Assembly: GCA_035650615.1 (NCBI GenBank) | Contig: DASRHI010000052.1 | Coordinates: 72,550 to 136,549 of the forward strand | Source: Gaiellaceae bacterium | GTDB taxonomy: Bacteria; Actinomycetota; Thermoleophilia; Gaiellales; Gaiellaceae | Reading direction: 5' to 3' | DNA: 64,000 bases | Shown here: piece after piece, positions 1 through 64,000 of the stretch | Position numbering within the stretch: the first letter of the stretch is position 1 | Layout: each line of letters begins with the position of its first letter | Program-made: the position numbers and the translations under genes | The notes under the pieces: generated by a model | Databases searched by the model: none | Seen by the model: only the letters and a program-made list of their open reading frames with translations | What the model was told of the DNA's origin: nothing

Positions 1-45
1 CTCCTCGGCCCGCCTAGTCTCCTCGGCGGTGACGAGCGGAATCAC
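1..45 (-). CDS. 5' end (15 codons) of a probable NAD(P)H-hydrate repair enzyme (Nnr/YjeF-like) gene that runs off the window
   Basis: GTG at 45-43 overlaps the acpS stop (GTGA). It reads V-IPLVTAEETRRAEE, which resembles YjeF_N N-termini, and acpS-nnr linkage is common. Only 15 codons are visible. Confidence 0.3.
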   Translation of the reverse strand, partial: MIPLVTAEETRRAEE

Positions 46-401
46 TCGAGGACGACCGCGGCCGCGGCCGCGAGCTCGCGCGAGTGGGTCATGCTGACGT
101 CGATCCGCGCCGCCCCGAGCCGCTCGGCCGCGGCGGCCGTGCGGCCGGAGAGGCGCACGCCCGGCTTCGGCCGGCCGCTGATCTCGATCTCCTTCCAGGT
201 GAAGTGCACCCCCGTCCCGAGCGCCTTCCCGACCGCCTCCTTGGCGGCGAAGCGGCTCGCGTAGTGCTGCGCCGGGTTCGGCCTCGCGTCGCAGTAGGCG
301 CGCTCGGCCGCCGTGAAGCAGCGCTCGCGGAAGCCGTCCCCGTGACGCTCGAGCGCCCGCCGGACGCGCTCGATCTCGATCAGGTCGAGGCCGAGCCTCA
401 A
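42..401 (-). CDS. acpS: holo-[acyl-carrier-protein] synthase (4'-phosphopantetheinyl transferase)
   Basis: Last 119 codons of track ORF 42..1796: LGLDLIEIERV, FTAAERAYC, RFAAKEAVGKALGTG and WKEIEI are typical of AcpS. The TTG start at 401 overlaps the upstream stop (TTGA) and is inferred. Confidence 0.85.
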   Translation of the reverse strand: MRLGLDLIEIERVRRALERHGDGFRERCFTAAERAYCDARPNPAQHYASRFAAKEAVGKALGTGVHFTWKEIEISGRPKPGVRLSGRTAAAAERLGAARIDVSMTHSRELAAAAAVVLE

Positions 402-1174
402 GGATTCGACTCCAGCCAGTCCGGCAGCTGCGCCACGGACGAGAGGATGCCGTCCGGGACGACGCCGGAGTCCTCGACCTCGTCGGGCCGGAACTTCCCC
501 GTGCGCACGAGCACGGTCCGCATCCCGTGGCGCTGAGCGCCGCGCACGTCGCCGTCGACGTCGTCGCCGACCATCCAGGCGAGCTCGGCGTCGGCGTCGA
601 GCGCGTCCAGCGCGGCGGCGAAGTACTCCGGGCTCGGCTTCCCGAGGACGGTCGCCTCGGTCCCGGCCGCGAACTCGAGCCCGGCCACGAACGCGCCGGC
701 GTCGAGCTTGGGGCCGTCGGCCGTCTGCCACCAGCGGTTCTTGTGCAGGCAGTAGAGCTCCGCCCCGGCCTCGAGCTCGAGGAAGGCGCGGTTCAGGTTC
801 AGGTAGGAGAAGACCCGGCCCGGCTCCTCGCCCTCGTCGCAGCCGCCGAGGAGGACGGCGTCGGCGTTCATGCCGATCAGCGTCAGCCCGTCGAGGTCGT
901 CGAGCAGGCCCGGCATCGTGAGCGCCAGCACGCGCCTGCCGGCGAGCACGCGCGCCGCCACGCCGCCCGTGGTCTGCAGCTCGTCGTCCTCGAGCGCGAA
1001 CCCCATCGCCCGCAGCGCCTCGGCGAGCTGGCGCCGCGACATCGTCGTCGAGTTCGTGACGAAGCGGATGCGGTGCCCGGCCGCGCGCAGGCGCCGCACG
1101 GCGTCGACCGCGCCCGGGATCGGCTCGCCGCTGACGTGCAGGACGCCGTCGACGTCCAGCAGAATCGCCGCCAT
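398..1174 (-). CDS. HAD-superfamily hydrolase, subfamily IIA (NagD-like sugar phosphatase)
   Basis: Track ORF 398..1204. AAILLDVDGVL is HAD motif I; VTNST and VGDDVDGD are the later motifs. The start at the second Met (1174) is preferred; 1204 is possible. Confidence 0.8.
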   Translation of the reverse strand: MAAILLDVDGVLHVSGEPIPGAVDAVRRLRAAGHRIRFVTNSTTMSRRQLAEALRAMGFALEDDELQTTGGVAARVLAGRRVLALTMPGLLDDLDGLTLIGMNADAVLLGGCDEGEEPGRVFSYLNLNRAFLELEAGAELYCLHKNRWWQTADGPKLDAGAFVAGLEFAAGTEATVLGKPSPEYFAAALDALDADAELAWMVGDDVDGDVRGAQRHGMRTVLVRTGKFRPDEVEDSGVVPDGILSSVAQLPDWLESNP

Positions 1175-1562
1175 GGACGCCGAGTCTATTCGCCGCGAGA
1201 TCACCTTCCGCGTCTCGCGCCCGAGCGGCCCGGGCGGCCAGCACGCCCAGAAGAGCTCGACCCGCGTGGAGGCGCTCTACGACGTCGACTCGTCGGCGGC
1301 GCTCACCGCCGCCGAGCGCGCCCGCGTGCGCGAGCTGCTCGGGCCCGTCGTCCGGGCGGTCGCCCAGGACGAGCGCTCGCAGTCGCTCAACCGCGAGCTC
1401 GCGGCGGAGCGGGTCGTCGAGCAGGTGCGCCGGGCGGCGCGGCCGCGACGGGCGCGGACGCCCACCGGCCCGACGACGGCCTCGCGCGAGCGGCGGCTGG
1501 AGGAGAAGCGGGCGCGCGGGCGGGCGAAGCGCCTGCGCCGGCCGCCGGAGGCGGACGACTAG
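1173..1562 (+). CDS. arfB: ArfB/YaeJ-type peptidyl-tRNA hydrolase (alternative ribosome rescue factor, RF-1 domain)
   Basis: Starts at Met102 of track ORF 870..1562. RPSGPGGQHAQKSSTRV carries the GGQ motif, followed by a basic C-terminal tail (RRLEEKRARGRAKRLRR). Confidence 0.85.
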   Translation: MDAESIRREITFRVSRPSGPGGQHAQKSSTRVEALYDVDSSAALTAAERARVRELLGPVVRAVAQDERSQSLNRELAAERVVEQVRRAARPRRARTPTGPTTASRERRLEEKRARGRAKRLRRPPEADD

Positions 1563-1663
1563 AGCTGGCGGCCGGGCCGGTCGATGCGGGAGTCGGCGCC
1601 GTAGCGAACGGAGAGGATCCCGAGCGCGAGCGCGAGCCCGACGAAGACGAAGAACGCGGTCAT
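1559..1663 (-). CDS. possible 34-aa single-helix membrane micro-protein (hand-translated, below track cutoff)
   Basis: ATG 1663 to TAG 1559 reads MTAFFVFVGLALALGILSVRYGADSRIDRPGRQL. It lies divergent from the LysR-type gene, 60 nt away. There is no clear Shine-Dalgarno sequence, and it overlaps the arfB stop by 4 nt. Confidence 0.2.
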   Translation of the reverse strand: MTAFFVFVGLALALGILSVRYGADSRIDRPGRQL

Positions 1664-1707
1664 GGGCCCATCGTGCCGGGCGCTGATCATTAGAGCAAGT
1701 CGAGCTA

Positions 1708-1722
1708 TCATTCGAGACGATC
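1708..1722. promoter_or_regulatory. candidate LysR-type (LTTR) binding box ATC-N9-GAT
   Basis: ATCattcgagacGAT (which contains T-N11-A) abuts the LysR-type start in the only AT-rich patch of this region. ATCAT recurs three times, at about 1686, 1707 and 1720. Confidence 0.35.
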
Positions 1723-2661
1723 ATGGAACCTGATAGATGGCTCGGGGTCGAGCTTCGCCACCTGGCCGCCCTCGAGGCGGTCGCCGGCGAGGGCACCTTC
1801 GGCCGTGCCGCCGAGAAGCTCGGCTACACCCAGTCGGCGGTCAGCCAGCAGATCGCGACGCTCGAGCGGATCGTCGGCGAGCGCCTCGTCGAGCGCCCGG
1901 GCGGACCGCGGCCGGTGACGCTGACCGAGGCGGGGCGGGTGCTGCTGCGGCACGCGGAGGCGATCGTCGCGCGCCTCAAGGCCGCGCAGGCCGACCTCTC
2001 CGCGCTCGCGGGCGGCGAGGCCGGCTCGCTCCGCGTCGGCACCTTCCAGAGCGTCGGCGCGAAGGTCCTGCCGGAGGTGCTGAAGCGCTTCCGCAGGTCG
2101 TGGCCCGCGGTCGAGATCGAGCTCCGCGAGTCGCACCTCTCGCGCGAGCTCGCGGCCGGCGTCGAGCGGGGCGAGCTCGACGTCGCGTTCGTCGAGCTCC
2201 CGCTCGACGCCGAGGCGGCCTCGCTCGAGGCGATCGAGCTCCTGCGCGACGAGTACGTGCTCGTCACCGCGGCCGACTCGCCCTTCGGCGCGGGGCGCCG
2301 GCCCTCCCTCCGCGAGCTCGCCGCGCAGCCGCTGATCGGCTACCGGCACTGCCAGGCCACGGAGGTCGTCGTCGGCCAGCTCCGCGCCACCGGCCGGGAG
2401 CCGCACTTCGTCTTTCGCTCCGACGAGAACGGCGTCGTGCAGGGCCTCGCAGCCGCGGGCATCGGCGTCGCGATCGTGCCGCGGCTCGCGGTCGACGAGA
2501 ACGACGAGGCGGTGCGGATCGTGGAGCTCGGGATGAAGATCGCGCCGCGGATCGTCGGGATCGCCCGGCACCGCGACCGCTACCACTCGGCCGCCGCCCG
2601 CGCGTTCGTCGAGACGGCGCTCGAGGTCGGAAGCGAGGCCGGCCGGTCGCTCGCGGCCTGA
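1723..2661 (+). CDS. LysR-family transcriptional regulator
   Basis: N-terminal wHTH LRHLAALEAVAGEGTFGRAAEKLGYTQSAVSQQIATLE followed by a LysR substrate-binding-length C-terminus; 312 aa. Confidence 0.9.
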   Translation: MEPDRWLGVELRHLAALEAVAGEGTFGRAAEKLGYTQSAVSQQIATLERIVGERLVERPGGPRPVTLTEAGRVLLRHAEAIVARLKAAQADLSALAGGEAGSLRVGTFQSVGAKVLPEVLKRFRRSWPAVEIELRESHLSRELAAGVERGELDVAFVELPLDAEAASLEAIELLRDEYVLVTAADSPFGAGRRPSLRELAAQPLIGYRHCQATEVVVGQLRATGREPHFVFRSDENGVVQGLAAAGIGVAIVPRLAVDENDEAVRIVELGMKIAPRIVGIARHRDRYHSAAARAFVETALEVGSEAGRSLAA

Positions 2662-2764
2662 GCGAGAGAAGAAAGCAGGGCGGCCGCGACCGAGCTGCGG
2701 CACCCGTTTAGCGCCGCGACCACCCTGCTCCTGAGGTGGGACGCCTCTAGTTTGCCAAAAGTCA

Positions 2765-2799
2765 GCCGCCGCGTCCATCCCCCCGCCGGGGGAGGCGGC
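2765..2799 (-). terminator. intrinsic-terminator-like hairpin after glmS
   Basis: On the - strand: GCCGCC UCCCCC GGC GGGGGA ... GGCGGC, followed by UGACUUUUGG immediately after the glmS stop. The U-tract is short. Confidence 0.45.
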
Positions 2800-4628
2800 T
2801 ACTCGACGGTCACGGTCTTCGCGAGGTTCCGCGGCTGGTCGACGTTGAGGCCGCGGAGACGCGCGATCCGGTAGGCGAGGAGCTGGAGCGGCAGGGTCGC
2901 GAGCACCGCCTGCAGGAACGCCGGCGACTGCGGCACGTAGACGACGTCGTTCGCGTGGTGCTGGATGTCCTCGTTGCCGTCGGTCGCGACGGCGATCACG
3001 TGGGCGCCCCGGGCCCGCGTCTCCTGGATGTTGGAGACGATCTTGTCGTAGACGTGGATGTTCGTCGCCACGACCACGACGGGAGTCCCCTCGTCGAGCA
3101 GCGCGATCGGGCCGTGCTTCATCTCCCCGGCCGAGTACGCCTCGGTCGGGATGTAGGAGATCTCCTTCAGCTTGAGCGCGCCCTCGAGCGCGACCGGCAG
3201 GCCGATGTGGCGGCCGAGGAAGAGGAAGAACGGCTCCTGGTAGAAGCGCTGCGCGATCTCCTCGATCGGGTGGTTGCCCTCGAGGAACGCCTGCATCTTC
3301 GAGGGCAGGCTGTACACCTCGTCGAGGATGAATTCGATCTCGTCCGGCGGGAGCGTCCCGCGCGTCCGGGCGAGCTCGAGCCCGATCAGGTACATCAGGC
3401 CGACCTGCGCCGAGAACGTCTTCGACGCGGCGACCCCGACCTCGAGGCCGGTGCGCGTGTACAGCACCGAGTCGACCTCGCGCGTGATCTGCGAGCCCAT
3501 CTGGTTCGTGATCGCCACCGTGCGCGCGCCGAGCGTGCGCGCGAGCTGCATCGCCTGGATCGTGTCGCGCGTCTCGCCGGACTGCGAGATCCCGATCACG
3601 AGCGTGTCCTCGTCGATCACCGGACGCCGGTAGATCCACTCGCTCGCGATGTCGGGCTCGACGGGCACCCGCCCCCACTCCTCGAGGACGTAGCGGCCGA
3701 CGACGCCGGCGTGGTAGGCGGTGCCGCAGGCGACGATGACGATCCGCCGGAGACGGCGCAGGCCGTCCTCGGTCATCCCCAGGCCGTCGAGCACGAGCCG
3801 CCCGTGGCGGACGCGGTCGCCGATCGTCTCCGCGAACCCCTCCGGCTGCTCGTAGATCTCCTTGAGCATGAACGTCTCGTAGCCGGAGCGCTCTGCGACG
3901 TCCTCGTCCCAGTCGACCTCGTGGGTCTCCAGCACCACGGGCTCGCCGCCGGCCGCCTGCACGTACGACACCCCGTCCGGCCGCAGGTCGACCACGACGC
4001 CGTCGGGCGGGTACTGGACGCGGCGCGTCTCGGTGAGGAACGCAGCGAGGTTCGAGGCGAGGAAGCTCTCGCCGTCGCCCAGGCCGACGACGAGCGGCGT
4101 CTGGTGCCGCACGGCGACGAGCCGCTGCGGCTCGCCCGAGTGGATGACGACGAACGTGAAGTGGCCCTCGAGCCGCGCGTAGGCGGCGCGGACCGCGGCG
4201 GCGAGGTCGCCGTCGTAGAGCGTCTCGAGCAGGTGCGCGACCACCTCCGCGTCGGTCTCGGAGGTGAAGACGTGGCCGGCCGCCTCGAGCTCGCCCTTGA
4301 GCTCGCGGTAGTTCTCCACGATCCCGTTGAGGACGATCGCGAGCTTGCCGTCGTCGCAGCCGGTGAGCGGGTGCGCGTTCTCCTCGTTGACCGCGCCGTG
4401 CGTCGCCCAGCGCGTGTGCCCCAGCCCGGTCGTGGCGGGCGAGCCGTTCGGGCCCGCGGCGCGCTTGAGGTTGGCGAGGTTCCCGACGGCGCGCACGTAC
4501 TCGAGGCCGCCCGGCTCGAGCAGCGCGATCCCGGCGGAGTCGTAGCCGCGGAACTCGAGCCGCTCCAGCCCGGCGATCAGCAGGTCCTTCGAGGGCCGGC
4601 CTCCGACGTATCCGATGATCCCGCACAT
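2799..4628 (-). CDS. glmS: glutamine--fructose-6-phosphate aminotransferase (isomerizing)
   Basis: MCGIIGY (N-terminal Cys nucleophile), two SIS domains, C-terminal NLAKTVTVE; 609 aa. Confidence 0.97.
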   Translation of the reverse strand: MCGIIGYVGGRPSKDLLIAGLERLEFRGYDSAGIALLEPGGLEYVRAVGNLANLKRAAGPNGSPATTGLGHTRWATHGAVNEENAHPLTGCDDGKLAIVLNGIVENYRELKGELEAAGHVFTSETDAEVVAHLLETLYDGDLAAAVRAAYARLEGHFTFVVIHSGEPQRLVAVRHQTPLVVGLGDGESFLASNLAAFLTETRRVQYPPDGVVVDLRPDGVSYVQAAGGEPVVLETHEVDWDEDVAERSGYETFMLKEIYEQPEGFAETIGDRVRHGRLVLDGLGMTEDGLRRLRRIVIVACGTAYHAGVVGRYVLEEWGRVPVEPDIASEWIYRRPVIDEDTLVIGISQSGETRDTIQAMQLARTLGARTVAITNQMGSQITREVDSVLYTRTGLEVGVAASKTFSAQVGLMYLIGLELARTRGTLPPDEIEFILDEVYSLPSKMQAFLEGNHPIEEIAQRFYQEPFFLFLGRHIGLPVALEGALKLKEISYIPTEAYSAGEMKHGPIALLDEGTPVVVVATNIHVYDKIVSNIQETRARGAHVIAVATDGNEDIQHHANDVVYVPQSPAFLQAVLATLPLQLLAYRIARLRGLNVDQPRNLAKTVTVE

Positions 4629-4700
4629 CCGTTCAGCCTCCTTCCCGAGCCCTCGAAACGGAAAAGCCCGGCTGAGTCCTCCGCCCCTGCACCGAGACGG

Positions 4701-5963
4701 TCAGCCGAGCTCCCTGCGTACGAGCGCCGCCAAGGTAGCACAGGCGTCCCGAGCCACCCCCCCATTCTCCGCCTCCGCCAGGACGCGAACCAGGGGCTCG
4801 GTCCCCGACGGGCGCACCAGCACCCGCCCCGAGCCGTCGAGCTCGGCGTTGAGCCGCGCCACCGCGGCGCGGACCGGCTCCGAGAGCACCTTCGACGCAA
4901 CCGGCACGTTCTCCTTGCACTGCTCCCAGCGGGGCATGACCGCGGCCGCCTCCGAGAGCCGCCTGCCGCGCAGGGCCCGGCAGAGCAGCAGCGCGGCGGC
5001 CAGGCCGTCGCCGCTCACGTGGTCGCGCAGGTAGATGACGTGGCCCGACTGCTCGCCGCCGAGCATCCCGCCCTCGCGGCGGAGCGCCTCCAGCACGTAC
5101 CGGTCCCCGACGTCGGTGGTGAGCACGCGGATGCCGTGCTCGCGCATGAGCGCGTGGAAGCCGTGGTTCGTCATCTGCGTCACCGCGACCAGGTCGACGC
5201 CGAGGTCGAGCGCGAGGATCGCCACGATCTGGTCGCCGTCGACGACCTCGCCGCGCTCGTCGACCGCGAGCATGCGGTCGCCGTCCCCGTCGAACGCGAT
5301 CCCGAGGTCGAAGCCGCCGTCGACGACGAGGCGCTGGAGCGCCGCCGTGTCGGTGGCGCCGGAGCCCACGTTGATCAGCCCGCCGTCGCCCGAGACCCCG
5401 ATCGTGCAGACGTCCGCCCCGAGCCTGCGGAAGACGTCGGGCGCGATCTCGCCGTAGGCGCCGTTCGCGCAGTCGACCGCGAGCCGCAGCCCGTCCAGCG
5501 CGCTCCCGAAGTGGCGGAGGACGTGCTCGACGTAGCGCTCTGCCGCGTTCCGGGCGCGCTCCACGCCGCCTCCCCCGGGGCCCGGGGCGTCGAGCAGCGC
5601 CTCGATCTCCTCCTCCGCCGCGTCGGCGAGCTTGTGCCCGGCGGCGTCGAAGAACTTGAGGCCGTTGTACTCGGGCGGGTTGTGCGAGGCCGAGATCACG
5701 GCGCCGAGGTCGCGGCCGGAGAGGGCGACGGCCGGGGTGGGCAGCACGCCGCCGAGCACGGCGGTCGCCCCCGCGGACACGACGCCGCGCACGAGCGCCT
5801 CCTCGAGCTCCGGGCCGGACTCCCGCGTGTCGCGGCCGACGTAGACCTCGCGTGCACCCGCCCAGAGCGCCGCGGCGCGGCCGAGCCGCTCGACGAGCTC
5901 GGCGGTGAGCGTGTCGCCGACGACGCCTCGCACGCCGTCCGTCCCGAAGTAGCGCCGCGCCAT
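4701..5963 (-). CDS. glmM: phosphoglucosamine mutase
   Basis: YFGTDGVRG, phosphoserine loop SASHNPPEYNGLKFF, and FDGDGDRM metal site; 420 aa. Confidence 0.95.
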   Translation of the reverse strand: MARRYFGTDGVRGVVGDTLTAELVERLGRAAALWAGAREVYVGRDTRESGPELEEALVRGVVSAGATAVLGGVLPTPAVALSGRDLGAVISASHNPPEYNGLKFFDAAGHKLADAAEEEIEALLDAPGPGGGGVERARNAAERYVEHVLRHFGSALDGLRLAVDCANGAYGEIAPDVFRRLGADVCTIGVSGDGGLINVGSGATDTAALQRLVVDGGFDLGIAFDGDGDRMLAVDERGEVVDGDQIVAILALDLGVDLVAVTQMTNHGFHALMREHGIRVLTTDVGDRYVLEALRREGGMLGGEQSGHVIYLRDHVSGDGLAAALLLCRALRGRRLSEAAAVMPRWEQCKENVPVASKVLSEPVRAAVARLNAELDGSGRVLVRPSGTEPLVRVLAEAENGGVARDACATLAALVRRELG

Positions 5964-6018
5964 GGGCGCGGGGACCCTACTCGGTGCGGCTTAAGATCCG
6001 CTCAATCTTCGGATCCGC

Positions 6019-6864
6019 GTGACGTCGATCGAGATCCTCCCGTTCGGGCAGAGCGACCGCGCCCACGTGGCCGAGCTCGTGGACGCGCACGCCGAGGTGG
6101 TCGTCCCGGGCCTCGTCCTGCCGGGCGGGGGCGCGACGCACGTGGCGCGCCAGCGCGGGCGCGCGACCGCGGCGGCCCGCGTGGTCCGGGACGGGGCCGG
6201 GGCCGGGAGGATCGGCTGGTTCCTCGTCTGGCCGGACGAGCGCTCGTGGCCGGACGCGAGCGCCGCCGGCGACGCCCTGCTCGCCGCGCTCGCCGCCGCG
6301 CTCGAGCGAGCGGGTGCGGCGGAGGTGCGCGCGGACGGTGCGCCGCCGGGGCTCGTCGTCGCCGGGCTGCCCGACCAGTGGCCGCACGTGAGCGCCGCCT
6401 ACGAGCGCGCCGGCTTCGTGCACGCGGGCGGCATCGAGCTCCTGTACGCGGCGGACGTGCGCACGTTCCCGCGACTGCGCCGGCCGCCGGTGCGGGACCT
6501 GCGCGCGCGCCGCGACGCGGGCCCGGAGGCCGTGACGATCACCGCGAGCCTGGACGGCGCCGTCGTCGGCCGGCTCGAGGCGGCGCTCCTCGACCGCTCG
6601 CGGGGCGCGCCCGCGGGCGGGCGCTGGGCGGAGGTGCGGCGGCTCGAGGTGGCGGAGCCTCACCGCCGCCGCCGGATCGCGACCTGGCTCGCCGGGCGGG
6701 CCTGCGACTGGCTGGCCGCGGCGGGCGCGGGCCGTCTGCTCGCCTACGCCGGCCCGGGGCAGGAGGGCTGCGCGGCCTTCTACGCGGTGTCGCCCGGCTT
6801 CGTCGAGCTCACGCGCGCGCGGAGGGGCTGGGTGCGCGGGCCCCTCACAGCGCCGCCGGCATGA
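6019..6864 (+). CDS. probable GNAT-like acetyltransferase (weak assignment)
   Basis: 281-aa ORF with coding-like composition. The C-terminal part (RRLEVAEPHRRRRIATWLAGRA ... FYAVSPGFVEL) resembles a GNAT acetyl-CoA-binding region. The product call is tentative. Confidence 0.5.
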   Translation: MTSIEILPFGQSDRAHVAELVDAHAEVVVPGLVLPGGGATHVARQRGRATAAARVVRDGAGAGRIGWFLVWPDERSWPDASAAGDALLAALAAALERAGAAEVRADGAPPGLVVAGLPDQWPHVSAAYERAGFVHAGGIELLYAADVRTFPRLRRPPVRDLRARRDAGPEAVTITASLDGAVVGRLEAALLDRSRGAPAGGRWAEVRRLEVAEPHRRRRIATWLAGRACDWLAAAGAGRLLAYAGPGQEGCAAFYAVSPGFVELTRARRGWVRGPLTAPPA

Positions 6865-7306
6865 GCACGAGCCGGACGTTCCCGTGCCGGGAGCCTCCGG
6901 GCACGTACTCGGTGTAGAGGATCTCGTAGTCGGCGGCCACGACCTTGATGTGGATGTGGCCGGGCCGGCCGCCGTAGGCGACGGGCCTCGGCCCCTCGAA
7001 GCGGAAGCGGCCCCTGCGGTCCGTGATCACGGCGCCGCGCCCCGCCGAGGTGTAGACGCCCTTGCGGTTCGACTGCCAGAACGAGACCGTCGCCCCGGCG
7101 ATCGGGCGGCAGGAGGGCGAGAGGACGACGCCGGTCAGCACGTGCCCGGTGCCGATCTTCGCCCGCAGCGGCGCGGTCCCGCGGTCGGAGCCGCCGCCGT
7201 CGCTCGGCGTCGGCTCGCAGCGGGCCCGGTCGGAGGCAGCCCCGGCGGGCGCGCCCGCGAGGGCGGCGACCACCGCGACCAGGAGCACCGGGCCGATCGA
7301 CCGCAT
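6845..7306 (-). CDS. secreted intradiol ring-cleavage dioxygenase-like domain protein
   Basis: Signal peptide [23 protein letters not shown]. The GRFRFEG and GRPGHIHIKV motifs are characteristic of the intradiol dioxygenase core fold; 153 aa. Confidence 0.6.
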   Translation of the reverse strand: MRSIGPVLLVAVVAALAGAPAGAASDRARCEPTPSDGGGSDRGTAPLRAKIGTGHVLTGVVLSPSCRPIAGATVSFWQSNRKGVYTSAGRGAVITDRRGRFRFEGPRPVAYGGRPGHIHIKVVAADYEILYTEYVPGGSRHGNVRLVLMPAAL

Positions 7307-7421
7307 CCCTTCGCCGCGAGGCTAACCACCTCGCGCCGCCCCGCGCAAGTCGGCGCCGCGCGCCATGCGCAGGCAGCCGAGCGTCGACCCCGGAGCGTTG
7401 CGCGCCCGCCGGGGCCGGCGG

Positions 7422-7817
7422 CTACCGCTTCGAGAACTGGGGCGCCTTGCGGGCCTTGTGGAGGCCGGCCTTCTTGCGCTCGACCTCGCGCGCGTCGCGC
7501 GTCAGGTAGCCGGCGCGCTTGAGCAGCACGCGAAACTCCGGGTTGATCTCGACGAGCGCGCGGGCGATGCCGTGGCGGACCGCGCCGGCCTGCCCCGAGG
7601 GGCCGCCCCCGTGGACGCGCACGCGCAGGTCGTACTGGTCCTGCAGCTCGGTCAGCTCGAGCGGCGCGAGGACGGACTTGCGGTGGAGCAGGCGGGGGAA
7701 GTACTGGTCGAGGGTCTTGCCGTTGATCCACGTCTTGCCGTCGCCGGGCCGGAGGATCACGCGCGCGACCGACGTCTTCCGCTTCCCCGTGCCGAGGTAC
7801 TGCGCGGGCGTCGACAT
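7422..7817 (-). CDS. rpsI: 30S ribosomal protein S9
   Basis: Last 131 aa of track ORF 7422..8198: [31 protein letters not shown], and ending KAPQFSKR. Confidence 0.97.
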
Positions 7818-8239
7818 CAGAACGGCTTCGGCTCCTGCGCGGCGTGCGGGTGCTCGGCGCCCGCGTAGATCTTGAGCTTCGTGAGCTGGCGGCGGCCGAG
7901 CCGGTTGCGCGGCAGCATGCCCTTGACGGCGCGCCGCAGCACCTCTTCGGGCCCTCGCTCGAGCTGCTCGCGCAGCGGCCGGCTGCGCAGGCCGCCCGGG
8001 TAGCCGGAGTGGCGGTAGTAGCGCTTCTCGTCGAGCTTCCTGCCGGTGACGGCGATCTTCTCGGCGTTCACGACGACGACGAAGTCGCCGGTGTCGACGT
8101 GCGGCGTGAACTGCGGCTTGCCCTTGCCCCGCAGCCGGTCGGCGATCTGCGTCGCGAGCCGCCCGAGGGTCTGGCCCTCGGCGTCGACGAGGTACCACTC
8201 GCGCTCGATCTCGCCCGTCTTGGCGCTGTAGGTCTTCAT
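7817..8239 (-). CDS. rplM: 50S ribosomal protein L13
   Basis: Last 140 aa of track ORF 7817..9814: [30 protein letters not shown] ... [10 protein letters not shown]. The stop overlaps the rpsI ATG (TGATG). Confidence 0.97.
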
Positions 8240-9462
8240 ACGGAGAGGCGGCGGACCAGGCGTCCGCCGGCGGTCAATGGTAGCAGGGCGATCCACACGG
8301 CAGGGGCGGCGGCCAGCGCCGCCGCCGACACCGCCAGCGAGACCGACCCGCCCGCGGAGTAGACGACGCCGCCGCCGAGCGCGAGCGCCGCCCCGCTGAA
8401 GCTCGAGAGCCGGTCGGAGAAGCCGATCAGCCGGCCCCGCTCGGACGGCGCCGCACGCGAGACGAGCTCGGTCGAGGCGGCGACGAAGGCGACGTTCCAG
8501 CCGAGGCCGAGGCCGAAGAGCGAGAGCGACATCCCGCCGATCCCGGTCAGCCAGACGAGCGCCGCGTTCGAGGCGGCCATCACCGAGAGGCCGATCGCCA
8601 TCGAGCGCGCCCGGCCGACCCGCTCCACGACGTCGCCCACGACGAGCACGAGCCCGTACATCCCGAGGATGTGGAGGCTGATCACGGTGAACACGTCTCC
8701 GTGCCGGTGGCCGTGGCCGACGGCGACGTAGCCGGCGAGGTTCATGACGCCGACCATCACCGCGAAGCTCGCGACCGCGCCCGCGAGCGCGGTCGCGACG
8801 CCCGGGCGGCGCAGGACCTCCCGCAGCGGGGCCGGCGGCCCGTCCCGCTCCGCCTGCGTCGCGTAGGCGCGCGAGAGCTCCTTCGGGTCCTGCCGGATCC
8901 CGAGCGAGACGAGCAGGCCGGCGAGGGCAAAGAGCGACGAGCCGAGCCACGGCCAGGCGAGCTCGTCCGGCGTGAGGGCGCGATTCGCGAAGATCGGCCC
9001 GAACACGAGCGGCCCGAAGACCGCGCCGGAGACGGCCGCGAAGAGGACGAACGACATCCCGCGCGCGCGGCGCTCCGGCGCGAACATCTCGGCCGCGGCT
9101 GCGCGCGAGAGCAGCACGACCGCCTGCGACGCGCCGCAGAGGGCGAGGCCGAGGAAGACGAGCTCGCCCGACGTCGCCCAGCACCCGAGCGCCGTCAGCG
9201 CCGGCCCCGCGATGCCGAGCACGAAGCCGCCGCGGATCACCGGCATCCGCCCGACGCGGTCCGAGAGGTGGCCGGCCGGCCCCACCGCGAGCGCGCCGGC
9301 GACGAGGAACACCGCCGGGCCGAGGCCGAGGATGCTCTCGATCCCGGTGACCGCGACGAGCGTGACCGTCCCGAGGGCGACCGCGAGCTGGATCATCCCG
9401 GACAGGCAGACGAGGCCCGCCGCGAGCAGGATCGCGTTCCGCCTCGCCGGCGAGAGCGTCAC
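8236..9462 (-). CDS. MFS transporter (about 12 TM segments)
   Basis: Last 408 aa of track ORF 8236..10821 are hydrophobic-helix rich, with the MFS loop [12 protein letters not shown]. The GTG start overlaps the upstream stop (GTGA), and the stop overlaps the rplM ATG (ATGA). Confidence 0.8.
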
Positions 9463-9980
9463 CGGAGCAGCGCCTCGAGGCCGCTGCGGAAGGCGGCGGC
9501 GCCCCCGTGGGAGGGGTGCCGCACGTAGCGGCCGCCGAGCGCCTCGTGGGCGACCCGGCCGACGGCGACGACCCGGCGCCCGCCCGCCAGCTCGCGCGCG
9601 AACGCGACCCCGGCAGCGACCTCCGCCCGCGTCGGACGGCGGTTCGAGCGCTCGCCGCCGGGGTGGGTCGGGACGGCGTTCCAGAGCAGCACGTCGCCGG
9701 CGACGCCGAGCTCGGCGAGGACGCGGTGGACGACCGTCGCCGTCGCCTCGGCCGGGCCCGCGCCGGTGAGCTGGCGCTCGGAGGTGAGCGGGATCCCGGA
9801 CACGCGCGCTCCACGGTAGCCGGGCGCCTCGGCGACGAGCAAGACGGAGGAGCCGGCGCGCTCGTCCAGGTAGCGCTCGAGCCGCTCCCGCAGCAGGGGC
9901 GCCCGCCCGCCGTCCCGGTAGAAGTTGTACGTCGCGCCGATCTCGGCGGCGGCGAGCCGCTCGATGAAACCTCCCGTCAC
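9459..9980 (-). CDS. uracil-DNA glycosylase superfamily protein (family 4/5-like)
   Basis: Track ORF 9459..10118. It carries motif A-like [11 protein letters not shown] and motif B-like VRHPSHGG. The GTG start at 9980 is chosen because the upstream part overlaps the divergent PLD-like gene. Confidence 0.7.
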
Positions 9981-10992
9981 GATCCGTACTCTGACCGACG
10001 GCGGCCAGGCGCCGGAGGACGTCGCACGGGAGCTCGCCGCGTTCCTGGACGGCGCCCGCCGCACGCTCGACCTCGCGCAGTACGACTTCGACCTCGGCGA
10101 GGGGACGGCCGCGATCATCGGCGACGCGATCCGCCGCGCCCACGACCGCGGCGTCCGCGTGCGCCTCGTCTACAACGTCGACCACCGCAACCCGATCCCG
10201 GTGCCGCCTCCCCCCTCGCCCGACGAGGCGCTGATCGAGTCGCTCCCGGTCGACGCCACGCCCGTCGCGGGCGTGCCCGACCTGATGCACCACAAGTACG
10301 TCGTCCGCGACGCCGAGTCGGTCTGGACGGGCTCGACCAACTGGACGGACGACGCCTGGTCGCGGCAGGAGAACGTCGTGGCGATCGTCGCGTCGCCCGA
10401 CGTCGCCGCCGACTTCGAGCGCGACTTCGAGCAGCTCCTCTCCGCCGGCTCGGTCGCGGACACGGGCGGCGTCCCGCCCCGCTGGCACGGCGCCGTGCGT
10501 CCGTGGTTCACGCCCGGCCACGGCGAGGATCTCACGCACCGGATCGCGCAGGCGATCGCGCACGCGCGGCGCCGGGTCCGCGTCTGCTCGCCCGTGATCA
10601 CGTGCGGGCCGGTGCTCGCCGCGCTCGCGCTCGCCGTCGCGTCGCGCCGCGTGGACGTCGCCGGGTGCGTCGACGAGACGCAGGTGCGCGGCGTCGTCTA
10701 CCAGTGGCGCGAGGAGGGGAAGTCGTGGAAGCTCCCGCTGCTCGACCGGCTCGCGCGCGGCGAGTTCGCGGCGAAGCCCTCGACGCCGTACGGCGCGGGC
10801 GACGTGCACGACTTCATGCACGCGAAGCTCACCGTCTGCGACGACACCGCCTTCGTGGGCTCGTTCAACCTCTCGCGCTCCGGCGAGCGCAACGCCGAGA
10901 ACGTCCTCGAGCTCGCCGACGCGGCGATCGCCGAGAGGCTCGCCGCCTACGCCGACGAGGTCCGCGCCCGCTACCCGCCGCTCGCGCTCTGA
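9964..10992 (+). CDS. phospholipase D-like protein with two HKD motifs
   Basis: Track ORF 9925..10992. HKD motifs are [20 protein letters not shown] and [20 protein letters not shown]. The start is taken at MKPPV (9964). Confidence 0.8.
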
Positions 10993-11014
10993 GGCCGCGG
11001 CCGTGCGCCCGCTG

Positions 11015-11506
11015 CTACGCGCAGCCGGGCGCGCAGAGCGCGTGGGGCAGGCGCAGCACGTAGGTGTTCGGCGCCTTGTTGTCGCCCTTGCCGATGATCA
11101 GCGTGCCCTTCGCGCCCTTGAACGAGCCGGTGCCCCTGACGATCGGCACGTGGACGGTGCCGTCCTTCCGCTCCTTCATCTCGCCCGCGAACGTCACCGT
11201 CCCGTAGCCGGGGAAGGTCGTGACGCCCTCGATCTTCTGCGTCGTCGCGCTCGTGTAGAGCACGGTGCCGGCGTCGTAGCCGACCGGCTTGCCCTTCTTC
11301 TTGCCGAGCTGGTCGCCGGTCGCGACGAGCAGGTCCTTGAAGTCGATGCTGTCGCCCTTGTTCGGCTTGTTCCTGGGCGCCCGGTCGTGGATCTGCGTCA
11401 CCGTCGTGTACGACGTGAGCCTCAGGGTCACGGGCGTCGCCGCGCCCGCGCCGGGAGCGGCGACGAGGGCGGCCAGCGCGAGCGCCGGCAGGAGCCTGGG
11501 GGCCAC
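11015..11506 (-). CDS. secreted AOC-barrel/dirigent-like protein, paralogue 1
   Basis: Signal peptide MAPRLLPALALAALVAAPGAGA. Motifs DRAP..KGDSIDFKDLLV and PIVRGTGSFKGAKGTL and NTYVLRLP are shared with the adjacent paralogue. The family call comes from recalled motif similarity and has not been searched. Confidence 0.6.
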   Translation of the reverse strand: MAPRLLPALALAALVAAPGAGAATPVTLRLTSYTTVTQIHDRAPRNKPNKGDSIDFKDLLVATGDQLGKKKGKPVGYDAGTVLYTSATTQKIEGVTTFPGYGTVTFAGEMKERKDGTVHVPIVRGTGSFKGAKGTLIIGKGDNKAPNTYVLRLPHALCAPGCA

Positions 11507-11533
11507 CCGGGCATTGTGCCCGACGCCGGGCGG

Positions 11534-12003
11534 TCAGGCCACCGGGGCCGAGGGGAGGGTCAGGCTGTAGGTGTTGAGGGCGCGCTTCTCGCCGGGGCCG
11601 ACGAGGAGGAAGCCGCGCGCCTTCGCGAAGCGGCCCGTGCCGCCGGCGACGGGGATCGCGAGCGAGTCGCCTGCGAGCGGCACCACCTTCCCCTCGAGCC
11701 TGAGCGTGCCGCCGGGCAGCACCGCGCGTCCCGAGAAGCGCGCCGTGTGGGCGCCGGTGAAGGTCATCGTCCCGCGGTCCGAGCCGACGACCGCGCCCTT
11801 CGGCCTGCCGAACTGGGCGGCGGCGTTCACGAGCCGGTCACGGAAGACGATCGTGTCGCCCCTGCTCGTCCCCTTCGGCGCGCGGTCGGTCTGCTTCACC
11901 GAGAGCGCGACGGAGGTGACCTGGATCGTCAGCTTCTCGGCGGCGGCGGCGGGAGCGCCGGCGAGGGCCGCCAGGCCCGCGGCGAGCAGCGCTCCCCTCG
12001 CCC

Positions 12004-12007
<4 letters not shown>
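11534..12007 (-). CDS. secreted AOC-barrel/dirigent-like protein, paralogue 2
   Basis: Last 157 aa of track ORF 11534..12811. Signal-like [18 protein letters not shown], then [36 protein letters not shown] and NTYSLTLP. The GTG start overlaps the guaA stop (GTGA). Confidence 0.6.
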
Positions 12008-13512
<1,505 letters not shown>

Positions 13513-13561
13513 GAGGACGGGCCGCTCCTCGAGGAGCGGCTCCGGGTGCAGCGGGACGACC

Positions 13562-15091
<1,530 letters not shown>

Positions 15092-16045
15092 CTAGACGGC
15101 AAGCGGCGCGAGCTCGGTGACCCGCACCCCGGGCTGGAGCGCGGCCGCCTGCCGCGGGTCGAAGATCCCCGCGCCGAGCTCGAGCGTCGACGCGGCGCCC
15201 GCCGCGACGGCGGCGCGGAGCGCGTCCTCGTGCGGGCGGCCGGCCGTGTGCGCGGCGACGAACGCCGCGAGCAGCGTGTCGCCCGCCCCGACCGTCGAGA
15301 CCGGGTCGACCCGCGGCGCGTCGACGCGGTAGCGCCGCACCGTCCGGTCCTCGCGCAGGAGCGCGTAGCACCCGGACGAGGTCGTGATCAGGACGTTCCG
15401 GGCGCCCATCTCCGCGATCTCCTCGAGGCCCATCTGGAAGTCCTCCTCGTCGTGGAACTCCTGCCCGACGAGGCCCTCCGCCTCCGCCTGGTTCGGCGAG
15501 ACGAGGAACGGCTCCGCCTCGACGCCATGGCGGAGCGGCTCGCCCTCGCAGTCGAGCGCCGAGGGGAGCTGGCGCCGCGCGAGGTCGCGGATCGCCTCCG
15601 CGTAGAACCCGTCCTCGACGTCGCGCGGGAGCGAGCCGGCGAACACGACGAGCTCGGCGCCCTTCGCGAGGTAGTCGAGCTTCTCGCGCAGCATCTCGAG
15701 CTCCTCCGGCCTGACCGCCGGCCCCCACTCGTTGATCTCGGTGTAGGTGTTCGTGGTCGGGTCGACGACGGCCGTCGTCGTCCGCGACTCGCCCTCGATC
15801 CGCACGAAGTCGTTCAGGATCGCCTCGCCGGTCAGCCGCTCGACGATCCGCAGGCCCGCCTGCCCGCCGGCGAGGCCGGTCGCGACCACCGGCACGCCGA
15901 GCGTCTTCAGCGCCCGCGCGACGTTCACGCCCTTGCCGCCCGCGAGCGGGAAGCCGGCGCTCGCGCGGTGGCGCTGCCCGCGCTGGAAGTTGGGCACGGT
16001 GATCGTGCGGGCGAAGGCGGCGTTGAGGGTGACGGTGACGATCAC
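15092..16045 (-). CDS. PfkB-family sugar-phosphate kinase (1-phosphofructokinase/tagatose-6-phosphate kinase-like)
   Basis: GGKGVNVARAL and STVGAGDTLLAAF (PfkB signatures); 317 aa. Confidence 0.85.
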   Translation of the reverse strand: MIVTVTLNAAFARTITVPNFQRGQRHRASAGFPLAGGKGVNVARALKTLGVPVVATGLAGGQAGLRIVERLTGEAILNDFVRIEGESRTTTAVVDPTTNTYTEINEWGPAVRPEELEMLREKLDYLAKGAELVVFAGSLPRDVEDGFYAEAIRDLARRQLPSALDCEGEPLRHGVEAEPFLVSPNQAEAEGLVGQEFHDEEDFQMGLEEIAEMGARNVLITTSSGCYALLREDRTVRRYRVDAPRVDPVSTVGAGDTLLAAFVAAHTAGRPHEDALRAAVAAGAASTLELGAGIFDPRQAAALQPGVRVTELAPLAV

Positions 16046-16049
16046 GGGC

Positions 16050-17195
16050 TCAGGTGAAGAGGCCGGCGAGGTGGTGGAGCGTCCGGCGCGCGTACCAGGT
16101 CACGCGGCCGCCGAGGCCGGGCCGCTCGACCGAGCGCGCGGCGACGAGGGGCCTGCGGCCCACGAGCCTGCGGCCGGCCCAGACCTCGACCTCCCCGAGC
16201 ACCTGGCCGCGGCGGACCGGGAGCGCCGCGAGCCTCGGCGCGACGACCCGCTGGACGAGCCGCCCCTCGGGTCGGACGACGGCGCGGAGCGGCGAGGCCG
16301 GGACGAGCGCGAGCGGCGCGAGCCCGTACGGCAGCGCGACCCGCGCGTAGCTGCGGCCGGGTGCGACCGCCTCGACGACGAGGAGGCGCGAGAGGCCCCA
16401 CGAGAGCAGCCGCTCGAGGTCGGCGTTCCGCTGCTCGCGCGTCCTGCCGCCGAGCACGGTCGCGTAGACCGTGACCGGGCCGCGCCGCTCGACCGCGACC
16501 TCCGACCAGCCGGCGTCGTCGGTGTGGCCGGTCTTGACCCCGACGACGCCCGGGACGGAGCCGAGCAGGTCGTTCCAGGTGTGGAGCGTGCGGCCCCCCG
16601 CGATCGCCGCCGTCCGCTCGGCGACCGTGCGGCGGACGAACGGGACGCGCATCGCGGCGCGGGCGAGAGTCGTGACGTCGGCCGCGGTCGCGTAGGCTCC
16701 CGGGGCGTCGAGCCCGTCGGGGCGGACGAAGTGCGAGTGCCGCAGGCCGAGACGCTCGGCCTTCGCGTTCATGAGGTTCGCGAACGCGAGCAGGTTGGGC
16801 GAGGTCGCGAGCGCGAGCGCGACGGCCGCGTCGTTCGCGGACTGGATCAGCGCGCCGCGGACGAGGTCGGCGACCGCCAGCCGCTCGCCCGCCCGCAGCG
16901 CGATGCTCTCCTGGCCGACGGCCGCGGCGCGCGGGTCGACCGTCACGACGTCCGAGAGCCGGTGGTGGTCGAGCGCCACGAGCACGGTGAGGAGCTTCGT
17001 GATCGAGGCGATCGCCCGCCGGTCCTGCGCGTGCGAGGCGGCGAGCACCTCGCCGGCCCCGTCCTCGACGACCCACGCCGGCGCCGAGACCGCGGGCAGG
17101 GGCGGCGGCGCGGCAGGCGCGGCCGGGGCTGCGGCGGCCGCGAGGGAGCAGCCGGCCGCGAGCGCCGAGAGGAGGCCGAGCGCCGCCCTCTTCAC
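16050..17195 (-). CDS. D-alanyl-D-alanine carboxypeptidase (serine peptidase S11, PBP5-like)
   Basis: Signal peptide, then SITK (SxxK), QSAND (SxN) and VKTGHT (KTG). The GTG start overlaps the upstream stop (GTGA). Confidence 0.9.
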   Translation of the reverse strand: MKRAALGLLSALAAGCSLAAAAAPAAPAAPPPLPAVSAPAWVVEDGAGEVLAASHAQDRRAIASITKLLTVLVALDHHRLSDVVTVDPRAAAVGQESIALRAGERLAVADLVRGALIQSANDAAVALALATSPNLLAFANLMNAKAERLGLRHSHFVRPDGLDAPGAYATAADVTTLARAAMRVPFVRRTVAERTAAIAGGRTLHTWNDLLGSVPGVVGVKTGHTDDAGWSEVAVERRGPVTVYATVLGGRTREQRNADLERLLSWGLSRLLVVEAVAPGRSYARVALPYGLAPLALVPASPLRAVVRPEGRLVQRVVAPRLAALPVRRGQVLGEVEVWAGRRLVGRRPLVAARSVERPGLGGRVTWYARRTLHHLAGLFT

Positions 17196-17515
17196 CGCAG
17201 GCGGATCCGCTGGCCGATGAAGAGCGCTGTCGGCTGCAGGTTCGGGTTCAGCTTGCGAAGCTCGTGCACCGGGACCCCCGTCCGTGCCGCGACGGCCTCG
17301 AGTGTATCGCCGGCGCGGATCACGTACGTGCGGCGCGGGGCGTTGGTGGCGGCGTGCCGCTGCGCCGCGGCGGGCTTCGGCGCCGGGTGCGACCGCGCCG
17401 GGTGGTGCGGGTCGGACAGGAGCGCCCGGACCCCGAGGACCGCGAGCGTCGCGGCGGCGAGGAACGCGGCGGGCGCCGCGAGCGGCCGCCAGGACCGCCG
17501 GGGGAGGGCTACCAC
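17192..17515 (-). CDS. membrane-anchored LysM domain protein
   Basis: Tail of track ORF 17192..18127: a TM helix (PLAAPAAFLAATLAVLGVRALL) followed by a LysM domain (YVIRAGDTLEAVAARTGVPVHELRKLNPNL..IGQRIRL). The GTG start overlaps the pyrF stop (GTGGTAG). Confidence 0.75.
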   Translation of the reverse strand: MVALPRRSWRPLAAPAAFLAAATLAVLGVRALLSDPHHPARSHPAPKPAAAQRHAATNAPRRTYVIRAGDTLEAVAARTGVPVHELRKLNPNLQPTALFIGQRIRLR

Positions 17516-18369
17516 CCCGAGACCGCCCAGATCTGCTCGCGCAGGCGCGCCGCCTCGGCCCCGGCGGCGGCGCGGTAGTCGCCGCCGCGCTCGCGGAAGG
17601 CGTAGTCGATCGAGCGCGACACGCTGACGAGGGCGCTCGCGGGCCCGCTCGTGAACGCGCGCGCCACCTCCGCCGGGCCGGCGCCCTGGGCGCCGACGCC
17701 GGGCAGCAGCAGCACCGTCCGCGGCATCAGCCTGCGCGCCTCGGTGACGGCGCGCGGGTGGGTCGCGCCGATCACGGCGCCGACCGCCGAGAGGCCGTGC
17801 TCGCCGACCGCCTCGGCGCCCCACTCGGCGACGAGCCCGGCGACGTGCTGCCACACCGGCCGGCCGTCCGAGAGCGCCAGGTCCTGCACGTCCCCGCCCG
17901 CGTTCGAGGTCTTCACGACGCAGAAGACGCCCGCTCCCCCGCGGCGGGCGGCGGCGAGGTACGGCTCGATCGACTCGCGGCCGAGGTACGGGTTCACGGT
18001 GAGCGCGTCGGCGAGCGGCTCCTCGCCCTCGAGGTAGGCGGCCGCGTACGCGCGCGCCGTCGAGCCGATGTCGCCGCGCTTGCCGTCGGCGATCACGAGC
18101 AGCCCCGCGCGGCGCGCGTACCCGCACACCTCGGCGAACGCGCCCATCCCCGCGGCTCCGAGCGCCTCGAAGAAGGCGAGCTGCGGCTTCACCGCGACCG
18201 CGTGCGGCGCGACGGCGTCGACGATCCCGCAGCAGAAGCGCTCGACGTCGCCGCGGAGCTCGACCGGCAGGAGCTCTGGCCGGGGGTCGAGGCCGACGAC
18301 GAGCTGGCTGCGCTTGCGCTCGACCTCGGCGGCGAGCCGGTCGCCGAAGGTGAGCGTCGCGACGGCCAT
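17509..18369 (-). CDS. pyrF: orotidine 5'-phosphate decarboxylase (type 2)
   Basis: QLVVGLDPR and IADGKRGDIGSTA; the 286-aa length is typical of the long actinobacterial type. Confidence 0.9.
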   Translation of the reverse strand: MAVATLTFGDRLAAEVERKRSQLVVGLDPRPELLPVELRGDVERFCCGIVDAVAPHAVAVKPQLAFFEALGAAGMGAFAEVCGYARRAGLLVIADGKRGDIGSTARAYAAAYLEGEEPLADALTVNPYLGRESIEPYLAAARRGGAGVFCVVKTSNAGGDVQDLALSDGRPVWQHVAGLVAEWGAEAVGEHGLSAVGAVIGATHPRAVTEARRLMPRTVLLLPGVGAQGAGPAEVARAFTSGPASALVSVSRSIDYAFRERGGDYRAAAGAEAARLREQIWAVSGW

Positions 18370-18400
18370 CCGCCCCGAAGGGTAGTGACCGCCGACGACA

Positions 18401-18423
18401 GAGGGCCGCGCGGAGCGGCCCTC
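18401..18423 (-). terminator. stem-loop downstream of hup
   Basis: GAGGGCCGC-GCGGA-GCGGCCCTC, a perfect 9-bp stem with a 5-nt loop, lies about 25 nt after the hup stop. The trailing U-tract is weak. Confidence 0.45.
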
Positions 18424-18447
18424 CGGTGTCGCTCGAAGCCTCCGGCC

Positions 18448-18723
18448 TCAGCCCTTGAGCGCGGCCTTCAGCTGGCTGCCGGCGCTGAACTTCGGGACGG
18501 TCGTGGCGGCGATCTGAACGCGCTCCCCGGTGCGCGGGTTCACGCCCTGACGCGCGGCGCGGTGGGCCGCCGAGAACTTGCCGAAGCCCGTGAAGTTGAT
18601 CGAGTCGCCGCTCTTCAGCGTCTCGGTCACGGCCTCCATGAAGGCGTCGACGGCCTTGCCCGCGTCGCGGTTCGACAGGCCGCTCTTCGCCGCGACCTTG
18701 TTGATGAAATCCTGCTTCGTCAA
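18448..18723 (-). CDS. hup: HU-family nucleoid-associated DNA-binding protein
   Basis: MTKQDFINKVA ... GFGKFSAAHRAARQGVNPRTGERVQIAATTVPKFSAG. TTG start preceded by GAGGAGGAAGG; 91 aa. Confidence 0.95.
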   Translation of the reverse strand: MTKQDFINKVAAKSGLSNRDAGKAVDAFMEAVTETLKSGDSINFTGFGKFSAAHRAARQGVNPRTGERVQIAATTVPKFSAGSQLKAALKG

Positions 18724-18798
18724 AGCCTTCCTCCTCGTTGGGGACGCCGGTTGCTCGAAACCTCGTCGAAAGAGGCTAACAACGGCGTCGGATATCGC

Positions 18799-19338
18799 TT
18801 AACCATGCGGTTTTGCGGCAATTTTCCCCAGGTCCGAGGCGGTCAGGAGCGGCCAGAGGCGGACGGCGGCGCGGGCGAGGGCGTCCGCCCCTCCCTCCTC
18901 CCTGTCGACGACGCAGACGGCGTTCGAGACCCGCAGCCCGGCCGCCCTCAGGGCCTCGACGGCCTCGAGCGCGGCCCCGCCCGAGGTGACCACGTCCTCC
19001 ACGAGGCAGACGAGCTCGCCCGGCTCGAAGGCGCCCTCGATCCGGTTCGCCGTGCCGTGCTCCTTCGCCCGCCCGCGGACGATCACGAAGGGGAGCCCGA
19101 GCTCGAGCGAGGCCGCCGTCGCGAGCGTGACGGCGCCGAGCTCGGGCGCGGCGAGCCGGACGGCGTCCGGCTCGTGCGCCCGCACGGCGGCGGCGATCGC
19201 CGCGCCGAGCGGCCGGAGCAGGTCGGGCCGGGTGCCGAACCGGTACTTGTCGAGGTAGTAGGAGCTCCGGCGCCCGGAGCGGAGCACGAAGTCGCCCTCG
19301 AGGAGCGCCGCCTCCCGGATCGCGCCCGCGAGCTCCAC
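18799..19338 (-). CDS. pyrE: orotate phosphoribosyltransferase
   Basis: GDFVLRSGRRSSYYLDK and the PRPP loop VCLVEDVVTSGGA; 179 aa. Confidence 0.92.
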   Translation of the reverse strand: MELAGAIREAALLEGDFVLRSGRRSSYYLDKYRFGTRPDLLRPLGAAIAAAVRAHEPDAVRLAAPELGAVTLATAASLELGLPFVIVRGRAKEHGTANRIEGAFEPGELVCLVEDVVTSGGAALEAVEALRAAGLRVSNAVCVVDREEGGADALARAAVRLWPLLTASDLGKIAAKPHG

Positions 19339-19541
19339 TAGCCCGGGAGCGCGACGAGCTCCCGCGCGGCCGCGAGCGCCCGCTCGGCGCCGGGCGAGCC
19401 GCCGGCGATCGAGGCCATCGAGCCGTCCGGCGCGTAGAGGTCGAGGCGCTCGAGGCGCCGCCGGGCGCGGCGGCGGTAGAGGAGCGAGCCCGACACGGCG
19501 CCCGCGCCGAGCATGAGCGTGGTCACGAGCCTAGGCGGCAT
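19338..19541 (-). CDS. small hypothetical membrane-anchored protein (67 aa)
   Basis: Internal Met of track ORF 19338..19628: MPPRLVTTLMLGAGAVSGSLLYRRR, one TM helix. It overlaps the upstream gene by 11 nt and abuts pyrE. No recognised family. Confidence 0.35.
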   Translation of the reverse strand: MPPRLVTTLMLGAGAVSGSLLYRRRARRRLERLDLYAPDGSMASIAGGSPGAERALAAARELVALPG

Positions 19542-19938
19542 CCGCGGCCTTCCGCCTCGCGGGGCGGCCTCCGCCGGCGGGAGGCTCGCCGAGCGAGGCC
19601 AGGCAGTGCTTGAGGTCGTAGAAGACAAGCCCGGCGGTCGCGTCGGGGTGCGTCGTCGCCGCGACGACCGGCGCGGCGGCCCCGGCCTCGCGGCGCACGG
19701 CGAAGACGCTGCCGCCGAGGGTCGCCGCCTCGAGCTGCGACACGGCGGGGAGCCCCCGCTCGCGCGCGAGCGCGTCCGCCTCCTCGAGGAGCGTCCTCAC
19801 GCCGGCGGCGAAGCGCGCCGCGCGGCCGGCATCGGGAATCGTCGCCGCGAGCAGGGCCCCGCTCCCGTCGATGATCGCGGCGTGGACGACCTGGGAGGAG
19901 ATCTCGGTGAGATCCGCGAGCGCCTGACCGGCGTCCAT
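19531..19938 (-). CDS. Roadblock/LC7 (MglB-like) domain protein
   Basis: Track ORF 19531..20022, from MDAGQALADLTEISSQVVHAAIIDGSGALLAAT ... GSVFAVRRE ... VVAATTHPDATAGLVFYDLK. The alpha-beta-alpha pattern is typical of Roadblock/LC7. The assignment is from pattern recall only. Confidence 0.5.
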   Translation of the reverse strand: MDAGQALADLTEISSQVVHAAIIDGSGALLAATIPDAGRAARFAAGVRTLLEEADALARERGLPAVSQLEAATLGGSVFAVRREAGAAAPVVAATTHPDATAGLVFYDLKHCLASLGEPPAGGGRPARRKAADAA

Positions 19939-20854
19939 GGGCCGGAGCATACTGAGGGCCAGGGTGGCGTCCCATTCGAGCCTGGGCGCGGTCGCGCGGA
20001 AGTTCTTCGCCGACCGCGGCACGCACCTGGCCGCGATGATCGCCTACTTCGCGCTCCTCTCGTTCGTCCCGCTCCTCTTCCTCTCGCTCGCCCTCCTCGG
20101 CGTCGCCGGCCAGGCGCACCAGAACTCGTTCTTCGTGCGCGAGCTCCACCGGACGTTCCCGAGCACCTCGCTCGACTCGATCCTCCGGGCCGTGCGGGCG
20201 ATCCGCGAGAACGCGACCGCGCTCGGCGTCGTCGGCGGCGCGTTCCTCGCCTGGTCGTCGCTCTCGCTCTTCTCGGTGCTCGAGAGCGCGTTCAACATCG
20301 TCTACGGCCGGCCGAACCGGCCGTTCCTGCGCGGGAAGGCGCTCGCCACGCTGATGATGGTCGGCTCGCTCGCGTTCCTGTTCGCGTCGCTCGTCGTCGG
20401 CTCGGTGGGCGCCGAGATCATGAAGCGCTACGCGGGCCTCCATAACTCGCCGGTCGTCGCGAACCTCGTCTCGGTCGGCGTCTCCCTGGCCGGCGTGTTC
20501 GTCTTCCTCGCGTCCGCGTACGTGGTGCTCACGAACGACGACGTCGGCTGGCGCGAGGTGATCCCCGGCGCGGCCTTCGCGGCGGTCGTGCTCGAGGGCA
20601 CGTTCCAGCTCCTCCCCGCCTTCGTGCACGTCTCGAAGCACAACCCGGTCCTGCAGACGCTCTCCGGCCCGGCGGTGCTCCTCGTCTGGCTCTACGTGAT
20701 GGCGAACGTGATCGTGATCGGCGCCGAGGTCAACTGGCACCGGCGCTACGGATCGCCTCGAGCAGCGCCGACGCGGCGAGCGCGCGATGGGAGTGGACGC
20801 GTTTCCAGGCGTCTCCGAGCTCCGCGACCGTCCGGTCGTGCCCCGCGGGGATGA
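19937..20854 (+). CDS. YihY/BrkB-family inner-membrane protein
   Basis: FFADRGTHLAAMIAYFALLSFVPLLFL, multiple TM helices, and NVIVIGAEVN near the end. The Arg-rich last 30 or so codons overlap the convergent rdgB, so the true stop or end is uncertain. Confidence 0.8.
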   Translation: MGRSILRARVASHSSLGAVARKFFADRGTHLAAMIAYFALLSFVPLLFLSLALLGVAGQAHQNSFFVRELHRTFPSTSLDSILRAVRAIRENATALGVVGGAFLAWSSLSLFSVLESAFNIVYGRPNRPFLRGKALATLMMVGSLAFLFASLVVGSVGAEIMKRYAGLHNSPVVANLVSVGVSLAGVFVFLASAYVVLTNDDVGWREVIPGAAFAAVVLEGTFQLLPAFVHVSKHNPVLQTLSGPAVLLVWLYVMANVIVIGAEVNWHRRYGSPRAAPTRRARDGSGRVSRRLRAPRPSGRAPRG

Positions 20855-21308
20855 AGACCGGGTCGTAGCCGAAGCCGCCGGTGCCGCGGCGCCCGGTCGC
20901 CACGGCCCCCTCGAGCACCCCGCGCGCGTGGAGCTCCTCGCCGGCCGGGCCGAGCGCGACGAGCTCGCTGACCATGCGGGCGCGCCGGTCGGGCTCGCCC
21001 GCGAGCCGCTCGAGGAGCGCGTCGGCCTCGTCCCGCCCCGCCGCCCAGCGGGCCGAGTGGAGGCCGGGCTCGCCGCCGAGCGCCTCGCACTCGATCCCCG
21101 AGTCCTCGCCGAGCGCCCAGGCGTCCGCGGGCGCGAGCGACCGGGCGAAGCGCGCCTTCGCCCGCGCGTTCTCCTCGTACGTCCGCCCCGTCTCCGGCGG
21201 CCAGTCGGCGGCCGCGACCGGCTCGAGCCGCCAGCCCCGCAGCCCCGTGCGGAGCTCCTCGAGCTTGTTCCGGTTCCGTGAGGCGAGGAACGCCGTTACC
21301 GCCGCCAC
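20730..21308 (-). CDS. rdgB: non-canonical purine NTP pyrophosphatase (RdgB/HAM1)
   Basis: [12 protein letters not shown] and [35 protein letters not shown]. Confidence 0.9.
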   Translation of the reverse strand: [192 protein letters not shown]

Positions 21309-21958
21309 CGCACCGCGAGCGTCTCGTCGAGGTCGGCGAGCGTCGTCACGAGCCGCTCGTCGAAGCGGTCCGCAAGCTCGAGGGTGACGACGCGGCGGTC
21401 GCGCTCGTCCTCCACCTCCACCTGCCGCACGCCGGGGACGAGCTCGAGCAGCGTCGCCACCTGGGCGCCGTGACGCAGCTCGACGACGAGGCGTCGCTCC
21501 GGCGGCCGGAAGCGCTCGAGCGCCTGGTAGGCGAGGAAGCGCAGCGGCCAGAGCGCGAGCAGGGTGAGGACGGTGCCGGCGACGGCGGCCCAGTAGTAGC
21601 CGGCGCCGGCCGCCATCCCGATCGCCGCGACGATCCAGAGGCTGCCCGCGGTCGTGAGGCCGCGCACCGAGATCCCCTCGCGGATGATCGCGCCGGCGCC
21701 GAGGAACCCGATCCCGGTCACGATCTGGGCCGCGATCCGGGTCGGGTCGACTCGGGTGCCGAAGTCGTGGAAGCCGTACGCGCCCGCGACGGTGAAGAGG
21801 CAGGAGCCGAGTGCCACGAGCAGGTGCGTGCGGACGCCCGCCTCGCGCTCGCGGAGCTCCCGCTCGACGCCGACGGCGGCTCCGAGGGCGCCCGCGACGG
21901 CGAGCCGCGCGACCGCGTCCCAGCCGGAGAGCTCGGGGAGGCTAGTCGCGAGGAGCAT
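21296..21958 (-). CDS. MgtC/SapB-family membrane protein
   Basis: [38 protein letters not shown] and GLTTAGSLW, followed by a C-terminal soluble domain; 220 aa. Confidence 0.85.
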
Positions 21959-22652
21959 CGACCGCCTCCCGCTGGTGCACGGCGAGCTCGTCGATGCCCG
22001 CGGCGGCCAGGTCGAGCAGGTCGTCGAGCCGCCGCCGGTCGAACGGGACGCGCTCCGCGGTCGCCTGCACCTCGACGAGGCGGCCGTCGCCGGTCATCAC
22101 GACGTTGAGGTCGACCTCCGCGCCCGAGTCCTCGACGTAGTCGAGGTCGAGCAGCGACTCGCCGTCCACCACGCCGACCGAGACGGCCGCGACCGAGCCC
22201 GTGAGCGCCTTGCCGAGCCCGAAACGGTCGAGCGCGCGCCGGGCCGCCACGTAGGCGCCGCAGATCGCGGCGCAGCGGGTGCCGCCGTCCGCCTGGAGGA
22301 CGTCGCAGTCGAGGTAGACGGTGCGCTCGCCGAGCGCCTCGAAGTCGGCGACGGCCCGGACGGCGCGGCCGATCAGCCGCTGGATCTCGACCGTGCGCCC
22401 GCCCTGGCGGCCGCGAGCGGCCTCGCGCTCGGTGCGCTCGCCCGTCGAGGCCGGAAGGAGCGAGTATTCCGCCGTCAGCCAGCCGCGCCCGCTCCGGTGG
22501 AGCCAGCGCGGGACCCCCTCCGTGACGCTCGCGGTGCAGAGGACGCGGGTCGCGCCCTGCGACCAGAGCACCATCCCGTGCGGCCGGGCGAGGAAGCGCG
22601 GGTCGGCCTCGACCGGGCGCAGCTCGTCGGAGCGCCTGCCGTCCGCCCTCAC
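21942..22652 (-). CDS. rph: ribonuclease PH
   Basis: Tail of track ORF 21942..23507: [34 protein letters not shown], and [12 protein letters not shown]. The GTG start overlaps the murI stop (GTGA). Confidence 0.93.
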
Positions 22653-23458
22653 GCAGCCGCCCTCCGGAGCTCGGAGACGGCGACGCGCTCGACGTCGGCG
22701 AGCGGGAGCTGGAGGAAGCGCTCGCCGAGGCTGCGGAAGAGCGCCGGGTCGCCGGTCGTGAGGAACCGGTAGGCGCCGTCGCGCGTCCGCTCGTTCCCGA
22801 AGCCCTTGCGCTCGAGCGTCTCCGCGACCTCGCGCGCGGTCTCCTCGGCGGAGAACACGAGCGTGACGTCCCGGCCGAACACGCGCTGGAAGACCGGGCG
22901 GATCAGCGGGTAGTGCGTGCAGCCGAGGATGACGGTGTCGCAGCCGGCCGCCCTGAGCGGCGCCGCGTACTCGGCCACGGCGTCGACGGTCTGCTCGCCG
23001 GCCTCGATCAGCGGCACGAGCTTCGGGCAGGCGACGGCGGTGACGTGCGCGCCCGCGTCGAGCGCGCGCACGAGCGTCTCGTAGCGTCCGGCCGCGACCG
23101 TCGCCTCGGTCGCGAGCAGGCCGATGCGGCGGTTGCGGGTGGCGCGCACCGCGGCCGCCGCCTCCGGCGTGATCACGCCGACGACCGGCACGGCGAGCGA
23201 CTCCTGCAGCGCCGGCAGCGCCGCCGAGGTCGCGGTGTTGCACGCGACCACGATCAGCTTCACGCCCAGCGCCTCGAGGTAGCCGGCGATCTCGAACGCA
23301 AAGCGGCGCACCTCGTCGAGCGGGCGCGGGCCGTACGGCAGCCGCGCGTGGTCGCCGAGGTAGACGAAGTCCTCGTTCGGCATCGTCACGAGGCACTCGT
23401 GGAGCACCGTCAGCCCGCCGACGCCGGAGTCGAACACGCCGATCGGGCGCCCGTCCAT
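22649..23458 (-). CDS. murI: glutamate racemase
   Basis: [22 protein letters not shown] and [10 protein letters not shown] (the two catalytic Cys motifs). Confidence 0.95.
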
Positions 23459-23481
23459 GCGCCGATTCTAGGATCGTCGCC

Positions 23482-24393
23482 GTGACGGCGCCCGTCCGGA
23501 TCGGCACCTGCTCGTTCGCCGACGAGGCGCTCGTGAAGCACTGGTACCCGAAGGGGGTGCCGGCGCGGGAGCGCCTCCCGTGGTACGCGGAGCGGTTCTC
23601 GACCGTGGAGGTCGACTCGACCTACTACCGGCTGCCGGAGCGCTCGGCGGTGCAGGGCTGGGCCGACCGTACTCCCGCCGGGTTCGTCGTGCACGTGAAG
23701 GCGTTCGGCCTGATGACGCGCCACCCGGTGCGGCTGGAGCAGCTCCCGCCCGACCTGCGCGAGGGGATGCCGGTCGACGAGCGCGGCCGGGTCGACCGGC
23801 CGCCGCGCGAGCTCCGGGGCGAGGTCTTCCGCGTCTTCCTCGACGCGCTCGAGCCGCTGCGCGAGGCCGGGAAGCTCGGCGGGATCCTCTTCCAGCTCCC
23901 GCCGTACGTCGTCTGGAAGCTCTCCTCGCTCGACTACCTCGAGTGGGCCCGCGAGCGCCTCGGCGGCGACGCGATGCTCGTCGAGCCGCGCCACCGCTCG
24001 TGGTTCGCCGGGGACGTGCGCGCGGACCTGCTGCGCTGGCTCGAGGAGCGCGGCATGTCCTGGGTCGTGGTCGACGCGCCGAAGGTCGACGCGCGGAACG
24101 TGCCGGAGACGCTCGTCGCCGCGACGACGCCGCTCGCGTACGTGCGCTTCCACGGGCGCAACGCCGCGACGTGGAACGCGCGCGGCGGCTCGGCCGCCGA
24201 GCGCTTCGACTACCTCTACGGCGAGGAGGAGCTGCGGGAGTGGGTGCCGCCGCTGCGCGAGCTCGCCGGGGAGGCCGAGGAGGCGTACGCCTTCTTCAAC
24301 AACAACAACCAGACGAACGGGGTCGCGCAGGCGCCCGCGGGCGCGCTGCTCCTCCGCCGTCTGCTGGAGGAGGAGGGCGTCCCCGTCGCCTGA
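23482..24393 (+). CDS. DUF72 family protein (YecE-like)
   Basis: [11 protein letters not shown]...[23 protein letters not shown], and [14 protein letters not shown] match the DUF72 pattern. Confidence 0.85.
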
Positions 24394-24394
24394 C

Positions 24395-24570
24395 GCGCAA
24401 CACCGTGAGGCCGGCGCTCGGCTCCTCGCGCGGCGCAACAGTCCGGGCTCCTCGCGCGGCGCAACAGTCCGGGGTCAGACCCCGGTTCGTTGCGCACGCG
24501 CCCGCGGACCCCGGTTCTGCAACAGTCCGGGGTCTGACCCCGGTTCGTTGCGCGCGCGCCCGCGCACCCG
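24395..24570. repeat. cluster of REP-like palindromic/direct repeats in the DUF72-GATase spacer
   Basis: There is a 26-nt tandem repeat, ctcctcgcgcggcgcaacagtccggg, at about 24422-24447 and 24448-24473. A 46-nt unit, gcaacagtccggggtc(a/t)gaccccggttcgttgcgc(a/g)cgcgcccgcg, occurs at about 24461-24506 and 24519-24564 with 2 mismatches. Each 46-nt unit folds as GCAAC..CCGGGGTC/GACCCCGG..GTTGC. Confidence 0.8.
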
Positions 24571-24588
24571 GCGCTAGCCTGGCCGGGT

Positions 24589-25266
24589 ATGCGGATCCTG
24601 GCGCTCACGCACGGCCCGCGGGTGCGCGCCGAGCTCTTCGGCGAGGTCGCCCGCGGCCAGGGCCACGAGCTCGTCGAGTGGGAGCTCCCGGCGCAGGGGC
24701 CGCCACCGGACGGCTTCGACGCGGTGATGGTCTTCGGCGGGCGGATGAACGTCGGCGAGGAGGCCCGCCACCCCTGGCTCGAGGTCGAGTACGAGCTCCT
24801 GCGGTCGTGGGTCGGGGCCGGGACGCCCCTGCTCGGCGTCTGCCTCGGCGGCCAGACGCTCGCCCACGCGCTCGGCGGCCGCGTCGGACCCGCACCCGAC
24901 TGGAAGGCGGGCTTCTACGACGTGGAGCTCACCGCCGCAGGGCGGGACGACCCGGTCCTCGGCGCCCTGCCCGAGCGCTTCGAGGCGCTCCTCGCGAACC
25001 GGTACGAGTTCGACCCGCCGCCCGGCGCCGCCCGCCTGGCGCGCGCGGGCCCGCAGGAGCAGGCGTTCCGGGTCGGCGAGCGCGCCTGGGGCGTCCAGTT
25101 CCACCCCGAGGCGCGCCGCGACCAGGTGCTCTCGTGGTGGGCCGACGGGCGCGAGCTCCCGGCCCCCCTCGGCGAGCTCGCCGGCCTGCTCGACGCGAAG
25201 CTGCCGCCGTGGCAGGAGCTCGGCCGGCGCCTCTGCCTCGCCTTCCTCGCGGCGGCGCGTTCCTAG
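24589..25266 (+). CDS. class I (type 1) glutamine amidotransferase-like protein
   Basis: LLGVCLGGQ (nucleophile elbow Cys) and WGVQFHPE (His/Glu); 225 aa. Confidence 0.8.
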   Translation: MRILALTHGPRVRAELFGEVARGQGHELVEWELPAQGPPPDGFDAVMVFGGRMNVGEEARHPWLEVEYELLRSWVGAGTPLLGVCLGGQTLAHALGGRVGPAPDWKAGFYDVELTAAGRDDPVLGALPERFEALLANRYEFDPPPGAARLARAGPQEQAFRVGERAWGVQFHPEARRDQVLSWWADGRELPAPLGELAGLLDAKLPPWQELGRRLCLAFLAAARS

Positions 25267-25892
25267 CCGCCGTACTCGGCGGCGTTGTAGCCGGTGCAGG
25301 CGGCGAGGGAGAGCACGATCCGCGGCGGCGGGAGCTTCCCGAGCCCGAAGAGCGTCTCGTAGGCGACCGCCCACACGCGGGCACGCCGGAACCAGATCAC
25401 GCCGGAGGTGTTCGGGAAGGTCGCCCGGGCCGCCGCCCAGCGCGGGTCGACGCGCGAGATGCACGGGTTCGCGAGCCGAGAGGCATCGCGCCAGTAGCGC
25501 GTGAACCTGCTCGAGCGGAACGCGGCCGTGAGCGCCGCGAGCTCCTCGGCGTCCGCGCGCTTCCCGTGCAGCGCCGCGAACCCGGGGCAGGCGACGCCGT
25601 AGAGCTCGCGCACGACCCGCGCCGGCACGAGCGCGCAGGCGCCGTCGGCGGGCCGGTCCGCGGGCCGCGACCAGACGAGGCGCCAGCGGCCGCGCTGGAG
25701 GCGGAAGAGCGAGTCGCTCTGCGCGACCTTGTAGCCCCACCGCACAGAGCCGTAGCGCCGGTCGGAAGCCGCGACCGCGATCCGCTGCACCGCGACGTCG
25801 CCCTGCAGCGCGCGCAGCGCGGCGCGCAGCCCCGCCCGCTCCCCCGGCGTCGGGACGGCAAGCGCGACCGCGGCTGCGAGGAGAGCTCTCAC
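25263..25892 (-). CDS. hypothetical secreted protein
   Basis: Track ORF 25263..25922. GTG at 25892 overlaps the rhodanese stop (GTGA). It has a signal-like N-terminus (VRALLAAAVALAV) and several Cys residues. No recognised family. Confidence 0.45.
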   Translation of the reverse strand: MRALLAAAVALAVPTPGERAGLRAALRALQGDVAVQRIAVAASDRRYGSVRWGYKVAQSDSLFRLQRGRWRLVWSRPADRPADGACALVPARVVRELYGVACPGFAALHGKRADAEELAALTAAFRSSRFTRYWRDASRLANPCISRVDPRWAAARATFPNTSGVIWFRRARVWAVAYETLFGLGKLPPPRIVLSLAACTGYNAAEYGG

Positions 25893-26239
25893 GTCTCCAC
25901 CGGCAGGTCGGTCCGCGACCACTCGTGCCAGGAGCCGCGGTAGTTGCGCGCGTCGTAGCCGAGCCGGCGCAGCACCTGCACCGCGAGCGCCGAGCGCGAG
26001 CCGCTGTGGCAGTAGCAGACCACCTCGCCGTCGCCGGGCGCGCCGACGCGGTCGAGCACCGCCTCGGGCTCGAGCAGGACGAGCTCCTGCACGTCGAGGT
26101 TGACGGCTCCGGGGATGTGACCCTGGCGCGGGTCGCAGGACGAGCCGAGCCTGCCGTCGTACTCGTCGGGACGGCGCACGTCGACGACGCGCAGCTCGGC
26201 GAGGCGCGCCGACAGCTCGGCGAGGTCGATGTCCGTCAC
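25889..26239 (-). CDS. rhodanese-like sulfurtransferase (single domain)
   Basis: Tail of track ORF 25889..26653: VDVRRPDEY, GHIPGAVNL, and the active-site loop CYCHSGSRS. The GTG start overlaps the GST stop. Confidence 0.8.
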   Translation of the reverse strand: MTDIDLAELSARLAELRVVDVRRPDEYDGRLGSSCDPRQGHIPGAVNLDVQELVLLEPEAVLDRVGAPGDGEVVCYCHSGSRSALAVQVLRRLGYDARNYRGSWHEWSRTDLPVET

Positions 26240-26766
26240 GCGAGCCCCCGGACGAGCTCGACCTCGGCGGCGACCGCCGGGCGGCGGGCGAGCTCGCCGA
26301 GCCACGCCTCGAGGCGCTCGGGCAGCTCGACGCCGAGCAGGTCGCGCGCGCGGATCACCCAGGGAGCGTAGGCGACGTCGGCGAAGAGGCTGCCGCCGAC
26401 CGGGAGCTCCTCGAGGCGGCGCTGGAGCTCGTTCGCCTCGCCCCGGCGGAAGGCGTAGTAGTCGTCGCCGAGGAGCTCGTCGAAGCGGAAGACGCGCAGG
26501 CGGGCGTCGGCCCGGGCCCGGAGGTCGGCCGGGAGAAGCGGCCGGTCGGGGTAGCGGTCGTCGAGGTACTCCATGATCACCGCCGACTCCGGCAGCACGA
26601 AGCCGTCGTCGAGCACCGGAACCCTGCCCGAAGCGTTGAGCTCGTAGATCCACGCCGGCCGGTCGCGCAGGTCGATCTCGACGCTCTCGTACCCGATTCC
26701 CTTCTCCGCGAGCGCGATGCGGACGCGGGCGCAGTAGGGGCAGCGGGGTGCGTCGTAGAGCTTCAC
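26236..26766 (-). CDS. glutathione S-transferase family protein with a glutaredoxin-type CPYC site
   Basis: Tail of track ORF 26236..27609: KLYDAPRCPYCARVRIALAEKGIGYE, GRVPVLDDG, ESAVIMEYLDDRYP, then a helical C-terminal domain. Confidence 0.75.
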   Translation of the reverse strand: MKLYDAPRCPYCARVRIALAEKGIGYESVEIDLRDRPAWIYELNASGRVPVLDDGFVLPESAVIMEYLDDRYPDRPLLPADLRARADARLRVFRFDELLGDDYYAFRRGEANELQRRLEELPVGGSLFADVAYAPWVIRARDLLGVELPERLEAWLGELARRPAVAAEVELVRGLA

Positions 26767-27713
26767 GGCTCGAGCCCCATCATCGCCGCGATCCGCTCGT
26801 AGAGCTCGGCGGCCGGCGGGAGCTCCGCCGGCGACGCGGCGTTCCGGGCCACGCGCCTGACCTCGGCGGGGTCGGCGCCGGTGAGGCGCGCGACGAGCGT
26901 CGGGTTCGCCGCGAGCGCGAGCTCGTCGCCCTTCGGGAGCTCCCCGTACCACGACGGCACCGAGAGGTACTCGTCGACCATCCGGCCGCGTTCGAACAGG
27001 CGGAAACGCACGACCGCCTCCTGCTCGAGCGCGAGCGCGACGACGACCGCCCCGAGCCGGTCGGACAGCTCCCCCGCGAGCCGCGACTGGGCGGCCCGGT
27101 CGCCGTCGAGCAGCGGGTCGGCGATCCTGATCCAGCCGTTGGCCGCGTCCCGTACCTCGGGCGACTCGAGTCGCGGCACGAACTGCGCGAGGGCGCGCTC
27201 GACCGACAGCCGGTCGTCGCTCTGCACGTGCGTCGCGGCCCGCGTCGGGCCCTCGGGCGAGTCTCCGAGCCGCCGCTCGAGCGTCTCGAGCGGGACGGCC
27301 ATGAGGTACTCGACCTCGTCGAAGCCGAGCCGGCGCCAGACGGCCAGAGCGGGCTCGTTCGAGCGGAGCGCCTCGAGCGTCACGATCGTCGCGCCCTTCG
27401 CCTTCGCGTCGGCGACGCCGGCGCGCACGAGCGCCTTCACGATCCCGCGGCGGCGGCTGCCCTGCACCACGTGCGCCCACTCGAGGTGCGCGATCCCGCG
27501 GTCGGGCGCCTTGAAGTGGGCGACGCCGACGAGGCGGCCGCCCTCCTCGGCCACGAGGACCGCGCCGCCGTCGAAGCTCTCGCGGATCGTGCCCCACTGC
27601 TCGGCCCACTCCTCCGTCGGGAATCCCGGCGGCTCGGGAACCTCGCGCACGAACTCCTCCCAGAGCGCGCGCAGCCCGGCCTCGTCGGCCTCGGTCGCGA
27701 GGCGGACCCTCAC
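26763..27713 (-). CDS. GNAT N-acetyltransferase fused to an uncharacterised C-terminal domain of about 160 aa
   Basis: Tail of track ORF 26763..28271: VRLATEADEAGLRALW, then HVVQGSRRRGIVKALV (acetyl-CoA loop), then WRRLGFDE. After this comes an unassigned domain (SVERALAQFVPRLES ... YLSVPSWYGELP ...). Confidence 0.7.
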   Translation of the reverse strand: MRVRLATEADEAGLRALWEEFVREVPEPPGFPTEEWAEQWGTIRESFDGGAVLVAEEGGRLVGVAHFKAPDRGIAHLEWAHVVQGSRRRGIVKALVRAGVADAKAKGATIVTLEALRSNEPALAVWRRLGFDEVEYLMAVPLETLERRLGDSPEGPTRAATHVQSDDRLSVERALAQFVPRLESPEVRDAANGWIRIADPLLDGDRAAQSRLAGELSDRLGAVVVALALEQEAVVRFRLFERGRMVDEYLSVPSWYGELPKGDELALAANPTLVARLTGADPAEVRRVARNAASPAELPPAAELYERIAAMMGLEP

Positions 27714-28510
27714 GCGACGCGCATCCCCGTCAGGAGGTAGTGCGCGGACAGGTTCTGGAACGGGTCGAGCAGGCCGCCGAGCTCGTGCACGTCGAGACCG
27801 TAGAGGAGCGCCGAGGCCTTCCGCAGGCCGAGGTCGCCGGCCGGCCAGGCGCGCGGCCGGGCGAGGTGGCGCGCGAGGAACCACTCGGCCGTCCACGAGC
27901 CGAGGCCGCGGATCGCGGTCACGCGGGCACGGACCTCGTCGTCGTCGAGGGCCGCGAGCCCGTCGAGGTCGACGTCGGAGCGCGCGAGCCCGAGCACGTA
28001 CTCGGCCTTGCGCCGCGAGAAGCCGAGGGCGACGAGCTCCTCCTCGGAGGCGCGGGCGAGCCGCTCGCGCGCCGGGAAGGCGTACGCGCGCCCGGCGCGC
28101 CGGCCGTAGCGCTCGACCAGCCGGTTGCGGATCGCGGACGCGGCGAAGAGCGAGACCTGCTGCGCGGTGATCGAGGTCACGAGCGACTCGAACGGGTCGG
28201 GCGCGAGCGGCGGGCGGAAGCCCGCGAGCCGGACGGCGAGCTCCCCGATCACCGGCCGCCCGCCGGCCCACGCGTAGAACGCCGGCAGGTCGAACTCGAG
28301 GCCGAGCAGCTTCTCGACGACCGGCCGCGTCTCCGCGTCGAGCGGCTCGACGTCGACCCCTCCGGGCGCCGCCTCGATCCGCACCTCGCGGCCCCCGACG
28401 ACCCGGTGCAGCCCGCCCTCGTGCCAGAGGTTCGCGAGGTCGGCCCCGAACGCGCGGAAGCGCTCGGTCGACACGTCGAAGTCGTAGGGCTCAGGGAAGG
28501 CGAGCAGCAA
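27710..28510 (-). CDS. alkA: DNA-3-methyladenine glycosylase II (AlkA-like, HhH-GPD)
   Basis: PFESLVTSITAQQVSL, the HhH IRGLGSWTAEWF, and the catalytic Asp context WPAGDLGLRKA; 266 aa. Confidence 0.85.
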   Translation of the reverse strand: MLLAFPEPYDFDVSTERFRAFGADLANLWHEGGLHRVVGGREVRIEAAPGGVDVEPLDAETRPVVEKLLGLEFDLPAFYAWAGGRPVIGELAVRLAGFRPPLAPDPFESLVTSITAQQVSLFAASAIRNRLVERYGRRAGRAYAFPARERLARASEEELVALGFSRRKAEYVLGLARSDVDLDGLAALDDDEVRARVTAIRGLGSWTAEWFLARHLARPRAWPAGDLGLRKASALLYGLDVHELGGLLDPFQNLSAHYLLTGMRVA

Positions 28511-29087
28511 CGTCGTCGAACGTCTCGAACGGCTCGAACGGCGTCCCGCGCGAGGCCAGGTACCCGGCGAGGTCGCCGCGTGCGAAGACGCGGTCGGCGG
28601 CGAGGGCCGCGCAGCGGTCGGAGTAGCCGTCGCCGACGTACACGAGCGGCCGGCCGGCCGGCAGCGCCCGCCGCTTGCAGAGGTCGCCGCAGACCGGGCA
28701 GGGGGCGTCGTCGGCCCAGAGCACGCGCCAGCCGTCCGGCCGCGGGTCGAGCCGGTTCGCGACGACCTCGACCCGCACCCCCTCGCGGGCGAGGATCGGC
28801 TCGATCGTCTCGTGGAAGCCGCTCGACAGGACGAGCGGCCGGAACCGCTCCGCGAACGCGGCGAACCCGGCCCGCACCTCCGCCTCGGCGACGAGGAACG
28901 CCACCGCCTCCTCGAGCGGCGCCGCGATCGTCCCCACCTCGGCCTCCATCACCTCGCGATAGCTGCGCGTCGCGCCGAGCGCGTCGTCCATCCGCTCGAA
29001 CACGTCCGGGTCGCCGAAGCGCTCGAGCAGCATCCACTGCGTGTCGCGGACGGTTACCGTCCCGTCCCAGTCGAGGACCGTGTACAA
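28491..29087 (-). CDS. HAD-IB family phosphatase (MtnX/phosphoserine phosphatase-like)
   Basis: Track ORF 28491..29201. LYTVLDWDGTVT is the DxDxT motif, with LSSGF and YVGDGYSDR also present. The TTG start at 29087 is inferred because the upstream part overlaps the divergent neighbour. Confidence 0.7.
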   Translation of the reverse strand: MYTVLDWDGTVTVRDTQWMLLERFGDPDVFERMDDALGATRSYREVMEAEVGTIAAPLEEAVAFLVAEAEVRAGFAAFAERFRPLVLSSGFHETIEPILAREGVRVEVVANRLDPRPDGWRVLWADDAPCPVCGDLCKRRALPAGRPLVYVGDGYSDRCAALAADRVFARGDLAGYLASRGTPFEPFETFDDVAARLP

Positions 29088-29112
29088 GGTGGGCCGTGGA
29101 GGGTAGTCGGCG

Positions 29113-30132
29113 GTGAAGGGATGGGCGCTCGCCTGCGCGGCCGCGGCCGCGCTCGCCCTCGGCGGCGGCGCCGGCGCCCAGGGCGTCACGCGCGGCGACA
29201 TCCAGCCGTCGTGGTCGCCCGACGGGACGAAGATCGCCTTCGCCCGGCTGGCCGGCGGGCACCTGCAGATCTACGTCATGAACGCGAACGGGGGCGGCCT
29301 GCGCGCCCTCACCCACGGCGCGCCCGACCACGCCGACCCCGAGTGGTCGCCCGACGGGAAGACGATCGCCTTCTCGCGGCTCGTGCGCGCGCACGGGCAG
29401 ACGCTCGGCGGCCAGGTCTACACGGTCAGCGCCAGGGGCGGCCCGGCGCGCCGGCTCACGGCGGGGTCCGGCGGGTACGACGAGCTCCTCGGCTGGTCCC
29501 CGGACGGCAAGCAGATCGCGTTCGAGCGGATCGAGGCCGGCGTCGGCTCGGTCTACGTGATGGCCGCGAACGGCGGCGGCCAGCACCGCCTGACCCCGAC
29601 CGACGAGGACGACGACTACCTCGCGGCGTGGTCGCCGGACGGGCGCAAGCTGGCCTTCGACCGCACGGCGGGCAACGCCTTCGGCGACATCTACGTCATG
29701 AACGCCGACGGGACGGGGACGCGCGCGCTCGCCCGCTCCGCCGCCGACGAGACGGTCGCGCGCTGGTCGCCCGACGGCAAGCGCATCGCCTTCATGAGCG
29801 ACCGCACCCGCCACTACGAGATCTACGTCGCCCCCGCGGGCGGCGGCGCGGCGCGGCAGGTGACGCACACGCCGGGCGGAGCGCACGACCCGGCCTGGTC
29901 GCCCGACGGCAAGAAGATCGCCTTCACGAGCTACGTCGGCGGGCAGTGGCAGATCGCGGTCGCCGGCGCGACCGGCGGCCCCGTCCGGACGCTCACGAGC
30001 TCGAGCGGCGACAACACGAACCCCGCCTGGTCGCCCGACGGCAAGCGGATCGCGTTCGAGAGCACCCGCGACAGCGAGTCGGCGATCTACGTCATGAACG
30101 CCGACGGGTCCGGCCAGAAGCGCCTGAGCTGA
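29113..30132 (+). CDS. secreted TolB-like beta-propeller protein (seven PD40/WD40-like repeats)
   Basis: Signal peptide [24 protein letters not shown], then seven WSPDG(K/T/R)xIAF repeats. Confidence 0.85.
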   Translation: MKGWALACAAAAALALGGGAGAQGVTRGDIQPSWSPDGTKIAFARLAGGHLQIYVMNANGGGLRALTHGAPDHADPEWSPDGKTIAFSRLVRAHGQTLGGQVYTVSARGGPARRLTAGSGGYDELLGWSPDGKQIAFERIEAGVGSVYVMAANGGGQHRLTPTDEDDDYLAAWSPDGRKLAFDRTAGNAFGDIYVMNADGTGTRALARSAADETVARWSPDGKRIAFMSDRTRHYEIYVAPAGGGAARQVTHTPGGAHDPAWSPDGKKIAFTSYVGGQWQIAVAGATGGPVRTLTSSSGDNTNPAWSPDGKRIAFESTRDSESAIYVMNADGSGQKRLS

Positions 30133-30165
30133 CCGGACGCCGCCCCGGCCGGCCCCGGCCGCGCG

Positions 30166-30795
30166 TCACACCACGCGGTTGCGTAGCACGCCGATCCCGT
30201 CGACGCGGGCCTCGACGACGCCGCGCGCGACCGGGACGCCGCCGCCGGCGGCCACCGGCGCCACGAGCAGCTCGCCGGGCCGCAGCGTCGTGTTGCGGGC
30301 GGCGTGCGCGATGCGCCCGTCCCAGGAGGGGCCGTCGAACTCGTCGGGCGTCACGAGCACCGGGCCGATCGAGAGCGCGAAGTCGCGGCTTTTCGCCCCC
30401 GGCAGGTCGGGGGCGTGCCACGCGTTGCCGGCGGTCCAGCCGCCGACCGCGCCGCCGGCGCCGACCACCGCGACGAGCGCGGGCACGGAGCGGAGGTCGC
30501 TCGAGCCCTCGGGGTACGGGATCTCGTCCTCCGGGCCGAAGACGGCGGCGGTGTTGCCGAAGGCGAAGTCGAGGCCGTCGCCGAAGATCCGGATGCTGGG
30601 CGGGTGGAGGACGGGCGCCCGCAGGTCGACCTCGTCGAGCGCGTACACGGCGTGCTCGCGCAGCGCCCCGCCGGCGGTGAAGTAGACCTGCAGCGTCTGC
30701 GCCGCGAGCTGGGTCACGCGCCCGCCGTCGATGCGGCCCGGCCAGCCGCGCTCGAGCTCCATCCCCTTCGGGCTGAACATGCAGAGCCGCGTCAT
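30166..30795 (-). CDS. fumarylacetoacetate hydrolase (FAH) family protein
   Basis: 209 aa. LVAVVGAGG, GPVLVTPDEF and the C-terminal VDGIGVLRNRVV resemble the FAH-fold C-terminal domain. The assignment is moderate. Confidence 0.6.
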   Translation of the reverse strand: MTRLCMFSPKGMELERGWPGRIDGGRVTQLAAQTLQVYFTAGGALREHAVYALDEVDLRAPVLHPPSIRIFGDGLDFAFGNTAAVFGPEDEIPYPEGSSDLRSVPALVAVVGAGGAVGGWTAGNAWHAPDLPGAKSRDFALSIGPVLVTPDEFDGPSWDGRIAHAARNTTLRPGELLVAPVAAGGGVPVARGVVEARVDGIGVLRNRVV

Positions 30796-30796
30796 C

Positions 30797-32134
30797 TCAC
30801 GGCTCCGTGTGGACGATCACGTCGGCGATGTCGGGCCGCTCGCGGCGGATCCGCTCCTCGACCTCGCTCGCGCGGGCGTGGGCGTCGTCGAGTCGGCTCG
30901 TGCCCTCGAGCCCGAGAGTCAGGAACGCGACGAGCCCGCCCTCCGTGCGCAGGAACCGGACCTCGCGCGGGGGGCGCCCGGTGGCGTCGACGACGATCCG
31001 CTCGACCGCCGCCGGGTCGACGGCAACCTCCCGGCCCGACGCCGGCTCGGTCAGCGGCTCGAGGTGGGTCTGCACCGCGTCGACCTCGGGGACGGCCGCG
31101 CAGACCGCCCGCTCGAGCTGCTCCGCGACGTCGTGCGCGGCCTCGAGGGTGACGTCGCCCGGGAGCTTCAGGTGGAGCGAGAGCTCGGTCCGGCCGCCGA
31201 CCTCGACGAGCGCGAGGTTGTGCACCTCCCGCACGCCGGGCACCGCCACGGCGGCGGCGTGGGCGCGCTCGCGGATTCCGGCGTCCTCGACCGGCTCCAC
31301 GTGGACGACGACGTCGCTGCCCGGCAGGGCGCGCTCGACCGCCGCCTCGACCGCGTCGGCCGCCGCGTGCCCCTGGCCGACGCCGGCGGAGGCGGAGACG
31401 CCGATCACGACGTCGGCGAACTGGCGCCCGCCCGCGTGCCGCATGCGCAGGCGGCGCAGGACGACGCCGGGGAGCGCGCCGATCGCGGCGCGCGCCGCCA
31501 CCTCGGCGTCGGCCGGCGCGCGGTCCATCAGGATGTCGACGTTGCCGCGGGCGAGCCGCGACGCCGCGACGAGCACGAGGGCGGCGACGAAGAGCGCGGC
31601 CGCGGAGTCGCCGTTCGGGTGGCCGGCGCGCGCGAGCAGCAGGCCGACCAGGACGGCGACCGAGCCCGCGAGGTCGCTCGCGAAGTGGAGCGCGTTCGAC
31701 GAGAGGGCGGCGCTGCGGTAGCGGCGCGACGCCCGCCAGGAGACCGCGGCGCGGCTCGCGTCGACCGCGATCACGACCGCGACCACGGCGAGCGCGTACC
31801 AGGCGGCGTGCACGGTCGGCGCCGACGAGCCGGCCAGGCGCTCGACCGCCCGCACGCCGATCAGCACGCTCGCCGCCGCGAGGAACGCCGCCTCGGCGAG
31901 GGCGGCGAGGTGCTCCGCCTTGCCGTGGCCGTACTGGTGGCCGGGGTCGGCCGGGCGGCCGGCCACGCCGACGGCGAAGAAGGTCAGGAGCGCCGCGACG
32001 AGGTCGGTCCCGGAGTGGATCGCCTCGGAGATCAGGCCGAGGCTGTGCGTGGCGAGCCCGACCGTCAGCTTCAGCGCGACGAGCGCGGCCGCCGCCGCGA
32101 CGGAGACGAGCGCCGCACGCCGTTGCGGGGTCAC
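30797..32134 (-). CDS. cation diffusion facilitator (CDF) transporter with three tandem C-terminal cytoplasmic domains
   Basis: HSLGLISEAIHSGTDL and HFASDLAGS (CDF metal site A), plus six TM helices. Three CTD-like modules follow, ending VVVHVEP, VQTHLEP and VIVHTEP; 445 aa. Confidence 0.85.
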   Translation of the reverse strand: MTPQRRAALVSVAAAAALVALKLTVGLATHSLGLISEAIHSGTDLVAALLTFFAVGVAGRPADPGHQYGHGKAEHLAALAEAAFLAAASVLIGVRAVERLAGSSAPTVHAAWYALAVVAVVIAVDASRAAVSWRASRRYRSAALSSNALHFASDLAGSVAVLVGLLLARAGHPNGDSAAALFVAALVLVAASRLARGNVDILMDRAPADAEVAARAAIGALPGVVLRRLRMRHAGGRQFADVVIGVSASAGVGQGHAAADAVEAAVERALPGSDVVVHVEPVEDAGIRERAHAAAVAVPGVREVHNLALVEVGGRTELSLHLKLPGDVTLEAAHDVAEQLERAVCAAVPEVDAVQTHLEPLTEPASGREVAVDPAAVERIVVDATGRPPREVRFLRTEGGLVAFLTLGLEGTSRLDDAHARASEVEERIRRERPDIADVIVHTEP

Positions 32135-32146
32135 CGCCGGATTGTC

Positions 32147-33676
32147 TCAGTCGCTCCCGCCGGGGTTCGGCGCGCCCGCGGCCGCCTCCGCGGCGGGGAC
32201 GATGTCGACCGTCCGCCGCAGCGGCGCCTCCTTGACCCACACGAGCGCGACGACCCACACGAGCACGGCCACGCAGGCCGACGCGAGGAAGGCCGGCCGG
32301 AGCGCCGACGCGAGCGACTCGCGCAGGCCGGGCGGGAGGCGGTGGATCGCGACGCCCCCGCCGGCGGTCGTCTCCCGGGGGAGGCCGGAGTTCACGATCA
32401 CGCCCATCACCGAGACGCCCACGGTCGCCCCCATCTGGCGCGCGAACTGGGTCAGGGCGGTCGCCGAGCCGATCCGGGCGCGCCGGACGGCGTTCTGCAC
32501 CGAGAGCACGAACACCTGCATCATCGAGCCGATCCCGATCCCGGCGACGACCATGTCGCGCGCCGCCTCGCCGTTCGTCGTGTGCACGTCCATCCGCCAG
32601 AGGAGCCCCATCCCGAGGACGAGGACGAGCGGCCCGAAGACGACGTTCCAGCGGTAGCGGCCCGTTCGGGACACGAGCTGGCCGGTGAGGAACGACGTCG
32701 TCACCGCGCCGAGCATGAGCGGCGTGAGGACGACGCCGGACGACGTCGCCGAGGTGCCGATCACGCCCTGGACGAAGAGCGGCACGAACGAGATCGTCCC
32801 GAACATCGCCATCCCCGACAGCGCCATGCAGCCGACGCTCCCTGCGACGATCGGGTTGCGCAGCACGTCGAACGGCAGGATCGGCTCCCGCGAGCGCCGC
32901 TCGACGAGGCCGAAGGCGGCGAGCAGGCCGGCCGCGGCGCAGAGCGCGCCGACGACGTGCCCGCTGCCCCACGCGTAGTCGTGCCCGGCCCAGACGAGCC
33001 CCAGCAGGAGCGCGGCCGTGCCGGCCGCGAGCAGGCCGGCGCCGAGCCAGTCGATCTCGTGCTCGGCGCGCGTCCGCCGCCTCGGCATCGTCAGCGAGAT
33101 CACGGCGAGCGCGAGCCCCCCGACCGGGAGGTTGACGAGGAAGACCCAGCGCCAGGTCGTGTTGTCGACGATGAAGCCGCCGACGGCCGGGCCGACGACG
33201 GACGCCGCGACGAACACCGAGCCGATCAGCCCCTGCCAGCGGCCGCGGTCGAGCGGCGGCACGATCCCGCCGATGACCGCGAGCGAGAGCGGGAAGAGGC
33301 CGCCCGCGCCGAGCCCCTGCACGCCCCGGAAGACGACGAGCTCGGTCATGTTCTGGGCTGCGCCGCAGAGCGCGGAGCCGACGAGGAAGATGCTCACCGA
33401 GGCGAGGAGCAGCGGACGGCGGCCGTGGACGTCCCCGAGCCGGCCGTACACCGGCACCGACACCGTGGAGGTGAGCATGTACGCGGTGAAGACCCAGGAG
33501 TACTGCGTGATCCCGCCGAGGTCGGAGACGATCCGCGGCAGTGCCGTCGCGACGATCGTCTGGTCGAGCGCGGCGAGCAGCAGCGCCACCATCAGGCCCG
33601 AGTAGATCGTCAGGACCCGGCCGATCGTGTAGTCGTAGCCCGGCGGCCTGCGCGCGAGCCGCTCGCCGAGATTCAC
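32147..33676 (-). CDS. MFS transporter, DHA2/EmrB-like (14-TMS drug:H+ antiporter type)
   Basis: Tail of track ORF 32147..34204: LDQTIVATALPRI, YGRLGDVHGRRP, and about 14 hydrophobic segments. The GTG start overlaps the upstream stop. Confidence 0.85.
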   Translation of the reverse strand: MNLGERLARRPPGYDYTIGRVLTIYSGLMVALLLAALDQTIVATALPRIVSDLGGITQYSWVFTAYMLTSTVSVPVYGRLGDVHGRRPLLLASVSIFLVGSALCGAAQNMTELVVFRGVQGLGAGGLFPLSLAVIGGIVPPLDRGRWQGLIGSVFVAASVVGPAVGGFIVDNTTWRWVFLVNLPVGGLALAVISLTMPRRRTRAEHEIDWLGAGLLAAGTAALLLGLVWAGHDYAWGSGHVVGALCAAAGLLAAFGLVERRSREPILPFDVLRNPIVAGSVGCMALSGMAMFGTISFVPLFVQGVIGTSATSSGVVLTPLMLGAVTTSFLTGQLVSRTGRYRWNVVFGPLVLVLGMGLLWRMDVHTTNGEAARDMVVAGIGIGSMMQVFVLSVQNAVRRARIGSATALTQFARQMGATVGVSVMGVIVNSGLPRETTAGGGVAIHRLPPGLRESLASALRPAFLASACVAVLVWVVALVWVKEAPLRRTVDIVPAAEAAAGAPNPGGSD

Positions 33677-34599
33677 GGGGCGGCGTCTCCCGGGGCGAGC
33701 TCGCCTGCGAGCCGTGCGGGGCGGCGCCGGCGTGCGCGCTCGAGGACGATGCCCGCGGCGATGAGGACGCCGCCGACGATCTCCCAGCGGTCGAGGCTCT
33801 CGGACAGGAGGACGATCGCGAACACGACCGCGAAGAGCGGCTGCAGGTTGGCGACGAGCGTCGCGCGCGCCGCGCCGACCCGGCCGAGGGCCGTGAACCA
33901 GAGGATGTTCGTCAGGAAGAGCGGCCCGACGACGCCGTAGGCGAGGCCGAGCCAGGCCTCCCAGCCGAGCGCGCCGAAGCTCTGGCCGGCGAGCTCGGGG
34001 ACGCTGACGAGCCCGAGCGGCAGCGACCCGAGCCCGAGCACGAGCGCGCTGATCCGGATCGGCGAGTAGCGCCGCATGAGCGGCGCGATCGCGACGGAGT
34101 ACGCCGACCAGGTGACGGCGGTGCCGATCGCGATCAGGTCGCCGGTGGCGTCGCCGGAGACGCCGCCCCCGCTCCCCGTGGCGACGAACCCGACCCCGGC
34201 GCACGTGATCGCCGCCGCCGCCCAGAAGCGGCGGCCGAGACGCTCGAGGCCGGCGAGCGTCGCGATCGCGCCGGCGAAGATCGGGCTCGCGCCGAAGACG
34301 AGCCCGACGGTGGACGCGCTCGTATCGTGGACCGCGACGACGAAGCAGACCTGGTTGGCGAAGATCAGCAGCGCCGCGAGCGCGACGAGCGGCCAGTCGG
34401 CGATGCGGATGCGGAAAGACCGCTCCCGCTGCCAGGTGAAGAGGATGAAGAGCGCCGTCGCGGCGACGTACCGCGACGTCCCGTAGGCGAGGGGACGAAA
34501 CCCGTGGGTCACCACGTACCGGGTCACGGTCACGTTCAGGGCCCAGAGCAGGATCGTTCCGAGCAGCATCAGGTCGACTGCGGAGACTCGGCGATCCAC
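33673..34599 (-). CDS. EamA/DMT-family transporter
   Basis: 308 aa, ten predicted TM helices in two EamA-like halves (LLWALNVTVTRY ... ; LFLTNILWFTALGRVGAARA). Confidence 0.8.
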   Translation of the reverse strand: MDRRVSAVDLMLLGTILLWALNVTVTRYVVTHGFRPLAYGTSRYVAATALFILFTWQRERSFRIRIADWPLVALAALLIFANQVCFVVAVHDTSASTVGLVFGASPIFAGAIATLAGLERLGRRFWAAAAITCAGVGFVATGSGGGVSGDATGDLIAIGTAVTWSAYSVAIAPLMRRYSPIRISALVLGLGSLPLGLVSVPELAGQSFGALGWEAWLGLAYGVVGPLFLTNILWFTALGRVGAARATLVANLQPLFAVVFAIVLLSESLDRWEIVGGVLIAAGIVLERARRRRPARLAGELAPGDAAP

Positions 34600-34635
34600 T
34601 CCTCGACCCTACTCGCGCCGACTACGCTTGCGCCG

Positions 34636-34923
34636 ATGGAACGCGAGCCGACCCGGCACGACGTCGACGCGCTCGTCGGGCCCGCGACGCCGCACTTCGC
34701 CTACCAGCTCCGCGCGCGCGTCCGCGAGCTCGTCGCGGGCCTGCCCGAGGACCACGACGTCCGCCGCTACGCTGAGAAGCGGATCGAGCTCCTCGACCGC
34801 CTGGGTCACGCGTCGTCGAAGGCGGAGGAGGGCGGCCGCGAGCCGCGCAGCCGGCCCGGCTGGGCCCAGATCCCGAGCACGGCCCCGGCCGACCGCCCGC
34901 TCCCGCCTCGGCGCGCCGGGTGA
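34636..34923 (+). CDS. hypothetical protein (95 aa)
   Basis: Tail of track ORF 33541..34923, from MEREPTRHDVDALVGPATPHFAYQLRARVRELV. Its stop overlaps the next gene's GTG (GTGA). No recognised family. Confidence 0.45.
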   Translation: MEREPTRHDVDALVGPATPHFAYQLRARVRELVAGLPEDHDVRRYAEKRIELLDRLGHASSKAEEGGREPRSRPGWAQIPSTAPADRPLPPRRAG

Positions 34924-35654
34924 ACGTCCTCGTCACGGGCGGCTCGCGCGGAATCGGGCGCGCGATCGCGCTGCGCCTCGCGCGCGACGGCGCGCGGCGT
35001 GTCGCGATCGGCTACCTCCGCAACGACGCCGCGGCGGAGGCGACCGCGGAGGAGCTCCGCGAGACGGGCGCCGAGGTGACCCTCGTGCGCGGCAACGTCG
35101 GCTCGGAGCGCGTCCTCGACGAGGTGCGGGCGCTCGGGGCGCTCGACGTCCTCGTGCACAACGCCGCGACGGGCGTCGTCCGCCGCGCGCTCGAGACCGA
35201 GGACAGGCACTGGGACTGGACCCTGAACGCGAATGCGCGCGCGCTTCTCGCGCTCGCGCGCGTGGCGGCGCCGCGGATGGCGGCCGGGTCGTCGATCGTG
35301 GCGATCTCGTCCCTTGGCGCGCAGCGCGTGCTCGAGAACTACGCGCTGATCGGGACGTCGAAGGCCGCGCTCGAGGCGCTCGTGCGCTACCTCGCCGTCG
35401 AGCTCGCCCCCGCCGTGCGCGTGAACGCGGTCTCGGCCGGCGTCGTCGAGACGCGCGCCCTCGAGCACTTCCCGAACCGCGACGAGATGCTCCGCGCAGG
35501 CGCCGCGAACCCCGCGGGTCGGCTCGTCACGCCGGAGGACGTGGCGGGCGCGGTCGCGTTCCTCTGCTCGCGCGACGCCGAGATGGTGCGCGGCCACGTC
35601 CTCGTCGTCGACGGCGGATTCTCGCTCCCCGTTCCGCCCCCGCCGGCTCTATAA
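34920..35654 (+). CDS. SDR-family oxidoreductase, FabL-like enoyl-ACP reductase signature
   Basis: VLVTGGSRGIGRAIA (Rossmann fold) and SSLGAQRVLENYALIGTSKAA, which gives Y-x6-K, the enoyl-reductase spacing rather than the classical YxxxK; 244 aa. Confidence 0.8.
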   Translation: MNVLVTGGSRGIGRAIALRLARDGARRVAIGYLRNDAAAEATAEELRETGAEVTLVRGNVGSERVLDEVRALGALDVLVHNAATGVVRRALETEDRHWDWTLNANARALLALARVAAPRMAAGSSIVAISSLGAQRVLENYALIGTSKAALEALVRYLAVELAPAVRVNAVSAGVVETRALEHFPNRDEMLRAGAANPAGRLVTPEDVAGAVAFLCSRDAEMVRGHVLVVDGGFSLPVPPPPAL

Positions 35655-35657
35655 TCG

Positions 35658-36008
35658 GTGTGGATGCGCACGGGGGTCGTGCTCGTGCTGACCGCAGCGC
35701 TCGCAGCCGCCCTCGCGGCTGCGCCCCTCGCAGCGGACCTCGACAAGGGCCGCCAGCGTCCGCCGGCCGCCCTCTCCCTGCAGGAGAAGGTGATCTGGAT
35801 GGGCGAGTGGGCCGCCTGCCGCCACCAGTCGCTGCGCAACCTCGCCAGGGAGCTCGGCCTGAAGGTGCCCGCCGGCCGGACGCCGCAGGTGACGGCGAAG
35901 GTGATCGCGAAGTTCGCCGAGGCGCCGCTCTGGAACCTCGAGAGCGAGTTCCAGACGGCCGTCGACGGCTGCCGCAACGGCATCCTCTGGCGCTTCTACC
36001 ACGAGTAG
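35658..36008 (+). CDS. small secreted hypothetical protein
   Basis: Signal peptide [24 protein letters not shown] and two Cys residues; 116 aa. No recognised family. Confidence 0.5.
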   Translation: MWMRTGVVLVLTAALAAALAAAPLAADLDKGRQRPPAALSLQEKVIWMGEWAACRHQSLRNLARELGLKVPAGRTPQVTAKVIAKFAEAPLWNLESEFQTAVDGCRNGILWRFYHE

Positions 36009-36020
36009 CCCTCCCGGCGG

Positions 36021-36917
36021 CTAGCGCGCGAGCCGCCGGAGCGTGTCGGCCGCGACGAGCCCGGCGACGCGCGGGTTCTCCTGCAGCCGCCGCACCGCGT
36101 ACTCGTACCAGTGCGTCCCGAACGGGACGTAGACGCGGAGGCGGTGCCCCTCGGCCACGAGCTCGTCGGCGCGGGCCGCCCGGACGCCGAGCAGCATCTG
36201 GAGCTCGTAGCGCTCGCGCGGGAGCCCCCGCTCGCGCACCTGCGCGAGCGCGTCGGCGATCAGCGCCTCGTCGTGCGTGGCGATCGCGACGTAGCTGCCG
36301 CGGTCGAGCAGCGCCCGCAGCGTCGCCCGGAAGCTCTCGCGGACCTCCTCGTCGTCCTGGTGGGCGAGCTCCGCGGGCTCGAGGTAGATGCCCTTGCACA
36401 CGCGGACGTTGTCGAGCCCGTCCACGTCGCGGACCGTACGCCGGAGGCGCGCCTGCAGGACGACGCCGACGTTGTCCCGTCCGGCGGCGCGCAGCTCACG
36501 GTAGAGGCGCAGCGTGCGGTCGGTCGTCGACGAGTCCTCCATGTCGATCCGGACGAAGTTGCCGCGCACGCGGGCGTCCTCGACGACCGCCTCGAGGTTC
36601 TCGCGGCAGAGGCCGTCGTCGAGCTCGAGCCCGAGGCCGGTCAGCTTGACGGACACGTTCGCGTCGAGCCCCTCGCCCTCGACCCGCGCGAGCACCCGGT
36701 GGTAGGCGCGCGCGAGCTCGCGCGCCTCGTCCGCCGACGACACCTCCTCGCCGAGGACGTCGATGGTGGCGAGCTTCCCCTCCGCGTTGAGGCGGCGCAC
36801 GACGGACACCGCGTCCTCGAGCGTCGGGCCGGCGATGTAGGGCGCCGCGAGCGCGCGCACGAGCTTCCTCGGCACGGCCGGCAGCACGCGCGCGATCGCC
36901 CGTTCGAGGAGCGCCAC
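36021..36917 (-). CDS. proline dehydrogenase (monofunctional PutA-like)
   Basis: SVKLTGLG, VRIDMEDS, VGVVLQARLRRT, RVCKGIY, ATHD and YELQMLLGV match the PRODH TIM barrel; 298 aa. Confidence 0.88.
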   Translation of the reverse strand: MALLERAIARVLPAVPRKLVRALAAPYIAGPTLEDAVSVVRRLNAEGKLATIDVLGEEVSSADEARELARAYHRVLARVEGEGLDANVSVKLTGLGLELDDGLCRENLEAVVEDARVRGNFVRIDMEDSSTTDRTLRLYRELRAAGRDNVGVVLQARLRRTVRDVDGLDNVRVCKGIYLEPAELAHQDDEEVRESFRATLRALLDRGSYVAIATHDEALIADALAQVRERGLPRERYELQMLLGVRAARADELVAEGHRLRVYVPFGTHWYEYAVRRLQENPRVAGLVAADTLRRLAR

Positions 36918-36927
36918 CGCGCGGAGG

Positions 36928-37224
36928 CTACCCCTGGCGCATGAAGCCCTGGCGCGCCGCGCTCACGAGCGCGACCGCCTCGGGGAAGAGCACGCGCATC
37001 GCGTCGCGCAGCGCGATCGCCTGCTCGTCGGCGCTGCCGGCGACCTGGAGCTGGGAGAGCGCGGCGGACGTCAGCTCGACGGCGGTGTTGAGCGTGAGGG
37101 TCGCGAACTGCTCGCGCTGCGCCTCCTGCACCGACTCGGCCTGCTGCTCGGCGAACTCGCGCAGCCCGCGCAGGAGCTCCTCGGGGTCGCCGCCGAAGGG
37201 GAATCCGAACGCGCCGCCTTCCAT
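36928..37224 (-). CDS. hypothetical protein (98 aa)
   Basis: Internal Met of track ORF 36928..37608: MEGGAFGFPFGGDPEELLRGLREFAEQQAES..., predicted helical. No recognised family. Confidence 0.45.
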   Translation of the reverse strand: MEGGAFGFPFGGDPEELLRGLREFAEQQAESVQEAQREQFATLTLNTAVELTSAALSQLQVAGSADEQAIALRDAMRVLFPEAVALVSAARQGFMRQG

Positions 37225-37234
37225 GCGGCCCACG

Positions 37235-37600
37235 TTACCGGAGGGGGAGCCGGTAGCGGTCCAGCACCTCGGCGACGAACGCCTCGACGACCCCCGTCGC
37301 GGAGGCGAGCCCGGGGGTGCCGACGGCGTCGAGGTAGGCGGGCGAGGCGACGCGGGCGGCGTCCTCCTCCCCGGCGAGCTCGGCCGCGACCTCGCAGAGC
37401 GCGACGAGCGACGCCACCTCGCGGACGGCCGCGCGGTCCTCGAGCGGCCGGGCCCGGGCGTCGACGGCGAGCCACCGGCGCTCGTCGCCCTCGCCGAGGG
37501 CGACGAGGTACGCACGCCCTCCGCCCGGCGGCTCGGCGGCGAGCACTCCGGCCACGGCGCCGTGCCCGGCCACCGCCGCGGCGATCCGCTCGAGCTCCAC
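37235..37600 (-). CDS. hypothetical protein (121 aa)
   Basis: Track ORF with balanced, coding-like composition (MELERIAAAVAGHGAVAGVLAAEPPGGGRAYLVALGEGDERRWLAVD...). No recognised family. Confidence 0.45.
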   Translation of the reverse strand: MELERIAAAVAGHGAVAGVLAAEPPGGGRAYLVALGEGDERRWLAVDARARPLEDRAAVREVASLVALCEVAAELAGEEDAARVASPAYLDAVGTPGLASATGVVEAFVAEVLDRYRLPLR

Positions 37601-37622
37601 GCCGTCACCCTAGACTCGCGCC

Positions 37623-38297
37623 GTGGACGCGCAGGCGCTCTTCGACCCGCTCGGCCCGACCTACGAGCGCTGCGCCGCGCTCCTCTCCTTCGGCCAGGAC
37701 GCCCGCTGGCGCCGTTTCCTCGTCACCCGGGTCGAGGCGGGGCCGGGCGACCGCGTCCTCGACGTCGCGACGGGCACCGGGCTCGTGGCGCGCGAGCTCG
37801 CCGCCCGTCACGGCTGCGCCGTCGTCGGCGTCGACCGCAGCCCCGGCATGCTCGCCGAGGCGCGCCGGCGGACGACCGGGATCGAGCTCGTCGAGGCGCG
37901 CGCGGAGGCGCTCCCCTTCGCCGACGGCGAGTTCGACGCGCTCACCTTCACCTACCTCCTGCGCTACGTCGACGACCCGGCCGCGACGCTGCGCGAGCTC
38001 GCGCGCGTCGTCCGCGCGGGCGGCGTCGTCGCCGGGCTCGAGTTCGGCGTCCCGTCTGGGGCGTGGCGCGCCCCGTGGGAGCTCTACGTCCGCGCCGGCC
38101 TTCCCGCGGCGGGGGCGGTCGTCGGGCGCGGGTGGCGCGAGGCCGGGGCCTTCCTCGGCGGCTCGATCCGCCGCTTCGCCCGCGCCTGGCCGCAGGAGCG
38201 GCTCGAGCAGGCGTGGCGGGCGGCGGGGGTCGGCGACGTCCGCTCCCGCCGCCTCAGCCTCGGGGGAGGGGTCGTGACATGGGGCCGGAAGAGCTGA
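37623..38297 (+). CDS. class I SAM-dependent methyltransferase (UbiE/MenG-like)
   Basis: SAM motif I RVLDVATGTGLVAREL, then VVGVDRSPGML and FDALTFTYLLRYV; 224 aa. Confidence 0.8.
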   Translation: MDAQALFDPLGPTYERCAALLSFGQDARWRRFLVTRVEAGPGDRVLDVATGTGLVARELAARHGCAVVGVDRSPGMLAEARRRTTGIELVEARAEALPFADGEFDALTFTYLLRYVDDPAATLRELARVVRAGGVVAGLEFGVPSGAWRAPWELYVRAGLPAAGAVVGRGWREAGAFLGGSIRRFARAWPQERLEQAWRAAGVGDVRSRRLSLGGGVVTWGRKS

Positions 38298-38965
38298 GGC
38301 CCGCCTTCTACGCGCTCCGGCCGGGCGGCTGGCGCGACTACGTGACGGTGCTGCACGCCCCGTACACGCTGTGGAACCTCGCCTACGTCGCCGTCGGGGC
38401 GGCGCTCGCCCCGGAGTTCCGGACGGGCCGCATGCTCTGGACGATGGCGGCGTTCGCGCTCGCGCTCGGGGTCGCGGCGCACGCGCTCGACGAGCTGAAC
38501 GGCCGCCCGCTGCGGACCGGGATCGGCGACGGCGTGCTCGTGGCGCTCGCGCTCGCGTCGCTCGCGGGGGCGTGCGCGATCGGCGTCTGGGCGGCGTTCG
38601 CCTGGGACGAGCCGGGCCTGCTCGCGTTCGTCGCCGCCGGCGCGGCCGTCGTCCCGGCGTACAACCTCGAGTGGCTCGGCGGCGCCGTCCACAACACCTG
38701 GGGCCTCGCCCTCTCCTGGGCCGCCTTCCCCGTGCTGACCGCGTACTTCGCGCAGGCCGGCACGCTGCGGGCGGAGGCCGTGCTCGCGGCCGGCTTCGCG
38801 GCGGCGCTGATCGTCGTCCAGCGCACGCTCTCGACGCCCGTGCGCCACGCCCGCCGCGTCCTCGGGACGACCGAGGGCGTCGAGCCGATGGAGCGCTCGC
38901 TGCGCATCCTCCCGTGGGCCATCGTCCTCCTCGCGGGCGCGCTCGTCGTGGCGCGCCTAACCTAG
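38279..38965 (+). CDS. integral membrane protein, unknown family (about 7 TM helices)
   Basis: Tail of track ORF 36941..38965, from MGPEELRPAFYALRPGGWRDYV. It is helix-rich, has a HALDELNGRPL motif, and overlaps the methyltransferase stop by 19 nt. Confidence 0.6.
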   Translation: MGPEELRPAFYALRPGGWRDYVTVLHAPYTLWNLAYVAVGAALAPEFRTGRMLWTMAAFALALGVAAHALDELNGRPLRTGIGDGVLVALALASLAGACAIGVWAAFAWDEPGLLAFVAAGAAVVPAYNLEWLGGAVHNTWGLALSWAAFPVLTAYFAQAGTLRAEAVLAAGFAAALIVVQRTLSTPVRHARRVLGTTEGVEPMERSLRILPWAIVLLAGALVVARLT

Positions 38966-38969
38966 AGTC

Positions 38970-39977
38970 GTGTCCGCCTCCGCGATCGTCGCGCTCGTCG
39001 CGGCCGTGCTCGCCGCGCTCGCGGCCGGCGGGACGCTCTGGCTGCTCGAGCGGGCGCGTGCCCGCGCACGGACGCTCGAGGAGGAGATCGACCGCGGCCG
39101 CGCCGCGTTCGACGAGGTCGTCTCGCGCGAGGTCGCGCAGCGGGCGGCCGAGCTCGAGCAGCGGCTCAGGATCGCGCGCGCCGAGTCGATCTCGGCGCTG
39201 TCCGAAGAGGAGCGCCGCATCACCGAGGAGCGGCGCCGCGACGTCGCCGAGCGCGAGCGCGACGCCTCGGCACGCCTCGCCGAGGCGGTGACCGCCGCCG
39301 AGCGCCGGGTCGAGGAGCGGCTCGCCGGCTGGAGCTCCGACGTCGAGCGGCTCCAGGAGGGCCTCGCCGCCGAGCTGGCGCGCATCGGCCAGAAGCTCGC
39401 CCAGCTCGCGTCCGAGATCGACGCGAAGATCGCCGACCAGGCCGAGCGGCTGCAGGCGACGATGGACGACCACCGGGCGCTCGTGACGAAGCTGCGCGAG
39501 GACTTCGAGCGCCAGTCGGGGGAGCTGGCGAAGGCGGCCGCCGGCGAGCTCGAGCAGCACGCGGCCGACCGGCGCCGCGAGCTGCAGGAGGTCGCGGACC
39601 GCCTGCGCCGGCGGGAGCGGGAGCTCCAGGAGCAGATCGAGCACGAGGTGACCGAGGCGATGCAGCGGATCGGGAGCCAGCTCGGGGACGTCGAGCACCG
39701 CCAGCTCGAGCAGCTCCGACGGGTCGTCTCGCGCGAGGCGGGGCGGCACGCGGAGGCGGCGGCGCAGCAACTCGAGGCGTCGTTCCGGACCGCGCGCGAG
39801 GAGGCGGCGCGGCGCCTCGGGCGCGAGCTCGACCTCGCGGTCGAGCGCTTCTCCCGCGAGGCCGAAGGCGTGCTGGCCGAGCGGGTCGAGCACCTCGCCG
39901 CGAGCGCGGTCCAGCGGGTGAACGCGCGCCTCGAGGAGCTGACGCGGCGGCTGGAGGAGCTCGGCGCGCACCGGTGA
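38970..39977 (+). CDS. membrane-anchored long coiled-coil protein
   Basis: N-terminal TM helix (IVALVAAVLAALAAGGTLWLL) followed by about 300 aa rich in E/R/A/L with heptad character. GTG start. Confidence 0.65.
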   Translation: MSASAIVALVAAVLAALAAGGTLWLLERARARARTLEEEIDRGRAAFDEVVSREVAQRAAELEQRLRIARAESISALSEEERRITEERRRDVAERERDASARLAEAVTAAERRVEERLAGWSSDVERLQEGLAAELARIGQKLAQLASEIDAKIADQAERLQATMDDHRALVTKLREDFERQSGELAKAAAGELEQHAADRRRELQEVADRLRRRERELQEQIEHEVTEAMQRIGSQLGDVEHRQLEQLRRVVSREAGRHAEAAAQQLEASFRTAREEAARRLGRELDLAVERFSREAEGVLAERVEHLAASAVQRVNARLEELTRRLEELGAHR

Positions 39978-40081
39978 GCGCGCCGCGGCGGCCCGCCGGC
40001 GCCCCGCCGGAGTAGAGTGCGCCGCTTCGGGGCCAACTTTCCCGGGGAGGGTTCGTCTAGGAGGGGGCGAACAGGCGCGCC

Positions 40082-40276
40082 ATGGCACAGGTAACGGACC
40101 AACCGCACTCCGAGCGCGACAAGGTCGAGTCGTGGCGGCTGCACGTGCTGGTCGAGGCCGGGTATCCGCTGCCGCTCGCCGAGAAGATCGCGCACTCGGA
40201 GGCCGACCTGCACCGCGCGGTCGAGCTCGTCCTCGCGGGCTGCGCGCACGAGACCGCCGCCGAGATCCTGCTCTAG
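40082..40276 (+). CDS. small hypothetical protein (64 aa)
   Basis: MAQVTDQPHSERDKVESWRLHVLVEAGYPLPLAEKIAHSEADLHRAVELVLAGC. It is preceded by GGAGGGGG and lies directly upstream of xseA. Confidence 0.5.
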   Translation: MAQVTDQPHSERDKVESWRLHVLVEAGYPLPLAEKIAHSEADLHRAVELVLAGCAHETAAEILL

Positions 40277-40295
40277 CCGCACTACGCTTTCGGGC

Positions 40296-41429
40296 GTGAA
40301 GGTCGAGGCGACGCTCGTCGACGGGCGCAAGGTCTACTCCGTTCGCGCGTTCAACCGGGGCGTCGCGCGGTACCTCGGGCGCCTGCCGACGGTGTGGGTC
40401 GAGGGGGAGGTGACGGACCTCCGCCGGCAGCAGCGCTGGGCGACCGTCTACCTGACGCTGAAGGACCCGGAGAGCGGCGCCTGCCTGCCGGTGCAGATGC
40501 CGCGCGGCCAGTTCGACGCGCTGCGCCTCGACCTCGCCGACGGCGAGCGCGTGCACGTCTTCGGGCGGCCCGAGCTGTACGAGCAGCGCGGCGACTTCCA
40601 CCTGCGCGCGCTCACGATCGAGCGCTACGGGCTCGGCGCGCACCTCGCCGCGCTCGAGGGGCTGAAGCGGAAGCTCGCGGCCGAGGGGCTGTTCGCGGCC
40701 GAGCGGAAGCGGCCGCTGCCGCGCATCCCGGCGCTGATCGGGCTCGTCACCGGAAACGACGCCGCCGCCAAGCGCGACGTCCTCGCCGCGATCACCGCGC
40801 GCTTCCCGCCCGCCCACGTCCTCGTCGCCGAGACGTACGTGCAGGGCCCGCGCGCCGCGCCCGCGATCGCGACCGCGATTCGCGACGTCTGCGCGCGCGG
40901 GGTCGACGTGCTCGTCCTCGCCCGGGGCGGCGGGAGCTTCGAGGACCTGCTCCCGTTCTCCGACGAGCGGGTCGTGCGCGCGGTCGCGGAGTGCCCGGTG
41001 CCGGTCGTCTCCGCGGTCGGCCACGAGCAGGACACCCCGCTCTGCGACCTCGCCGCCGACGTCCGCGCCTCCACGCCCTCGGTCGCTGGACGGCTCGTCG
41101 TGCCGGACCTCGCGGAGCTGCGGACGGCGCTCGAGCGCGCGCACGCCGGCCTCGGCCGCGGGGCCCGGCGGGCGGTGGAGCGGCACGGGCGGCGCCTCGA
41201 CGCGGCGCGGGAGCGGCTCCGGCGCGCGCCGCTGCTCGCGCTCGAGCGCCGCGGCGCCCGCCTCGCCACCGCGCACGCCCGCCTGCGGGCGCTCTCGCCG
41301 CGGGCGACCCTCGAGCGCGGCTACGCGATCGTCCGCGCCGGCGAGACGCTCGTGCGGGAGCCGCCCGCGCCGGGGACGGCGCTCGCGGTGGAGGTCGCCG
41401 GCGGCCGCTTCGGGGCCCGCGCGGAATGA
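40296..41429 (+). CDS. xseA: exodeoxyribonuclease VII large subunit
   Basis: OB-fold start YSVRAFNRGVARYLGRLPTVWVEGEVTDL, then IGLVTGNDAAAKRDV, ARGGGSFEDL and VVSAVGHEQDTPL; 377 aa. Confidence 0.92.
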   Translation: MKVEATLVDGRKVYSVRAFNRGVARYLGRLPTVWVEGEVTDLRRQQRWATVYLTLKDPESGACLPVQMPRGQFDALRLDLADGERVHVFGRPELYEQRGDFHLRALTIERYGLGAHLAALEGLKRKLAAEGLFAAERKRPLPRIPALIGLVTGNDAAAKRDVLAAITARFPPAHVLVAETYVQGPRAAPAIATAIRDVCARGVDVLVLARGGGSFEDLLPFSDERVVRAVAECPVPVVSAVGHEQDTPLCDLAADVRASTPSVAGRLVVPDLAELRTALERAHAGLGRGARRAVERHGRRLDAARERLRRAPLLALERRGARLATAHARLRALSPRATLERGYAIVRAGETLVREPPAPGTALAVEVAGGRFGARAE

Positions 41430-41475
41430 GCCTCGCGGCGCCGACCCCGGACGGGCGCGCGTTCCGGGGGCGCAC

Positions 41476-41679
41476 GTGAGCGAGCTCAGCTTCGAGGAGG
41501 CGCAGGCGGAGCTCGAGCGGATCGTCGAGCGCCTCGAGCGCGGCGACGTCGGGCTGGAGGAGCTGACGCGCCTCTGGGAGCGCGGCGAGGAGCTCTACCG
41601 CCGCTGCGCCGACCAGCTCGCCGCCGCGCAGGGCAGAATCGAGGAGCTCGCGCGCCGACTCGACGCACAGGAGGGCTGA
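41476..41679 (+). CDS. xseB: exodeoxyribonuclease VII small subunit
   Basis: SFEEAQAELERIVERLERGDVGLEELTRLWERGEELYRRCADQL; 67 aa. Confidence 0.92.
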   Translation: MSELSFEEAQAELERIVERLERGDVGLEELTRLWERGEELYRRCADQLAAAQGRIEELARRLDAQEG

Positions 41680-41681
41680 CG

Positions 41682-42236
41682 ATGACGATGATCGAGATCT
41701 CGACCCCGATCGCCGCCGAGGACCTCGACCTCGCCCCGGTCTTCGGCGAGCTCGACGACCGCACGAAGGAGCGGGTGCTCGACGAGCTGCGCCGCGCCGA
41801 CGCCGCCCTCGCGGCGGTCCGAGACGAGCTCGGGCTCGAGGGCGAGGGGCTCACGCTGGAGCAGTACCCCTCCGGGCAGACCGAGGTCGTCGCCAACCTG
41901 AAGGGAGCCGAGGGCAAGCTCAGCTTCGAGGCCGGCCTGCGGCCGCGCAACTTCTTCTCCGAGACGCCGTGGCAGCCGGGGCACGCGCCGCGCTCGATGA
42001 TGACCGACGCCTGGGACGTCGACGGCTACGTCCGCGTCATGGTCAGGCGCCTCGTGGGGACGCACAAGTACACGATCCAGGAGACCGCCGAGGAGATCGA
42101 GGAGCGGCGCTTCGAGGACGCGGTCGAGGCGGCCGCGGCGCTCGCCTCGGTCTGCGACGAGCTCGCCGCGCTCGCGCGCTCCCGCGAGCCGACCGTGGCG
42201 GCCTGGGAGCCCCCGGAGGAGAGCTCGTCCGGCTGA
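41682..42236 (+). CDS. hypothetical protein tightly linked to xseB (184 aa)
   Basis: The ATG lies 2 nt after the xseB stop. Coding-like composition (MTMIEISTPIAAEDLDLAPVFGELDD...). No recognised family. Confidence 0.55.
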   Translation: MTMIEISTPIAAEDLDLAPVFGELDDRTKERVLDELRRADAALAAVRDELGLEGEGLTLEQYPSGQTEVVANLKGAEGKLSFEAGLRPRNFFSETPWQPGHAPRSMMTDAWDVDGYVRVMVRRLVGTHKYTIQETAEEIEERRFEDAVEAAAALASVCDELAALARSREPTVAAWEPPEESSSG

Positions 42237-42394
42237 GGGCGACCCGACCCCCCTGAGGCGCCTGCCGGTCGGGGAACCGCCTGGTCGGCACCCGTCTCAG
42301 CTCCAGAGCGGATGCCGACGGCCTTCGCCTCGAGACGACGTCTCCGTCTGGATCTGACGCGGTGACCGGGGCGGCGACCTCGACGCCGTTGCGC

Positions 42395-43345
42395 TCAGGA
42401 GCTCGACCGGGCGAGCTCCTCGCCGAGCGCGAGGAGGTCCGCGCGCGCGCGCCCAGGGTCGCCGCTCAGCGGCCGGAGCTGCGCGTGAGCGCCCGCGACC
42501 TGCTCCGACACCCGTCCGCCGAAGAGGACGCAGCGGACGCCGAGCCGCTCGCAGCGGGCGGCGACGGCCCCCGGCGCCTTGCCGGCGAACGTCGTCGCGT
42601 CGACGGTTCCCTCCCCGGTCACGACGAGGTCCGCGCCGCGGGCGTGCTCGTCGAAGCCGACGAGGTCGAGCACGAGCTGCGCGCCCTCCACGAGCTCTCC
42701 GCCGAGCGACGCGAGCGCCGCCCCGAGGCCGCCCCCCGCCCCCGCGCCCGGCAGCTCGGCGTACGGGGCGAGGACGCGGTCGGCGGCGAGCCGCCGCTCG
42801 AGCTCGGCGACCTCGGCCGGCCCCGCGCCCTTCTGGGGCGCGAACACGCGCGCGGCGTCGAGGAGCGGACTGCGCACGTCGCAGGCGACGCGGAGCGGGA
42901 CGCCGCCGGGCCAGCGCGGGAGGACGGCGCGGAGCCCGGCCCCGCCGTCGACCGTCGCCGTCCCGCCGACGCCCACCACGACCGCCGCCGGCCGCTCGGC
43001 GAGCACGGCCAGGAGGAGCTCGCCGAGCCCGGAGCTCGACGCGCGCAGCGGGTCGCGCTCCGCCGGCGAGAGCAGGGGCAGGCCGAGCGCCGCGGCCGAG
43101 TCGACCACCGCCGTCCCGTCCCGCCGGACGACCCACGACGCCGTCACCGGCCGCCCGAGCGGGTCGGAGACGACGGCCTGCCGGGTCTCGCCGCCGATCA
43201 CCTCGGCCGTGCCCTCGCCCCCGTCGGCGACCGGGAGCGCCTCGGCGTCGGCGCCGCCCCGCTCGAGCCCGCGCGCGAGGAGGGCGGCGGCCTCGACCGC
43301 GGAGAGGACGCCCTTGAGGCTAGCCGGAGACGCCAGCGCGCGCAC
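42395..43345 (-). CDS. glycerate kinase (GlxK/GarK family)
   Basis: SPASLKGVLSAVEAA, LPVADGGEGT, VGVGGTATVDGGAG and LVVTGEGTVDATTFAGKAP; 316 aa. Confidence 0.8.
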   Translation of the reverse strand: MRALASPASLKGVLSAVEAAALLARGLERGGADAEALPVADGGEGTAEVIGGETRQAVVSDPLGRPVTASWVVRRDGTAVVDSAAALGLPLLSPAERDPLRASSSGLGELLLAVLAERPAAVVVGVGGTATVDGGAGLRAVLPRWPGGVPLRVACDVRSPLLDAARVFAPQKGAGPAEVAELERRLAADRVLAPYAELPGAGAGGGLGAALASLGGELVEGAQLVLDLVGFDEHARGADLVVTGEGTVDATTFAGKAPGAVAARCERLGVRCVLFGGRVSEQVAGAHAQLRPLSGDPGRARADLLALGEELARSSS

Positions 43346-44348
43346 GCCGCTCCTCGCCCGCGTCGGCGGCCGCCGCCTCCCTGGGCATCTCCCGCAGCGT
43401 CGCGAGCGACAGCCCCTCGCGCGCGAGGAAGACGAGCCCGATCCCGACGCCGACGGACGCCTCGATCGCCTGCAGCCCGAGCCCGAACGCGAAGCCCTTG
43501 CCGTAGGGGACGCCGTACGGCCGCAGCGGCAGCGCGATCGCCGCCTGGAGCAGCCCGACGTTCCCGGGCCAGAGGGGGAAGATCGTCGCGACGTTCATGA
43601 GCACGAGCACGAGCCCGGCCACGCTCAGCGGCTGGTGGATCTCGAACGCGCGCATCGTCGCCCAGACCGCGAGGAGCTGGCAGAGCCAGCCGAGCGACTG
43701 GTAGCCCGCCGCGACGGCGGCGGGCGTCGGCGAGCGCATCACGCCGAGCCCGGCCCTCGTGTGCGCGATCAGGCTCCGGACCGGCCCGAGGTCGTCCAGC
43801 ACCGGCCCGTCGGCGTGGGTGCGCGCGGAGAAGAGCGCGAACACCAGCAGCCCGAGGCTGATCCCGAGCAGGATCCCGAGGCTCGTCTCCGCCCAGCGGG
43901 GGAGCCCGGCTGTGAAGAGGACCCACACGACCAGCACGACCACCGGGAAGAGGTCGAAGAGGCGGTGCGCGACGACGGACCCGATCAGGTTCCCCCACGC
44001 GCGCCGGCGGTGCGGCAGCCGCCGCACGAGCACCGCGACGCGCGCGAGCTCTCCGACGCGGCCGGGAATGACGACGTTCGCGAGCAGACCGACGCAGAAG
44101 GCCGAGAAGACGAGCACGAAGCCGGGCCGCGGCTTCGGCATCGCCTGCTTGATCGTCGTGTGCCAGCAGGCCGCGCGCGCGACGACCGAGAGGAGGTTGA
44201 GGCCGATCGCGACCACGACCCACCACCAGCGGACGAACGCGAACGACTTGCCGACCATGTGCCAGTCCGGCCCCCGCCACCACACCATCAGGACGGTGAA
44301 GACGAGCAGCGGCAGCGGGAGCAGCAGCCGCCAGCGGACGGCCTTCAC
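43320..44348 (-). CDS. UPF0104/lysylphosphatidylglycerol-synthase-TM-like membrane protein (flippase-like)
   Basis: Tail of track ORF 43320..44951: about 8 TM helices, IPGRVGELARV, and PLWPGNVGLLQAA. The GTG start overlaps the glycosyltransferase stop (GTGA). Confidence 0.7.
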   Translation of the reverse strand: MKAVRWRLLLPLPLLVFTVLMVWWRGPDWHMVGKSFAFVRWWWVVVAIGLNLLSVVARAACWHTTIKQAMPKPRPGFVLVFSAFCVGLLANVVIPGRVGELARVAVLVRRLPHRRRAWGNLIGSVVAHRLFDLFPVVVLVVWVLFTAGLPRWAETSLGILLGISLGLLVFALFSARTHADGPVLDDLGPVRSLIAHTRAGLGVMRSPTPAAVAAGYQSLGWLCQLLAVWATMRAFEIHQPLSVAGLVLVLMNVATIFPLWPGNVGLLQAAIALPLRPYGVPYGKGFAFGLGLQAIEASVGVGIGLVFLAREGLSLATLREMPREAAAADAGEERRARAGVSG

Positions 44349-45460
44349 GCCGCCGCCCGGCGGTAGATCTCCTCGAGCCGCTCGGCGATGCCGTCCCACG
44401 AGAAGGAAACGGCGAGCTCGCGCCCGGCGTGACCCATGGCGACACGGCGGTCCTCGTCCTCGAGCAGCGCGCAGACCGCATCTGCGAGCGCGCGCTCGTC
44501 CCCGGGCGGGACGAGCTCGGCCGCCTCGGGCGTGACGACATCGGCGAAGCCCGGTATGTCGGAGGCGACCACGGGGGTCGCGGTCGCGAACGACTCGACG
44601 AGCACCATCCCGAAGCTCTCGCCGCCGAGCGCCGGCGACACGAACGCCTTCGCGGCGGCGAGCTCGGCGTCGCGCTGCTCGTTCGGCACGATCCCGAGCA
44701 CGTCGATCCCGTCCTCGTCGAAGCGCATGCGGGCGTGCAGCAGCCGGTACTGGAGCGGGTCGGTGCCGATCAGCCGCAGCCGCGCGCCGGTGCGGCGGCG
44801 GATCTCGGGCCAGACGCGGAGCAGCACCGGCAGGCCCTTGCGCGCGTCGTGGCGGCCGATGAAGACGATGCGGTGCTCGCGTCCGCGCGGGTCGGCGTGC
44901 GGCGGCAGCACGACGCCGTTCGGGACGATCTCGAACGACCCGCCGAGCCACGCCTCGGCCGACTCGGCCGCGAGCCGCGAGACCGCGATCCGCGTCTCGA
45001 TCCGCTCCATCAGGAAGCCCCAGACCGGCATCCCGACGCGCATCCAGCCGAGCTTCCCGGCCGCGTGCCAGGTCGCGACGACGGGGCAGTCGGCGAACGC
45101 GAGCGTCGCCACGCAGATCGCCGGCGTGAACGGCTCGTGCACGTGGACGACGTCGAACCGCTCCCGGCAGAGCGTGTCGCGCACTCGTCCGATCGACCGC
45201 GGCGAGAGGACGATGTTGGGCAGCGAGCCGTTCGCGGGGACGACGACCGACCGGCCGAGCGGGATCACGTCGGGCGGCAGGTCGCCGTGGCGGCCGGAGC
45301 GCGGATGGAGGAACCGCGTCATCACGCCGGGCGGGTCGTGGCCCATCAGGATCTTCACGTCGTGGCCGCGCGCGCGGAGCGCCGCCGCCTGGTTCTCCGA
45401 GTGCTCGACGACTCCGCCCCAGTACGACCAGGAGAACGGGACGACGATCCCGATCTTCAT
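44345..45460 (-). CDS. GT4-family glycosyltransferase (PimA-like)
   Basis: Tail of track ORF 44345..46075: MKIGIVVPFSWSYWGGVVEH, FIGRHDARKG, and PALGGESFGMVLVESFATATPVV (EX7E). The ATG overlaps the upstream stop (ATGA). Confidence 0.85.
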   Translation of the reverse strand: MKIGIVVPFSWSYWGGVVEHSENQAAALRARGHDVKILMGHDPPGVMTRFLHPRSGRHGDLPPDVIPLGRSVVVPANGSLPNIVLSPRSIGRVRDTLCRERFDVVHVHEPFTPAICVATLAFADCPVVATWHAAGKLGWMRVGMPVWGFLMERIETRIAVSRLAAESAEAWLGGSFEIVPNGVVLPPHADPRGREHRIVFIGRHDARKGLPVLLRVWPEIRRRTGARLRLIGTDPLQYRLLHARMRFDEDGIDVLGIVPNEQRDAELAAAKAFVSPALGGESFGMVLVESFATATPVVASDIPGFADVVTPEAAELVPPGDERALADAVCALLEDEDRRVAMGHAGRELAVSFSWDGIAERLEEIYRRAAA

Positions 45461-46584
45461 GCGTACGCCGCCGCGAGCGCCGGCGCGAGCCGCTCGATGC
45501 CCCGCTCGAGCGTCTCGTCGGCGACCGCGAGCGAGACGCGCGCCCACCCGTGCCCCGACGGTCCGAAGCCTTCGCCCGGCGCCAGGGCGACGCGGCGCTC
45601 GAGCAGGAGCCGCTCGAGGTCCAGCCCGGCGGGGAGGCGGAGCCAGACGTAGAACGTCCCCTCGCAGACCGGCGGCTCCGGCAGGGCCGCCGCGAGGACG
45701 TCTCGGCGGCGCTCGTACGCGGCGCGCCGCTCCTCGACCGAATCCTGCGGGCCGTCGAGCGCGGCGATCGCCGCCTCCTGCAGCGGCGAGAAGATCCCCA
45801 CGCGCGTATGGTCGTTGAGCGCGTTCAGACGGTCGACGATCTCCGCGTTGCCGACGACGAAGCCGATCCGCCAGCCCGCCATCCCGAAGGTTTTCGACAT
45901 CGACCACATCTCGACGCCGACCTCGCGGGCGCCGGGTGTCGCCAGGAAGCTCTCCGGCGCCCGGCCGTCGAAGACGAGGTCGACGTAGGCGGCGTCGTGG
46001 ACGATCGTCGCACCGGTCCGGGCGGCGTACTCGACCGCGGCGTCGAACGCGCCCGGCGGCGCACAGACCGCGCACGGGTTCGACGGGTAGTTGAGGTAGA
46101 GCGCGGCGGCGGCCGGTGCGCGCCCGAGGTCCGGCGCGAAGCCGGCGGCGGGGTCGAGCGGCGCGAAGGCCGGCTCGGCGCCGGCGAGCGCGACGCCCGA
46201 GACGTAGTCGGGGTAGTGCGGGTCGGTGAGGAGGATCCGGTCGCCCCGGGCGGCGAGGGCGAGCGCGAGCTCGACGATCGCGGTCTTCGTCCCCGGGACG
46301 ACGGCGACCTCGCGGTCGGGGTCGAGCACGACGCCGTACCGGTCGCGGTAGCGCTCCGCGATCGCCTCGCGCAGGCGGGCGTGGCCGCGGAAGGGGGCGT
46401 AGCCGTGGACGTCGTCGCGGGCCGCGGCGCGGCGGAGCGCCTCGACGACGTGCGGCGGCGGGCCGACCTCGGGGTTGCCGCGGCCGAGGTCGACGACGTC
46501 AGCGCCGGCCGCCGCCACGCGGCCCACGAGTGCCGCGAAGTACTGCTGCGGCAGGCGCGTGAGGCGGTCGGGGCGGGGCCGCAC
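45457..46584 (-). CDS. pyridoxal-phosphate-dependent aminotransferase, class I/II
   Basis: LGRGNPEVGPP, YLNYPSNP, and SMSKTFGMAGWRIG (the PLP lysine); 375 aa. Confidence 0.88.
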   Translation of the reverse strand: MRPRPDRLTRLPQQYFAALVGRVAAAGADVVDLGRGNPEVGPPPHVVEALRRAAARDDVHGYAPFRGHARLREAIAERYRDRYGVVLDPDREVAVVPGTKTAIVELALALAARGDRILLTDPHYPDYVSGVALAGAEPAFAPLDPAAGFAPDLGRAPAAAALYLNYPSNPCAVCAPPGAFDAAVEYAARTGATIVHDAAYVDLVFDGRAPESFLATPGAREVGVEMWSMSKTFGMAGWRIGFVVGNAEIVDRLNALNDHTRVGIFSPLQEAAIAALDGPQDSVEERRAAYERRRDVLAAALPEPPVCEGTFYVWLRLPAGLDLERLLLERRVALAPGEGFGPSGHGWARVSLAVADETLERGIERLAPALAAAYA

Positions 46585-46606
46585 GCGGCGATCGTAGACT
46601 CACGCC

Positions 46607-47044
46607 GTGACGCGGGTGCGCCGGACGCTCGACGAGCTCCTCGCCGAGGCCGGCCGCTCGGTCACGCGGCTCTCGCCGGCGGAGGCGCTCGAGGCCGCGG
46701 AAGCGGGCGGGCTGATCGTCGACATCCGCGGTGAGCGCTCCCGCGAGCGCGACGGCGTCGTCCCCGGCTCGATCCACGTTCCGCGCACGGTGCTCGAGTG
46801 GCGGCTCGAGCCCGGCGGCGCATGGCGGAACCCTCACGTCGGCGGCCTCGGCCGGCGCATCGTCGTCCTCTGCGACCACGGCTGCTCGTCGCTGCTCGCC
46901 GCGGCGACGCTGGCCGAGCTCGGGTACGAGGAGGTGGCGGACGTCGCCGGCGGCTTCGAGGCCTGGCGCGCGGCGGGGCTGCCGGTCACGCCCGCGCCGC
47001 GCCGCGACGGCGCCGGCCTCCCCGGAATGGACGGGCCCGACTGA
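46607..47044 (+). CDS. rhodanese-like domain protein
   Basis: IVDIRGERSRERDGVVPGSIHVP, active-site loop VLCDHGCSS, and GGFEAWRAAGLPV; 145 aa. Confidence 0.75.
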   Translation: MTRVRRTLDELLAEAGRSVTRLSPAEALEAAEAGGLIVDIRGERSRERDGVVPGSIHVPRTVLEWRLEPGGAWRNPHVGGLGRRIVVLCDHGCSSLLAAATLAELGYEEVADVAGGFEAWRAAGLPVTPAPRRDGAGLPGMDGPD

Positions 47045-48075
47045 GCCTCGCGCACGGTCTCTTCGAGGGCGGGCTCGCCGAGCTGCACACGCACCTCGGC
47101 GGCTCCGTCGCGTCCGACATCATGTGGAGCCTCGCGCACGAGCAGGGGATGGCGCTCCCGACGCGCGACTACTGGGAGTTCGACCGGATGGTCACCGTCT
47201 CGGACCCGCGAGGCGTACCGGACCTCGACGCGCTCGACCGCATCTACCACCTGACGGAGCTGATCCAGTCGTCGCCGCTCGCCGTCGAGCGCTCGGTGCA
47301 CGCCGCGATCGGCGGCGCCTACCGGTCGCAGGGGATCACGACGCTCGAGCTGCGGTTCAACCCGATGAAGCGAAACCGCGGCGGGGAGCGCGACCTCGAC
47401 CACATCATCCTCGCGGCGATCCGCGGGCTCGATCGCGCGTCGCTCGAGTACCCGCAGGTGCGAGCGGGGCTGATCCTGATGATGGACCGCACGTTCACCG
47501 CGCACCAGAACATGGTGATCGTCGAGAAGGCCGCGCGGTACGCGTCGCGCGGGATCGTCGGCATCGACATCGCGGGGCCTCGTCCGGGCGGCGCCCGCTG
47601 GGACTACACGCAGATCCGGCCGCACGTCGACGCCGCCCGCGAAGCGGGGCTCGGCGTGACGATCCACGTCGGCGAGGAGGGGGACGAGCTCGGCCGTGAG
47701 GAGCTTCGCGAGGTCGTGGCGGAGCTCCGCCCCGACCGGATCGGCCACGGCATCCTCGCCGCCGGCGATCCCGACCTGATGGAGCTTCTGCGCGAGGCGG
47801 CGATCACCCTCGAGGTGTGCCCGACCTCGAACCTGCTCACGAAGGCGCTCGCCGGCGAGGCGGACGTGCGGCGGGTCTTCCGCGCCTTCGTCGACCACGG
47901 GGTGCCGTTCACGATCGCGACCGACGGCCCGGAGATGATGCGCACGCACCTTCGTGACGAGTTCGAGTTGCTGCTCCGGATCGAGGCGCTCGACCGCGAC
48001 GAGGCGCGCGCCGCCAACGAGCGCGGCCACGCTGCCGCGTTCGGGGCGCCGGCCACGACCCCCTCCACCGCGTAG
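47041..48075 (+). CDS. adenosine/adenine deaminase family protein (start codon uncertain, probably CTG at 47041)
   Basis: Tail of track ORF 46798..48075: LAELHTHLGGS (HxH metal site), LRFNP, TIHVGEEG, RIGHG, and FTIATDGPEMM. There is no ATG/GTG/TTG between the rhodanese stop and the HxH motif. CTG at 47041 overlaps that stop as CTGA. Confidence 0.8.
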   Translation: MSLAHGLFEGGLAELHTHLGGSVASDIMWSLAHEQGMALPTRDYWEFDRMVTVSDPRGVPDLDALDRIYHLTELIQSSPLAVERSVHAAIGGAYRSQGITTLELRFNPMKRNRGGERDLDHIILAAIRGLDRASLEYPQVRAGLILMMDRTFTAHQNMVIVEKAARYASRGIVGIDIAGPRPGGARWDYTQIRPHVDAAREAGLGVTIHVGEEGDELGREELREVVAELRPDRIGHGILAAGDPDLMELLREAAITLEVCPTSNLLTKALAGEADVRRVFRAFVDHGVPFTIATDGPEMMRTHLRDEFELLLRIEALDRDEARAANERGHAAAFGAPATTPSTA

Positions 48076-48159
48076 CCCGTCGCGCGGCCCCGGTCTGGGA
48101 CGGAAATACGCCGTTCGGCGGATGGTCGCCCGACAGGGCCCGCAGTAGCCTCACCGCCC

Positions 48160-48420
48160 ATGCAGGCGCTCCGAGATTCCGACTTGATCACGCCGCGCCA
48201 GCTCGAGGTGATCCGTCTGATCGCGGAGGGTCTGTCGAACGAAGAGGTCGGACACGAGCTCGGCATCTCCCCTCGCACCGCCAAGGCCCACTGCGACGTC
48301 CTGCGGCAGAAGCTCGGCGTCCAGCGGCGCCGCCAGATCCCGCTCGCGTACCGGCTCCTCACCGGCGACGACCCGCTCGCGAAGAGCCTCGAGCTCGCGA
48401 AGGCCGAGAACTGCGGCTGA
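48160..48420 (+). CDS. LuxR/GerE-type HTH-only regulator (86 aa)
   Basis: ITPRQLEVIRLIAEGLSNEEVGHELGISPRTAKAHCDVLRQKLGV. No receiver or autoinducer domain, and no obvious SD. Confidence 0.75.
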   Translation: MQALRDSDLITPRQLEVIRLIAEGLSNEEVGHELGISPRTAKAHCDVLRQKLGVQRRRQIPLAYRLLTGDDPLAKSLELAKAENCG

Positions 48421-48428
48421 CGGCGGGT

Positions 48429-48451
48429 GCCCCCGGCCGCCGGCCGGGGGC
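48429..48451 (+). terminator. GC-rich stem-loop after the 86-aa LuxR gene
   Basis: GCCCCCGGCC-GCC-GGCCGGGGGC, a perfect 10-bp stem, lies about 9 nt after the stop. There is no U-tract, so it is terminator-like only. Confidence 0.4.
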
Positions 48452-48505
48452 GCCCGGCGGGCGCGCGCCGTTGGACGCACCGCCACGACCGGCCACGGCT
48501 GCTCC

Positions 48506-48560
48506 GGCGACGAGGCAGGCGCGAGCGCGCGGCTCACCGGCAACCCGTCGGACCGTCGAC
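48506..48560 (+). repeat. degenerate upstream duplicate of the first 17 codons of the LAL gene (start codon ATG changed to ACG)
   Basis: The sequence ggcgaCgaggcaggc... (about 48506-48560) aligns with ggcgaTgaggcaggc... (about 48655-48709), about 45 of 55 nt identical by eye. It encodes TRQARARGSPATRRTVD versus MRQARPRGSPATRRIIE. Confidence 0.7.
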
Positions 48561-48658
48561 CCGACCCGACGTCCCGAGTTGCCCGGGCAGGCCACACGGC
48601 CCCGGCGGCCGCCCCGCGGTAGCCGTACGGCCGCCGGCCGGTTACGGTTGCCCAGGCG

Positions 48659-51217
48659 ATGAGGCAGGCACGACCACGCGGCTCACCTGCGACCCGGCGG
48701 ATCATCGAGCGCCCGCGACTGCTCAAGCTGCTCGACGAGGCGACCGCCCGGACGATCCTCCTCGTTGCCCCGGCGGGGTACGGGAAGACCACGCTCGCGC
48801 GGCAGTGGGTCGATGTCCGACCGGGTGCGCTAATAACCGTTGGGCTCGCAGCAGGGGACGTGGCTGTCCTTGGCCGCGCGATCGCGCTAGCGCTGGCAGG
48901 GGTCATACCGAGACTGCCGCGACTTGTTGAAGAAGCCATCCGCGCGGCGCCGACACCACATCGGCAGGTGAAGAGCCTTGTCGGTGCGATCTTAGGAGAA
49001 CTGGACGAGCCGTTGGACTTCTGGCTCGTCATCGACGACTACCACACCCTTGAGCCTGGATCGCCGTCCGACACTCTGGTCGAGACATTAGAGACAAGTG
49101 GCTACTTCCGGCTTATCGTGGCATCTCGGACGAAGCCCATCTGGGCGACGTCGCGACGGTTCCTCTACGGTGAGATCTTGGAGCTCGGTCAGAGCGAGTT
49201 GAGACTCACCGACGCCGAGTCTCATGACCTGCTCTCTGACCATTCCGATAGCCAGTCCCTGCTCCGGTTAGCACAGGGTTGGCCTGCTCTCGTTGCACTG
49301 GCGGCTACTGCTGATCCCGGAGGAGCCTTACCCGCACATGGGAACTCCCAGAGGCTGTACGCGTTCCTTGTTGAAGAGGTTTTTCAGCAAGCATCGCTCC
49401 AGGCCCAAGAGGCGTTGTTGCGCGCCACCTTGCTGCCGCCGCTATCCGGAGACTCACTCCGTGAGGTTCTTGGAGCGAGCGCAGTTCGCCATCTCTTAGC
49501 CTCCGGGCTCGCGCACGATTCTGCCGGAATAGTTGAGATTCATCCGCTCATTCGGGATGCGCTCCATGCGCGAATCCTGCGTAGACCAGACCTCCGTGAG
49601 TCAGTAGCAGACAGCATTAGATTCGCGGTCGAGAATGAGTACTGGGACGAGGCATTTGAGCTCATCAATCGCTTTGAGGAATACACAGCTCTTGACGAGC
49701 TACTCACCCGTTCCTTCCTACCCTTAGTTGAGTCAGGACGCGCTGCAACACTGGAGCAGTTCGCCATGTACGCCGCCAGCAAAGGCGTTGCGCAACAGCC
49801 CCTCCTTGATCTCATTGACGCAGAGATAGCTCTTCGAGACGGACTGCTGCAGCGAGCCTTTTCGCTAGGACAGCATGCAGGAGAGCAGCTTGACTACCAA
49901 CACCCGCTCCGAGCTCGGGCATTCATAATCGCTGGCGCTGCCGCACACCTCGATTGGCGGCTAAAAGACGCACTTTCTATGTTCGCTGAAGCCAAGAAAG
50001 CGTCCAGGCGTTCAAGGGACGCGAACGACGCTAGCTGGGGTCGATGCTTAAGCGCCGTGTTTCTCGAAGATGAGGCCCTGCGGGACGCCGTAGCTGAGTA
50101 TGAGTCAATCCCAGACGCTTCGGCTGAAGACCGTCTCCGTCTGATTACTGTTCGGCAGCACCTGGCACGCTTGTCAGATGGTCTATATGACTTGCGGAGA
50201 GACGAAGCCGTAGCCAGATCGCTGCTGCCAGCTGTATCTGATCCTTTGGTCCGGACAGGCTGGGGTAATTCGCACGGCTACATGCTCATCCTCCAGGCTC
50301 GCTATGCACAAGCCAAGGCGATCCTGGCGATGGTGCTCGGCGACCTCGATAGGTATGCGCTAGCTTTCGGGCGTCCGCACATCGAGTGGTCGATCGCCGC
50401 AGCGGAACTGGGCCTTCGACAGTTCGCGCGGTCGGACGCCTCACTCCGCCGAGTCGAGCAGATCGTCGGAGAAAGTGCGAGCCCATACCTCGAAGTGAAT
50501 ACGCGAGCGCTGCGAGCACGTCTCTTGCTCTGTCAGCGTCGGGCTGCAGAAGCAATCACAGTTACATCTGAGGAGTTCGACGGCCTTCCCGAGAATGCAA
50601 TCTTCGGCGAGTACCTGGGCACGCATGCGCTTGCGCTTGCTGTCGCCGGACATGGAGAGGAGGCCGTCGAGAAGGCCGCGCGTGCAGCGGCTGTCACGAA
50701 CGCTGTAGAAGTCCGCGTGCTCGCCGCAGCTGCACGAGCCATCGCGCTAACGCAGACCGGGGACGGGCGTTCGGCAGCGTCTGCACTCGTACAGCTCGCT
50801 TCGAGAGTACAGGTGTGGGATCCTGTTGTTTGCGCCGTCCGCGCGTTTCCACCTCTCCTTAGCGACCTAGCCGTCGTCAACGCGTATCGCGTTAACCTTG
50901 CGAAGGCTCTGGTTCGTTCGAACGACCGAAGTCTCGCACGTAGTGCTGGGCTTAGCGAGGTCCGCCGGTTCACCGGGCAGGGCGACCTCAGCCGACGTGA
51001 GGCCGAAGTCATCGATCTATTGGGACAAGGACTTAAGACACGCGATATCGCGACCGCCTTATACATCTCGGAAGCCACCGTAAAGGTGCATGTTCAGCAC
51101 ATCCTCGAGAAGCTCGATGCGCGCACGCGCGCTGAGGCGGTCGCTCGTTACAGAGACACGACGGCTCGAGCGGACACTTCGGAAACCCGGTCGGACGCTT
51201 CATCCTCCGCGCGCTGA
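48659..51217 (+). CDS. LAL/MalT-type STAND ATPase transcriptional regulator with C-terminal LuxR HTH
   Basis: Walker A LLVAPAGYGKTTLARQW, Walker B FWLVIDDYHTLEP, a long helical (TPR-like) middle region, and C-terminal LSRREAEVIDLLGQGLKTRDIATALYISEATVKVHVQHILEKL; 852 aa. Confidence 0.88.
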   Translation: MRQARPRGSPATRRIIERPRLLKLLDEATARTILLVAPAGYGKTTLARQWVDVRPGALITVGLAAGDVAVLGRAIALALAGVIPRLPRLVEEAIRAAPTPHRQVKSLVGAILGELDEPLDFWLVIDDYHTLEPGSPSDTLVETLETSGYFRLIVASRTKPIWATSRRFLYGEILELGQSELRLTDAESHDLLSDHSDSQSLLRLAQGWPALVALAATADPGGALPAHGNSQRLYAFLVEEVFQQASLQAQEALLRATLLPPLSGDSLREVLGASAVRHLLASGLAHDSAGIVEIHPLIRDALHARILRRPDLRESVADSIRFAVENEYWDEAFELINRFEEYTALDELLTRSFLPLVESGRAATLEQFAMYAASKGVAQQPLLDLIDAEIALRDGLLQRAFSLGQHAGEQLDYQHPLRARAFIIAGAAAHLDWRLKDALSMFAEAKKASRRSRDANDASWGRCLSAVFLEDEALRDAVAEYESIPDASAEDRLRLITVRQHLARLSDGLYDLRRDEAVARSLLPAVSDPLVRTGWGNSHGYMLILQARYAQAKAILAMVLGDLDRYALAFGRPHIEWSIAAAELGLRQFARSDASLRRVEQIVGESASPYLEVNTRALRARLLLCQRRAAEAITVTSEEFDGLPENAIFGEYLGTHALALAVAGHGEEAVEKAARAAAVTNAVEVRVLAAAARAIALTQTGDGRSAASALVQLASRVQVWDPVVCAVRAFPPLLSDLAVVNAYRVNLAKALVRSNDRSLARSAGLSEVRRFTGQGDLSRREAEVIDLLGQGLKTRDIATALYISEATVKVHVQHILEKLDARTRAEAVARYRDTTARADTSETRSDASSSAR

Positions 51218-52587
51218 GGTGCAAAGTTGAAGTCGGCCCCTTGGGCCAGTCGGTATTCCTCGCTTGAACCTGCCAGAACCGCCTCGAACGCTGCTACCAC
51301 AGTGGTGTCGAACTGAGTTTCGACGGCCTGAGCTAGGCGCAAACGTGCAACGCGACTCGGCATTGCATCTCGATACGGACGATCAGATGTCATCGCGTTG
51401 TATGCATCTGCCACAGCGATGATCCGCGCGAGGAGTGGGATCTCTTCTCCTACCAACCCGTCGGGATACCCTCCTCCATCCACTCGCTCGTGATGATGAC
51501 GAACGATGGAAGCGATCTCGGAATAGGTCTCGACGTTCGCGAGGATGCGCTCACCGATGACCGAGTGCTGCTGCATCTCGCGGCGCTCTTCGAGCGTGAG
51601 AGCGCCGGGCTTTTCTAGAAGACCTGGAGGAAGCCCGATCTTCCCGATGTCGTGCACCAACCCGGAGACATGCGCCAACTGCTGCTGCTCCGCGGACAAT
51701 CCCATGCGTATCGCGATGTCTCGGGCGTAGACAGCGACGGCGCTCGAGTGACCAGCCGTGTACCGATCGCGGGCGTCAAGCGTTGCGACAAGGGCAGACG
51801 CGAAGGAGAGGTTTGCCCTCTCCAGCGCCGAGTTAGCGTCCACGAGGTCCCTCGTGAGCTTCCGCTGATCTTGGTAAAGGGCGAAGAGGCGCTGGGCGGC
51901 GAGGGCGGGCGCCAAGAAGAGGGGGAGCGTGAATGGCGAAAGCTGGTCGTACGCGAATGCAAGGAAAGCGACAACTGGTGCGTAGAGTGGCACCGCGGAG
52001 AGGGCGAGAGGCACGAGTTCATGGAGGGCCTCAAGCACTCGATCGCGGCGCCGCACCCACACAGCCATTCCTGCAAAGGCGGCATCCAAGGACTGAGACA
52101 CGAGCGCACCAGCGAGGGTTGCGACAACAACGCTCGCGAGCGTGCTGTCGATGCGCTCCGACACGCTCAGAGCGATCAAGCCTGTCACCGCCGCGGTGAT
52201 CGCCCGGCTCGCTGTATAGGAGGCCCAGCGGAGATAGGGATGACGAAACTCGGGCAGGAACGAGGCGACCCCTACAACCATCGCCGCGAGCGGCCCGAAC
52301 AGTACGGCTGCGAACAGCGTCGGGACGAGTGAGATCGACTCAGAGAGGTTCGGACTCAGCTCGACGCGGCTTCGCTCGGCGATCGCAGCCACGACCGCGA
52401 GGAGCGGGGTGACGTACGGGTTGCCGAGTGACCAACCAGTCTCGACCAGGACGATGGCAAGGCCACCGGCCACCACCCAGAGCGCGACGACATACAAGCG
52501 CGAACGGGCCTCGACGTCCGTCAGAAGGCCGTGCTTCTCCCGAAATCTCCTCAAAGCTTCCACCGAACGTCTAAAAGTCCTTGCCAA
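51148..52587 (-). CDS. membrane-bound HD-GYP domain phosphodiesterase
   Basis: The N-terminal 230 or so aa contain about 7 hydrophobic helices. These are followed by HD-GYP motifs: DARDRYTAGHS, VHDIGKIGLP, and HHHERVDGGGYPDGL. TTG start preceded by GGGGGA. Confidence 0.88.
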   Translation of the reverse strand: MARTFRRSVEALRRFREKHGLLTDVEARSRLYVVALWVVAGGLAIVLVETGWSLGNPYVTPLLAVVAAIAERSRVELSPNLSESISLVPTLFAAVLFGPLAAMVVGVASFLPEFRHPYLRWASYTASRAITAAVTGLIALSVSERIDSTLASVVVATLAGALVSQSLDAAFAGMAVWVRRRDRVLEALHELVPLALSAVPLYAPVVAFLAFAYDQLSPFTLPLFLAPALAAQRLFALYQDQRKLTRDLVDANSALERANLSFASALVATLDARDRYTAGHSSAVAVYARDIAIRMGLSAEQQQLAHVSGLVHDIGKIGLPPGLLEKPGALTLEERREMQQHSVIGERILANVETYSEIASIVRHHHERVDGGGYPDGLVGEEIPLLARIIAVADAYNAMTSDRPYRDAMPSRVARLRLAQAVETQFDTTVVAAFEAVLAGSSEEYRLAQGADFNFAPQRAEDEASDRVSEVSARAVVSL

Positions 52588-52607
52588 TCCCCCAAAAGGG
52601 GTATAAG
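52581..52607 (+). promoter_or_regulatory. sigma-70-like promoter candidate TTGCCA-N15-TATAAG
   Basis: TTGCCA (52581-52586) and TATAAG (52602-52607) lie upstream of the 20-codon ORF. The spacer is only 15 nt, which is suboptimal. The -35 hexamer overlaps the HD-GYP TTG start on the other strand. Confidence 0.3.
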
Positions 52608-52653
52608 GTACGAAGTGCCGTCAGTTCCGAACAAGGAAGAGGGAGGTCCGTCA

Positions 52654-52716
52654 ATGCGCCGGATCGTTCGCCTCGTGTCGCGCGGCGCTGTCGCCGGCGG
52701 CGCGGTCTACTGGTAG
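52654..52716 (+). CDS. candidate 20-aa micro-ORF (MRRIVRLVSRGAVAGGAVYW)
   Basis: Hand-translated. GGGAGG lies 7 nt upstream of the ATG, and a TAG stop follows. An ATCCCC-CATCC-GGGGAT hairpin plus TTGT lies about 36 nt downstream. It sits in the AT-richer spacer of the low-GC segment. Confidence 0.35.
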   Translation: MRRIVRLVSRGAVAGGAVYW

Positions 52717-52769
52717 AGCTCACGTAGATAAGACTTTTCACCGTCCCGTGGCATCCCCCATCCGGGGAT

Positions 52770-52790
52770 TTGTCCACAAGAGGTGGAAAA
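52770..52790. promoter_or_regulatory. imperfect palindrome TTGTCCAC-aagag-GTGGAAAA containing an exact TTGTCCACA (actinobacterial DnaA-box consensus)
   Basis: Read directly from the sequence. The 8-nt arms match 7/8 as an inverted repeat. It lies between the 108-aa LuxR gene and the HD-GYP gene. Confidence 0.35.
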
Positions 52791-52813
52791 CCTGCGTGAT
52801 TCTCTGTTGAGGC

Positions 52814-53140
52814 TTAGGTCAGGAGCCCGCGTCGGAAGCCGACGGCGACCGCGTGGGCTCTTGACCGCGCCTGAAGCTTCGCCAAGATGTGCCGAACATG
52901 GCTCTTGACCGTCTCCTCCGAGAGGAAGAGGCGGTCCCCGATCTCCCTGTTGACAAGACCCTCCGAGACGAGCTGAAGCACCTCGATCTCGCGGGCCGTC
53001 GGCGACTGCTCGAAGACGGGGGGCCGCGCCGGCATCTGGATCACTTCGGCGACCGTCGGCCTGCGGGCGGCGAGGCTTTCGAACCGCTCTGCGTGCTTCC
53101 GGTACCTGGTCAGGATCTCCTCGCGCTGGGCAGCATCCAT
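52814..53140 (-). CDS. LuxR/GerE-type HTH regulator (108 aa)
   Basis: PTAREIEVLQLVSEGLVNREIGDRLFLSEETVKSHVRHILAKLQARSRAHAV. The short N-terminal extension has no recognised domain. Confidence 0.75.
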   Translation of the reverse strand: MDAAQREEILTRYRKHAERFESLAARRPTVAEVIQMPARPPVFEQSPTAREIEVLQLVSEGLVNREIGDRLFLSEETVKSHVRHILAKLQARSRAHAVAVGFRRGLLT

Positions 53141-53200
53141 CGAGACGACTATCGGCAGGCCCCGGGAACCGCTTTAAGTACGCCGACTAACCCATTCGAG

Positions 53201-53728
53201 CTATAGGCGAACGAGGCGCCGGCGGCGGCTGCGGAGGTCGGCGGGCTCGGGCTCCTCGACCACTCCGAGCCCGTCGCGAGCGGTCGCGTGCAGGATCCGG
53301 TCCTGTCCGGCCCAGAAGGCCACGTGATCGGCCCGCTCCCCGCCGTAGGTGACGAGGTCGCCGGGGCGGAGGTCGGCCTCCGGAACGGGTGTCCCCGCCT
53401 CCTCGAGCTGCCACGAGTCCCGGGGGACGAGGCGGCCGCAGAGCCGGTAGGCGAGGTGGACGAGGCCGGAGCAGTCGAGCCCGGCAGCGGTGAGCCCGCC
53501 CCACTCGTAGGGCGAGCCGAGGAACGAGCGTGCGACCGAGAGGGCGTCGGAGCCGCAGAGCGCCTCCTCGCGGATCCAGCCCGGATAGCCGTAGGCGGTC
53601 GTGATGTGGACCCACCCGTCCCGCCGCTCCCCGACCTCGAGCGGCTCGCCCCGGAGCGCCTGCGTCACCTGCTCCGCATCGTCGCGGGGCTCCGCCCGCA
53701 CGGACGCGGCCTCGACGCCGCACCTCAC
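53201..53728 (-). CDS. NlpC/P60-family peptidoglycan endopeptidase with N-terminal SH3b-like domain
   Basis: Track ORF 53201..54016. [24 protein letters not shown]...GWVHI is SH3b-like. [19 protein letters not shown] holds the catalytic Cys, and ADHVAFWAG the His. The GTG start overlaps the upstream stop (GTGA). Confidence 0.8.
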
Positions 53729-54282
53729 GGGAGCGCGGCGAGCCGGCCCTCCAGGCGCGTCCGCACGGCCGGCCAGTCCTCGTCCGTGATCGCGTACCAG
53801 GCGGAGTCGCGCGGCCCGCTCGGGAGCATCATGTGCTTCCGGGCGATCCCCTCGAACCGCGCGCCCAGGGCGAGCAGCGAGCCCCGCGTCCGCAGGTTCC
53901 TGGCGTCGGTCTTGAACTCGACCCGCTGCAGCCCGCAGCGGTCGAAGGCGTGCTCGAGAAGCAGGAGCTTCGCCTCGACGTTCGCCCCCGTCCCCCACGC
54001 CGCCCGCCGCAGCCATGTCCAGCCGATCTCGACCCGGCGGTGCTCGGGGGCGTAATTCATGTACCGCGTCGAGCCCGCCGGGTGGCCGCCCACGCAGACC
54101 GCGAACGGGATGTCGGCCGAGGCGAGGGCTTCGTCGAAGTAGCGGTCGAAGTCGCCCGGCCAGACGAGGTAGCGGAAGATCTCGGGCCCGGCCTCGGCGG
54201 CGGCGCGCAGCCCTTCGCGATGCCGCTCCTCGAGCGGCTCGACCGAGACGATCCTGCCGGCGAGGGCCCCTTCGGGCCGCAC
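53725..54282 (-). CDS. GNAT N-acetyltransferase (RimJ/RimL-like)
   Basis: Tail of track ORF 53725..55476: [46 protein letters not shown], and [22 protein letters not shown] start 5 nt after the sigma-factor stop. Confidence 0.75.
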
Positions 54283-54287
54283 GGCCG

Positions 54288-55373
<1,086 letters not shown>

Positions 55374-55472
55374 ACCCCTTCCACGGTCGTACCGACCTTC
55401 CCCTTGCTTCGCACCGTAAGCGATTTGTCCTGCGGTTTCCAGCGTCTTCGCCGGAATTTCGACTCTTCTTCC

Positions 55473-57698
55473 TCAATTCTCCGCGGCCGCGGCCGGTTCC
55501 GCCACCTGCTCCTCGGCCTCGGCCGAAGCGCCGTCGCGGGAGGGGCGCGCCGGGAAGTCGAATTCGACCTTCCCCTCGGAGGTTAAGACGAGACGCGCGC
55601 GAAAGTGTTTGCCCGCCCGCGACTTGAAACCTGACAATACCTCACGCGTCCTCCCCTCTTCAAGGAGCTGTCGCGCGAGCTCGGGGGTCAGGGTGCGGCC
55701 GGCGACCCTCTTCCAGATCACGAAGCCGCAGCCGGGCTCCTCCCGGCTCTTCCAGCTCGTGCAGCCGTAGGCGCGGGAGTTCTCCTTGATGATCTCGCCG
55801 GTCTCGGCGCCGCAGCGGGGGCAGAGGCCGAGCTCGACCCGGACCGGGCGGAGCTTCTCCTTGTCGAGGGCGGCGATCTGCTTGACGATCTCGTCCGTGA
55901 AGCCGGCGATGTCGGCCATGAAGGCCCGCCGGTCGCCCTGGCCGTGCTCGATCTCGGCGAGGCGGTGCTCCCAGTCGCCGGTCAGCTCGGGCGAGGTGAT
56001 CTTGTGCTCGTCGAGCATCGCGATCACCTGCAGGCCCTTCGGGGTCGGCTGGAGGTCCTTCCCGACCCGCTCGACGTACTCGCGCCGGATCAGCGTCTCG
56101 ATCGTCTCGGCCCGGGTCGCGGGCGTCCCGAGACCGGAGTCCTTCATGGCCTCGCGCAGCTCCTCGTCGTCGATCAGCTTGCCGGCGGTCTCCATCGCCG
56201 AGAGCAGGGTCGCCTCCGTGTAGCGGGGCGGCGGCTTCGTCTCCTTCGCCTCGACCTCGGCCTCGACGCAGCGCACCCGCTGGCCCCGCTCGAGCGGCGG
56301 GATCTCGGCCGTCGCCTCCTCGCCCTCCTCCTCCTGCCGGGCCAGCTTCTCCTCCTCGGACTCGAGGCCGTAGACGCCGCGCCAGCCGGGCTCGAGCGTG
56401 ATCTTGCCGCGCGTCCGGAAACGCTCGCCCTCCACCTCGGTGATCACGGTCGTCCGCTGGTAGCGGGCGGGCGGATGGAAGACGGCGAGGAAGCGCTTGG
56501 CCACGAGGTCGAAGACGCGACGCTCGTCCGGGGTGAAGTGGGCGAGGTCGTGCTCGATGTCGGTCGGGATGATCGCGTGGTGGTCGTCCACCCGGGCGTC
56601 GTTCACGACCCGGCCGAGCGGCAGCTCGGCGAGCTCGACCACGAACCGCGCCGCGGCCGCGTAGTCCGCGATCGGGAGGAGCGTGGCGGCGGTCGGCTTG
56701 AGCTGCGGCACCATGTCGCCGGAGAGGTAGCGCGAGCTCGTGCGCGGGTACGTGATCGCCTTCTTCCCCTCGTAGAGGCTCTGCGCCGCCTGCAGCGTGC
56801 GACGGGCGGAGAAGCCGAAGCGGCGGTTCGCGTCGCGCTGCAGGGAGGTGAGGTCGTAGAGGAGCGGCGCGATCTCCTTCTGCTCCTTGCGCTCGACCGA
56901 CTCGACGACGCCCTCGGCCCCGTGCACCTTCTCGGCGATCGCAGGCGCCCGCTCCGGGTCGCCGAAGATGCGCGTCTCCTCGCCCTCGAACCAGAGGCCG
57001 GCGTAGCGAGGGTCGAAGGTCGCGTGGACGAGCCAGTACGGCTCCGGCGTGAAGGCCTGGATCTCGCGCTCGCGCTTGACGATCATCGCGAGCGTCGGGG
57101 TCTGCACCCGGCCGAGGGAGACGACGCCGCCGACCCAGGCACGGCCGCGCAGCGTCGCGGCCCGCGTGGCGTTCATGCCGACGAGCCAGTCGGCCTCGCT
57201 GCGCGAGCGCGCCGCCCGCTCGAGGTTCGCGAGCTCCCGCCCCGGGCGGAGCCGCTCGAAGCCGTCCCGGATCGCCTGCTTCGTCATCGAGCTGATCCAG
57301 AGCCGCTCGACCGGCTTGTCGACCCCGGCGAGCTCGTAGATGTAGGAGAAGATCAGCTCCCCCTCCCGCCCGGCGTCGCACGCGTTCACGATCCGGTCGA
57401 CGTCGTCGCGCTGCATCAGCTTGTGGATCTCCTTGAGCTGCTTCCTCGACTTCGCGTCGCGCGGCTCGAGCTCGAACTTGTCGGGCACGATCGGGAGGTC
57501 CTCCATGCGCCAGCGCTTGAACTTCTCGTCGTAGGCCTCCGGGTCTTTCAGCTGCACGAGGTGGCCGACCGCGAAGGTGACGATCTCGCCGTCGGACTCC
57601 CAGTAGGCGTCGCTCGGGGCCTGGAACGGTCCTGGGAGCGCGTTCACGATGTCCCGCGCGACCGACGGCTTCTCGGCTACCACCAGCGTCTTGCCCAC
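55473..57698 (-). CDS. topB: type IA DNA topoisomerase, topoisomerase III-like, with C-terminal zinc-ribbon region
   Basis: Toprim TLVVAEKPSVARDI, then TFAVGHLV, DAGREGELIF, SLGRVQTPTL, and the active-site Tyr context ITYPRTSSRYL. C-terminal CPRCG...CTSW...CGF; 741 aa. Confidence 0.85.
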   Translation of the reverse strand: MGKTLVVAEKPSVARDIVNALPGPFQAPSDAYWESDGEIVTFAVGHLVQLKDPEAYDEKFKRWRMEDLPIVPDKFELEPRDAKSRKQLKEIHKLMQRDDVDRIVNACDAGREGELIFSYIYELAGVDKPVERLWISSMTKQAIRDGFERLRPGRELANLERAARSRSEADWLVGMNATRAATLRGRAWVGGVVSLGRVQTPTLAMIVKREREIQAFTPEPYWLVHATFDPRYAGLWFEGEETRIFGDPERAPAIAEKVHGAEGVVESVERKEQKEIAPLLYDLTSLQRDANRRFGFSARRTLQAAQSLYEGKKAITYPRTSSRYLSGDMVPQLKPTAATLLPIADYAAAARFVVELAELPLGRVVNDARVDDHHAIIPTDIEHDLAHFTPDERRVFDLVAKRFLAVFHPPARYQRTTVITEVEGERFRTRGKITLEPGWRGVYGLESEEEKLARQEEEGEEATAEIPPLERGQRVRCVEAEVEAKETKPPPRYTEATLLSAMETAGKLIDDEELREAMKDSGLGTPATRAETIETLIRREYVERVGKDLQPTPKGLQVIAMLDEHKITSPELTGDWEHRLAEIEHGQGDRRAFMADIAGFTDEIVKQIAALDKEKLRPVRVELGLCPRCGAETGEIIKENSRAYGCTSWKSREEPGCGFVIWKRVAGRTLTPELARQLLEEGRTREVLSGFKSRAGKHFRARLVLTSEGKVEFDFPARPSRDGASAEAEEQVAEPAAAAEN

Positions 57699-57726
57699 GA
57701 AATCACCTTAGCGAGCGCCGATACTT

Positions 57727-58380
57727 TTGGCCGCCGTGGCCCGGCCGAGCCCGCTCTACCGCTTCATCGCCGCCTGCTCCCGCCCGCTCCTGCGCGTCCT
57801 CTTCCGCTACGAGGCCTCCGGGATCGAGCACCTGCCCGAGGGAGGGTTCGTCCTCGCGGCCGGGCACCACTCGAACTTCGACCCGTGGCCGCTCGCGATC
57901 GCGATCTCGCGGCGGTACTTCGTGCGCTTCATGGCAAAGTCGGAGCTCTTCTGGCCCCCGCTCTCGTGGATCGTGCGCGGCGCCGGGGGCTTCGAGGTGC
58001 GGCGCGGCGCGGCCGACCGCGAGGCGCTCGCGACCGCGCGCCGGCTCGCCCGCGAGGGCAACGTCGTCGCGATGTTCCCGGAGGGGACGCGGCGCTCGAA
58101 GGGGCTGCGCAAGCGCCGGCAGGTCGACGTCCGGACGGGCGCAGCGCGGATCGCGCTCGGGGCGGGCGTGCCGCTCGTGCCGGCGGCGCTCTCCGGCACC
58201 GACCGGCTCGCCCGGCTCGCCCGGCTGCGCGTCGCCTATGGTCCGCCCGTGGCGCTCGACGACCTCGCCGGCCTGCCGCGGCGCGAGGCCGCGCGGATCG
58301 CGACCGAGCGCCTGATGGAGCGAATCCACGAGCTCGAGGCCTCCCTTGACGGCAGCGGCGACCGGCAAGCCCGCGGCTAG
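57727..58380 (+). CDS. plsC: 1-acyl-sn-glycerol-3-phosphate (lysophospholipid) acyltransferase
   Basis: AAGHHSNFDPW (HX4D) and VAMFPEGTRRS; 217 aa. Confidence 0.85.
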   Translation: MAAVARPSPLYRFIAACSRPLLRVLFRYEASGIEHLPEGGFVLAAGHHSNFDPWPLAIAISRRYFVRFMAKSELFWPPLSWIVRGAGGFEVRRGAADREALATARRLAREGNVVAMFPEGTRRSKGLRKRRQVDVRTGAARIALGAGVPLVPAALSGTDRLARLARLRVAYGPPVALDDLAGLPRREAARIATERLMERIHELEASLDGSGDRQARG

Positions 58381-59182
58381 CGAGAAGCTGCTCCTCGCGG
58401 TGGACGGGGACTCGCTCGCCCACCGCGCCTACCACGCCCTGCCGAAGTCGATCCGCTGGAACGCGATCCTCGGCTTCACGAACTTCCTCCTGCGTCTGTG
58501 GGACGCGGAGCGGCCGGCCGCGGTGCTCGTCGGATGGGACTCGCTCGAGGAGCCGACCTACCGCCACGAGGCGCTCCCCGCCTACCAGTCGGGCCGCGAG
58601 TTCGAGGACTCGATCGTCGAGCAGCTCGAGCGGCTGCCGGCGTTCGTCTCGACCTTCGGGTTCGCATGCGCGAAGGCGGCCGGCTACGAGGCCGACGACT
58701 TCCTCGCCGCGGCCGCCCGGCGCTGGAAGGGGCCCGTCCTCGTCGCGACGTCGGACCGGGACGCGTTCCAGCTCGTGAGCGACCGCGTCACGGTGCTCCA
58801 GCCGGTGCGGGGCGTCAGCGAGCTCGCCCGCGTCGGCCCCGCCGAGGTACGCGAGCGCTACGGCGTCGAGCCCGAGCAGGTGCCCGACTTCATCGCCCTG
58901 CGCGGCGACTCGTCCGACCGCATCCCGGGCGCCCGCGGCGTCGGGCCGAAGTCGGCGGCGGACGTCCTGCGGCAGTACGGGTCGCTCGAGGCGGCGCTCC
59001 GAGCCGGCCGCTTCTCCGCGCAGGCGGACGAGCTGCGGCTCTACCGGCGGATCGCGCAGATGGACGCGAAGGCGCCGCTGCCGCGGCTCGCGGCGCAGCG
59101 GCCCCGCTGGGCCGAGGCGGCGGCGGCCGCCGGCGAGCTAGAGCTGAACGCCCTTGCGAAGCGGCTCGCCGAGCGAGTCTGA
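58346..59182 (+). CDS. 5'-3' exonuclease (FEN/Pol I N-terminal-domain-like)
   Basis: LLLAVDGDSLAHRAYHALP, GYEADDFLAAAA, LVATSDRDAFQLV, and IALRGDSSDRIPGARGVGPKSAADVL (H3TH). The start is uncertain and overlaps the plsC end. Confidence 0.85.
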   Translation: MTAAATGKPAASEKLLLAVDGDSLAHRAYHALPKSIRWNAILGFTNFLLRLWDAERPAAVLVGWDSLEEPTYRHEALPAYQSGREFEDSIVEQLERLPAFVSTFGFACAKAAGYEADDFLAAAARRWKGPVLVATSDRDAFQLVSDRVTVLQPVRGVSELARVGPAEVRERYGVEPEQVPDFIALRGDSSDRIPGARGVGPKSAADVLRQYGSLEAALRAGRFSAQADELRLYRRIAQMDAKAPLPRLAAQRPRWAEAAAAAGELELNALAKRLAERV

Positions 59183-60400
59183 CCCGCGCTCGGGGGCGCG
59201 GAGACCGCGGATCGCGAGCGGGAAGAGCATCGTCGTGACCCCGCCGAAGAGTCCGGCCGCGACGAGCGAGCGGCGCACGCCGATCCCGTTGCCGAGGAAT
59301 CCGATCGCGACCAGCCACATCGGCATCAGGCTGCTCGAGACCATCCAGTCGAGGCTCGTGACCCGCCCGAGCACCTCCCGCGGGACGAGCCGGTGCAGCA
59401 TCGTCCCCCAGATCCCCTGGCCGAGCGCGATGCCGAGCCCGGCGACGAACCCGAGCGCGACGAGCTCCGGGACGTTCCCGGCGACGCCGTAGCCGGCGAC
59501 CACGAACAGGGCGAGCGCCCAGCCGCCGTACATGACGAGCACGTACCGATGCGGCAGGCCGCGCTGCCCGTAGGCCAGGGCGGCGACGATCGACCCGGCG
59601 GCCGTGGCCGCGTAGACCAGGCCGAGGGCGCCCGCGGAGGCCCGCAGGTCGCTCTTGACCAGGTACGGCAGGAGCACGTTGCGCGCGGACGGGGCGACCA
59701 TGATCAGCGCGGCCGCGACGAGGGTGGCCCACAGCCAGGTCCGGGCGAGCACGAAGGCGAAGCCCTCGCGCAGCTCGCGGCGCGCGGACCGTGACGCCGC
59801 CCGGTCGAGCGGGCGCGGCGTCAGGAGGAGCGCGGTCGCAGTCGAGACCGCGAACGTGGCGGCGTCGGCGAGGAAGGCCGTGCCGGCGCCGGCGCCCGCG
59901 ATCAGCGCGCCCGCGACGGCCGGCCCGACCAGGCCCGAGACCGGCCGCACGAACTGGTCCAGCGAGTTCGCCTGGGCGATCAGCTCCCGGGGGACGATCT
60001 CGGGCACGATCGAGCCGAACGCCGGCGCGAAGAGCGCGTCCCCGACCCCGCTCAGCGCCGCGAGGAGCGCGAGCTGCCAGAGGCGCAGCTCCCCCGAGAC
60101 GGCGAGCGCTCCCACGGCGCCGATCGCGACCGCGCGGACCACGTCTCCGGCGATCATCAGCTTGCGCCGTTCGAAGCGGTCGGTGAGGACGCCGCCGGCG
60201 AGCAGGAAGAGCACCATCGGCGCGACGTACGCGGCCGAGATCCAGCCGAGCGCCGACGGCGAGCTCGAGAGCTCGTAGGTCTGCCACGCGAGCGCGACGA
60301 GGAAGATGCCGTCTCCGACCAGGGAGACGCTCATCCCGGCCCAGAGGAGCGCGAAATCGCGGATGCCCAGCGGTTCGAGCATCCGCGGAACCCGCATCAC
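59138..60400 (-). CDS. MFS transporter (EntS/MFS_3-like)
   Basis: [24 protein letters not shown], about 12 TM helices; 420 aa. It overlaps the exonuclease gene convergently by 45 nt. Confidence 0.8.
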
Positions 60401-60414
60401 TCGATTATTTCGGC

Positions 60415-61257
60415 GTGGAGGTCGTCAGCCACCCGCTCTTCGCCTCCCTGCACCCGACCGGCGGGCACCCCGAGTCGCAGGCGCGGATCGAGGTGCTGCA
60501 CGAGCGCTTCGGCTTCGTCGAATGCGGGCCCGCCGCCGAGGAGGACGTGCTGCGCTGCCACACGCCGGGGCTCGTCGACCGCGTGCGGACGGCGCGCGGC
60601 TGGCTCGACGCCGACACCCTCTGCACCGAGTCGAGCTACGAGGCGGCCCTGCTCGCGGCCGGCGCCGCGATCGAGGCCGTCCGCATTGGCGGTTTCGCGC
60701 TCGCGCGTCCGCCCGGACACCATGCCGAGCCGGAGCGGGCGATGGGGTTCTGCCTCTTCAACTCGGTCGCGGTCGCGGCCCGCTGGGCGCAGGCCGAGCT
60801 CGGCCTCGGCCGCGTCGCGATCGTCGACTGGGACGTGCACCATGGCAACGGTACGCAGGCGATCGCCGCGGGCGACCCGACGATCCTCTACGCGTCGCTC
60901 CACCAGTGGCCCTTCTACCCCGGTACCGGCGGGCCCGACGAGCAGGGCGAGACGCTCGTGAACGTGCCGCTCCCGGCGGGGGCGGGCGACGACGCCTACC
61001 TGCGCGCGTTCGCCCGGGTCGAGCGCGCGGTCGGGGAGTTCGGGCCGGAGCTCCTGCTCGTCTCGGCCGGGTTCGACGCGCACGCCGACGATCCGCTCGC
61101 GCAGCTCGAGCTCACGACCGGCGCCTTCGCCGAGCTCGCCCGCCGCGCGAGTCGGCTCGCGCCTCGTGTCGCCGCCGTCCTCGAGGGGGGCTACAACCTC
61201 TCGACCCTGCCGGACCTGGTCGCCGCAGCGCTCGAGGGGTTCGCCGCCGCCGCCTGA
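60415..61257 (+). CDS. histone deacetylase-family amidohydrolase (AcuC/HDAC-like)
   Basis: [43 protein letters not shown], and [12 protein letters not shown]; 280 aa. Confidence 0.88.
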
Positions 61258-61275
61258 CGCCGCCCCGACCAGCCC

Positions 61276-61292
61276 GGGCGCCGGCGGCGCCC
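61276..61292. terminator. GC stem-loop between convergent genes
   Basis: GGGCGCC-GGC-GGCGCCC, a perfect 7-bp stem, lies in the 69-nt spacer between the HDAC-like gene and the response regulator. There is no U-tract. Confidence 0.3.
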
Positions 61293-61326
61293 GCGCCGCG
61301 TGCCGCGGCGGCGCGCCGGGCCCAGG

Positions 61327-61971
61327 TCAGCCGCGGGCCGCCGCGAGGCGCTCGAGCGCCTCGCGGCGCGACGAGACGCCGAGCTTCGCGAGCAGGCTCT
61401 TCACGTGGGAGCGAACCGTGTGCTCGGAGATGATCAGCCGGCGCGCGATGTCGTCCGTCCCGAGGTGCTGGTCGAGGAGGAGGAGGACCTCGAGCTCCCG
61501 CGCCGACAGCACGCTCGCGATCGCGTCGGGCACCGCGTCGCTTCGCCGGTCGCCCTCGCGCACCTCCTCGACGAGGCGCCGGGCGATCTGCCCCGACAGC
61601 GCCACCTCCCCGCGCGTGACCCCCCGCAGGAAGTCGACGATCCGCTCGGGCGGCTCGCTCTTCAGCAGGTAGCCCGCCGCGCCCGCCCGGATCGCCGTCA
61701 GCAGGTTGGCGTCGTCCTCGGCCGCGGTCAGGACGACCACCTCCGCGCCGGGGGCCCGCTCGCGGAGCAGCGGGAGAGCCTCGAGCCCGGTCATGTCGGG
61801 CATCGTCAGGTCGAGGACGATCAGGTCGGGCTCCAGCGCGCCCGCGCGGTCGACCGCCTCCTGCCCGCCGGCCGCCTGCCCGACCACGTCGAAGCCGTTC
61901 GCGCCGAGCAGGGACGCGAGCGCCTCGCGCGTGAGCGGGTGGTCGTCGACGATCAGGACCCGCGCCGTCAT
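61327..61971 (-). CDS. two-component response regulator, NarL/LuxR family
   Basis: The receiver domain has VLIVDDHPL and LIVLDLTMPDMTG (phospho-Asp context). The C-terminal HTH is LSARELEVLLLLDQHLGTDDIARRLIISEHTVRSHVKSLLAKLG. Confidence 0.93.
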   Translation of the reverse strand: MTARVLIVDDHPLTREALASLLGANGFDVVGQAAGGQEAVDRAGALEPDLIVLDLTMPDMTGLEALPLLRERAPGAEVVVLTAAEDDANLLTAIRAGAAGYLLKSEPPERIVDFLRGVTRGEVALSGQIARRLVEEVREGDRRSDAVPDAIASVLSARELEVLLLLDQHLGTDDIARRLIISEHTVRSHVKSLLAKLGVSSRREALERLAAARG

Positions 61972-61985
61972 GGGCTCGGCCGATT

Positions 61986-63383
61986 GTGCCGATAGCGGGA
62001 GGGATGCGCCACACCGACGAGCGCACCGACATCGAGCGCTTCCTCTGGGGCGAGGTCATCCTCGTGGGCCTCCTCGGGTCGGCGCTCGCGCTCTTCCTGA
62101 CGAAGCCGGAGCTGCAGAGCTCCTACCACCTCCCGTCCCTCCGCCTCGTCCTGATGACCCTCTACGCGGTCGGCGGGGGTCTCGTCGCCCTCCTCTCCGC
62201 GAGCCGCTTCTCGGCGGAGGGGCGCCGCTTCGACCTCTTCCTCTGCGGCGGGTTCTTCACGACCTCGGCGTCGTGGGCCGCGTTCGCCGTCGCTCCGGCC
62301 GCGAGCGGCGCGTCCCGGCCGGGCACCGAGACCTGGGCCGGCCTCGGCGGCATGCTGCTCGGGTGGGTGCTGCTCGCCCTCGCGCCGGTCGTGCGGGGCC
62401 GGGTCGAGAACCGCCGCACCGCGCTCGTCGATCTGCTCGTCGCGCTCGTCTTCGCCCTCGCGCTGCTCTGGGGGGCCGCCCACGCCCTGGGCGTCAGCGC
62501 CCCCCGGCCCGACGACGTCCACGGCCGCGGACACCTCCTGACCGCGTCGCTCGCGCTGCTCGCCCTCGTGAACCTCGTGACCGTCGTCGGGTTCGGCAAC
62601 CGCTTCCGGCTCCACCGCGAGGACCTCGACCGCTGGCTCGCGCTCGGAGGGACGCTGATGCTCTTCGCGTCCCTCTACCTCGTGTTCACGCCTCGCGTCT
62701 CCACGTCGGAGGTCTCGCAGGGCGACTTCCTGCGCCTGCTCGCCTACTGCGTCCTGCTCGTCGGAGTCTGGCGCGCGATCCGGTCGACCGAGTTCCGGCG
62801 CGCGGTGGCCGAGGAGCGTGCCCGCGTCGCGCGCGAGATCCACGACGGCCTCGCGCAGTACCTGTTCGCGGTCACCGCGCACGTCTCGATGCTGGAGGCC
62901 GGCGCCGACCAGGCCGAGACGCTGCCTCGGCTCAAGGAGGCCGCTCTCGCCGCGCAGCAGGAGGCGCGCTTCGCCGTGCTCGCGCTCTCGTCGGCCGCGG
63001 GCAGCGCTCCGTTCGACGCCGCGCTCCGCCGCTACGTCGACCTCCTCACCGCCGACGGCGGGCTCGAGGTCGAGCTCGAGATCGACGCGGGCGTGCGCCT
63101 CGCTCCGGACGAGCAGATCGAGGTGTTCCGCATCGTCCAGGAGGGGCTCTCGAACACCCGCCGCCACGCGGGCGCCCGCAGGGCGTGGCTCACGATCGGG
63201 CGGCGCGGCGTCGACCGGCTCGTGACGCTGTACGACGACGGCGAGGGGTTCGAGGAGCCGAGCGACGACGCGGGTCAGGGTCTCCGCAACATGCGCCAGC
63301 GTGCGGCGGCGATCGGCGGCGCCTTCTCGCTGCGCTCCGCGCCCGGCCGCGGCACCGCGCTCGAGGTCGTCCTCCGGCCCTGA
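61986..63383 (+). CDS. sensor histidine kinase (HisKA_3/NarX-DesK type) with a multi-TM N-terminal sensor
   Basis: About 6 TM helices, then the H-box ERARVAREIHDGLAQYL, N-box EGLSNTRRHAGA, and G-box DDGEGF...GQGLRNMRQRA. Confidence 0.9.
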   Translation: MPIAGGMRHTDERTDIERFLWGEVILVGLLGSALALFLTKPELQSSYHLPSLRLVLMTLYAVGGGLVALLSASRFSAEGRRFDLFLCGGFFTTSASWAAFAVAPAASGASRPGTETWAGLGGMLLGWVLLALAPVVRGRVENRRTALVDLLVALVFALALLWGAAHALGVSAPRPDDVHGRGHLLTASLALLALVNLVTVVGFGNRFRLHREDLDRWLALGGTLMLFASLYLVFTPRVSTSEVSQGDFLRLLAYCVLLVGVWRAIRSTEFRRAVAEERARVAREIHDGLAQYLFAVTAHVSMLEAGADQAETLPRLKEAALAAQQEARFAVLALSSAAGSAPFDAALRRYVDLLTADGGLEVELEIDAGVRLAPDEQIEVFRIVQEGLSNTRRHAGARRAWLTIGRRGVDRLVTLYDDGEGFEEPSDDAGQGLRNMRQRAAAIGGAFSLRSAPGRGTALEVVLRP

Positions 63384-63542
63384 ACCTCGCCCTCGGGCCC
63401 GCAGTCGGCGGAGCCCCCGGACGCCCTCGAACCGCCCGTCCGGGCGCGAGGCGAGAGGCGACGCGGCGCGCGCGCGCCACGCCTCGCGAGCGCACGCTCC
63501 GCGCGCACCGGGCGGTGGCGTCCGAGCGGGCCCGCCCGCCCC

Positions 63543-63965
63543 TCAGCGGGCGCGGACGGGGGCCGGCGCCGGCTCGAGCGCGGGCGGCACGAGACCCTCG
63601 CCGACCTTCGTCAGGAGCCGCAGGAGCTCTCCCTGCTCGTGGGGCGAGAGGCCGCCGATCAGCTCCCGCAGCAGCCCGCCGAGGCGCTTCCGGACGGAGC
63701 CGAGGGCATCGCGTCCGGTCGAGCTCAGGCCGACCAGGACCGACCGGCGGTCGGGACGCTCCTTCCGCCGCTCCGCGAGACCGGCCGCCTCGAGCCGGTC
63801 GACGAGCCGCGTCACGGTGCTCGTGGCGAGGCCGAGCCGGCGGGCGAGCTCGCGCATCCGCATGTCGCCCGCGGCGAGCACCACGAGCGCCTGCAGCTGC
63901 ACGGGCGGGATCCCGCCGGTGACGCGCCGGTAGGCGGCCGTGGAGATCGGGCGGGAGAGCAGCAC
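63543..63965 (-). CDS. MarR-family transcriptional regulator (the N-terminus may extend toward the window end)
   Basis: wHTH MRELARRLGLATSTVTRLVDRLEAAGLAERRKERPDRRSVLV. The frame stays open upstream of the GTG at 63965 to position 64000. Confidence 0.85.
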   Translation of the reverse strand: MLLSRPISTAAYRRVTGGIPPVQLQALVVLAAGDMRMRELARRLGLATSTVTRLVDRLEAAGLAERRKERPDRRSVLVGLSSTGRDALGSVRKRLGGLLRELIGGLSPHEQGELLRLLTKVGEGLVPPALEPAPAPVRAR

Positions 63966-64000
63966 GTGCGCGAGCGCCTGCCCGCGCGCGAGCGAGACGT

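Follow-up and report, generated by a model that had tools for sequence, protein, structure and literature searches.

A repeat-filled gene spacer in a Gaiellaceae bacterium and its link to a genome-wide family of TIRtron-type hairpins

In the genome of a Gaiellaceae bacterium, a gene of the DUF72 family and a class-I glutamine amidotransferase (GATase)-like gene are separated by a 195-nt spacer (24394-24588) that is derived nearly throughout from repeats of a single motif. The spacer lies in a window of 64,000 nucleotides (C52:72550-136549), the whole stretch of DNA that was analysed, and the assembly from which it comes (G000) comprises 2.86 Mb in 58 contigs with 74% GC and 83.7% completeness. 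The locus raises the question of whether such a spacer is a purely local product of duplication or one site of a dispersed family of elements, and of which enzyme, if any, is connected with it. Very probably, the spacer carries a local array of REP-like hairpins of 37 nt whose family is spread across the genome and constitutes the amplified terminal repeat of a TIRtron.

Repeats of this kind were already described in 2013 and 2018. TIRtrons and their TIRYT enzymes are RAYT-like genes with inverted GGGGWSAS repeats (PMC3733652; Di Nocera, De Gregorio & Rocco 2013, BMC Genomics 14:522), and these terminal inverted repeats (TIRs) sometimes overlap the 3′ end of the gene and are sometimes amplified into families, dimers or clusters. 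Enzymes with a helix-turn-helix (HTH) tail form TnpA-Y1 subclass 2.1 (PMC6006769; Quentin, Siguier, Chandler & Fichant 2018, BMC Genomics 19:475), which the same survey equates with TIRYTs and GGGG[AT][CG]A[CG] repeats while reporting no REP-like secondary structures beside subclass-2.1 genes. Subclass 2.1 is the second-largest Y1 subclass, and according to the two papers no experimental test of its function is on record.

Anatomy of the spacer and of the repeat unit

The features of the spacer, its two flanking genes and a second locus in the window are as follows; where no strand is given, none was assigned.

7367-7403: second family locus in the window, of an asymmetric subfamily, GCGCAGG-cagc-CGAGCGTC-GACCCC-ggagc-GTTGCGC (one of 10 such in the genome)
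23482-24393, + strand: upstream gene, DUF72 family (Pfam PF01904, E 5e-58; ORF GC3 0.99)
24395-24402: orphan 5′ basal-arm head GCGCAACA (direct sequence reading)
24420-24471 (24420-24445 + 24446-24471): exact 2 x 26-nt tandem duplication GGCTCCTCGCGCGGCGCAACAGTCCG (100% identity, repeat search)
24459-24495: full unit 1, GCGCAAC-AGTCC-GGGGTC-A-GACCCC-GGTTC-GTTGCGC (pattern and hairpin fold)
24496-24506: co-duplicated spacer copy 1, 11 nt, ACGCGCCCGCG (within the 51-nt direct repeat)
24507-24517: orphan 3′-arm fragment GACCCCGGTTC (three exact copies 29 nt apart, repeat search)
24519-24553: full unit 2, GCAAC-AGTCC-GGGGTC-T-GACCCC-GGTTC-GTTGCGC (pattern, repeat search and fold)
24554-24564: co-duplicated spacer copy 2, GCGCGCCCGCG (repeat search)
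24589-25266, + strand: downstream gene, class-I GATase-like (Pfam PF00117, E 2e-15)

Besides its two full units, the array thus contains a pair of arm fragments and co-duplicated spacer. All of the repeats that an earlier note had described in the spacer were recovered, among them an extra gaccccggttc between the units (GACCCCGGTTC) and a fourth gcgcaaca head next to the DUF72 gene (GCGCAACA). Two of them required adjustment. The 26-nt direct duplication is an exact tandem, with its register shifted by 2 nt from that first given, and the 46-nt unit, correctly placed twice at a period of 58 nt with 2 mismatches, extends to a 51-nt direct repeat (24461-24511 and 24519-24569) with 3 mismatches and 94% identity. 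The 26-nt sequence GGCTCCTCGCGCGGCGCAACAGTCCG is a copy of the left flank and 5′ basal arm of unit 1, and the first base of the orphan GACCCCGGTTC falls exactly at the loop/arm boundary. The loop base of unit 1 is A (24477), so that GGGGTCAG reads on the + strand, and that of unit 2 is T (24535), which places GGGGTCAG on the - strand; as the N5 segments of unit 2 are the same as those of unit 1, unit 2 is a direct duplicate in which the loop base is flipped. The 33-nt core pattern has two matches in the window and none in 100 shuffles.

The family unit of 37 nt has the form GCGCAAC-N5-GGGGTC-W-GACCCC-N5-GTTGCGC. Each unit folds into the long hairpin proposed in the earlier note, except that the middle is not paired: a basal stem (GCGCAAC/GTTGCGC) and an apical stem (CCGGGGTC/GACCCCGG) are separated by an internal loop of 3+3 nt. 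Predicted folding energies of units 1 and 2 are -16.8 and -12.5 kcal/mol as DNA (z-scores -5.6 and -3.9) and -26.3 and -20.7 kcal/mol as RNA, with the two strands essentially equal. In a logo of 49 non-redundant units, both stems are nearly invariant and the N5 positions follow a loose R-M-Y-C-C profile common to both arms; no N5 pairing or covariation above shuffle expectation was found as a sign of a continuous stem, and no conserved unpaired GTAG, CGTC or other tag was found outside GCGCAAC...GTTGCGC. The N5 segments are identical inside an array and nearly randomised from locus to locus, and the loop base is uncoupled from them. The combination of invariant stems with randomised N5 segments suggests old selected copies or a strong structural constraint and agrees less well with recent copying from a single master, a point against the TIRtron reading given above.

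Searches of the spacer for known signals were negative. Rfam returned only sub-threshold miRNA-like noise in this region, which is attributable to the hairpins, a terminator scan of 24200-24800 gave no terminator-like site, the hairpins carry no T runs, no U-tract is present, and a promoter scan of the spacer gave no sigma-70-like promoter.

A dispersed family at gene 3′ ends

The core GGGGTC-N-GACCCC is present in 61 exact copies at 45 loci on at least 30 contigs, and the reversed, non-complemented control gives none. Of the loop bases, 38 are T and 23 are A; G and C do not occur. Nearly all cores are embedded in the 37-nt unit pattern, for which fuzzy matching gives 57 full units, and 10 further units in the genome belong to the asymmetric subfamily GCAAC-N4-cGAGCGTC-GACCCC-N5-GTTGC, bringing the hairpin family to about 70 copies. 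Two contigs, C11 and C24, terminate within arrays. These counts refute the possibility that the earlier note had set against its own reading, namely that the unit is unique to this spacer. Slippage confined to this spacer and unconnected with any family would account for the exact tandem duplications within the array, but it leaves the cores at the other loci, and the presence of the same unit at the flanks of a transposase-like gene (see below), without explanation, and its probability is negligible.

To place the loci, genes were called from their GC3 periodicity (2524 genes, 86% coverage). All but one of the 45 loci are intergenic, and they are distributed over gene contexts as follows.

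Tandem-gene spacers: 25 loci observed, 30.1 expected
Convergent-gene spacers: 14 loci observed, 5.8 expected
Divergent-gene spacers: 3 loci observed, 6.1 expected
Contig edge: 2 loci observed, expectation not computed
Inside a called gene: 1 locus observed, expectation not computed

The distribution over the tandem, convergent and divergent classes departs from expectation (chi-square, P = 0.001), and the unit loci show a preference for the 3′ ends of genes. Between tandem genes, units lie at a median of 22 nt after the stop codon of the preceding gene and 86 nt before the start codon of the next. The orientation of the loop base relative to the upstream gene shows no bias (28 A : 23 T).

At the DUF72/GATase junction itself, comparison with congeners reveals how the spacer arose. 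No gap separates the two genes in 11 of 13 congeners, where the stop codon of DUF72 adjoins or overlaps the start codon of the GATase gene (gTGATGc), and this identifies the 195-nt spacer as an insertion. The alignment of the GATase-like orthologues begins at residue 1. The ancestral junction was probably translationally coupled. In the nearest congeners, L015 and L016, unrelated reverse-strand genes occupy the DUF72/GATase gap and no REP arrays are present there; L015 has only a degenerate GGGGTCAGGTCTTGCA-like remnant directly 3′ of the DUF72 stop.

The full pattern is restricted to this genome among its relatives, with 54 matches in G000 and none in 40 others (24 congeners and 16 other genomes of the order). 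Parts of the design are found more widely. The apical module CGGGG(T/A)C-W-G(A/T)CCCCG has a patchy distribution across the order, with 0 to 38 copies per genome on other basal stems, such as GAATAGA...TTTATTC at the homologue in G028, and the head GCAAC-N-GGGGTCAG is abundant only in G000 (55), G030 (60), G036 (14) and G032 (13). A scan of 185,579 species genomes for the unit architecture located an identical arrangement, with variable N5 segments and loops of A or T, on at least 13 contigs of one Elusimicrobiota metagenome-assembled genome (MAG), in two other Elusimicrobiota MAGs and in one Planctomycetota MAG, together with single copies elsewhere. The hairpin design is therefore not unique to the G000 lineage.

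The TIRYT gene and the origin of the unit

The earlier note had suggested a REP-associated transposase encoded elsewhere and a search of the genome for a RAYT/IS200-like tyrosine transposase. Such a gene exists: the sole PF01797 (Y1_Tnp) locus of the genome lies outside the window on contig C39 (112331-113110; E 2e-11) and has a unit on either side, the two with opposite loop polarities. The upstream unit is about 70 nt away and has loop A, and the loop of the downstream unit supplies the TGA stop codon of the gene (GGGGTC-TGA-CCCC). The 16-mer CCGGGGTCTGACCCCG, which lies in the core and flanks the gene, is the commonest 16-mer of the genome with 35 copies, against a median of 3 for all spacers; an abundant flanking 16-mer of this sort is the RAYT criterion of Bertels 2017.

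The open reading frame is open and encodes 259 amino acids with an HUH motif (NHYHLL) and a Tyr motif (RYVVRN), and the catalytic H, H, Y and N residues, invariant across an alignment of 48 sequences, are all present. A C-terminal HTH at residues 221-258 matches HTH_38 (28.5 bits) and HTH_23 (28.0 bits), each above cut-off; tails typical of the TIRYT class are of the HTH_23, HTH_28 or Bac_DnaA_C type. The best NCBIfam model is NF047646 (REP_Tyr_transpos; E 1e-17), with 64.5 bits below its equivalog cut-off of 80, and the IS200 model NF033573 scores 16 bits (E 0.009) against a cut-off of 55. A sequence search of the PDB gave no Y1 structure, and only the fold search did so: the best match of the AlphaFold model (pLDDT 92.4, 48 homologues as input) is 4ER8, a complex of E. 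coli TnpA-REP with a REP hairpin, at a target-normalised TM of 0.61 over 143 aligned columns, and the TnpA proteins of ISDra2 and IS608 come next. The protein departs from its family at two positions. The Y---NP signature reads YVVRNR, where 45 of 48 homologues have Pro and no more than 3 of the 48 sequences have R, and a conserved Ser-Ser motif (Ser in 45/48 and 43/48) reads WRWAG, the change of the first Ser to Ala being unique among the 48. Because these sites are near-invariant, the enzyme may be weakened or inactive, although the deviations are variation within the family and do not exclude it from the TIRYT class.

The closest TIRYT homologues, at 48-56% identity, come from Gaiellaceae or Actinomycetota MAGs and metagenome contigs, and TIRYT paralogues of at most 49% identity occur in 33 of the 40 relatives. 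The flanking repeats of the closest homologues share the basal stem GCAAC/GTTGC and a core that is asymmetric: the repeat upstream of the gene contains GGGGTCAG, and the one downstream, which is inverted, contains the complement CTGACCCC. This pair is found in G000, L005, L029, L030 and L034; L028 and L032 have CTGACCCC downstream and near-consensus heads upstream, and L033 has GGGGTCAG upstream and a near-consensus tail. In L028, L029 and L030 the stop codon of the gene is the TGA of CTGACCCC. More distant homologues, from a Burkholderiales MAG, a deltaproteobacterial MAG and another actinomycete, are flanked by GGGGTCAGGTCTTGCA ... TGCAAGACCTGACCCC or near-consensus variants. In the G000 unit, GGGGTC is present in both apical arms and the loop base alone retains the polarity of the homologues (A corresponding to GGGGTCAG); the A-upstream, T-downstream arrangement at the G000 gene agrees with the inverted TIRs of the homologues. 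By comparison with these homologues, the G000 unit is a symmetrised version of the asymmetric repeat.

The metagenome contig L028 is collinear with G000 across 12 kb around the TIRYT gene. Identity in the flanks is 83-85% at the nucleotide level and about 84-90% for the flanking proteins, but only 70% (nucleotide) and 55-58% (protein) for the TIRYT at the same site, and the L028 repeat is of the asymmetric GGGGTCAAATCTGAATC type. Enzyme and repeat have thus diverged together, much faster than their surroundings. The TIRYT gene has 69% GC and a GC3 of 0.87, compared with 74% and about 0.97 for the genome; a recent import, which this composition might suggest, is unsupported, as the L028 orthologue occupies the same collinear site.

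The two-fold symmetry of the unit, with half-sites drawn from one profile (GCGCAAC-R-M-Y-C-C-GGGGTC), conserved blocks about one helical turn apart and N5 pairing at the shuffle level, is also what a double-stranded operator for a dimeric DNA-binding protein would display. Arrays would then be protein-binding platforms, for the HTH tail that the TIRYT possesses or for a nucleoid protein. This reading is distinctly unlikely, since the homologous TIRtron elements carry GGGGTCAG on one arm only and have inverted flanking copies, which makes the symmetry a derived trait of G000 rather than what is conserved. Moreover, Y1 enzymes with a TIRYT-like fold (4ER8 and IS608, among the top matches) bind single-stranded hairpins, and the subclass-2.1 motif is unlike DnaA boxes (PMC6006769).

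Relation to known REP and TIRtron systems

The earlier note had proposed a dispersed family of REP/BIME or MITE-like architecture, and the dispersal holds; the family is not of the classical GTAG type, however, its motif being GGGGWSAS. In several respects the system does resemble the REPs of E. coli and the REPINs of Pseudomonas (Nunvar 2010; Bertels & Rainey 2011; Bertels 2017): the palindromes are extragenic, measure about 35 nt and follow gene 3′ ends, with 37 nt falling in the REP-type range of 20-40 nt, they are clustered and number about 70, units bracket a single-copy Y1 gene, no 16-mer of the genome is more frequent than the flanking one, and the closest solved fold is that of E. coli TnpA-REP (RAYT, YafM; 4ER8), the partner of REP/BIME. 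Identity with such a GTAG-tagged REP/BIME and a subclass-2.2 RAYT is nevertheless very improbable. The units lack a GTAG guide or CGTC tag and any conserved unpaired flank, the 259-residue enzyme has an extra HTH tail and falls below the REP_Tyr_transpos cut-off, and copy number is in the tens rather than the hundreds. Neither do the units form the alternating doublets of BIMEs or the inverted doublets of REPINs; neighbouring units repeat each other's N5 segments in direct orientation, and it is the loop base alone that alternates, in some arrays only. With IS200/IS605 elements the system shares the Y1/HUH catalytic core, hairpin-containing ends and an expected single-stranded DNA chemistry, but the gene is single-copy and far below the IS200 cut-off, its two ends form inverted repeats, and amplification has affected the hairpins and not the gene.

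The evidence supports assignment to the TIRYT/TIRtron type (TnpA-Y1 subclass 2.1) instead. As in published TIRtrons, one RAYT-like Y1 gene lies between inverted repeats containing GGGGWSAS (here GGGGTCAG), the repeat overlaps the 3′ end of the gene, and the amplified copies make up a moderately abundant family whose members occur singly, in dimers and in clusters; self-complementarity, too, is known from some published TIR families. As in subclass 2.1, the Y1 protein is long, has a C-terminal domain of the HTH_23 type and is of low copy number, with one PF01797 match in an assembly that is 83.7% complete. The G000 repeat differs from those described in PMC3733652 in its perfect apical palindrome, conserved GCAAC/GTTGC stem, variable internal loop and polarity confined to the loop, in arrays that are direct tandem duplicates, and in its host, a Gaiellales actinomycete, Actinobacteria being unmentioned in the main text of that paper. 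In contrast to the subclass-2.1 survey, both flanking repeats are strong hairpins and the family reaches about 70 copies, and unlike class 2 in general the enzyme departs from the Y---NP signature and the Ser motif.

Array growth, loop flipping and implications

Neighbouring units are direct duplicates of one another, intervening spacer included, and arm fragments usually start or stop at the loop/arm boundary. Arrays have grown by local direct tandem duplication following insertion, and as they consist of direct tandem duplicates and not inverted doublets, their local structure requires no transposase. In eleven tandem pairs none of the 352 positions outside the loop differs, and the loop nevertheless does so in three of them. 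Over 17 adjacent pairs, the loop differs in six (35%), compared with 2.9% at other positions, and always by an exchange of A and T. The loop base is hypermutable and switches between A and T much faster than other positions change. Hairpin-loop inversions are an established phenomenon, and the simplest mechanism here would be a template switch across the perfect palindrome that inverts the one-base loop.

A part of these data fits a different account, in which the unit is an immobile structural element maintained by the host, selected for roles in transcript ends, mRNA stability or DNA structure and copied by local duplication only, with the TIRYT as a domesticated or decaying relic. Invariant stems amid N5 segments that are randomised between loci, positions about 20 nt past stop codons with enrichment between convergent genes, hairpins equally strong on both strands and reaching -26 kcal/mol as RNA, and the lack of polarity relative to the upstream gene would all be expected of such an element, and the exclusively direct tandem arrays and the loss of the conserved Pro and Ser-Ser from the enzyme are in keeping with it. 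This account is possible, though doubtful. The family is absent from the 24 congeners despite the same gene junctions, so that it must have spread to at least 45 loci within the G000 lineage, and a dispersal mechanism is needed. The HUH, Tyr and Asn residues are intact in an open reading frame, the hairpins have no U-tract, and repeat and enzyme have changed together relative to the collinear L028.

For the preferred reading of the spacer as an array of an amplified TIRtron repeat, the following course of events may be envisaged. The TIRYT or its ancestor would recognise the folded single-stranded hairpin and would have seeded units directly downstream of stop codons. Slipped-strand or unequal recombination among units would then generate arrays, and template switching over the apical palindrome would invert the one-base loop. 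Once transcribed, the hairpins would uncouple the DUF72 and GATase genes and could insulate or stabilise the DUF72 message, probably as a barrier to 3′-exonucleases or as a partial terminator. Both the mobilisation of units by the TIRYT and these effects at the RNA level are inferred.

A further and rather unlikely extension is that symmetrisation of an asymmetric TIRYT end (GGGGTCAG...) has left the loop base as the sole mark of left-end/right-end (LE/RE) polarity, toggling between A and T above background; replication template switching or the enzyme itself could drive the toggle. If this is true, any tandem duplicate could become a doublet of opposite, LE/RE-like polarity, which would provide a self-renewing route to mobilisable non-autonomous elements, and subclass 2.1, reported without such structures, would gain a simple and tractable hairpin substrate.

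For the organism, an odd repeat-filled spacer becomes an annotated feature, one site of a genome-specific repeat family that breaks contigs, marks 45 gene ends and splits a gene pair that was probably once coupled in translation. For the enzyme family, the Gaiellales case is an example in which a subclass-2.1 terminal repeat is an amplified hairpin, an association undetected in the 2018 survey. The divergence of enzyme and repeat at a faster pace than their neighbourhood, the stop codon located in a repeat loop and the A-to-T and T-to-A loop flips provide handles for experiments on this group.

The TIRYT gene and its surroundings

The single gene for an HTH-tailed Y1 transposase (TIRYT) in the Gaiellaceae genome lies on contig C39 and has a lower GC content (69%) and GC3 (0.87) than the genome as a whole (74% and about 0.97, respectively).

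C39:112331-113110 (L001:1468-2247 in the fetched locus), TIRYT gene

The encoded protein is without the near-invariant Pro of the Y---NP motif and has likewise lost the Ser-Ser motif. The block of about 2 kb that holds the gene diverges from L028, a collinear metagenome contig, far more than its flanks do.

Variant and terminal arrays in the host genome

Three variant units are arrayed at C28:3511-3700, recurring roughly every 95 nt and each reading GCAAC-gatcGAGGGTC-A/T-GACCCC-ggttt-GTTGC. With GAGGGTC as its 5′ apical arm, this variant is a form between the symmetric and asymmetric subfamilies. Two contig ends, C11:1-148 and C24:25004-25302, fall within identical repeat arrays; the assembler probably failed to bridge a single array here, leaving one side of it on each contig. 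Outside the window, at C56:22451-24143, a 36-nt repeat, GCTTCAACGGAGCCGGGGTTATTCAACCCCGGAGAC, recurs in 24 identical copies with a period of 70-76 nt, and this series is almost certainly a CRISPR array.

Similar sequences within the order and in other phyla

The architecture GCAAC-N5-GGGGTC-W-GACCCC-N5-GTTGC, identical to that of the host unit, occurs in L037-L052 of the Elusimicrobiota MAG GFS_2774 and is also present in L039/L045 of a Planctomycetota MAG, both from phyla unrelated to that of the host. As in the host genome, the N5 segments of these units are variable and the loop is A or T; no TIRYT gene was found inside the fetched 8-kb loci around them.

In the closest congener (G010), aaccGGGGTCAGGTCTTGCattcc stands directly 3′ of the DUF72 stop (L015:752-790), at the junction corresponding to the host's array site. 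It agrees with the consensus terminus known from TIRtrons (TIRYT genes with flanking repeats) of other phyla, and may be a degenerate solo end. In G030, a genome of the same order and a different family, GCAACGCCGGGGTCAG heads form repeated inverted pairs spaced about 177 nt apart at no fewer than eight sites, for example:

C2:562503/562680, inverted pair
C5:97464/97642, inverted pair

These pairs resemble a doublet element of the MITE or REPIN kind, in the same superfamily as the host repeat.

Follow-up and report, generated by a model that had tools for sequence, protein, structure and literature searches.

Parts of this locus resemble described proteins. The N-terminus of its large LAL-type regulator is MalT-like and aligns to 8bob with its motifs intact, and the membrane half of its HD-GYP protein resembles the ECF S-components RibU, FolT and ThiT (Foldseek TM 0.55-0.66). 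Avs and NLR proteins come into view if the STAND regulator is read as an immune sensor, and ComQXPA, agr and RRNPP if the small protein encoded beside it is read as a signal. No named system matching the whole gene composition was found, in agreement with the initial annotation. Here we analysed the window, a 64-kb stretch of a Gaiellaceae metagenome-assembled genome (MAG), together with relatives that are all MAGs. The low-GC segment in it is no recent island; it forms the hypervariable core of a regulatory module that is ancient in the Gaiellales and fixed in the chromosome.

A low-GC block of regulatory genes

The initial annotation described a drop in G+C that starts near 48830 inside the LAL gene and ends near 53200. 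Its five hand counts of 60-nt lines (32, 33, 31, 37 and 44 of 60) are all exact, and the segment is real: 48830-53200 has a G+C of 0.612 compared with 0.750 ± 0.013 in 4-kb windows outside it (minimum 0.706), about 10 SD below them. The 1-kb windows of 49001-53000 lie at 0.578-0.631, and all other 1-kb windows at 0.683-0.791. Two-level segmentation places the block (no strand) at 48901-53210 with a G+C of 0.610. The 200-nt profile agrees with the proposed ends, with an onset at 48800-48900, within LAL (start 48659) and 3' of its P-loop, and a recovery at 53150-53200. Gene calls also agree on five regulatory genes, and the block carries no enzymatic or transport cargo genes, integrase or transposase. 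A tRNA search of the 64-kb window found none, no flanking repeats typical of mobile elements surround the block, and a search for phage or plasmid copies of the module found none. The 86-aa HTH and the first ~55 LAL codons are native in composition and fall outside the block, and the 108-aa HTH is only mildly shifted (GC3 0.86).

The 86-aa protein, GerE86 (48160-48420, plus strand), is a stand-alone GerE/LuxR-type HTH (Pfam GerE 3e-14) with a dN/dS of 0.045 and a GC3 of 0.91 in the window. It is found at about +4250 in nearly all relatives, with 64-86% identity. A gap of 238 nt separates it in the window from LAL (48659-51217, plus strand), an 852-aa MalT/LAL-type STAND NTPase regulator matching GerE (2e-15), weakly AAA_22, and MalT NF003420 (6e-29, aa 13-278). 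LAL carries the Walker A motif PAGYGKTT (~48767-48793), the Walker B motif VIDDYH and a GerE HTH at ~50987-51142. Its per-window identity is 0.55-0.66 over aa 1-60, about 0.3 over aa 61-780 and 0.58 in the HTH, and the body between P-loop and HTH is hypervariable. Its dN/dS is 0.16 and its overall GC3 0.625, with a step from 0.96 (codons 26-50) to 0.60 (codons 51-75) in the window. The LAL leader and first ~30 codons are spanned by a decayed tandem duplication of ~150 nt (48486-48744, plus strand; copies 48486-48595 and 48635-48744, 73% identity), with ACG in copy 1 at the position of the ATG of copy 2.

Convergent with LAL, and overlapping it by 70 nt at the 3' end, is the gene of a membrane HD-GYP phosphodiesterase (51148-52563/52587, minus strand; HD_5 5e-37, ECF-ribofla_trS), which starts at GTG 52563 in its 471-aa form and at TTG 52587 as the longest ORF. 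The protein had been annotated as a convergent, 7-TM-like HD-GYP. The HD-GYP assignment stands, but the membrane domain (~51943-52515) has six TM helices and is ECF-S-component-like: taken by itself, the N-terminal half reaches 30.3 bits, above the cut-off of 26.7. In the catalytic domain (~51253-51843) the motifs HDIGK and HHERVDGGGYP are intact, the closest structures being 5z7c, 4mcw and 4r8z. The AF2 model (pLDDT 85.3) retrieves 9rbz in Foldseek with a TM of 0.84-0.87, and the gene has a dN/dS of 0.064. Low dN/dS, intact motifs and matching folds show that LAL and HD-GYP are functional. The last gene, GerE108 (52814-53140, minus strand; GerE 1e-18), encodes a 108-aa GerE/LuxR-type HTH that is extended by 45 aa at its N-terminus. 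Constraint within the module is strongest on this gene (dN/dS 0.012, HTH window identity 0.94-0.97), whose HTH is 58% identical to that of LAL (tblastn, LAL aa 780-829).

A conserved mini-gene in the spacer

The 226-nt spacer between HD-GYP and GerE108 holds a mini-gene for a 20-aa protein, MRRIVRLVSRGAVAGGAVYW, at 52654-52716 (plus strand), divergent from HD-GYP and convergent with GerE108. A 20-codon ORF with promoter, RBS and hairpin had been proposed in this spacer; its position is corrected here, and the ORF is conserved in 74 of 78 spacers. Among these 74 homologues, 62 have 20-21 codons, 72 have a Shine-Dalgarno (SD) sequence and all end in Trp-stop, whereas the sense-strand control gives 0/74. 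Nucleotide variation ranks position 3 > 1 > 2, close pairs differ by 285 synonymous versus 185 non-synonymous codons, Trp20 is invariant (47/47) and AGG nearly so. The product matches no Pfam-like or NCBIfam family. The mini-gene is real: it specifies a conserved 20-aa protein that ends in Trp, and it has its own promoter.

Its conserved sigma-70-type promoter lies at 52581-52609 (plus strand; -35 TTGCCA, 17-nt spacer, -10 TAAGGT), overlapping the HD-GYP start region on the opposite strand and enclosing an inverted repeat, CCCCCAAAAGGGGT (52589-52602), in its spacer. The pattern TTG[CA]NN-N16-18-TANNNT recurs at the same position in 67 of 71 loci and has one copy in the 64-kb window. It is followed by the near-invariant GCCGTCAGT (52617-52625, plus strand), ~31 nt 5' of the ORF start in the window, again with one copy there, and then by the SD GGGAGG (52641-52646). 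Of 71 loci, 65 carry GCCGTCAGT at a distance of 28-35 nt from the start codon, which is where transcription start and early leader are expected. Between the two stop codons (52718-52813, no strand) lies a structured region comprising a hairpin, TCCCCCATCCGGGGA (52754-52768), followed by TTGTCCACA...GTGGAAAAC, with MFE of -36.2 and -37.5 kcal/mol on the two strands (z = -3.0 and -3.1). Of 71 loci, 69 have a hairpin here, and its variants ATCCCC/GGGGAT and RTCACC/GGTGAT are compensatory. The region is likely a bidirectional terminator between the mini-gene and GerE108.

An ancient locus with a universal G+C dip

The block occurs in the same chromosomal neighbourhood in ~80 Gaiellales species (80 species-representative loci), as a five-gene module in most of them. 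All four main genes are present in 57 of the 66 related loci with enough sequence, so the co-occurrence anticipated for the cassette, mini-ORF included, is borne out. The block adjoins the deaminase gene in 43/65 loci and the NlpC/P60 gene in 39/64. Housekeeping genes (sigma-70, topoisomerase) make up the wider neighbourhood.

Shared gene order with native composition had been named as the mark of an ancestral locus. The shared order, and with it the ancestry, is found, but the composition is not native, as the dip is present in every relative: all 72 measured loci show it, with a mean of 0.066, and the mean dip runs from -750 to +3500, counted from the start of HD-GYP. Core G+C stays near 62% (0.596-0.685) across loci with backgrounds of 0.655-0.749 (slope 0.15, r = 0.14, 72 loci). 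GC3 is below that of the flanks by 0.157 in HD-GYP and 0.167 in LAL and never above it. Since the highly constrained GerE108 and GerE86 are also shifted, by ~0.065, the shift is regional and not gene-specific. The W>S/S>W ratio is 0.55-0.62 in the core versus 0.35-0.44 in the flanks, polarised substitution counts do not separate core and flanks in equilibrium G+C, and the core carries no amelioration signal.

Allele replacement between close relatives

In close species pairs the flanks are 90-99% identical, whereas the LAL body, by itself or together with HD-GYP, has diverged to the point of being unalignable. In L014/L050, for example, the flanks share 93.5% over 8.7 kb and 90.0% over 7.3 kb, and between -214 and +3886 just 676 nt can be aligned, at 71% identity. 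Sharp breakpoints were located in six pairs, three with LAL-only swaps and three that include HD-GYP. They recur at about -200/-300, +1150 and +3550-3600, and identity resumes at ~+3600, within the LAL 5' end. One recurrent breakpoint coincides with the onset of the G+C drop in the window, and the tandem duplication is located at the recurrent recombination junction. LAL allele classes cross flank clades ({L013, L023, L035, L037} versus {L036, L040}), and L015/L029 are likewise incongruent with their flanks, as are L045/L055, two LAL alleles in one MAG bin. The core thus consists of swapped alleles within a conserved locus, with recurrent breakpoints in a conserved frame. The low-GC block matches the stretch in which alleles have been replaced among the relatives, together with the spacer and, with a weaker shift, GerE108. 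Because no sister genome above 90% to the window was found, replacement is observed in the relatives and, for the window, inferred from the matching G+C step. LAL-only swaps could draw on paralogues in the same genome instead of other lineages. On the whole, distances in the cassette rise with those in the flanks (LAL versus ADA, r = 0.77), which indicates that much of the history is vertical, and the allele classes may reflect either exchange or trans-species polymorphism.

Discussion

The ~10 SD deviation and the rare codons of the window LAL (8 TTA, 12 CTA, 5 ATA) would fit the initial annotation's view of a foreign, self-contained island recently gained between the deaminase and NlpC/P60 genes. 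As stated, that view is ruled out by the synteny data and is left with next to no probability: the block occupies the same position across the order, in ~80 species, no relative has the two genes adjacent and the block absent, GerE86 and the LAL 5' end are native in composition, and amelioration signal, integrase, transposase, tRNA, bounding repeats and phage or plasmid relatives are all missing. Vertical inheritance alone would instead make the AT shift a codon-usage effect in weakly expressed regulators whose codon use is relaxed or deliberately rare (bldA-like TTA dependence), with fast in-place sensor evolution. The distance correlation agrees with this, HD-GYP and LAL dS is 2-3 times that of the flanks even in swap-free pairs, and at least one TTA is found in 59/73 LAL genes versus about 1 in 45 for ADA and sig70. 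However, TTA positions are unconserved (at most 4/73 in any column), the shift reaches the spacer and the strongly constrained GerE genes, core G+C fails to follow host G+C, and allele classes are incongruent with the flanks. Over a divergence of a few per cent, in-place mutation moreover cannot make sequence unalignable between sharp breakpoints while adjacent DNA is 93-99% identical; we consider this account unlikely. That the swaps are assembly or binning artefacts, e.g. chimeric contigs joining one organism's flanks to another's core, is very improbable: although all relatives are MAGs and assembly graphs might in theory be joined through conserved junction segments, the same breakpoints appear in many independent pairs from different samples, many loci lie inside contigs of 0.1-2.4 Mb, the core invariably encodes one pair of intact genes, in constant order and subject to purifying selection, and the dip is present in the window itself and in L166 too.

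Two further readings concern what the sensors perceive. STAND/LAL and the membrane HD-GYP may recognise phage or competitor molecules, an arms race driving their diversification and allele turnover. Such a role would suit a STAND NTPase whose sensor body is hypervariable, and it would fit the replacement of alleles between close relatives, the decay or loss of LAL in 8 of the 9 incomplete loci, and the AT shift, which is typical of fast-turnover loci. Yet PADLOC defence families give only generic HTH and HD domain matches, output runs through a DNA-binding HTH and not a toxic effector, overall dN/dS is below 0.2, and the module is near-universal and fixed in a housekeeping neighbourhood instead of patchy in defence islands, so an immune role is doubtful. 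Alternatively, the locus may be pherotype-like, with the Trp-terminated 20-aa product as signal; its cognate, co-diversifying receptor would be either LAL or the membrane domain of HD-GYP. In its favour, the sensors adjoin a conserved gene that encodes a small peptide and has a promoter of its own, a hypervariable segment with phylogeny-incongruent alleles lies between conserved flanks, one MAG bin holds two alleles, and swaps that include HD-GYP break at or beyond the mini-ORF, the peptides differing in L014/L050 and L013/L040. The peptide is nevertheless identical in L056, L057, L059 and L062 despite their differing LAL allele classes, its conservation is unlike that of typical pheromones, and the block lacks a signal peptide as well as genes for an exporter, a protease or modification, which leaves the signal reading improbable, somewhat more so than immunity.

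We favour, with a probability of about 0.7, an ancient fixed regulatory module with a hypervariable, allele-swapped sensor core that works and has become AT-shifted as follows. The conserved frame comprises the output parts, namely GerE86, GerE108, the mini-gene, the catalytic domain of HD-GYP and, in LAL, the HTH and the first ~55-80 codons, which include the P-loop. The sensor body of LAL and the ECF-S-like HD-GYP membrane domain make up the input side and evolve fast. The variable LAL body would bind a cytoplasmic ligand, whereupon LAL would oligomerise with ATP in a MalT-like manner and use its HTH to activate promoters; GerE86 and GerE108, the latter with an HTH closely paralogous to that of LAL, may occupy or compete for the same operators. 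HD-GYP would lower a cyclic dinucleotide, most likely c-di-GMP, upon binding of a small molecule by its membrane domain, and the 20-aa protein, expressed divergently from HD-GYP by a promoter of its own, may act with or on that domain or on HD-GYP expression. Core alleles may be drawn from a pool common to species with genomes of 65-75% G+C, or represent old balanced allele classes; either origin would keep them from equilibrating to one host. GC-raising forces, whether selection or biased gene conversion, would act weakly on these alleles relative to AT-biased mutation, and the contrast in the window would be largest simply because no other genome in the comparison is as GC-rich. As the core is replaced in whole alleles between close relatives, a lateral component in its history is likely, in the form of alleles exchanged among members of the order at one fixed locus and not of an acquired island.

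Composition of the low-GC block

We recounted the G+C of the segment between the deaminase and NlpC/P60 genes, and the five 60-nt counts made by hand in the initial annotation all proved exact. Over positions 49001-53000, 1-kb windows have a G+C content of 0.578-0.631, and all other 1-kb windows of the 64 kb fall at 0.683-0.791. Taken as a whole, 48830-53200 has a G+C of 0.612 against 0.750 ± 0.013 for 4-kb windows outside the segment (minimum 0.706), and two-level segmentation places the low block at 48901-53210. The drop begins, as had been described, within the gene of the LAL regulator (an 852-aa STAND protein, 48659-51217, forward strand), where GC3 goes from 0.96 in codons 26-50 to 0.60 in codons 51-75. 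Whole-gene GC3 is 0.625 for LAL, 0.70 for the convergent HD-GYP phosphodiesterase gene (51148 to 52563 or 52587, reverse strand), 0.86 for the HTH-only gene GerE108 (52814-53140, reverse strand), 0.91 for the HTH-only gene GerE86 (48160-48420, forward strand) and 0.89 for the flanking deaminase gene. On this onset and these per-gene values, the low block takes in HD-GYP, the spacer and the body of LAL and trails off mildly in GerE108. Composition is native in GerE86 and at the 5' end of LAL. TTA codons are enriched in LAL, with at least one in 59 of 73 species and eight in the window. A bldA-like control through TTA was rejected, as positionally conserved TTA codons were looked for in LAL of the 73 species and not found.

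The block is ancestral in Gaiellales

A scan with one genome per species gave 80 related loci, onto which nine proteins were mapped; they are labelled Gaiellales or Thermoleophilia, save two with odd bin labels. The window itself comes from a MAG annotated as Gaiellaceae. The contexts of the HD-GYP orthologues follow a common order: topoisomerase I, sigma-70, GNAT acetyltransferase, (NlpC/P60), GerE of ~108 aa, HD-GYP, convergent LAL and GerE86. The four-gene block is complete in 57 of the 66 loci with enough sequence, and an intact LAL is the sole missing part in eight of the nine incomplete loci. The deaminase adjoins the block in 43/65 loci and NlpC/P60 in 39/64. The segment had been read as a laterally acquired signalling cassette, with a gene order shared across the lineage at native composition as the sign that would instead mark it as ancestral. 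Since the same block and neighbours stand at the same position in about 80 species, the block is ancestral and the insertion of an island into this genome is excluded. Like classical genomic islands, the module deviates in composition (0.612 versus 0.750 ± 0.013), over about 4.3 kb. Unlike them, it has no mobility genes, tRNA or repeats, and it occupies the same site in relatives, all with atypical composition. No empty site, as a sporadic distribution would leave, was seen among the related loci, and a search of phage and plasmid records returned no full-length relatives. The absence of mobility signs reported earlier was confirmed, with no tRNA in the window, no mobility gene, no bounding repeat and all ORFs accounted for.

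The surroundings of the block vary in several ways. In about half of the relatives (L007, L008, L010, L013, L016, L028 and ~25 other loci), sigma-70 and topA lie ~9-10 kb from HD-GYP, elsewhere 2.7-6 kb; the larger distance implies that ~6 kb has been inserted in the stretch from -9000 to -2800 relative to HD-GYP, separating sigma-70 from the acetyltransferase/NlpC genes. In other relatives NlpC/P60 is shifted to about -9 kb. The topoisomerase slot by sigma-70 in the window (55473-57698, reverse strand) encodes a type IA topoisomerase of 741 aa that carries a Toprim_Crpt repeat at its C-terminus and is only 26% identical to the TopA (Toprim_C_rpt) in that slot of most relatives. The 55-58 kb region shows a mild AT shift (0.68-0.715) with strong negative AT skew, and topoisomerase identity is similarly low in L010, L083 and L084; the slot may represent a xenologous replacement of topA. 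On the other side of the block, the longest adenosine deaminase ORF opens with ~90 Arg/Ala-rich codons (46798-47067, forward strand) unmatched in relatives; homology begins near 47068, and the true start probably lies downstream of 46798.

The atypical composition is itself shared. The core, that is, the low-GC segment of LAL body and HD-GYP (-300 to +3800 from the HD-GYP start), is AT-shifted in 72/72 loci with enough flank, by a mean of 0.066 and a maximum of 0.138, the latter in the window. Core G+C is 0.596-0.685 on backgrounds of 0.655-0.749, with a slope of 0.15 and r of 0.14 over the 72 loci. A second high-GC relative, L166, has a background of 0.75 and dips to 0.59-0.64. GC3 is below that of the flanking genes in every species, on average by 0.157 for HD-GYP and 0.167 for LAL. 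The small HTH genes, which are among the most constrained there (dN/dS 0.012 for GerE108 and 0.045 for GerE86), are also shifted by ~0.065, and the AT shift is therefore regional, not a property of particular proteins. Among polarised substitutions W>S changes are not in excess in the core (0.55-0.62 versus 0.35-0.44 in the flanks), so nothing points to amelioration toward the G+C of the host; the polarised W/S counts failed to discriminate among explanations of the shift.

The LAL and GerE regulators

Domain searches agree with the annotated LAL, an 852-aa MalT/LAL-like P-loop protein with a C-terminal GerE HTH (PF00196, 2e-15 at aa 777-828). Its Walker A (PAGYGKTT) and Walker B (VIDDYH) motifs align to MalT (8bob), and the MalT model NF003420 matches at 6e-29 over aa 13-278, under the equivalog cut-off, which makes LAL a relative in the MalT family and not MalT itself. 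The 687-aa middle or sensor region (aa 88-774), where this family would be expected to have a winged-helix arm and a superhelical (TPR-like) sensor domain, has no Pfam match; orthologues have weak WHD_MalT matches. Among orthologues, identity is ~0.3 in the body, 0.55-0.66 in the first 60 residues and 0.58 in the HTH. Pairs that show no swap give a dN/dS of 0.064 in HD-GYP and 0.16 in LAL, with dS of both 2-3 times that of flanking genes. Judged from their sequences, the module genes are functional. Module LAL has in common with MalT/LAL activators an N-terminal P-loop NTPase, a length of ~850 aa and a C-terminal GerE/LuxR HTH. It differs from them in that it is swapped as a whole allele between close relatives and adjoins no sugar regulon or biosynthetic cluster, being paired instead with an HD-GYP enzyme, two HTH-only proteins and a micro-protein. 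In eight loci (L005, L047, L050 and five others), LAL is truncated, fragmented or absent in its slot at +1300 to +3900, with HD-GYP and GerE108 intact; the slot of L050 consists of four ORF fragments without any Pfam domain. These defective slots could be pseudogenisation or sequencing frameshifts.

GerE86 and GerE108, both HTH-only, were also recovered by domain searches at the annotated 86 and 108 aa. The GerE108 HTH is 58% identical to that of LAL. A further LuxR/GerE-type HTH (61345-61509, reverse strand), ~50% identical to the LAL and GerE108 HTHs, is found ~8 kb off. Directly 3' of the GerE86 stop, between GerE86 and LAL and in a stretch of 0.78-0.80 G+C, lies a terminator-like, near-perfect GC-rich palindrome (48421-48459, forward strand; CGGCGGGTGCCCCCGGCCG / CGGCCGGGGGCGCCCGGCG, 89% complementary).

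An HD-GYP enzyme with an S-component-like membrane domain

The convergent gene was correctly identified as a membrane HD-GYP gene (HD_5, PF13487, 5e-37). The motifs HDIGK and HHERVDGGGYP can be aligned with those of cyclic-dinucleotide phosphodiesterases of solved structure (5z7c, 4mcw), and H304, D305, H357, H358, E359, D362, G363, G365, Y366 and P367 do not vary among 44 orthologues. The AlphaFold model (44 orthologues) has a mean pLDDT of 85.3. Using Foldseek, the catalytic half matches c-di-GMP-bound DvhD (9rbz, TM 0.84-0.87) and PA4781 (4r8z, TM 0.80) with E of 1e-8 to 1e-10, and the membrane half matches RibU, FolT, ThiT and PanT (TM 0.55-0.66, probability 0.97-1.00, E 0.1-0.6). The N-terminal half also scores 30.3 bits against Pfam ECF-ribofla_trS (PF07155; cut-off 26.7). 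Fold and Pfam match agree on an S-component-like domain of six TM helices, which replaces the 7-TM-like domain proposed initially. There are no ECF T or A genes in the block, and because the domain is fused to an enzyme we treat it as a sensor, not a transporter. It is hypervariable, with an identity of 0.25-0.62 for the membrane half versus 0.76-0.93 for the catalytic half. The best sequence match of the enzyme is the 3'3'-cGAMP-specific V-cGAP3 and its best fold match a c-di-GMP-bound domain. A convincing HD-GYP promoter was sought and not found; the start-codon candidates are GTG at 52563 and TTG at 52587.

The module enzyme shares all catalytic motifs and HD_5 with known HD-GYP enzymes (PmGH 4mcw, PA4781 4r8z, DvhD 9rbz, V-cGAP3 5z7c), and its fold matches c-di-GMP-specific ones at TM 0.80-0.87; it differs from them in its membrane domain, which resembles ECF-transporter S-components. 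The closest analogue is Streptomyces HdgA, an uncharacterised 6TM-HD-GYP protein with the same membrane-anchored layout (PMC6205966).

A conserved micro-protein gene in the spacer

The 20-codon mini-gene (52654-52716, forward strand) noticed in the spacer is real. Orthologues were collected by a permissive ORF search, a strict regular expression having missed most; an antisense ORF ending in Trp-stop occurs in 74/78 spacers, 62 of them of 20-21 codons, and the same search on the other strand gave 0/74. A Shine-Dalgarno-like motif is found at 72 mini-ORFs. Variation peaks at codon position 3, and close pairs show 285 synonymous versus 185 non-synonymous codon differences. The micro-protein has the consensus M-[RS]-K-[FI]-[AV]-[KR]-[LF]-V-x-[RS]-[AG]-x-[IV]-A-G-G-x-x-x-W, in which Trp20 never varies and Ala14, Gly15 and Gly16 hardly do, and it gave no match to curated families (NCBIfam). 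Some lineages (loci L012, L045, L055, L058, L046 and L051) carry an internal duplication of the C-terminal motif, e.g. MLKFVKRIAGGSSAWGTIAGGSSAW; mini-ORFs with this duplication have 22-26 codons and keep the Trp-stop end.

Upstream, a promoter of the form TTG[CA]NN-N16-18-TANNNT is present in 67/71 loci (52581-52609 in the window), and GCCGTYAGT lies ~31 nt ahead of the start codon in 65/71. A generic promoter scan gave no match here because the consensus is weak (TTGCCA/TAAGGT), and the promoter was recognised solely by conservation. As it overlaps the HD-GYP start region on the opposite strand, the mini-gene and HD-GYP units are physically coupled. The 96 nt from the mini-ORF to the GerE108 stop show strong folding on both strands (z about -3), with a hairpin in 69/71 loci and compensatory variants ATCCCC/GGGGAT and RTCACC/GGTGAT. 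RNAalifold returned no structure from the gappy alignment of this downstream region, and the hairpins were instead tabulated per sequence. The inverted repeats of the spacer resemble BldM-type TCACC...GGTGA boxes. For the downstream repeat a hairpin is favoured over a GerE-type operator, since its changes are compensatory although the GerE108 HTH stays 94-97% invariant; the upstream repeat, in the promoter spacer, is a candidate GerE-type operator. An Rfam scan of 47500-54500 gave a chance-level match only, on which a riboswitch in the spacer, including a c-di-GMP riboswitch upstream of HD-GYP, was rejected.

Allele replacement of the core

In all species pairs with 85-99% identical flanks the core is more divergent than the flanks, and 200-nt identity profiles of close pairs show sharp steps. 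In the locus pairs L057/L062, L056/L059 and L036/L037, the LAL body (+1200 to +3550) is at ~0.5 identity, i.e. unalignable, with HD-GYP still at 0.85-0.93. In L045/L055, L013/L040 and L014/L050, both HD-GYP and LAL are at ~0.5 (unalignable) and the flanks are still high. In L014/L050 one flank matches at 93.5% over 8.7 kb and the other at 90.0% over 7.3 kb; between them lies a single 676-nt match of 71%. Identity recovers at ~+3600, in the first ~80 LAL codons, which is the same place as the GC3 step of the window. Flank-defined clades are crossed by LAL allele classes. Two pairs (L013/L040 and L036/L037) have a second short divergent patch at +5200 to +5400 (identity 0.38-0.69), in the deaminase-gene start region.

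L045 and L055 belong to one MAG bin (MFD06085.bin.2.125) and have 95-99% identical flanks with different core alleles. The contig of L045 measures 25.6 kb, and L055 stands at the extreme end of one of 938 kb; L029 and L067 are likewise two locus copies in one bin, SMAG_U4451. Such paired copies look like co-existing strain haplotypes that break assembly at this locus. Cassette and flank distances still correlate overall (r 0.5-0.86), which fits either mostly vertical descent with episodic replacement or old allele classes persisting through speciation. A metagenome scan with the deaminase gave no close sister of the window (best match 89% on a 1.4-kb contig); replacement is seen in the relatives, and in the window it is suggested by the matching GC3 step. 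The window also carries a decayed tandem duplication (48486-48595 and 48635-48744, ~73-75% identity, 149-nt spacing) covering the LAL leader and the first ~30 codons, with ACG in the upstream copy where the downstream one has ATG. It sits at the recurrent recombination junction, widens the GerE86-LAL gap to 238 nt and may be a scar of unequal recombination.

Discussion

The module is neither a genomic island nor a known defence system. Avs and NLR-like defence proteins share with it a STAND NTPase, a fast-evolving C-terminal sensor and allele turnover; the module differs in having an HTH output, not a toxic effector, and in being near-universal and syntenic, not patchy. PADLOC gives generic HTH and HD matches only (E 1e-4 to 1e-7), with none on the NTPase, and a known anti-phage system was rejected. 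The likeness to pherotype loci (Bacillus comQXP, staphylococcal agrBDC) is closer in layout: both have a fixed chromosomal position, conserved flanks, breakpoints within the sensor gene and deeply divergent allele classes incongruent with phylogeny, and the low G+C of the module can be likened to that of balanced hypervariable loci (comQXP, agrBDC, O-antigen, capsule). In place of a histidine kinase, the module has as receptors a STAND regulator in the cytoplasm and a phosphodiesterase in the membrane. Its conserved neighbours include no export, processing or modification genes, and inspection of the 20-aa product revealed no recognisable signal peptide. The peptide is identical in L056, L057, L059 and L062 despite two LAL allele classes, and its coupling with the HD-GYP membrane domain is inseparable from linkage. 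The module fails the key pherotype test of co-variation with respect to LAL.

LAL/MalT, HD-GYP and GerE are known families, as the initial annotation held. It also knew of no named system for their combination, and none was found in the libraries and papers searched. The same searches returned neither an ECF-S-like sensor fused to HD-GYP, a sensor-enzyme fusion that to our knowledge has not been described, nor the conserved micro-protein, nor an order-wide fixed locus with swapped alleles and constant low G+C.

What the data show is a split in which outputs are conserved and inputs swappable. MalT undergoes ligand-induced, ATP-dependent oligomerisation that leads to promoter activation. By family analogy LAL would act likewise, with a ligand on its variable body triggering ATP-dependent oligomerisation and promoter activation via the HTH. 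GerE108 and GerE86, going by their families, would probably bind the operators of LAL or ones close by, whether as its fixed partners or as competitors. The HD-GYP enzyme would lower c-di-GMP, possibly 3'3'-cGAMP, when its S-component-like domain binds a small molecule, and the 20-aa protein may act on the HD-GYP membrane domain or its expression. As to the AT shift, the best-supported explanation would be a pool of alleles, either circulating or persisting, that is tied to no single host's composition. Bacterial mutation is AT-biased, with high G+C kept up by selection or biased gene conversion. Either of these is less effective on allele classes that are rare and isolated from recombination. 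Other balanced hypervariable loci (O-antigen, capsule, pherotype) are AT-shifted too.

We speculate, with a probability of roughly one in five, that strain- or lineage-specific recognition is the task of the module, in which the LAL body and the ECF-S-like domain are two sensors with many balanced, laterally exchanged alleles for variable molecules, and the HTH proteins, catalytic domain and 20-aa protein form a fixed output. Those molecules might be self-made signals, competitor metabolites or phage components. If true, the module would represent a new type of circuit for kin, niche or immune sensing, tied to a cyclic dinucleotide, and a clear case of balancing selection keeping a conserved locus at ~62% G+C across 65-75% genomes.

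For composition-based detection of transfer the locus is a counter-example: a 10-SD GC island with rare codons is an order-wide syntenic locus, and its atypical composition is itself conserved. Gaiellales are a dominant, almost uncultured order of soil actinobacteria, and a literature search found no published c-di-GMP biology for them. In this order we describe a previously undescribed regulatory module of two GerE solos, a LAL/STAND regulator, an ECF-S-like HD-GYP enzyme and a 20-aa protein. The module contributes a sensor-enzyme architecture and a new family of conserved micro-proteins. With conserved outputs, swappable inputs and recurrent breakpoints, it makes it testable which variable ligands are told apart by these bacteria, and whether alleles that are balanced or exchanged evade the forces that raise G+C in high-GC genomes.
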